A stretch of 10,254 bases of DNA from Planctomycetota bacterium (GTDB lineage Bacteria > Planctomycetota > UBA11346). The position numbers were made by a program, and so were the translations under genes. The notes under the pieces were generated by a model. That model worked only from the letters and a program-made list of their open reading frames with translations. It was not told where the DNA came from and made no database searches. The stretch is from positions 1 to 10,254 of the forward strand of contig REDX01000241.1 in assembly GCA_007695355.1 (NCBI GenBank), read 5' to 3'. Within the stretch, counting starts at the first letter, position 1. Each line of letters starts with the position of its first letter. This document shows, piece after piece, positions 1 through 10,254 of this stretch.

Positions 1-3000
1 AAACCGGAATAGGGATGCTCTAACTCCGAGCGCAGCTCGTCTTCGCCCTGGCTGATGCGCAGCAGACGATAGAAGTCGGCCTGGGAGCGCGAGGCAATGG
101 GGGCCAACACCGGATTGACGGTGAGACAGTTTTCCAAATAGGAGAGTTCAAAAGCCCCTTGGTGACCGCCGAGAATATCGCCGAGATTATAGGTATCAGC
201 GCGGTTGGCGAGCATATCAGGAATGCGGAAGCGCTCGCCGGATTCGGTATAGGGGTTGCCAGCCATGACCACCGCCACCTTTTTACCGCGCATATCGTAG
301 GTGCGAGTACGGCCACGCCACACGCCCTCGATGCGCCGCTGACCGTCGCACAGGGAGATGAATTTTTGCAAAAATTCAGGATGGCAGTGCTGAATGTCAT
401 CGACATAGATCATGACATTATTGCCCATTTCAAAGCTCAAATTGAGCTTCTCCAATTCCTGGCGGGCAGTGGCATTGGGGGCCTGCTCGGGATCCAGGCT
501 GGTTACCTCGTGACCAAGGGAGGGCCCATTGATCTTCATAAAGGTGAGACCCATAATCGAAGAGACGTACTCCATGAGGGTGGTCTTGCCGTAACCCGGG
601 GGCGAGATCAGCAATAAGAGGCCCATCAGGTCGGTGCGCTTGGCATCGCCGACGGCGCCAATCTGCTTGGCCAGATTATCACCGATCAGCGGCAGATAGG
701 CCTCATTAATCAGCTTATTGCGGACAAAACTGGTAAGCACCTTGGGCTTGAATTCTTCTAAGCGCAGTCGCTCGCGTTCGCGGGTCACCAACTCCCGGCG
801 CTGGTCATGGTAGGCGCGGTAGGCGGGAATGCGCTGTTCGATAAAGCGGCTGAGGCGGGCCTCAACATCATCGAGGCGCAGCTCCATGCGGCCGCCGCTG
901 ATGCGTCCGTGCTGGCCCAGTAGGCCCTCAACTTCGACCTGGGAGCGGGCGTGCACCGAGGTGCGGGGCAATTCCGGCAGACACAGGCCCAGGGCCACTT
1001 CGTCAATAATCGGCTGCCACTCGGGATGCTGCTGCTCGGCCCAACGATCGATCCAGGCCTTGGCCAACTGCCACTGCTCTTCGCGGTTGCGGGCGAGACG
1101 GGCAAGGTCGCGGCGCAGACGATCGTCGGCCCCGCGGGTGGACAAATCGGCCCAGAAGGCCTGCTCGCACTCCTCGGCCTCGCCCGAGCGCACCGCCTGG
1201 AAATCGTCTCCCGCCGCCAATTCCTCAAGCAAGTAGCTGGCAGCATTGCGGGCATGGGAATCGCCATCGGCAGCCAGGCCACAGCGGTTTTCGTAGCTGC
1301 CGATGAGCTCCGCCATTTCCCTGATCTGGGCCTGCTGCTCGGGACCAGCGCCAAAAAGGCCGCGCAGACTGACTAAGGAGCGGCAGCGGCGTGCCAGGCG
1401 CTTGCGCTGCTCGGCATCGGGCAGATCAGCCCACCACAGCAGGGCCAGGGCGCGGGCGGCGGTGGGGAAGCGTAAGAGGCCGCAGGTGGCCCGCAGGTGC
1501 AGCAGGGCATACAGGATTTTTACCGCATCGGCATCGTGCAACCCCCGCTCGTAGCCTTCCTCGTAGCGATCGCCGGCAACCCGGCGCACCAGGGCGGTAA
1601 GCTCAGCCTCATCGAGAGCCACTTTCTGCAGATACTCGAGACTGAGGCGCTGATCGCCAACCTGGCCCCCCTTCTCGGCTATGCGGATAATGTGCATGGC
1701 GAGAAATTCAGCGCGGTAAACTTTAGCATCTTCGCTGATTAAGTCCTCATTCCAAAAACGACGGGTAGCGAGAAATGCCTCATCGCGCACCGCCTCGAAG
1801 TAATCGGTGCCGCTGAGATGGAAACACATGCCGTCATCGCGGGGCAGTAGGGTAAGTTCCAGGTCTTGGCTATTGCGGCTAAAGCGATGCCGGCCCAGTT
1901 TGACGACTTCGCCTTCAAAGAGTTCAGACTTATCGCGCAGGGCGCGCACGCCATCCTCGCGGGAGGCCTTAATCCGGCTTTCAATATCATCGGATTTTAC
2001 CGAATCGCCCAAGTCCAGCAGACGCTTAACGATATCGCGCAGTTTGCCGAGCATCGGATCGGCGGCAAACCAGGCATTTAAATCATCCAGGCTGCTAAAG
2101 CTCAGGGCCCGCTTGCGCACGCCATCGAGAATGCGATCGGCGGCGCGGGAGAGGGAATTAGCCTGACGCTGACGCTCATCTAGCAGGGTTTGTTTGCGAC
2201 TCTGGAAGACCTCGTAAATTTCTTCACGCTTTTCTGAGAGCTGCTCGGTAAATGCATCAAATTCAATAAAGCGGCCTTCGATTTCCTCCAACTGCAAGAG
2301 TAATTTGCCAAGAAAATCGTCGACCTGGGCGGGCTCCTTGGCCAGGCCCAAATAGTTATTGGCGGTTTGCGAGAGAATCGTGAACTGGGCCGCAAACTCG
2401 GCCTGACCCTCGTGGCTGCCAAGGTCTGCGCGGCGGGCGGCGGCCACTGCTTTGGCGCGGTTGAGCCGGCCGTAAACCTCGGAGATGCGCTCCAGGATTT
2501 GCGTCCGCGCCACCGGGTCGTCGATCTCCAGGCTGCCGACGATTTCCATCAGCATATCCAAGCCAGATCCCAGTTCGTCCATGCGCCCAACCACCGGGCG
2601 CAGGTCCGCGGTTTTACTCACCGCCTGGGCTTCCTTCTCGAGGCTTGCAACCTCGTCGTAATAGGGCTGCACCGCCTCCGGTTGAAGGAGGAATTCCACC
2701 GCCGCGCGCGAGCGATCATCGGCGGCCTTCGTCAGATCGGTATCTAAAGCATCGAGGACTTCGCCATTGGTATAACGCACTTCGCGCAGGGATTGCACCT
2801 GGCCGCGGCGGCGGCGGATGCTGGCGAGCACGGTGACGAATTCGTCGATGTGCTCGTAGGCGGCAATCGCCACCTCACGCAAGGTTGCGCGCACCTCATC
2901 GCTGAGGCTGCGCACCCGTTGGCTGGCCTGCTTGGTGAGCTCTTGCACCTTCTCGAATTCGCCGATTACCTGGTCAGCGGTTTTCTGCGTAACGAGCAAT

Positions 3001-4454
3001 TGCTCGCGCAGGCCGCAGGCCTCGGCATGGCCCAGCCAATGGAATTGATCGAGGGTGCGGGTAATCGTGGCGAGAAGATCCTCGTAGACTACCCGCGATG
3101 GCTTTTGATCGGCAACCAAACGGACAATATGCAGACAGTCGGAAATGGCACGCACCAAATCACGATTACCGATGGTGGCGAGATGGGATCCCGGCGGCCG
3201 CGGCTTGGAGAGGGCGTAGGACTCGTCCTCGAAGGGCGTGGCCCATAGCTGCATGGTGTGCGAACGGGTGGGCGCATCGTCGGCGCGGAAGAGTATCAAG
3301 CGGCCATTGGGATAGAGGGCATAGCCGGAACACAGTATGGGATTCGCTACCTCGCGGCTAATCAGATTATACTGCAGAATAATATAATTGCCGCCGGTGG
3401 TATCGTGGAAGATATAAGCGATATCTTCACCATTGGGCGAGCGCACCGAGCGCACAAAGGCCATGCCCTCAGCGCGATGGGGAAAGACTTTATAATCGCC
3501 AGTGGCCAAATAATAACCATTGGGGAAAATCAGACCGTGGCCCTCGGGCAATTCTTGACAGGCGACACCGATGGCATCCAGGCGCACCGCCTCCGAGGCC
3601 TGTTTATTATAGACGATATAGCGATCCACCGTCTCCTGGTAGGGGCGCATGCGCAGGACAATGCAGCTCTCTAAATTGGCATAGGCAATCTGGGCATCAT
3701 CCAGGCCCTGGGTGGCATTATCCACCGGTTCTGCATAGATACCGTCACCGGAGGCGGTGTTATCTTCAACCTTAATCGTCAAATCACCTTCGGTGCACTC
3801 GACAAAGATAGTGTCATCAATATTAATATGGGCGTGCTGCCCGTAGACGTGCATATCGCGGGTGGTGCGCGTCCATTCCCAGGAATAGCGGGGCGGCAGT
3901 ACATGGTCGCGCTCGCCGCGGTTATCGATGTATTTAAGACCATCACCGTCTAAAGCCCAGCGCAGCACTTTGACATCGCCGGCGCGAGCACCGACTTGAA
4001 AAATCATTAAAAGGTGGGTTTCGGTGCGCCGAAGCTGTAGCAGACGGGCGTCTTTGTAGTACTGAAAAAGTTCAGTGAAATCTTTAATAAATGCGGGGTC
4101 GTTAAGGGCCTCGCGCTCAGCTGGAAGGAGGGCCCCGTCCTCGAGTTTAAATTTAGCGAAGACATCGGAAACCGCGGTTGCGCGCTTGAGGCCCATGAAG
4201 ACCTGGTAGCCAAAGATCAGCTTATTACCCTGGGCGCGGACAATGTCGCGGGCCACGCAGTTATGTTCGGTCTGTAGGTGGAAGGTATCGAGGAGGCGGG
4301 TTTCGGTGCCGCCGAAGATTTCGGTGCGCCGGGCATTGAGCTGGCCGACGCGACTACGCAGCTCCTGAGCCTGGTCGCTCAAACGCCGGCGGATAACTTC
4401 ATAGGTGCCGCCATCCAGGGCCTGCTGTTGCTGTTGCTGTTGCTCGTCGGCCAC
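1..4454 (-). CDS. Giant (more than 1,480 aa) multidomain protein, truncated at its 3' (C-terminal) end by the window edge. It has an N-terminal polyQ tract, a beta-rich repeat region, a central coiled-coil/helical region, and a C-terminal AAA+ ATPase domain of the AAA_5/MoxR/dynein-related type. Function unknown.
   Basis: Manual translation of the minus strand in the frame whose codons sit on + triplets starting at positions divisible by 3. There is no stop codon from 4496 down to position 3; the only in-frame stop is TGA, complement of 4497-4499. Translated motifs: ...LMGLLLLISPPGYGKTTLMEYV (Walker A, Lys codon at 585-587), ...NNVMIYVDDIQHCHPEF (Walker B, DD at 396-401), and ...VAVVMAGNPYTESGERFRIPDMLANRADTY (sensor region typical of AAA_5/MoxR-like ATPases). 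There is no ATG between the upstream stop and codon ~88. The most upstream plausible start is GTG at 4452-4454 (complement), with a GGAG 11 nt upstream, so the start is uncertain. This ORF is not in the supplied track, presumably because it is incomplete at the window edge. Confidence 0.8.
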   Translation of the reverse strand, partial: MADEQQQQQQQALDGGTYEVIRRRLSDQAQELRSRVGQLNARRTEIFGGTETRLLDTFHLQTEHNCVARDIVRAQGNKLIFGYQVFMGLKRATAVSDVFAKFKLEDGALLPAEREALNDPAFIKDFTELFQYYKDARLLQLRRTETHLLMIFQVGARAGDVKVLRWALDGDGLKYIDNRGERDHVLPPRYSWEWTRTTRDMHVYGQHAHINIDDTIFVECTEGDLTIKVEDNTASGDGIYAEPVDNATQGLDDAQIAYANLESCIVLRMRPYQETVDRYIVYNKQASEAVRLDAIGVACQELPEGHGLIFPNGYYLATGDYKVFPHRAEGMAFVRSVRSPNGEDIAYIFHDTTGGNYIILQYNLISREVANPILCSGYALYPNGRLILFRADDAPTRSHTMQLWATPFEDESYALSKPRPPGSHLATIGNRDLVRAISDCLHIVRLVADQKPSRVVYEDLLATITRTLDQFHWLGHAEACGLREQLLVTQKTADQVIGEFEKVQELTKQASQRVRSLSDEVRATLREVAIAAYEHIDEFVTVLASIRRRRGQVQSLREVRYTNGEVLDALDTDLTKAADDRSRAAVEFLLQPEAVQPYYDEVASLEKEAQAVSKTADLRPVVGRMDELGSGLDMLMEIVGSLEIDDPVARTQILERISEVYGRLNRAKAVAAARRADLGSHEGQAEFAAQFTILSQTANNYLGLAKEPAQVDDFLGKLLLQLEEIEGRFIEFDAFTEQLSEKREEIYEVFQSRKQTLLDERQRQANSLSRAADRILDGVRKRALSFSSLDDLNAWFAADPMLGKLRDIVKRLLDLGDSVKSDDIESRIKASREDGVRALRDKSELFEGEVVKLGRHRFSRNSQDLELTLLPRDDGMCFHLSGTDYFEAVRDEAFLATRRFWNEDLISEDAKVYRAEFLAMHIIRIAEKGGQVGDQRLSLEYLQKVALDEAELTALVRRVAGDRYEEGYERGLHDADAVKILYALLHLRATCGLLRFPTAARALALLWWADLPDAEQRKRLARRCRSLVSLRGLFGAGPEQQAQIREMAELIGSYENRCGLAADGDSHARNAASYLLEELAAGDDFQAVRSGEAEECEQAFWADLSTRGADDRLRRDLARLARNREEQWQLAKAWIDRWAEQQHPEWQPIIDEVALGLCLPELPRTSVHARSQVEVEGLLGQHGRISGGRMELRLDDVEARLSRFIEQRIPAYRAYHDQRRELVTRERERLRLEEFKPKVLTSFVRNKLINEAYLPLIGDNLAKQIGAVGDAKRTDLMGLLLLISPPGYGKTTLMEYVSSIMGLTFMKINGPSLGHEVTSLDPEQAPNATARQELEKLNLSFEMGNNVMIYVDDIQHCHPEFLQKFISLCDGQRRIEGVWRGRTRTYDMRGKKVAVVMAGNPYTESGERFRIPDMLANRADTYNLGDILGGHQGAFELSYLENCLTVNPVLAPIASRSQADFYRLLRISQGEDELRSELEHPYSG
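140..650 (-). other. AAA+ ATPase module (P-loop, Walker B, sensor) inside the giant CDS
   Basis: Seen in the translation: GYGKTT P-loop, hhhhDD Walker B, and a GNPxxExG...IPDxLxNRxD motif resembling MoxR/AAA_5 'ATQNP...LPEAxLDRF'. Confidence 0.7.
4422..4442 (-). repeat. Hexanucleotide/trinucleotide microsatellite, ctg(ctgttg)x3 on the + strand. It encodes QQQQQQQ near the N-terminus of the giant CDS.
   Basis: Direct reading: ctgctgttgctgttgctgttg. In the minus coding frame this is cag cag caa cag caa cag caa. Confidence 0.85.
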
Positions 4455-4503
4455 GGTACTCAGGGCTCCAGATCGGGGGGATGAAGATCGCGGGGATCAA
4501 TGA

Positions 4504-4531
4504 CCAGCCAGCGGAAATGAGCGCTGGCTGG
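4504..4531 (-). terminator. Perfect 10-bp inverted repeat with an 8-nt loop (ccagccagcg-gaaatgag-cgctggctgg), 14 nt downstream of the flotillin stop. Candidate terminator or attenuator, or an RNA-stability hairpin.
   Basis: Read directly from the sequence. On the transcribed (minus) strand the hairpin is followed by TCATTGATCC, which is only a weak U-tract. Confidence 0.4.
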
Positions 4532-4544
4532 CCCTGCTGGCGGC

Positions 4545-6560
4545 TTATTTCTCGTTCTGTAGCCAGCCGCTTAGATCATCAAAACCCAACTCCTTGGCTT
4601 TGGCCAGAAGCTCTTGCACCTTGGCCGGATCGCTGGTACCGATCTTGCGCATCAGCCAGGAGCTCACCAGGTTTTTGACATCTCCACTACCCAGCTTGCC
4701 GCTGCCTAGGACCTGAACCAAATCGGCGGGCAAAGAACGACCGCCTTCCATATAGTCGCTGGCGGCGTGCTGCAGGAGATCGCTGCGCCCGTGGGCGGCA
4801 TCAAGGCTCTTGCCGAAGGTGACCGCTTTGACGAAGCGATCGAAGAATTGGCCGTCGCCACCGACAATGTCGATCTTGGCCTTCTCCAGGGCCTGAGCCA
4901 TGACATGGGCGTTCTTCTCGGCGATTTCCACCTGGGCGCTGATCTCGGCCTTGGCGATTGAGAGGTCCTTCTCCAATCGCAGGCGAAACTCTTCGTGGGA
5001 GCGGGTGCTCTCGTTGAGCAGCTTCATCGCTTCGGCTTTCTCTGAGATGCCGGCGGCCTCGGCGGCCATCTTCTCGCGCACCGCATCGGCTTCCGCCTTG
5101 CCGCGCAGGGCGATGACCTTGGCCTGGGCCTCTTCCACCCGGACCTGAGCCAAGCCCTGCTTCTCGCTGGCGGCAGCATCGGCTTCCTTAACCTTGGCCG
5201 CGGCCAAGCCATCGGCGGCGGCGGTGGCCTGGCTGCCTTCGGCGCGACGAATGGCGGCCTGGGCTTCCTTCTCGGCGGCGGCCTGCTCGGCCTCGGCGAG
5301 GACCAGTTTTTCTTTGGCGTTATGCACCGCAGAGAGCTCAGCGGCTTCGGCGGCCTGAACTTCGCGGATCTTGCGATCGGCAGCTTCGGCTTCGGCGCGG
5401 GTTACCGCCACCTGCTTAATACGATCGGCTTCCATGGTAGCGCGGATATCCTTGATCCGCTCTTCTTCCTGGGCTACCGACTTTTCCACCACCACCCGTT
5501 CGCGGATTACCTCGGCGATATTCTTACGCTCGACTTCCAGGGCCTTTTCTTTCTCAATACGCTGCAGTTCCACCGCACGCTCGCGGTTGATGCGTTCGAG
5601 ATCGCGCTCTTTCTCAACCCGCTCTTCTTCCACAGCGATAACACGCTCGCGATTTTTAGCTGCTACTTCGACTTCGCGCTGGGCGTTTTCGCGGTCGATG
5701 CCAAGCTTCTGCTCGGCTTCGATATTGGCTTGATCAGAGCGGTATTTCTCTTCGAACTGCACCTTCTCAATTTCCGCGGTCTCGCGGGCGGCAACCACCG
5801 CAACTTCGCGCTGCTGTTTGGCCACCGCATCGGCTTCCTGGCGCTCAAGGGCAAGGATGGCTTCGCGGGCTTCGACGTCTTGCTTCTTCAACGCCTTTTC
5901 ACCCTCGCGCTGGATCTCGTTGGCGTGCACCCGTTGGTTGGTGGTGAGGTCGATAATCTTGCGCCGTCCTTGGGCATCAAGAATGTTGTCAGGATCCAAG
6001 CTGGAGAGCGGGGTTTGCTCGAGATAGTCAATGGCGCTGTCTTCAAGCACATAACCTGAGAGGTCTTTGCCGATAACATCGATAATCGCTTCTTTGAACT
6101 TTTGGCGCTCATTATAGAGGTCCTCAAAGTCCATCTGTTTACCGACGGTTTTCAGGGCTTCGGAGAACTTGGCGCTAAAGAGTTCTTCCAGGGTTTCCCG
6201 GCGGCTGGCCCGTTGGACACCGACATTGGTGGCCACCTTGCGCACATCGTCAGCGGTGGGGTTCACCTTAACGAAGAAAGTCACCTTTATATCAGCGCGA
6301 ATATTATCGCGGCAGATCAAGCCGTTCTTGCCTTGCCGGTCGATCTCGATGGTCTTCACCGAGATATCCATAATTTCCACCTTGTGGATAACCGGGATAA
6401 CGACACCACCGGTAAAGACCACGTCAGGTTCGCGTTTCATTTTATTGATAATCAGCGCCTTACCCTGCTCTACCTTGCGATAGAGCGAGAAGATCATGAT
6501 TATAATGCCCAAGAGAATAAAGAGCAGGATCGCCGCAGCGAGAATCACATAAATCAACAT
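4545..6560 (-). CDS. yqiK: Flotillin-like SPFH/Band-7 family protein (YqiK-like). It has an N-terminal TM helix, an SPFH domain and a long Ala/Glu-rich coiled coil.
   Basis: ORF-track protein of 671 aa. Its N-terminus MLIYVILAAAILLFILLGIIIMIFSLYRKVEQGKALIINKMKREPDVVFTGGVVIPVIHKVEIMDISVKTIEIDRQGKNGLICRDNIRADIKVTFFVKVN is a classic flotillin/YqiK start. The EA/AK-rich coiled coil is typical. A GGAG lies 7 nt upstream of the ATG at 6560 on the minus strand. Confidence 0.9.
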   Translation of the reverse strand: MLIYVILAAAILLFILLGIIIMIFSLYRKVEQGKALIINKMKREPDVVFTGGVVIPVIHKVEIMDISVKTIEIDRQGKNGLICRDNIRADIKVTFFVKVNPTADDVRKVATNVGVQRASRRETLEELFSAKFSEALKTVGKQMDFEDLYNERQKFKEAIIDVIGKDLSGYVLEDSAIDYLEQTPLSSLDPDNILDAQGRRKIIDLTTNQRVHANEIQREGEKALKKQDVEAREAILALERQEADAVAKQQREVAVVAARETAEIEKVQFEEKYRSDQANIEAEQKLGIDRENAQREVEVAAKNRERVIAVEEERVEKERDLERINRERAVELQRIEKEKALEVERKNIAEVIRERVVVEKSVAQEEERIKDIRATMEADRIKQVAVTRAEAEAADRKIREVQAAEAAELSAVHNAKEKLVLAEAEQAAAEKEAQAAIRRAEGSQATAAADGLAAAKVKEADAAASEKQGLAQVRVEEAQAKVIALRGKAEADAVREKMAAEAAGISEKAEAMKLLNESTRSHEEFRLRLEKDLSIAKAEISAQVEIAEKNAHVMAQALEKAKIDIVGGDGQFFDRFVKAVTFGKSLDAAHGRSDLLQHAASDYMEGGRSLPADLVQVLGSGKLGSGDVKNLVSSWLMRKIGTSDPAKVQELLAKAKELGFDDLSGWLQNEK

Positions 6561-6596
6561 GGAGGGGCTCCGTGTAGGGAGGATGAAAAGATAAGG

Positions 6597-7286
6597 TTAA
6601 GATTCCTGGGGGAGGGATTCCGAACGCGTAGAGACCATGCCCACCTGGGCGAGGGGCCGCACGGTGTAGCTGCCGCATTGAGGGTCATAATTAGTGATTA
6701 CCGCCGCCGAGTCCATGGCCATATCATTGGGTATGTCGCAGACCACATTCAGCAGAAGCTCTTGGCCATGGTGATCGGGCACCTTGAAGATGGCGGTACC
6801 GAAGGTTTCGCTGACCCTTGAGGAGGTGATGATAACCTGCCCACCGATGAGATTGCCAGCGCCGCGGACGGTGTGCACCCGAAAGAGAGGCTTAAGCGGA
6901 CGGGCAGTGTAGGTGGTTAGCCAGAGAGCGCCGACAAAGCTGCCGAGGAATATGGTGGTACCGATGAGGCCGACGAGAATGCCACTAATCAGTAAGGGCA
7001 TAATGAAAAGCTGAGCGGCAATGCTGATCAGCCAGGACTTGAAAACCAGCAAGGAGATCACCACCGTCAGCGGCACCTGGCCCAGGGAGAGGGCATGGGA
7101 AAGGCCGCTGAGTACACCCCCCCCCTCCACCTGGGCATCGATCTCGGCTTCGGCATCGCCGGGGAAAATATCAATGCCGAGGGCGCCAACCATGACCAGA
7201 GACCAATAGCCCAGGATAGCGAGCATAAGGGTGGTCCAGATTACCGTCGGAAAGCCGAGTAAGGTTGTCAGCATCTCATCAATCAT
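6597..7286 (-). CDS. yqiJ: NfeD-like (YqiJ-like) polytopic membrane protein with a C-terminal OB-fold-like domain. It is the upstream partner of the flotillin gene in an operon.
   Basis: The track ORF 6597..7673 has a 129-codon upstream extension. The first Met at 7286-7284 (second ATG at 7274) precedes TM-rich MIDEMLTTLLGFPTVIWTTLMLAILGYWSLVMVGALGIDIF... The C-terminal part, VHTVRGAGNLIGGQVIITSSRVSETFGTAIFKVPDHHGQELLLNVV, matches the soluble NfeD beta-barrel. The gap to the flotillin start is 36 nt, and NfeD-flotillin pairing is canonical. No strong Shine-Dalgarno sequence is visible, so the start is somewhat uncertain. Confidence 0.75.
   Translation of the reverse strand: MIDEMLTTLLGFPTVIWTTLMLAILGYWSLVMVGALGIDIFPGDAEAEIDAQVEGGGVLSGLSHALSLGQVPLTVVISLLVFKSWLISIAAQLFIMPLLISGILVGLIGTTIFLGSFVGALWLTTYTARPLKPLFRVHTVRGAGNLIGGQVIITSSRVSETFGTAIFKVPDHHGQELLLNVVCDIPNDMAMDSAAVITNYDPQCGSYTVRPLAQVGMVSTRSESLPQES
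7117..7125 (-). repeat. Homopolymeric C9 (G9 on the coding strand) inside the NfeD-like CDS, encoding EGGGV.
   Basis: Direct reading of acaCCCCCCCCCtcc. The minus-strand frame reads gtg gag ggg ggg ggt gta. Confidence 0.8.
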
Positions 7287-7436
7287 AGGGACGAGGACCC
7301 TAGCAAAGGCCTTGACGAAGGGAAATGATTTTCTGCCGGCTCGGTACCACCATTTCCTTGCGACCAGGCCTGAGCTCCATACCGTAATCGCCAACACCTG
7401 CCCCGGCCCCCCAGCGGGAGGCCTTGGAGATTCGCC
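7287..7436. promoter_or_regulatory. 150-bp divergent intergenic region between the NfeD/flotillin operon (-) and the PspA/AAA+ operon (+). Bidirectional promoters are expected here.
   Basis: It lies between two divergently oriented start codons. There are -35-like hexamers TTGACG (7311-7316) and TTGCGA (7356-7361), with weak -10-like CGTAAT/ACCGTA about 17-19 nt downstream. There is a strong RBS ggaga 6 nt before the PspA ATG. No convincing sigma54 (GG-N10-GC) element was found. Confidence 0.35.
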
Positions 7437-8276
7437 ATGTTTCGCGCCATCGGTCGTTGGTTCCGCAGCCTCGGATATTTGGTTAGTGGCCGGGTTGAGT
7501 CCTCGGCCCGACGCATGGATACAGATCCCCACGCCATGCGCTCGAAGTACGATGATGTGATCCGGGAAAAGACCAAGCGCATCCAGCAATATAAAGAAGC
7601 GGTGGCCGGACTCATCGCCCAGCAAGAACACAAGATGAGTCAGGTCAAAAATCTGAGCGAAGAACTCAAGCACCTGGAAGATCTCAAGGCCGGCGCCCTC
7701 GCCAAGGCCCAGCAGCGGGTGGGCGAACTACAGGCCAAGGGCGCCGATAAATCCGTCATCCAGAGCGACCCCGATTACCAGAAATGCCTGAACGCCTTTA
7801 ATGACTTCACCTCCACCGGCACCGAAAAGCAGGCCCGCGTCGATGAAGCCGAAGGCGAAATCGAGGATTTTGGCCGGCGCATTAAAGAGCACACCTTGCA
7901 GTTGGAAGTGCTGCGCAAGGAAATCGAAAAGCTGCGCTCGGAAGCTAACGAGGCGGTGGCCGATGTGATCTCGGCCAAGCAAGAGGCCGAACTCAATGAT
8001 GCTCTTTCCGGCATTGGCACCGACTCCACCTCAGAGAAGCTTGGCGAGCTGCGCCGTATGCGCTCGGAAGTCAAGGCCAGCGCCCGGGTTAGCAAAGAGC
8101 TGGCGGGCACCGATCACAAACTGGCCGAAGCCGAATTCCTGGAATACGCCCGTAAAAACGCCGGCAATACGGAGTTCGAACGTCTGGTGGGGCTGGCCGC
8201 CGGCAGCGATGCCCCAAGCCCCGAGGCCAGTGAAAAGGCCGCGCCCAGCCCTGAACGCGAGCGCCTGCCCGAATAG
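7437..8276 (+). CDS. pspA: PspA/IM30/Vipp1-family (ESCRT-III superfamily) coiled-coil membrane-remodelling protein
   Basis: 279-aa ORF. It has an N-terminal amphipathic helix MFRAIGRWFRSLGYLV, followed by long heptad coiled-coil sequence (KEAVAGLIAQQEHKMSQVKNLSEELKHLEDLKAGALAKAQQRVGELQ...) whose length and periodicity are like PspA/Vipp1. A GGAGA RBS lies at -6. It sits immediately upstream of an AAA+ ATPase, a documented PspA partner. The family assignment is by pattern, not by search. Confidence 0.7.
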   Translation: MFRAIGRWFRSLGYLVSGRVESSARRMDTDPHAMRSKYDDVIREKTKRIQQYKEAVAGLIAQQEHKMSQVKNLSEELKHLEDLKAGALAKAQQRVGELQAKGADKSVIQSDPDYQKCLNAFNDFTSTGTEKQARVDEAEGEIEDFGRRIKEHTLQLEVLRKEIEKLRSEANEAVADVISAKQEAELNDALSGIGTDSTSEKLGELRRMRSEVKASARVSKELAGTDHKLAEAEFLEYARKNAGNTEFERLVGLAAGSDAPSPEASEKAAPSPERERLPE

Positions 8277-8293
8277 GCTGTCCGGGCACCCCC

Positions 8294-10090
8294 ATGGTCT
8301 CCTCTCCCACCCGCTCTCAATTGCGCTTTCTGCGCGACGCGGCGCGCCTGCTTAATGCCGGGCAGACCCGCAGCCTTATTCTATCTGGTAATGTCGCCGA
8401 CCTCTTCCCCCCTCCCGACGGCGACGGGAACGATGAATGGGTACCCCTGCCCGAACTCCTACGCCGCTCCTGGAGCGTGCCCGGGCGGCTGGTCATTACC
8501 TACGAAATCAATGGCCCCCTGCGCTTCCAAAGCGAAGCCGTGCAGCGTCGCCTGCGCGATGCCTGGGTGCGCTGGCGCACCGGCCTGGGCCCGGGTGACC
8601 TCGCCCTACAGCGCCTAGCCAGCGGCCAATCCCCCGGCGATATTGATGCCGGCTTTGACCAGCTCTGTGCCCAGGCCATTGGCAAGCCAACCCTGGCCCT
8701 CGAGCTCTTGCGCCAGTTCTGCTGTTGCTCGCGCCTCGAACATCAGGGGGCGCCGGTGCTGCGCGAGGACCTGCTGATCATTATTGAGGCCGCCGATCTG
8801 ATTCTCCCCGAGGCGACGATTTCCTCCCTCGGCGATGCCGATCGCCAGCGCCTGCATATCTGTCACGACTGGTTTGCCGATCCCGAATTTAATGCCGCCT
8901 ACGATGCGGTGGTGCTCATCTGTGAAAGCCGGGCCGCCCTCAATCAGCGCATCGCTCGACTGCCGCAGATGCTAGAAATGACGGTGGACGATCCGGATCT
9001 CGCACTACGCGAGGCCTATATCGCCCACGAGGACATCCCGGAACTCAGCCCCGAGGATCGGACGCGCCTAGCCCTCGGCTCGGCCGGCCTCACCATCCAT
9101 GCCCTGCGTCAGCTGCTCCTCGGCATAAACCATAACCATGGCACCTGGAGCCCGGCCCTCCTCATCGATAAGGTGGAAGAGCATTTGCTGGCGCAATTGG
9201 GGGAGGATTCCATCTCCTTTTCCCGGCCCAACCACACCCTTGCCCAGGTCATGGGCTTTGACCGCCTCAAGCGCTTTCTCGCCGAAGAGCTGGTGCCGCG
9301 ACTGCGCCACGGTGGCGCCGCCGCCCTTTCCGGGGCCGCGGTATGCGGGCCCATCGGCGCCGGTAAGACCTTTATCTTTGAGGCCGTGGCCGGGGAATTG
9401 GGCCTGCCAGTTTTAGAGCTCAAAAATCTGCGCTCGCAGTGGTTTGGCCAGACCGATGCCATTGTCGAGCGCCTGCGCCGCCTGCTCACCGCCCTCGATC
9501 GGGTGGTAATTATGGTCGACGAAGCTGACACCCAATTTGGCGATCTGGGCCCGGGCAGCCACGAAACCGAACGCCGTCTCACCGGCCGCCTACAAAGCAT
9601 GATGAGCGACCCTAAGCTTTTAGGTAAGGTTTTTTGGCTGCTCATGACCGCCCGCATCGACCGCCTCTCGGCCGACCTTCGCCGCCCCGGCAGAGCTGGG
9701 GATCTGATTATCCCGGTCCTTGATCCCAGCCCGGAAGAGCGCCAGGCCTTCGTCCTTTGGACCTGCGAACCGGTGTGCCTGGCACCCTCACACGGATTGC
9801 GCAAGCGCCTGCTGGCCCACACCCATGACTGGTCTGCCGCCGCCTACGCCAGCCTGCGCCGAGAACTGCAGGCCCAGCGCAATACCCTAGGCAAAGACCT
9901 CAGCGAGGCCGAAATCCTGGCCCTGGTCGAAGACCGCCTGCTACCCCCCCTGGCCCAAGTACGACGCCGACAAACCCTGCTCGCCCTACTCAATTGCACC
10001 CGGCGCAGCCTGCTGCCCGATCCCGAAGTGGATGAGGCCACGCGCGAATCCTGGCGCCGAGAACTGGCGGCCCTCGAGATGACTCCGTAG
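8294..10090 (+). CDS. Classical-clade AAA+ ATPase (Vps4/FtsH-like ATPase core) with a roughly 330-aa N-terminal domain, possibly a degenerate pseudo-ATPase, and a C-terminal helical region
   Basis: 598-aa ORF with Walker A CGPIGAGKTF, Walker B VVIMVDEAD, sensor-1 region LLMTAR, and an arginine-finger-like DLRRPGRAGDLI (compare RPGRFDR of classical AAA). The N-terminal half contains Walker-B-like LLIIIEAADLI without a P-loop. It starts 17 nt after the PspA stop, with no obvious Shine-Dalgarno sequence, so coupling is likely. Confidence 0.85.
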   Translation: MVSSPTRSQLRFLRDAARLLNAGQTRSLILSGNVADLFPPPDGDGNDEWVPLPELLRRSWSVPGRLVITYEINGPLRFQSEAVQRRLRDAWVRWRTGLGPGDLALQRLASGQSPGDIDAGFDQLCAQAIGKPTLALELLRQFCCCSRLEHQGAPVLREDLLIIIEAADLILPEATISSLGDADRQRLHICHDWFADPEFNAAYDAVVLICESRAALNQRIARLPQMLEMTVDDPDLALREAYIAHEDIPELSPEDRTRLALGSAGLTIHALRQLLLGINHNHGTWSPALLIDKVEEHLLAQLGEDSISFSRPNHTLAQVMGFDRLKRFLAEELVPRLRHGGAAALSGAAVCGPIGAGKTFIFEAVAGELGLPVLELKNLRSQWFGQTDAIVERLRRLLTALDRVVIMVDEADTQFGDLGPGSHETERRLTGRLQSMMSDPKLLGKVFWLLMTARIDRLSADLRRPGRAGDLIIPVLDPSPEERQAFVLWTCEPVCLAPSHGLRKRLLAHTHDWSAAAYASLRRELQAQRNTLGKDLSEAEILALVEDRLLPPLAQVRRRQTLLALLNCTRRSLLPDPEVDEATRESWRRELAALEMTP

Positions 10091-10103
10091 AACTTCCGCG
10101 GGA

Positions 10104-10254
10104 GACATAAATAAGGGACATAAATAAGGTAAATGAGGGTAAATGAGGTAAATGAGGGACATGCAGTAAGGTAAATGAGGGACATGCAGTAAATAATAAG
10201 ATAAATGAGGATAAATGAGGATAAATGAGGATAAATGAGGATAAATGAGGATAA
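10104..10254. repeat. AT-rich nested tandem-repeat array: 13-mer gacataaataagg x2, then 23-mer ggtaaatgagggacatgcagtaa x2, then decamer ataaatgagg x5 or more, continuing beyond the window. It is built on a core TAAATGAGG motif that occurs 9 times in total.
   Basis: Direct reading of 10104-10254. Five perfect decamer copies lie at 10201-10250 plus a partial sixth. There are stop codons in all frames. It sits immediately downstream of the AAA+ gene stop at 10088-10090. Confidence 0.9.

Follow-up and report, generated by a model that had tools for sequence, protein, structure and literature searches.

A truncated gene for a giant DUF3686/DUF7902 AAA+ ATPase beside flotillin and PspA-like genes in a Planctomycetota contig

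Introduction

What does the very long minus-strand reading frame at one end of this Planctomycetota contig encode, beside genes for flotillin-type and PspA-like proteins, and what might its product do? The stretch of DNA analyzed here, referred to as the window, is the entire deposited contig of 10,254 bp, which on its right side ends in an AT-rich tandem repeat. The function of bacterial flotillins and the turnover of their assemblies are still debated, and an experimental handle on both questions is offered by a family of large AAA+ ATPases, widely conserved and with genes almost always next to that of a flotillin. This value lies with the whole family, already covered by Pfam and by published work; the window contributes a single truncated copy, from the genome of an uncultured member of the Planctomycetota, and, more modestly, an arrangement in this lineage in which the flotillin-ATPase gene triad stands back-to-back with a PspA-like/AAA+ gene pair. 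According to a 2025 review (PMC7619361), a Vps4-like ATPase for PspA "appears absent in bacteria".

Results and Discussion

The reading frame is a real gene cut by the contig end

Translation of the minus strand from 4499 to 3 produced a single stop codon (4499-4497) followed by 1,498 sense codons down to position 3. This confirms the report, in an earlier note made from the sequence, of an uninterrupted frame running from 4496 to 3 and leaving the window, with no stop in that interval and the frame open at the window edge. The same note had placed the top of the frame at 4496, which is correct for the open frame but not for the start of coding: the likely start is a GTG at 4454 (minus strand), in agreement with P0001, the partial protein of 1,484 aa in the database, and with the N-terminus of the family. 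Counted from this GTG the gene has 1,484 codons. The window protein is identical to P0001, and GenBank already carries the gene on the same contig as "AAA family ATPase, partial". Among full-length homologues the closest (P0002; 1,813 aa, 71% identical) extends 300 residues past the contig end, and by alignment to it approximately 300 C-terminal residues are absent from the window ATPase. Of the whole gene, which encodes a soluble protein of ~1,800 aa, positions 1-4454 (minus strand) hold the 5' 83%: a partial DUF3686/DUF7902/AAA+ ATPase coding sequence supported by the open frame, the identity to P0001, the homologues and the family alignment, with its 3' end off the window. A scan of the window protein for transmembrane (TM) segments found none.

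The list of open reading frames (ORFs) shows only short, mutually overlapping ORFs over positions 1-4500, and the absence of the giant ORF from this track had been put forward as an implausible feature of the region. It is a tool artefact: the ORF lister leaves out any ORF running off either sequence end, which is why this one is missing. A biological cause for the absence was rejected, as the listing rule accounts for the gap, and a spurious ORF in GC-rich DNA was also rejected, as thousands of homologues share its length and motifs. The giant frame is a real gene, cut by the contig end.

More than 2,147 homologues were retrieved at E≤1e-10, the best with bit scores above 1,500, which places the frame far beyond chance; the N-terminal 720 aa alone retrieved 936 clusters (50% identity) at E≤1e-3. 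The homologues are usually 1,750-1,950 aa long (median 1,778-1,847 aa), and in full-length family members, which span ~1,600-2,050 aa, the AAA core is followed by a conserved lid (RTEPPFKLQGSYRNM). In one member, P0165, an NfeD1b_N domain (56.6 bits) is fused on the N-terminal side of DUF3686. Copies are also carried by large plasmids and chromids, namely pQBR103 and those of Hymenobacter, Deinococcus and Streptomyces; the Hymenobacter plasmid protein is 43.6% identical to the N-terminal domain of the window ATPase. Literature searches on DUF3686, on flotillin with NfeD and AAA, on YqiK/YqiJ with ATPase, on pQBR103 with PspA/SPFH and on "DNA repair ATPase" with flotillin found no experimental study of the family. 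By its similarity to these proteins, the window gene is classed as an ordinary member of the catalogued, functionally uncharacterized DUF3686/DUF7902/AAA+ family.

A propeller and a helical rod precede the AAA+ module

The domain order of the protein is an N-terminal helix, a divergent beta-propeller, a spectrin-like helical rod, a helical linker and one MoxR/AAA_5-type AAA+ module. The N-terminal ~1,250 residues had been described as having no recognizable architecture, a description that does not survive a Pfam scan: DUF3686 (PF12458) matches aa 31-472 (3039-4364, minus strand) at 589.5 bits (gathering cut-off of 25 bits; E 4.5e-177) over its full length, model positions 1-448 of 448, and DUF7902 (PF25472) matches 2427-2678 (minus strand) at 100.3 bits (cut-off 26; E 7e-29). 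DUF7902 lies downstream of DUF3686 in all 120 homologues listed, as it does in the window protein. The profile search, structure prediction and Foldseek search proposed in the earlier note returned both DUF3686/DUF7902 and a propeller fold. The propeller lies inside DUF3686 (aa 53-405; ~3240-4298, minus strand), preceded by the N-terminal helix, and its region was modeled by AlphaFold with a pLDDT of 82.5 and ~28 strands. Every significant Foldseek match of the propeller is itself a beta-propeller protein, including Sec12 (E 1.5e-5) and the WD40 subunits of IFT-A (E 1e-7), and the clathrin terminal domain is also found among the top matches.

Spectrin-repeat-like three-helix bundles form the rod (aa 424-845; 1920-3185, minus strand), which includes DUF7902. 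Models m58cdfba073d9 and mb994c07ac3e6 place between the rod and the ATPase, at 645-1907 (minus strand), a linker made up of a small beta domain (aa 850-890) and, from aa 914 to ~1270, a helical domain; no Pfam family matches this linker region. An alignment of 26 sequences underlies the structure models, and the C-terminal part was modeled on P0002 (71% identical) in place of the window protein. Judging from P0002, a lid and a poorly conserved coiled-coil tail would follow beyond the window. The features reported earlier for this part of the protein, a Q7 tract, a beta-rich "PNG" region and a long helical middle, are all present; the Q7 tract (4422-4442) is not conserved, and P0002 has DADQTQEQAQAQ at that place. 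The layout of a propeller followed by helical repeats is superficially reminiscent of eukaryotic membrane-coat proteins.

A single MoxR-like AAA+ module

The alpha/beta core of the AAA+ module occupies 195-617 (minus strand) and carries Walker A, Walker B, sensor-1 and a putative Arg finger, with the lid off the window. The Walker motifs originally reported are there, A as SPPGYGKTT (579-605) and B as VMIYVDDIQH (387-416); further along the minus strand come a predicted pre-sensor-1 hairpin (279-341), sensor-1 (AGNP, 252-272) and PDMLANRAD (195-221), which holds the putative Arg finger. The window protein has all four family motifs (SPPGYGKTT, DDIQH, AGNP and PDMLANRA). SPPGYGKTT is found in 184 of the 187 full-length members; 185 of them have one Walker A per chain, and the structure model contains a single AAA+ core. 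Walker B reads DD rather than DE, and all of the 125 members (of 187) matched by a strict pattern have DD, which could reflect slow or switch-like hydrolysis.

AAA_5 scores above its cut-off (27.4 bits vs 22), and in its fold the predicted structure most resembles MoxR proteins of determined structure, a beta-hairpin insertion preceding sensor 1; the AAA_5 profile does no better, however, than the general AAA profile PF00004 (28.0 bits vs a cut-off of 21.2), and the near-equal scores recur in P0002. The best structural matches of the modeled AAA+ module are NorQ, CbbQ and midasin, and searches of the PDB with the protein and with the family profile gave only P-loop-level matches to Rix7, p97 and RuvB (E ~1e-3). 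The module had also been called C-terminal. It looks so because the contig ends there; full-length P0002 runs 300 residues further.

MoxR proteins such as NorQ, CbbQ and RavA are ~250-500 aa long and normally work with a VWA/MIDAS partner. The window ATPase differs from them in its length of ~1,800 aa, its own propeller and spectrin-like arm and its DD Walker B, and its sequence similarity to them is marginal, PF00004 scoring equally. No VWA domain was found in the Pfam-scanned window proteins or in the scanned conserved neighbor families.

The ATPase is the third gene of a conserved triad

The ATPase gene follows two others on the minus strand (7286-6597, 6560-4545 and 4454-1, with gaps of 36 and 90 bp). 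Directly upstream and co-oriented, across the 90-bp gap, is a 671-aa flotillin-type SPFH protein (4545-6560; Pfam Band_7 E 1.1e-8, Flot E 3e-3) with an N-terminal TM segment, Band_7, a long E/A/K-rich coiled coil and a flotillin C-terminal region. The TM scan found one segment at aa 1-31, with the bulk of the protein predicted to be cytoplasmic, and human flotillin-1 (9bq2_B) matches it at E 4.7e-6. The triad opens 36 bp upstream of flotillin with a YqiJ/NfeD-like membrane protein of 229 aa (6597-7286), delimited by the TM scan and orthologue alignments and read from the ATG at 7286, orthologue alignments beginning near aa 130 of the 358-aa maximal ORF. This protein is built of 3-4 TM segments and, at its C-terminus, a beta (OB-like) domain; it has no Pfam match even at E≤1, and a profile search finds nothing for it in the PDB. 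Its orthologues give sub-threshold matches to YqiJ_OB (E 5.7e-3) and YqiJ_N (E 0.013-0.49), and in Hymenobacter the orthologue that occupies this place carries a DUF1449 family annotation. Assignment of the first gene to YqiJ (DUF1449)/NfeD fits this annotation and the TM plus beta-domain architecture.

In a sample of 80 loci, mostly myxobacterial, a flotillin orthologue adjoins the ATPase gene on the same strand in 54 of the 68 informative loci and a YqiJ-like gene was found in 56 of the 80; 10 loci, 9 of them from Sorangium, have no flotillin within 10 kb upstream. The homologues share a conserved neighborhood as well as a conserved length. The triad is kept at a locus whose ATPase shows only 27% identity (L082), at an Acidobacteriota locus (L083) and in a metagenome-assembled genome labeled Candidatus Nanopelagicales (L084), and it is also found on the Hymenobacter plasmid and on pQBR103. 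The gene order YqiJ/NfeD-like, flotillin, ATPase is conserved across phyla.

A PspA-like/AAA+ pair is transcribed away from the triad

A divergent intergenic region of 150 bp (7287-7436), defined by the gene coordinates, lies between the triad and a pair of plus-strand genes, and presumably holds the promoters. A sigma-70 consensus scan of this interval gave no match, which says little for a Planctomycetota genome, and scans of the window for promoter and terminator consensus sequences, Rfam families and tRNAs returned nothing informative. The first gene of the pair encodes a 279-aa PspA/Vipp1-like coiled-coil protein (7437-8276) whose PspA_IM30 match (E 4e-3) is below the cut-off and whose Vipp1 matches are weak (E 0.046-0.13). 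It is an associated module outside the triad. Where coiled coils in other parts of the window match SMC/Rad50 models, the matches are low-complexity noise.

The second gene (8294-10090) encodes a 598-aa classical-clade AAA+ protein (Pfam AAA E 1.5e-16; CDC48/PAN/CdvC-type NCBIfam matches) with an active AAA module at aa 350-469 and a degenerate N-terminal half that matched no AAA+ model. More than 2,200 homologues of ~606 aa are named "SpoVK/Ycf46/Vps4 family". It is the partner of the PspA-like gene and matches the protein with two AAA+ domains, the N-terminal copy inactive, with which PspA has been reported to pair (PMC11237479). An Acidobacteria operon (L089) fits the ABC/OmpA variant given in that paper.

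The triad was seen back-to-back with this pair on three Planctomycetota contigs only: the window, L081, which carries the same PspA-like gene (82% identical), and L087, with a 279-aa gene at the same position. In the 80 mostly myxobacterial loci, tblastn found one match to the window PspA-like protein and none to the 598-aa AAA+ protein, indicating that the pairing is lineage-specific and not family-wide. Other links to PspA take different forms. A YjfI+PspA dyad lies upstream of the triad in 5 of the 80 loci, all gammaproteobacterial, and also on pQBR103; Tir+PspA accompanies the triad in Hymenobacter. The links of PspA to the triad arose independently several times.

The gene cluster has been published

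The neighborhood had been thought not to be a described pairing. Both the operon and its links to PspA are in fact published: Ravi et al. (mSystems 2024; PMC11237479) list an operon of a YqiJ/YuaF TM protein, a Band-7, coiled-coil and flotillin protein and a beta-propeller, coiled-coil and AAA-ATPase protein, which occurs with CesT/Tir-PspA and, in abbreviated form, without it. The window triad matches the operon string in Table S3 of that paper in its three genes, their order and orientation, the domain description of the ATPase (propeller, then helical repeats) and the occasional linkage to PspA. Their Bacteroidota example, on a Hymenobacter plasmid, runs Tir, PspA, DUF1449, flotillin-like, "DNA repair ATPase". 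The window differs in that its PspA is only weakly PspA/Vipp1-like and is divergent with a two-AAA+ protein, a module described separately in the same paper, rather than part of a co-directional YjfI/YjfJ-type dyad. The window contains no CesT/Tir or YjfJ-type PspA gene and no co-directional CesT/Tir-PspA dyad upstream of the triad; it remains a candidate for the core operon because abbreviated operons lacking the dyad are described. On gene content and order, then, the gene is assigned to a known, published gene cluster. The paper reports gene association only, and reads such operons as chaperone-like assembly systems for membrane complexes.

Proposed function and rival explanations

Taken as the third gene of this operon, the ATPase would remodel flotillin/NfeD membrane assemblies within a PspA-linked envelope-stress system, a reading toward which we lean modestly. 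The ATPase would form a ring, like other AAA+ proteins, with long propeller-tipped arms that bind the flotillin/NfeD assembly at the cytoplasmic membrane face, and ATP hydrolysis would remodel the scaffold or its held clients by assembly, disassembly or extraction. Such a system would serve envelope stress and membrane maintenance, repeatedly recruiting PspA-type (ESCRT-III-like) proteins, and in the Planctomycetota lineage the triad would work back-to-back with a PspA-like protein and a classical (Vps4/Cdc48-type) AAA+ ATPase. We infer ring formation, flotillin/NfeD binding and remodeling from the behavior of AAA+ proteins and from guilt by association. Counted against the remodeling model are the lack of a VWA partner, the DD Walker B and the ten loci without flotillin.

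Precedents for this are the MoxR chaperones NorQ and CbbQ, Vps4 with ESCRT-III, and FtsH, which acts inside HflK/C SPFH cages; SPFH-NfeD pairs are also known (QmcA-YbbJ, YuaF-FloT). As in these membrane systems, the window locus combines, at the cytoplasmic membrane, an SPFH/flotillin protein with an NfeD-type partner and an AAA+ ATPase, and the HflK/C-FtsH precedent, for which SPFH-cage/AAA+ structures are cited in PMC13086221 and PMC10936438, supports a functional SPFH-AAA+ coupling. FtsH, however, is a membrane-anchored classical-clade AAA+ protease inside a periplasm-facing cage, whereas the window ATPase is soluble and MoxR-like with no protease domain. The locus shares with Vps4/ESCRT-III and with PspF/PspA a dedicated AAA+ ATPase gene beside a polymer-forming membrane scaffold, and a PspA-like gene is present. 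Vps4/ESCRT-III serves as a working analogy for how ATP might drive a membrane coat to disassemble or turn over, but Vps4 is a classical-clade AAA+ protein with an MIT domain, and the Vps4-like candidate in the window is the 598-aa protein and not the giant ATPase.

A more specific form, which we hold as a tentative possibility and would sooner doubt than expect, makes the DUF3686 ATPase the missing flotillin motor: a homo-hexameric MoxR-type ring whose six spectrin-like, propeller-tipped arms grip the flotillin/NfeD dome while ATP opens, disassembles or recycles it, within a two-motor locus in Planctomycetota. If true, this would be a bacterial ATP-driven scaffold cycle analogous to that of Vps4 with ESCRT-III, and the adjacent PspA-like/Vps4-like pair would make the locus a two-motor one for membrane repair or remodeling.

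NorQ and CbbQ mature or reactivate specific client enzymes, and their similarity to the AAA+ module raises the main rival to the remodeling model, in which the ATPase works as a chaperone in the manner of MoxR, for the maturation or quality control of membrane-protein clients in flotillin microdomains or of PspA polymers, and flotillin/NfeD is only a docking platform. The repeated recruitment of PspA genes to the operon and the chaperone-like interpretation in PMC11237479 point the same way. The neighborhood, however, conserves only flotillin and the YqiJ-like gene and no candidate client gene, the VWA adaptor is absent, and most loci are without PspA (the YjfI/PspA dyad being limited to 5 of 80), so that we consider this reading unlikely.

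Large NTPases with repeat-domain sensors are common in defense systems, and the triad might accordingly be a conflict or anti-phage (abortive infection) system whose ATPase senses infection and triggers a membrane-directed response. The copies on large plasmids and chromids would suit such a role, as would a phospholipase D gene in some proteobacterial versions (PMC11237479). Against it, the ATPase, flotillin and YqiJ-like protein match no PADLOC-DB v2 model at E≤0.01, there are 0 homologues among 50,697 phage records, no nuclease, TIR, protease or pore-former effector is conserved in the neighborhood, the L081 flanks are chromosomal and housekeeping-like (SMC, FtsK), and a literature search for flotillin-type defense systems found none; we regard a defense role as quite improbable.

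What defines dynein and midasin (Rea1/Mdn1) is a chain with six AAA+ modules in series, and the dynein/midasin-like mechanochemical motor proposed in the earlier note is very hard to reconcile with the one module per chain found in this family. No MIDAS/VWA domain, linker or equivalent of the microtubule-binding stalk was detected in the window family, and the single-module MoxR proteins NorQ and CbbQ match better. Least credible of all is a role in DNA repair, for which there are the name "DNA repair ATPase", given to PF12458 and carried over into NCBI and JGI records, and the weak Walker-A-level similarity to RuvB, but the RuvB match spans ~45 residues at the P-loop (16-18 bits vs cut-offs of 282-299), profile scans picked up neither a DNA-binding nor a nuclease, SMC-head or helicase domain, the genes conserved alongside encode membrane proteins, and a literature search found no paper tying the family to repair. 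The name is without support and unfit for inferring function. Carriers of the family among tractable organisms include Myxococcus, Proteus mirabilis and Vibrio campbellii, as well as the Pseudomonas plasmid pQBR103.

Identification of the ATPase gene and its family

The minus-strand open reading frame pointed out in the earlier note is a real gene. Translated from 4499, the strand gives one stop codon and then stays open for 1,498 sense codons, to position 3 at the window end. Its absence from the ORF listing, which over 1-4500 shows only short ORFs overlapping one another, is a tool artefact, as the listing tool leaves out ORFs that reach either end of a sequence. In GenBank, where the window is deposited as a complete 10,254-bp contig from a Planctomycetota MAG, the gene carries the annotation "AAA family ATPase, partial" and a product length of 1,484 residues. 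This length places the start at a GTG codon at 4454, in agreement with the conserved family N-terminus ...L(D/E)GG.YEVIR.RL. The translation confirmed all of the sequence features first reported for the frame: Walker A (SPPGYGKTT, 579-605), Walker B (VMIYVDDIQH, 387-416) and the Q7 tract (4422-4442), all on the minus strand, as well as the beta-rich "PNG" region and the long helical middle.

The N-terminal region, previously described as having no recognisable architecture, is a full-length Pfam DUF3686 domain (PF12458; 589.5 bits, E 4.5e-177, model positions 1-448 of 448) followed by DUF7902 (PF25472, 100.3 bits). The AAA region scores 27.4 bits with AAA_5 and 28.0 bits with PF00004, above the cut-off in both cases. 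The module had also been called C-terminal; comparison with the closest full-length relative (P0002, 1,813 aa, 71% identical) indicates that the window protein lacks the last 300 residues and that the module is therefore internal.

Length is conserved among the homologues. A word-indexed search recovered more than 2,147 proteins at E<=1e-10, nearly all of 1,750-1,950 aa and identical in Pfam string. Their database names are "AAA family ATPase", "DNA repair ATPase" and "hypothetical protein", and their sources include Planctomycetota, Myxococcota, Acidobacteriota and a Candidatus Nanopelagicales MAG. When the N-terminal 720 aa served as query for an exhaustive HMMER scan, 936 representatives of 50%-identity clusters came out at E<=1e-3, the full-length ones spanning 1,590-2,036 aa and down to 27% identity. 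The family is catalogued but functionally uncharacterised, and the window ATPase is an ordinary member of it, cut short by the contig end.

Structure and conservation of the ATPase

Residues 1-1000 were modelled with AlphaFold2 from a 26-sequence alignment (mean pLDDT 82.5). The model shows an N-terminal helix (aa 17-47), a propeller domain of about 28 strands (aa 53-405; window 3240-4298), long helices (aa 424-845), and a small beta domain (aa 850-890) followed by more helices; no transmembrane segment was predicted in the window ATPase. Together with the family membership and the single MoxR-like AAA+ module, this architecture is shown by the analysis.

Conservation across 67 diverse members is strongest in the AAA core, where 37% of columns are at least 90% conserved, compared to 14% in the lid, 9% in the propeller and 0% in the tail. 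SPPGYGKTT is present in 184 of 187 full-length members, and AGNP and PDML(A/S)NR(A/S) in 175 each. A strict regular expression matched Walker B in 125 of the 187 (DDIQH in 121, DDVQH in 4), with DE in none of those matched, and D381/D382 are invariant in the 26-sequence alignment. DD in place of DE is unusual for an active AAA+ protein, and the hhhhDD(I/V)QH motif could reflect slow or switch-like ATP hydrolysis. In the family alignment, short propeller motifs such as DLTIKVENNT.SG.G, LPE.HG.IFP.GYY, SPNGED and H.MQ.W.TPF hold many invariant polar residues, more than is expected of a purely scaffolding WD40-type propeller. These motifs suggest a conserved site for binding a ligand or partner, or even for catalysis; weaker Foldseek matches of the propeller include PON1, a GH43 enzyme and a lyase.

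Two family members carry additional domains. In P0165, an NfeD1b_N domain (aa 74-215, 56.6 bits) is fused N-terminally to DUF3686, a putative fusion that is an independent tie of the family to the SPFH/NfeD system; P0165 comes from a metagenome, and the fusion may be a gene-calling error. A C-terminal PilZ domain in P0064 (aa 1811-1881) hints at c-di-GMP control.

A conserved operon with flotillin and a YqiJ-like protein

Directly upstream of the ATPase lies a 671-aa flotillin (4545-6560, minus strand; Band_7 E 1.1e-8) with an N-terminal TM segment, the Band_7 domain, a long E/A/K-rich coiled coil and a Flot region, which matches human flotillin-1 (9bq2_B) at E 4.7e-6. It is preceded by a 229-aa membrane protein (6597-7286, minus strand) with 3-4 TM segments and a C-terminal beta domain. 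The maximal ORF at this position (6597-7673, 358 aa, GTG at 7673) is over-extended, since orthologues align only from about residue 130 and an ATG lies at 7286. The longer form would overlap the opposite-strand PspA-like gene (7437-8276) by 237 bp; with the 229-aa gene, the two divergent genes are separated by 150 bp of intergenic sequence free of overlap (7287-7436). Searches of Pfam and the PDB gave no significant match for the membrane protein. Several orthologues gave sub-threshold matches to YqiJ_OB and YqiJ_N, and a DUF1449 (YqiJ family) annotation is attached to the Hymenobacter protein in this position. The gaps within the triad are 36 and 90 bp.

The association with flotillin reported in the earlier note is conserved. 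We collected 80 loci with the ATPase, mostly myxobacterial, in 68 of which the sequence extends at least 2.6 kb upstream. The flotillin gene adjoins that of the ATPase, in the same orientation, in 54 of the 68; another 4 have it at a distance of 1.2-7 kb, and in the remaining 10 (nine from Sorangium) none was found within 10 kb. A YqiJ-like gene is present in 56/80 loci, and all-against-all ORF clustering of the 80 revealed no further conserved neighbour. The triad is also kept in a locus whose ATPase N-terminal region is only 27% and flotillin 43% identical (L082), in an Acidobacteriota locus (L083) and in a MAG labelled Candidatus Nanopelagicales (L084). The operon of the ATPase with flotillin and a YqiJ/NfeD-like protein is conserved.

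The Sorangium loci without flotillin in the 10 kb upstream are L005, L006, L009, L010, L012, L013, L017, L020 and L051; in other Sorangium loci it lies 5-7 kb from the ATPase. A FIST-domain protein frequently comes after the Sorangium ATPase (13 loci), and these copies may represent a paralogue or a rearranged locus. In the closest relative (L081, GCA_007693455.1), a 168-aa GNAT acetyltransferase gene (10887-11393) overlaps the ATPase 3' end by ~60 bp on the same strand, which recalls the B. subtilis yuaF(nfeD)-floT-yuaI operon, in which flotillin is followed by a GNAT gene.

Relation to published PspA operons

The earlier note considered this gene pairing undescribed. The family was already catalogued, and its flotillin/NfeD/PspA neighbourhood was published in 2024 as CesT/Tir-PspA operons with three further genes, including a 3TM YqiJ/YuaF protein, and as more widely distributed abbreviated operons without PspA (Ravi et al., mSystems 2024, PMC11237479). 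Sequence comparison confirmed that the ATPase of those operons belongs to the same family as that of the window. A Hymenobacter plasmid has the order Tir, PspA/IM30, DUF1449, a 722-aa protein and a "DNA repair ATPase" 43.6% identical to the window N-terminal domain. The YjfI+PspA dyad precedes the triad in five gammaproteobacterial loci, and the linkage of the triad to PspA is recurrent and independent. On pQBR103, a Pseudomonas fluorescens SBW25 megaplasmid (NC_009444.1, 84.4-97.6 kb), a ten-gene same-strand cluster reads YjfI, PspA, rhomboid, DUF2491, DUF350, DUF1190, glutathionylspermidine-synthase-like, small protein, SPFH and "DNA repair ATPase" (DUF3686). This cluster merges both published operon types (PMC11237479) and offers a ready-made experimental system.

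Possible function of the ATPase

The main interest of the DUF3686 ATPases is as a candidate motor for bacterial flotillin. From the general working of AAA+ machines and the known pairs HflK/C-FtsH (SPFH-AAA+) and ESCRT-III-Vps4 (scaffold-AAA+), we infer that the ATPase would form a ring, that its propeller-tipped arms would dock on the flotillin/NfeD assembly, and that ATP would be used to remodel this scaffold or its clients during envelope stress. MoxR proteins usually need a VWA partner, and none was found for the ATPase among the window proteins and neighbour families scanned with Pfam. This absence, the Walker B DD, the Sorangium copies without nearby flotillin and the small structural margins were counted against over-confidence in this function. 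Remodelling agrees with the chaperone-like interpretation already given to these operons (PMC11237479). A client-directed chaperone for which flotillin is just a docking site is a plausible but less probable reading. A role in defence is unlikely: some ATPase copies reside on large plasmids and some operons contain a PLD gene (PMC11237479), but there was no PADLOC match, phage homologue or conserved effector. The database label of DNA repair ATPase has no support, the sole repair-like signal being a P-loop match to RuvB over ~45 residues, which scores 16-18 bits where the cut-offs are near 290. The dynein/midasin-like mechanochemical ATPase proposed at first fails, as the defining six-module feature is absent and 185 of 187 full-length members have a single Walker A per chain.

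The divergent PspA-like/AAA+ pair and the contig right end

On the plus strand, a 279-aa coiled-coil protein with only weak likeness to PspA/Vipp1 (7437-8276; Pfam E 4e-3, below cut-off; Vipp1 E 0.046-0.13) is followed after 17 bp by a 598-aa AAA+ protein (8294-10090). The latter has a degenerate N-terminal half and a classical-clade AAA module (aa 350-469, Pfam AAA E 1.5e-16), gives CDC48/PAN/CdvC-type NCBIfam matches, is also Vps4-like, and has more than 2,200 homologues of ~606 aa. The triad stands back-to-back with this pair in two other Planctomycetota contigs, L081 and L087 (ATPase 71% and roughly 55% identical to the window), and not in Verrucomicrobia or the 80 mostly myxobacterial loci. 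The layout is a lineage-specific juxtaposition of two published modules. An ABC/permease/OmpA variant of the PspA-partner operon has been described (PMC11237479) and is seen in an Acidobacteria locus. A Vps4-like ATPase "appears absent in bacteria" according to a 2025 review (PMC7619361). The PspA-like/AAA+ pair was noted bioinformatically (PMC11237479), and our literature search found no experimental study of it; this widespread pair is a candidate for a bacterial counterpart of ESCRT-III/Vps4.

An AT-rich tandem repeat occupies the right end of the contig (10104-10254), 14 bp past the stop codon of the 598-aa protein, and runs to the last base, with ~12 copies of GGTAAATGAG/GATAAATGAG and super-periods of 13, 20, 23 and 41 bp; the genome is otherwise ~60% GC. 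The repeat, found in none of the 89 loci compared, probably caused the assembly break.

Follow-up and report, generated by a model that had tools for sequence, protein, structure and literature searches.

Two divergently transcribed gene modules, probably both membrane-maintenance operons of known type, paired in the clade of a Planctomycetota bacterium

The window analysed here (the whole stretch of DNA, 10,254 bp) is the entire contig of a Planctomycetota MAG (100% identity), and we regard it as reasonably probable that this contig consists of two divergently transcribed operons, each of a known type of bacterial membrane-maintenance module. The first, on the minus strand, is a trio in which a YqiJ/YuaF-like membrane protein is followed by a YqiK-type flotillin and a giant ATPase; the second, on the plus strand, is a pair made of a PspA/Vipp1-like protein and a 598-aa classical-clade AAA+ protein. 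What we observed is which genes are present, that each module is conserved by itself and that the two stand side by side in one clade. Their pairing is conserved in this one clade only, and it is not a new system. The first-pass annotation had reported five genes that together occupy the window (Table 1); this observation is confirmed, at the positions it gave and with broadly correct identities, and its interpretation as a whole is partly supported.

Results

Table 1. Features of the 10,254-bp window
Feature	Position	Strand	Remarks
Giant beta-propeller / coiled-coil / AAA+ ATPase	3..4454	-	GTG start at 4454; C-terminus cut by contig end
Divergent AAA+ core of giant ATPase, aa 1280-1403	246..617	-	Walker A SPPGYGKT, Walker B MIYVDD
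DUF7902, aa 593-676	2427..2678	-	Pfam PF25472, E 7e-29; within long helical/coiled-coil middle region
DUF3686 domain, aa 31-472	3039..4364	-	Beta-propeller preceded by long N-terminal helix (model)
Stem-loop in 90-nt flotillin/giant-gene spacer	4502..4533	-	12-bp stem, centroid structure
YqiK/FloT-type flotillin, 671 aa	4545..6560	-	N-terminal TM helix, SPFH/Band_7, long Ala/Glu-rich coiled coil
YqiJ/YuaF-like (NfeD-type) membrane protein, 225 aa	6597..7274	-	About 3 TM segments + C-terminal soluble domain
Divergent intergenic region between the two operons	7275..7436	.	162 bp; presumed promoters
Divergent PspA/Vipp1-like (ESCRT-III superfamily) protein, 279 aa	7437..8276	+	AF2 model, Foldseek, homolog Pfam matches
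AAA+ protein, 598 aa	8294..10090	+	Classical clade
AAA+ N-terminal 340 aa	8294..9313	+	Highly conserved, P-loop-less
Classical-clade AAA domain + C-terminal helical region	9314..10090	+	Motifs intact

The reading frame of the giant ATPase is open to the contig end (base 3), so that 1484 aa are visible; its relatives, of which 541 were confirmed in the genome collection, have 1746-1813 aa in close contigs and mostly about 1750-1950 aa overall. Besides DUF7902, Pfam recognises DUF3686 (E 4e-177) and gives nearly equal scores for AAA (28.0 bits) and AAA_5 (27.4 bits; both E ~3e-06), so that the "AAA_5" label first attached to this protein is no better supported than plain AAA. The AAA+ core of the protein lacks both an aromatic pore loop and an RxPGR motif, and the profile built from 12 homologs aligns with solved AAA proteins around the P-loop only (best E 1e-05). 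The AF2 model of DUF3686 (pLDDT 89.9, pTM 0.88) yields 199 Foldseek matches in the PDB at E <= 0.001, the top ones among those listed being beta-propellers (Elp1, WDR5, IFT-A, Sec12, sialidases). The modelled fold shows DUF3686 to be the propeller of the "beta-propeller+coiled-coil+AAA" protein in the published operons discussed below (Ravi et al., PMC11237479).

The name "DNA repair ATPase", which NCBI uses for this family and which is also found in Pfam, would make the protein a repair enzyme whose position beside flotillin is incidental. Such a role could draw on weak RuvB matches and on the LexA-family regulator upstream of the Hymenobacter operon, but the RuvB matches, at 16-18 bits where the cut-offs are 282-299, cover the P-loop only, Pfam shows no DNA-binding or nuclease domain, and the conserved neighbours in Myxococcota, Gammaproteobacteria, Bacteroidota and Planctomycetota are two membrane proteins only; we consider this reading extremely unlikely.

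The first of these neighbours, the flotillin, has a single predicted N-terminal TM helix, scores above the Pfam cut-off for Band_7 (35.8 bits against 23.6; the Flot match is sub-threshold) and shares 29% identity with E. coli YqiK over 457 aa (E 4e-40). In 51 of 65 informative genomes its gene stands immediately upstream of the giant gene and in the same orientation, and the two behave as one operon, as the first-pass annotation had thought possible. The hairpin it saw between them is real; this stem-loop carries no U-tract on the coding strand, no terminator-like site was found on the minus strand in the spacer, and the structure is not conserved in relatives, because the same gap is only 24 nt long in contig L081.

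The second neighbour had been called NfeD. A small TM protein is indeed encoded beside the flotillin, but the NfeD assignment is weak: the window's protein has no Pfam match of its own, a profile of 18 homologs aligns with E. coli YqiJ in hhalign at a probability of 56% (E 1e-4), the homolog in L082 just passes the YqiJ_N cut-off (23.2 bits against 23), and the corresponding Hymenobacter protein is annotated as "DUF1449 family protein". By sequence comparison, YqiJ/YuaF-like is the best name we can offer, with weak support. Of the 55 informative loci with flotillin upstream of the giant gene, 48 yielded a YqiJ-like gene as well, and apart from these two no neighbour of the giant gene is conserved across lineages.

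Defence systems often contain large NTPases with sensor domains of the propeller or coiled-coil kind, and the trio is found on a few megaplasmids. Phage defence was raised in the first-pass annotation, and one may imagine a locus that kills or arrests infected cells by membrane remodelling. We found no support for this and hold it to be very unlikely: PADLOC matches none of the three proteins of the trio and gives only coiled-coil or P-loop noise for the PspA-like and AAA+ proteins; a search of 50,697 phage records found no homolog of the propeller domain; plasmids seldom carry the giant ATPase family (13 of 72,556); the neighbouring genes are housekeeping or membrane-stress genes, neither defence islands nor mobile elements; and the chromosomal position of the trio is stable across Myxococcaceae.

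Turning to the plus strand, the fourth gene product scores 17.2 bits against Pfam PspA_IM30, below the cut-off of 33.9. Its AF2 model (pLDDT 75) forms a helical hairpin (31-100 / 112-192) whose best 11 Foldseek matches in the PDB are all Vipp1/PspA; PF04012 is matched by 16 of 26 homologs (best E 9e-07), and none of 10 divergent members of the family reaches E 0.001 for PspA. The N-terminal helix is cationic and amphipathic, with a maximal hydrophobic moment of 0.82 (14-residue windows starting at residues 1-3). Despite the sub-threshold Pfam score, the model points to a distant PspA/Vipp1-like protein.

Only 17 nt downstream lies the gene of the AAA+ protein, which is more than 50% identical across phyla. 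Its C-terminal domain carries Walker A GPIGAGKT (aa 352), pore loop WFG (383), Walker B VIMVDE (405) and RRPGR (463). The motifs of the N-terminal domain are invariant across phyla, and this domain finds weak matches only, to linker and lid regions of archaeal Vps4-like AAA proteins (E 0.07); hhalign gives no match between it and the protein's own C-terminal domain, and an AAA fold of the N-domain was not confirmed. This domain probably corresponds to the "inactive classical AAA" domain of the literature. The protein had been labelled Vps4-like, which is not specific: no MIT domain match was found by Pfam, the C-domain profile matches VAT/Cdc48/p97 at E 3e-28, and the best solved relatives are VAT/Cdc48/AFG2 (1e-20 to 1e-28), Vps4 being far weaker (E ~1e-9). 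Judged by sequence, the fifth gene product resembles Cdc48/VAT more than Vps4.

Of 30 informative metagenome loci, drawn from many phyla, 18 have a PspA-like gene upstream of the AAA+ gene and co-oriented with it; the two genes are adjacent in 5 of these, 2.5-5 kb apart in 12 and farther apart in 1. Where the 2.5-5 kb group was examined (L159), ABC-transporter genes lie in between. In other phyla the operons that contain the AAA+ gene also include ABC transporter, OmpA and VWA genes, and the client of the AAA+ may therefore not be PspA alone. It could even be argued that the tandem AAA+ works on a complex of the envelope or of membrane transport, the PspA-like protein being no more than a membrane stabiliser expressed along with it. 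The ABC permease and ATPase genes that elsewhere separate the two genes, the OmpA and VWA flanks, the 12 of 30 loci that have no PspA-like gene upstream (one has it downstream) and the lack of an MIT-like domain to recognise ESCRT-III tails all speak for this idea; the fact that the two genes lie directly side by side in this clade, and at several loci elsewhere, speaks against it, as does the well-established precedent of Vps4/Snf7 for pairing a classical AAA with an ESCRT-III-like protein (PMC8281802, PMC11237479). On balance we find it improbable, and we favour a PspA-like protein that is probably served by its own ATPase.

Discussion

The first-pass annotation had suggested that the five genes form one system, a view that independent distribution of the genes would contradict. 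Outside one clade their distribution is largely independent, and they are not one widely co-occurring system: none of 74 metagenome loci with the AAA+ gene carries the trio, none of 80 trio genomes carries the AAA+ gene within 10 kb, and 79 of these 80 have no PspA-like gene in that range. The five-gene divergent layout is kept only in five related contigs (L081, L082, L083 in part, L162 and L163); these further contigs share 53-77% identity with the window's AAA+ protein or 63-65% with its PspA-like protein, and the flanking genes are unrelated in every one. Since the modules are never neighbours outside the clade, the pairing could be inherited synteny without functional coupling, and the trio and the pair two independent systems, adjacent by descent. 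That the taxonomically labelled five-gene contigs (the window, L081, L082) are all Planctomycetota agrees with this, as does the divergent intergenic region, in which no sigma-70-like site or recognisable promoter was found and no motif or operator is conserved across the six five-gene contigs.

However, the five-gene block has been kept at 53-65% protein identity while its flanks differ in every contig, and in Gammaproteobacteria and Bacteroidota PspA proteins of other types have joined the same trio: L068, L071, L072, L074 and L079 have a YjfI/YjfJ dyad upstream of it, the Hymenobacter order is Tir-PspA-DUF1449-flotillin-ATPase, and pQBR103 has a PspA...SPFH-ATPase operon. The recurring link between PspA and the trio therefore looks selected, and we judge mere adjacency by descent possible, though rather doubtful.

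Neither module is undescribed. Both are catalogued by Ravi et al. (2024, mSystems, PMC11237479), whose text confirms the association of PspA with AAA+ ATPases and Band-7 proteins cited in the first-pass annotation; the giant ATPase, proposed there as a new fifth component, is not new, since they already describe it as a flotillin/PspA partner. Their operons combine CesT/Tir-PspA, YqiJ/YuaF, Band-7/flotillin and "beta-propeller+coiled-coil+AAA" genes; the window has the same core order of YqiJ-like, flotillin and propeller/coiled-coil/AAA+ genes, which we reproduced in 51 of 65 informative genomes and in the annotated Hymenobacter and pQBR103 records, and a PspA-type gene adjoins it. The window differs in having no CesT/Tir (DUF2170) gene, and its PspA-type gene belongs to another, much more divergent family, lies on the opposite strand and has its own AAA+. 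The same source (PMC11237479, Text S2.2, Table S3) lists PspA with an "inactive classical AAA + classical AAA" dyad, to which ABC transporter and PBPB/OmpA genes are added in some cases. Like that dyad, the window has a PspA-like gene directly upstream of a protein of about 600 aa with a P-loop-less N-domain and an active classical AAA, and its relatives share their operons with genes for OmpA, an ABC permease and an ABC ATPase. Architecture and context are the basis for equating it with the published examples AEY64320.1 and OGG56892.1. The combination of the trio with the divergent PspA-like/AAA+ pair does not appear in the passages of that text or supplement consulted. What is new is the neighbour of the trio: the place held by CesT/Tir-PspA in other bacteria is taken here by a PspA of a different clade that comes with its own ATPase.

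The trio begins with a small TM protein, then a flotillin that has an N-terminal TM helix, and yqiJ-yqiK in E. coli and yuaF-floT(-yuaI) in B. subtilis begin in the same way. E. coli, unlike the window, has no giant ATPase gene downstream of yqiK, and none is known to follow the B. subtilis flotillin operon. A GNAT gene comes after the locus in L081, just as yuaI follows floT in B. subtilis. The pair resembles the ESCRT-III/Vps4 systems (Snf7-Vps4, CdvB-CdvC) in joining a polymer-forming helical-hairpin protein to a classical-clade AAA+ with pore loop and arginine fingers, and the likely shared logic, by analogy, would be polymer assembly followed by ATP-driven disassembly. It differs in that its AAA+ is a tandem-domain protein without an MIT match, and in that its PspA-like partner resembles Vipp1/PspA more than Snf7.

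On these computed comparisons, we think the whole two-module explanation, mechanism included, has somewhat better than even chances of being right. The flotillin, anchored by its TM helix and aided by the YqiJ-like partner, would oligomerise into a sub-membrane scaffold, on which the giant ATPase would dock via its propeller and coiled coil, spending ATP to assemble, move or dismantle the scaffold or its clients; having no aromatic pore loop, it is therefore probably not a threading unfoldase. The PspA-like protein would bind stressed membrane through its amphipathic helix alpha-0 and polymerise, and the tandem AAA, with WFG pore loop and RRPGR arginine fingers intact, might extract and recycle its subunits as Vps4 does on ESCRT-III. 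In this clade both modules would probably answer the same envelope stress via the shared 162-bp control region, the PspA-like/AAA+ pair perhaps filling the place that the CesT/Tir-PspA pair holds beside the same trio in other phyla.

Organisation of the locus

The five genes studied here form two modules, a minus-strand trio and a divergent plus-strand pair, which are conserved independently of each other and are joined in one clade. What is new about the locus is the way in which it combines these published, PspA- and flotillin-associated modules, and this is known so far from one clade of Planctomycetota only. Six-frame analysis shows five long ORFs taking up the 10,254 bases of the window, an entire contig of a Planctomycetota MAG (see the table), and all the genes listed by the first-pass annotation are indeed present. 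A 113-aa minus-strand ORF (window 9844-10185), overlapping the AAA+ gene at its 3' end, is without a family match and is probably spurious. Directly past the AAA+ stop, a stretch that corresponds to window 10091-10254, a convergent gene for an Hpt-domain protein begins in the related contig L083.

Genes of the two modules and their positions in the window
Product	Coordinates	Strand and order	Length	Remarks
YqiJ/YuaF-like membrane protein	7274..6597	minus, first transcribed	225 aa	
Flotillin	6560..4545	minus, second transcribed	671 aa	
Giant ATPase	from 4454	minus, third transcribed	1484 aa visible	GTG start; open past contig end
PspA-like helical protein	7437..8276	plus	279 aa	
Tandem AAA+	8294..10090	plus	598 aa	17 nt after PspA-like gene

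It had been proposed that flotillin and the giant ATPase could be co-transcribed, with a hairpin between their genes. The hairpin is real (fold z-score -1.5). We rejected it as a terminator, given that z-score, the lack of a U-tract on the coding strand and its absence in L081, another contig with the same five-gene layout. Since the hairpin is neither a canonical terminator nor conserved, co-transcription of the two genes is likely. As for the 162 bp between the start of the first minus-strand gene and that of the PspA-like gene, co-regulation of the two operons from this shared region is plausible but unsupported: a promoter scan of it recognised no promoter, and the aligned divergent intergenic regions of six contigs contain no conserved motif that would mark a shared operator.

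The flotillin trio

The giant ATPase fits the DUF3686 "beta-propeller+coiled-coil+AAA" type: it contains both DUFs (in Pfam, DUF3686 with E 4e-177 and DUF7902 with 7e-29), a propeller and a C-terminal P-loop ATPase, and its gene lies downstream of flotillin. In the AlphaFold model of residues 1-480 (28 homologs; pLDDT 89.9, pTM 0.88), a long N-terminal helix is followed by an all-beta domain, and beta-propeller proteins are the top PDB fold matches listed for this model. A run of seven glutamines, encoded by a CAG/CAA repeat (residues 5-11; window 4422-4442, minus strand), precedes the conserved N-terminal helix. Close relatives are 1746-1813 aa long and most relatives about 1750-1950 aa.

The ATPase core carries a Walker A (SPPGYGKT) and a Walker B (MIYVDD); an aromatic pore loop and an RxPGR motif are both absent from it by motif inspection. 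Lacking the pore loop, the giant is probably not a threading unfoldase, as far as its motifs indicate. Its earlier assignment to AAA_5 as a specific class could not be upheld: PF07728 (AAA_5) gives 27.4 bits and PF00004 (AAA) 28.0 bits, each barely over its Pfam cut-off, and a 12-sequence profile of the core matches solved AAA proteins, which are of the classical clade, in the surroundings of the P-loop only. A different reading, that of a "DNA repair ATPase", has been spread by NCBI annotation and agrees with the Pfam wording for DUF3686 ("ATPase involved in DNA repair"). This reading rests on a similarity to RuvB that is limited to the P-loop (16-18 bits, against cut-offs near 290), and it conflicts with the membrane-protein neighbours of the gene. 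We therefore consider the name unsupported here and probably misleading.

The flotillin itself is of the YqiK type, with 29% identity to E. coli YqiK in a stretch of 457 residues (E 4e-40) and a Band_7 match (PF01145) of 35.8 bits against a Pfam threshold of 23.6. It has a single N-terminal TM helix (aa 5-23) and, by inspection, an Ala/Glu-rich coiled coil; its match to the C-terminal flotillin domain PF15975 (18.0 bits) stays below the cut-off of 27. The 225-aa protein, encoded immediately upstream of the SPFH gene, has about three TM segments (approximately 4-34, 60-91 and 90-108) and a C-terminal soluble domain. It gave no match in Pfam, the NfeD, YqiJ_N and YqiJ_OB models included, and none in the PDB. 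Among 18 homologs, YqiJ_N was found in two (best 8.3e-05; one barely over the cut-off, 23.2 bits against 23) and YqiJ_OB in one (0.0055), and their profile aligns with E. coli YqiJ in hhalign with E 1.1e-4 and 56% probability. These matches lend weak support to a YqiJ/YuaF-like identity.

A scan for the giant, with one genome per species, gave 541 confirmed relatives, and the best 80 loci, mostly from Myxococcota with some from Gammaproteobacteria, were analysed. At least 3.2 kb of upstream sequence is present in 65 of these: flotillin is the next gene upstream, in the same orientation, in 51, lies farther upstream in 4, and is absent in 10. Of the 55 that have upstream flotillin, a YqiJ-like gene was detected in 48. 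Clustering of the neighbouring ORFs revealed no further neighbour of the trio conserved across lineages, all clusters being lineage-specific. The ten loci without flotillin are nine from Sorangium and one other; in this genus the trio is split or interrupted.

Several individual contexts deserve mention. At the Sorangium loci L005, L006, L009, L010, L012, L013, L017, L020 and L051 there is no flotillin within 10 kb upstream of the giant gene, and in the Sorangium genomes at L024, L031 and L059 it is 5-7 kb from it. In L081, the closest full-length relative, the giant gene is overlapped at its 3' end by a GNAT acetyltransferase gene (101-607, minus strand), a part of the locus before which the window stops; B. 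subtilis has a similar arrangement in its yuaF-floT-yuaI (GNAT) operon. In the gammaproteobacterial locus L074 (5505-7069, 15450-19076), the YqiJ-like gene comes after genes for an M50B peptidase and a DUF350 (YjfL-type) protein, and a 1208-aa DUF2339 membrane protein is encoded after the giant. Finally, L001, which holds the closest relative of the giant in the genome collection (56% identical), is the one locus of the 80 with a distant PspA-like gene. It is found 3 kb beyond the trio on the downstream side, after genes for an MscS-like channel and ornithine decarboxylase (9004-12454, minus strand), a context that possibly indicates a link to polyamines and osmotic stress.

The PspA-like protein and its tandem AAA+ partner

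The PspA-like protein scores 17.2 bits with PF04012 (PspA_IM30), below the cut-off of 33.9. This model is the commonest Pfam match among its 26 homologs (16 at E <= 0.01, best 9e-07). A transitive link attempted through ten divergent members of the family gave no PF04012 match at E 0.001, and an hhalign comparison with a bona fide YjfJ-type PspA (E 1.3e-4, probability 54%) covers the N-terminal 87 columns only. In the AF2 model, helices span residues 31-100, 112-192 and 198-242, with pLDDT above 90 for the hairpin, so that the predicted structure has the ESCRT-III-type fold, a long alpha1/alpha2-3 hairpin and then shorter helices. Ranks 1-11 of the Foldseek search of the PDB are all Vipp1/PspA (E 1e-4 to 2e-2). 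TM-scores are low (0.3-0.45), as is to be expected of flexible helical proteins. The family is small and sharply bounded, with 582 cluster representatives at E <= 0.001 in a HMMER scan of 1.84 billion. Given these bounds, the failure of the divergent members to reach PF04012 and the Vipp1/PspA fold matches, the protein belongs to a family of its own, a distant relative of PspA/Vipp1.

Its most amphipathic segment is the first ~16 residues: the hydrophobic moment peaks at 0.82, against a mean of 0.31, in 14-residue windows starting from residues 1-3. R3, R7 and R10 are on the polar face, and R7 and W8 are invariant across the 26 homologs. We predict from this pattern an N-terminal, putatively membrane-binding helix alpha-0.

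In the tandem AAA+, the C-terminal half is a classical-clade AAA domain (GPIGAGKT, VIMVDE) with pore loop 1 (WFG at aa 383) and the arginines of the second region of homology (RRPGR at aa 463). The designation "Vps4-like" stands as a functional analogy, but not as a statement of membership: Pfam detects no MIT domain, residues 1-340 being a domain of another kind, and the nearest relatives are VAT, AFG2 and Cdc48 (E 9e-21 to 5e-17, whereas Vps4 reaches about 1e-9; profile against Cdc48/VAT, E 3e-28). The NCBIfam CdvC model yields 22.3 bits against a cut-off of 650. A Walker A match occurs at aa 352 only, and the N-domain is without a GK[ST] P-loop; we read a stretch "IIIEAAD" in it as Walker-B-like. 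A PDB profile search with the N-domain found only weak matches, to AAA lid and linker (E 0.07), and hhalign of the N-half against the C-half detected no internal duplication. Residues 1-340 (window 8294-9313), with the motifs YE(L/I)NGPxRF, CxCSR and DWFxDPxF and no P-loop, are conserved across phyla as much as the catalytic domain. They are therefore under strong constraint and, judging from this conservation, are probably the substrate- or partner-binding part of the protein.

Members of the AAA+ family share more than 50% identity across Planctomycetota, Verrucomicrobiota, Hydrogenedentota, Acidobacteriota and others. Of 74 loci from a metagenome scan, 30 have at least 5 kb upstream. In 18 of these 30 a PspA-like gene is linked upstream (adjacent in 5, at 2.5-5 kb in 12, farther in 1); the other 12 have none there, L138 among them having it downstream. 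In L159, the locus examined from other phyla, the gap between the two is filled by ABC-transporter genes: nine same-strand genes (2641-12879) encode in order VWA, OmpA, a hypothetical, the PspA-like protein, a hypothetical, an ABC permease, an ABC ATPase, the AAA+ and a hypothetical, and three proteins of this block (261, 361 and 352 aa) are without a Pfam match. This order agrees with the passages of Ravi et al. (PMC11237479) in which the dyad of PspA and tandem AAA is sometimes part of a longer operon that also encodes a permease, an ABC ATPase and a PBPB/OmpA protein.

In L164 (9069-11884, 13251-14402) the pair is followed, 1.4 kb on, by a different and shorter Band_7 protein (383 aa), adjoined by an integrase-like (Arm-DNA-bind_3) gene. 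This may be a second, independent association of the pair with an SPFH protein.

Joining of the two modules

The first-pass annotation interpreted the five genes as one membrane-remodelling system, and this is partly supported. Each module is conserved, and the divergent five-gene layout recurs in five further contigs, found via close homologs, with different flanking genes each time: L081, L082 and L083 (the last partial), whose AAA+ is 56-77% identical to that of the window, and L162 and L163, whose PspA-like protein is 63-65% identical. However, the five genes are not one widely co-occurring system, as none of the 80 giant loci has the AAA+ within 10 kb and none of the 74 metagenome AAA+ loci carries the trio.

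Relation to published systems

As a kind of system the locus is not new: Ravi et al. (2024, mSystems, PMC11237479) have already described the two modules together with their rationale. The tandem AAA+ probably corresponds to the PspA partner termed "inactive classical AAA + classical AAA" there, and likewise adjoins a PspA-type gene (17-nt gap). The giant, put forward earlier as a new fifth component, is not new either, being the propeller-AAA+ reported there. The published CesT/Tir-PspA-trio form is seen in Arenicella (L068), where the trio is preceded by a DUF2170/YjfI gene and by a PspA that is bona fide (PF04012, E 6e-45), and four other gammaproteobacterial loci show the same order. Relative to this form as the survey passages give it, the window clade differs in that its PspA-type neighbour belongs to a different, divergent family, is without a CesT/Tir partner, is transcribed divergently from the trio and is followed by its own tandem AAA+. 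The combination of a divergent PspA-like gene and tandem AAA+ beside the trio was not found in the passages considered here from the main text and supplement of PMC11237479.

Two large plasmids that carry the trio with PspA/IM30 genes also show the published form. In the Hymenobacter plasmid NZ_CP010056.1 (L166) the annotated order is Tir chaperone, PspA/IM30, DUF1449, a flotillin-sized hypothetical and "DNA repair ATPase", with a LexA-family regulator divergently upstream. In the megaplasmid pQBR103, NC_009444.1 (L165), it is PspA/IM30, rhomboid, DUF2491, DUF350, DUF1190, glutathionylspermidine synthase, hypothetical, SPFH and "DNA repair ATPase", with an MvaT/MvaU gene after it. Neither context offers a visible basis for the "DNA repair ATPase" name.

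Our literature searches found no experimental study of the giant DUF3686 ATPase or of the tandem AAA+ partner of PspA, and no papers on DUF3686 or on flotillin with "DNA repair ATPase". The giant is likewise unmentioned in the portions considered here of papers on P. aeruginosa SPFH proteins and on Shewanella SO1377.

Proposed function and implications

A role in phage defence had been raised as a possibility. PADLOC gave no match for the giant, flotillin or YqiJ-like protein, and for the PspA-like protein and the AAA+ only coiled-coil (LmuB, JetC) or P-loop (IetA) noise, with E no better than 5e-05. No homolog of the propeller domain was found in phage records, plasmid carriage of the giant family is rare (13 of 72,556 records, most of them megaplasmids or chromids), and the chromosomal context is ordinary. 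On these grounds we reject a defence reading and a mobile-element reading.

SPFH proteins form membrane-anchored oligomeric scaffolds together with NfeD-type partners, and classical AAA proteins whose pore loop is aromatic thread and extract their substrates. The mechanism that we propose starts from the domain content, motif integrity and gene linkage observed here; its later steps we infer from what is established for these protein families. PspA/Vipp1 polymerise on stressed membranes through helix alpha-0 (PMC8281802); by analogy, a polymer of the PspA-like protein would be recycled by the tandem AAA. The giant ATPase would dock on the flotillin scaffold via its propeller and coiled coil, and remodel this scaffold. 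It is conceivable, if rather unlikely, that in the Planctomycetota clade the two modules have become a single machine of five components, driven by two different AAA+ motors, in which the ESCRT-III-like polymer and its disassembly ATPase work on, or are recruited by, a flotillin scaffold with its own propeller-bearing remodelling ATPase. If this were true, the recurring, interchangeable PspA partners of the trio (CesT/Tir-PspA elsewhere, PspA-like/AAA+ here) would mark a general flotillin-PspA membrane-repair pathway.

Three PspA-type partners are found beside the same trio in separate lineages (Bacteroidota, Gammaproteobacteria and Planctomycetota). Such recurrent recruitment of different PspA types argues for a functional link between flotillin and PspA rather than chance, while falling short of proof, and it adds weight to the view that flotillins and ESCRT-III-like proteins of bacteria work in a single pathway. 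As a compact block of five genes, the locus lends itself to reconstitution. More generally, the locus points to two widespread and experimentally untouched AAA+ ATPases, and strengthens the connection between flotillin and PspA.

Follow-up and report, generated by a model that had tools for sequence, protein, structure and literature searches.

Introduction

Bacterial intergenic VNTR loci, for example those of the mycobacterial MIRU type, are used for MLVA typing. Phased A-tract DNA is found in kinetoplast-type bends and in the curved upstream elements of bacterial promoters. The type II partition centromere of plasmid R1, parC, consists of ten 11-bp direct repeats bound by ParR, plasmid iterons are usually 17–22 bp long, and the DnaA-box arrays of oriC and datA are made up of closely spaced 9-mers in the same orientation.

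Here we describe an AT-rich array of short tandem repeats from an uncultured Planctomycete and compare it with these systems. The stretch of DNA analyzed, referred to below as the window, is one complete contig (10,254 bp) of a Planctomycetota MAG, and the array (10104..10254, + strand), with its 11 same-orientation TAAAT[G/A]AGG cores, ends at the contig end. A first-pass annotation had described it as running off the window; this was right, but because the window is the complete contig, the array leaves the assembly too. Our analysis suggests that the array is probably an ordinary, lineage-specific, non-coding, AT-rich intergenic minisatellite of the VNTR type, which would have arisen by slippage and may vary in this organism, is predicted to be curved, lies at a variable cluster boundary and would be the cause of the contig break.

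Anatomy and composition of the array

The array begins 13 nt past the stop codon of the AAA+ ATPase gene (ORF 8294-10090), just downstream of which it had originally been placed. TRF recovered the nested structure that had been reported for this region, a 13-mer in two copies, a 23-mer in two copies and a run of decamers, with scores of 52–134 for the tandem units. Closest to the gene are two degenerate units of GACATAAATAAGG (10104..10129, + strand; family D3; TRF period 13, 2.0 copies, 100% match), which carry the core variant TAAATAAGG. Three TAAATGAGG cores then lie at 10130..10157 (+ strand), joined by a G linker or by none, with a period of 10 and then 9. The 23-mer AGGTAAATGAGGGACATGCAGTA, a composite of one core and GACATGCAGTA, is present twice at 10146..10192 (+ strand; TRF period 23, 2.0 copies, 100% match, score 94). 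The distal part is a homogeneous run of GATAAATGAG (10200..10254, + strand), which is perfectly periodic to the last base of the contig; at 55 nt and 5.5 copies, it agrees with the earlier count of five or more decamers. TRF rows of period 10 span 10120/10128 to 10254.

All 11 cores are on the + strand within 10108-10250, with start-to-start spacings of 13, 9, 10, 9, 23, 30, 10, 10, 10 and 10. Their linkers, in order, are GACA, none, G, none, GACATGCAGTAAGG, GACATGCAGTAAATAATAAGA and then A four times. With up to one mismatch allowed, 13 core sites were found in the window where 1.7 were expected, a number reached in 0 of 200 shuffles. Along the array the units pass from degenerate at the gene-proximal end to homogeneous at the distal end. 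This gradient would have arisen as a unit of ~10 bp was multiplied by repeated replication slippage or unequal recombination, while the older gene-proximal copies diverged and were then re-duplicated as composite units of 13 and 23 bp. The identity of the distal copies indicates that the expansion was recent.

The array has a GC content of 32.5%, compared with 59.5% for the remaining window. The first-pass annotation had put its AT content at 70%, which is slightly high (67.5%), but the contrast that it drew between an AT-rich array and surroundings of roughly 60% GC holds. The base composition of the array is 48% A, 29% G, 19% T and 4% C, and purines account for 77% of the + strand, which contains only 6 C.

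The repeats are not a CRISPR array, as had already been concluded. The units are contiguous and 9–23 bp long, the linkers (0–21 nt) are themselves repeated, and repeats of 23–50 bp with unique spacers of similar size were not seen.

On the minus strand, no stop codon is present across the array in any frame, which would fit a gene entering from the right that ends in a C-terminal coding repeat, (LIYPHLSSFI)n. We find such a gene scarcely credible. All three open frames extend into the AAA+ gene by 100 nt or more (to at least 9990), and one continues to 9844, which would give an overlap of ~250 nt with the AAA+ gene. Moreover, coding sequence in a genome of 60% GC would not have a GC content of 32%, the unit length of 10 nt is not divisible by 3 and the peptide is of low complexity. 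The array has two of the properties expected of a minisatellite: its tandem units are arranged head-to-tail (within a range of ~6–100 bp) far above chance, and it is non-coding, since the open minus-strand frames would overlap the AAA+ gene.

The contig end as a probable product of assembly

From 10200 to its last base, exactly 55 nt, the contig is perfectly periodic at 10 nt; no longer suffix has this property. The largest default k of metaSPAdes is 55, and in a de Bruijn graph a contig ends at the first k-mer that is periodic throughout, since the unique path there joins the loop formed by a tandem repeat. A 55-nt periodic tail is what a de Bruijn assembler with k = 55, if one was used for this MAG, would leave on entering the repeat loop. 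The break in the contig would thus be due to the perfect run, which closes into a loop when short reads are assembled as a graph; with a tail of exactly one k of 55 nt, the open end of the array would be an assembly effect. The true periodic run would then be longer than ~65 nt, with a copy number that cannot be read from the present assembly. Just past the contig end there could be a regulated gene, a rep or par gene, or a mobile element.

A protein identical to the AAA+ product was found on no contig besides the window's own. A search for fragmentary copies with the C-terminal 120 aa of this product returned only relatives with at most 68% identity, and a scan of genome collections returned relatives with at most 73% identity. 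In the sister MAG at 73%, the AAA+ homolog is split between the end of REDP01000115.1 (L001) and the start of REDP01000260.1 (L016); these two contigs do not overlap in sequence, and the break falls inside the AAA+ homolog, where there is no repeat.

Gene neighborhood and comparison with relatives

The gene next to the array (8294..10090, + strand) encodes an AAA+ ATPase of 598 aa (PF00004, E = 1.5e-16) and is the last gene of a conserved cluster. Its product is 100% identical to TVR42228.1, annotated as "MAG: ATP-binding protein [Planctomycetota bacterium]", and has weak CDC48/CdvC/PAN-like matches. It has 2238 homologs, nearly all of 590–625 aa with a query coverage of 96–100%, in Planctomycetota, Verrucomicrobiota, Lentisphaerae, Hydrogenedentes, Acidobacteriota and other phyla, and its C-terminus is full length when set against relatives. 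The rest of the cluster consists of a PspA-like coiled-coil protein (7437-8276, + strand), encoded divergently from the minus-strand genes, and, on the minus strand, a membrane protein, a flotillin/SPFH protein of 671 aa (4545-6560) and a giant DUF3686 protein, a "DNA-repair ATPase" (3-4496), which has an AAA domain in its C-terminal part, measures at least 1498 aa and runs off the left end of the window. The cluster resembles an ESCRT-III/Vps4-like membrane-remodeling module. PADLOC gave no meaningful defence match on the window, and a defence-island context was rejected. A separate short repeat, (TGCTGT) x3.7 at 4423-4444 (+ strand), encodes, when read on the minus strand, the poly-glutamine stretch (QQQQQQQ) that the DUF3686 protein has close to its N-terminus.

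Synteny at the nucleotide level with the Planctomycetota MAG of 73% identity extends over almost all of the window as far as the AAA+ gene. Beyond that gene, each of three relatives has a different arrangement. In a relative with 77% identity (Logan contigs L014/L015), a convergent Hpt gene lies 2 nt past the AAA+ stop codon, and a cation-efflux gene and RNase Y come next. In the 73% relative (L016/L017, with the AAA+ 3' end on REDP01000260.1, which is L016), a 49-nt spacer leads to a convergent pdxA, followed by dcd and queA. In a relative with 53% identity (L002), a convergent ORF of 386 aa ends 1 nt past the AAA+ stop. The suggestion that the array marks a junction is in keeping with these arrangements, as the array stands where synteny stops, and the three relatives have three different downstream genes and the array in none.

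No comparable tandem array was found in L001-L004 or L014-L016, of which L003 and L004 are Lentisphaerae loci, and no clustering of the core motif was found in L001-L004, L014 or L015 (L016 was checked for arrays only). Given that the relatives have no array and that the AAA+ protein is full length, the array is a lineage-specific addition. It lies exactly at the end of the conserved cluster, where the neighborhood turns variable. A Victivallis-related locus (L004:9063-9133) has an AT-rich direct repeat of 35 bp in two copies ~130 nt downstream of its AAA+ homolog, with a sequence unrelated to that of the window's array.

The same decamer in other metagenome contigs

A metagenome scan with three consecutive decamer units as the query yielded nine contigs with a decamer array, none of which shares its flanks with the window. 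Apart from the window, the contigs with this decamer are eukaryotic-looking or of uncertain origin. Four of them represent one locus, in which 4–6 decamer units lie between convergent genes (L005:8709-8785, L010:2943-3020, L008:11085-11150 and L013:2635-2695). The organism is marine, picoeukaryote-like and 62% GC, and its genes look eukaryotic, with transit-peptide-like N-terminal extensions, an RGG-rich DEAD-box helicase and a trpA-like (tryptophan-synthase-alpha-like) gene that appears to be split by an intron. The unit counts in these environmental variants are 6, 6, 5 and 4, and so differ by whole units. As the decamer varies in this way at an unrelated locus, the unit arises independently and is prone to slippage.

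Three further contigs, all from metagenome Ga0126342, contain long arrays of GATAAATGAG/GATAAATGAT or of GGGTAAATGA (L006:14240-14377, L007:1-175 and L011:7251-7349). They are 40–44% GC, ORF-poor and eukaryote-like, and both GGA- and GGG-linked variants of the unit are present. Two of them end or begin in the array, so the decamer repeat breaks that assembly as well. At the end of another contig (L009:951-1031), (TAAATGAGGG) x3 gives way to ~50 nt of poly-G, apparently an artefact of two-color sequencing chemistry. The occurrence of decamer arrays in eukaryote-like contigs weakens the case for a bacterial protein that recognizes this sequence.

These contigs also bear on whether the array is truly beside the AAA+ gene, or is an assembly artefact or chimera, such as a eukaryotic satellite joined on to the contig or noise from low-complexity reads. 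It is at the extreme end of a short-read MAG contig, the other contigs with the decamer are of the eukaryotic-looking or uncertain kind just described, and one of them, L009, has the poly-G end. We nevertheless hold an artefact to be very unlikely. About 100 nt of unique, non-periodic variants (10104-10199), which are absent from the other contigs, bridge the gene end and the perfect run; a chimeric join in a k = 55 graph needs shared 54-mers, and none are evident; and the array contains no adaptor-like or poly-G sequence. The earlier concern about an assembly artefact is warranted for the cut-off at exactly 55 periodic bases, which would be an assembly effect, but not for the array itself, which looks genuine.

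Predicted curvature and helical phasing

The unit length of the decamer equals the helical repeat of DNA and each unit contains an A/T tract, from which the array would be expected to be curved and easy to melt. Curvature was modeled with dinucleotide wedges and parameters of the Bolshoy/Trifonov type, and the values are to be read only relative to each other. On this relative scale, the ratio of end-to-end distance to contour length of the 151-bp array was 0.656, whereas 399 other segments of 151 bp averaged 0.957 and none fell below 0.845. Shuffles of the same composition gave a ratio of 0.933 ± 0.043 in the wedge model, and the value of the array was reached in 0 of 500. The predicted curvature was abolished when the period was set to 8, 9 or 12 bp. 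Over 134 bp, and despite the steps of 23 and 30 nt, the cores also keep close to a single face of the helix (resultant length 0.68–0.69 at a helical repeat of 10–10.5 bp).

Intrinsic curvature above background, caused by phased A/T tracts, is thus a supported prediction of the model, in line with the first-pass annotation, which had listed intrinsically bent DNA among its suggestions. Since bending is the automatic result of any unit of ~10 bp with an A/T tract, bending alone does not imply selection. Any influence of the array on the neighboring genes would be exerted through a physical property of this kind, for example through the binding of nucleoid proteins, and might shape the end of the transcription unit.

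Functional signals in the array

Each decamer contains GAGG-ATAA-ATG, which the first-pass annotation had interpreted as a Shine-Dalgarno-like sequence plus a start codon. The motif is present in every decamer, but the interpretation is not upheld. GAGG is 4 nt from each ATG of the array, whereas GGAG is found 7 nt before the start of the flotillin and PspA-like genes. No coding was found on the + strand, where all three frames are closed and each ATG gives only a 7-codon ORF, MRINEDK*. A role as a promoter or a terminator had also been put forward; no sigma-70 promoter was predicted in or near the array and no intrinsic terminator at it, and neither role is supported.

Variable expression could be achieved if the array were a phase-variable or expression-tuning repeat, in which the gain or loss of 10-bp units alters the promoter distance or translation initiation of a gene to the right. 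The perfect homogeneous run is a substrate for slippage, the same decamer varies by whole units elsewhere, and GAGG-N4-ATG recurs in each unit. Even so, we regard a switch of this type as quite improbable. The array has no promoter-like site, its ATGs lead only into the short ORFs in closed + frames, and the 4-nt spacing differs from the 7-nt spacing of two genuine genes in the window. In addition, the neighbor is convergent in all three relatives with downstream sequence, which would place the array between two gene 3' ends, and a change by one helical turn switches neither the reading frame nor the helical face.

Folding of the array as RNA was no better than that of shuffles on either strand (z = +1.7 and +0.1), and Rfam gave no match on the array at the gathering score or at E ≤ 1. 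No tRNA, tmRNA or CRISPR was found. There was no match among viral contigs, INPHARED phages or PLSDB plasmids, and no rep, par, dnaA or integrase gene within the window. A literature search for the decamer returned isolated primer-like occurrences only and never its tandem form.

Several other candidates were considered and rejected. A structured RNA or terminator was ruled out by the shuffle-level folding together with the lack of a predicted terminator. A transposon end, Tn7-like or other, was rejected because neither a terminal TGT nor an inverted repeat was found in the array. A telomere was considered on account of the C-poor strand running 5' to 3' toward the end and of the proximal position of the variant units; this was rejected because the array is in an ordinary, syntenic chromosomal gene context, the assembly graph accounts for the 55-nt tail, and the eukaryote-like contigs carry the decamer repeat internally or in the wrong orientation.

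DnaA-like and other protein-binding readings

Read on the minus strand, the homogeneous block is TTATCCTCA repeated five times with a 10-bp period, each copy one mismatch (8/9) away from the DnaA box TTATCCACA. Depending on the composition model, the chance of such a likeness for a random decamer array is 0.2–1.2%. No box matching the consensus TTWTNCACA is present in the array, and TTATCCTCA has a T at position 7, which is fixed in the consensus. The DnaA-like reading is limited to the five homogeneous units, and the proximal variants lose the match. The only TTWTNCACA box in the window, TTATCCACA at 6383-6391 (minus strand), is inside the flotillin gene and is compatible with chance, as 43 of 200 shuffles hold at least one consensus box. 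No origin-type neighborhood (dnaA, dnaN) was found in the window or among the downstream genes of the relatives. As in a parC-like site, there are 11 direct-repeat cores with spacings of mostly 9–13 bp; no partition operon was found on the left side of the array.

These features were weighed as evidence for an array of protein-binding sites in phase with the helix, at the margin of DNA that is lineage-specific and possibly mobile. It could consist of DnaA-box-like sites with an origin-like or titrating role, a ParR-type centromere, iterons, or arm sites for an integrase or transposase; in each case, bound protein would cover one side of the helix and form the nucleus of a higher-order complex. 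The 11 same-orientation cores hold near one helical face, as selection for protein binding would also give; TTATCCTCA recurs five times at 10 bp with a single mismatch from TTATCCACA, at the low chance given above; the sequence is AT-rich, with predicted curvature; and the array is located exactly where synteny with relatives is lost. On balance, we consider a binding array, with the DnaA-like reading as the chief competitor of the minisatellite, unlikely. The mismatch is at the fixed position 7 of the consensus, no consensus box is present, and only the five homogeneous units can be read as DnaA-like. The same decamer array is present in eukaryote-like contigs, which have no DnaA. The first-pass annotation had named iterons of a replication origin as one possibility, which is not supported, given a core of 9–10 bp, half the length of classical iterons and not 17–22 bp, the lack of rep, par, dnaA and integrase genes in the window and the lack of plasmid or phage similarity. 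More specifically, it is highly improbable that the homogeneous block is an acquired site, tuned by copy number, for the loading or titration of DnaA or for the nucleation of another filament, such as a centromere, on curved and easily melted DNA.

Discussion

Status as a regulatory switch or a replication origin finds no support in any signal examined, and we return to an intergenic minisatellite, produced and homogenized by slippage, as the probable nature of the array. The main lesson is one of caution: the sequence is genuine, but its striking open end probably stems from a short-read assembly that stopped at a repeat loop. If the array is polymorphic in this uncultured Planctomycete, it would be usable as a strain marker, and would provide an example of a curved, AT-rich minisatellite that arose at the boundary of a widely conserved membrane-remodeling gene cluster. 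Only if it were a protein-loading array would it offer new insight into the control of replication or segregation in Planctomycetota.

Like R1 parC and plasmid iterons, the array has many short direct repeats in one orientation at about one helical turn; unlike them, it has no visible par or rep gene and no plasmid similarity, and is in a chromosomal, syntenic context. Its likeness to the DnaA-box arrays of oriC and datA lies in the head-to-tail TTATCCTCA 9-mers with a 1-nt spacer in AT-rich DNA, whereas its copies are all off-consensus at a fixed position, there is no dnaA/dnaN context, and the motif is also found in eukaryote-like contigs. The picoeukaryote-like (GAGGATAAAT)n array consists of the same decamer, directly past a stop codon in a ~60% GC genome, but it belongs to an unrelated organism with unrelated flanks and is enclosed between the arms of an inverted repeat, GGTTGAGGAT...ATCCTCAACC, whereas the window's array has no inverted repeat. 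As in phased A-tract curved DNA, the A/T tracts of the array return with a 10-bp period, and its modeled curvature per turn is about that of an A5N5 control; the tract is TAAAT, in contrast to the pure A4-6 run of A-tract DNA, the array has no promoter, and its curvature is a modeled one only.

Among VNTRs of the MLVA/MIRU type, to which it would belong, the array is more extreme than typical MLVA loci, with 32% GC in a 60% GC genome and a period of exactly one helical turn. It shares with them head-to-tail units of ~10 to a few tens of bp, a position in a non-coding spacer and variant units that flank a homogeneous block, and, like them, it is lineage-specific, prone to slippage and a breaking point for short-read assemblies. 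This kind of element is already known, and the array is a new but ordinary example of it.
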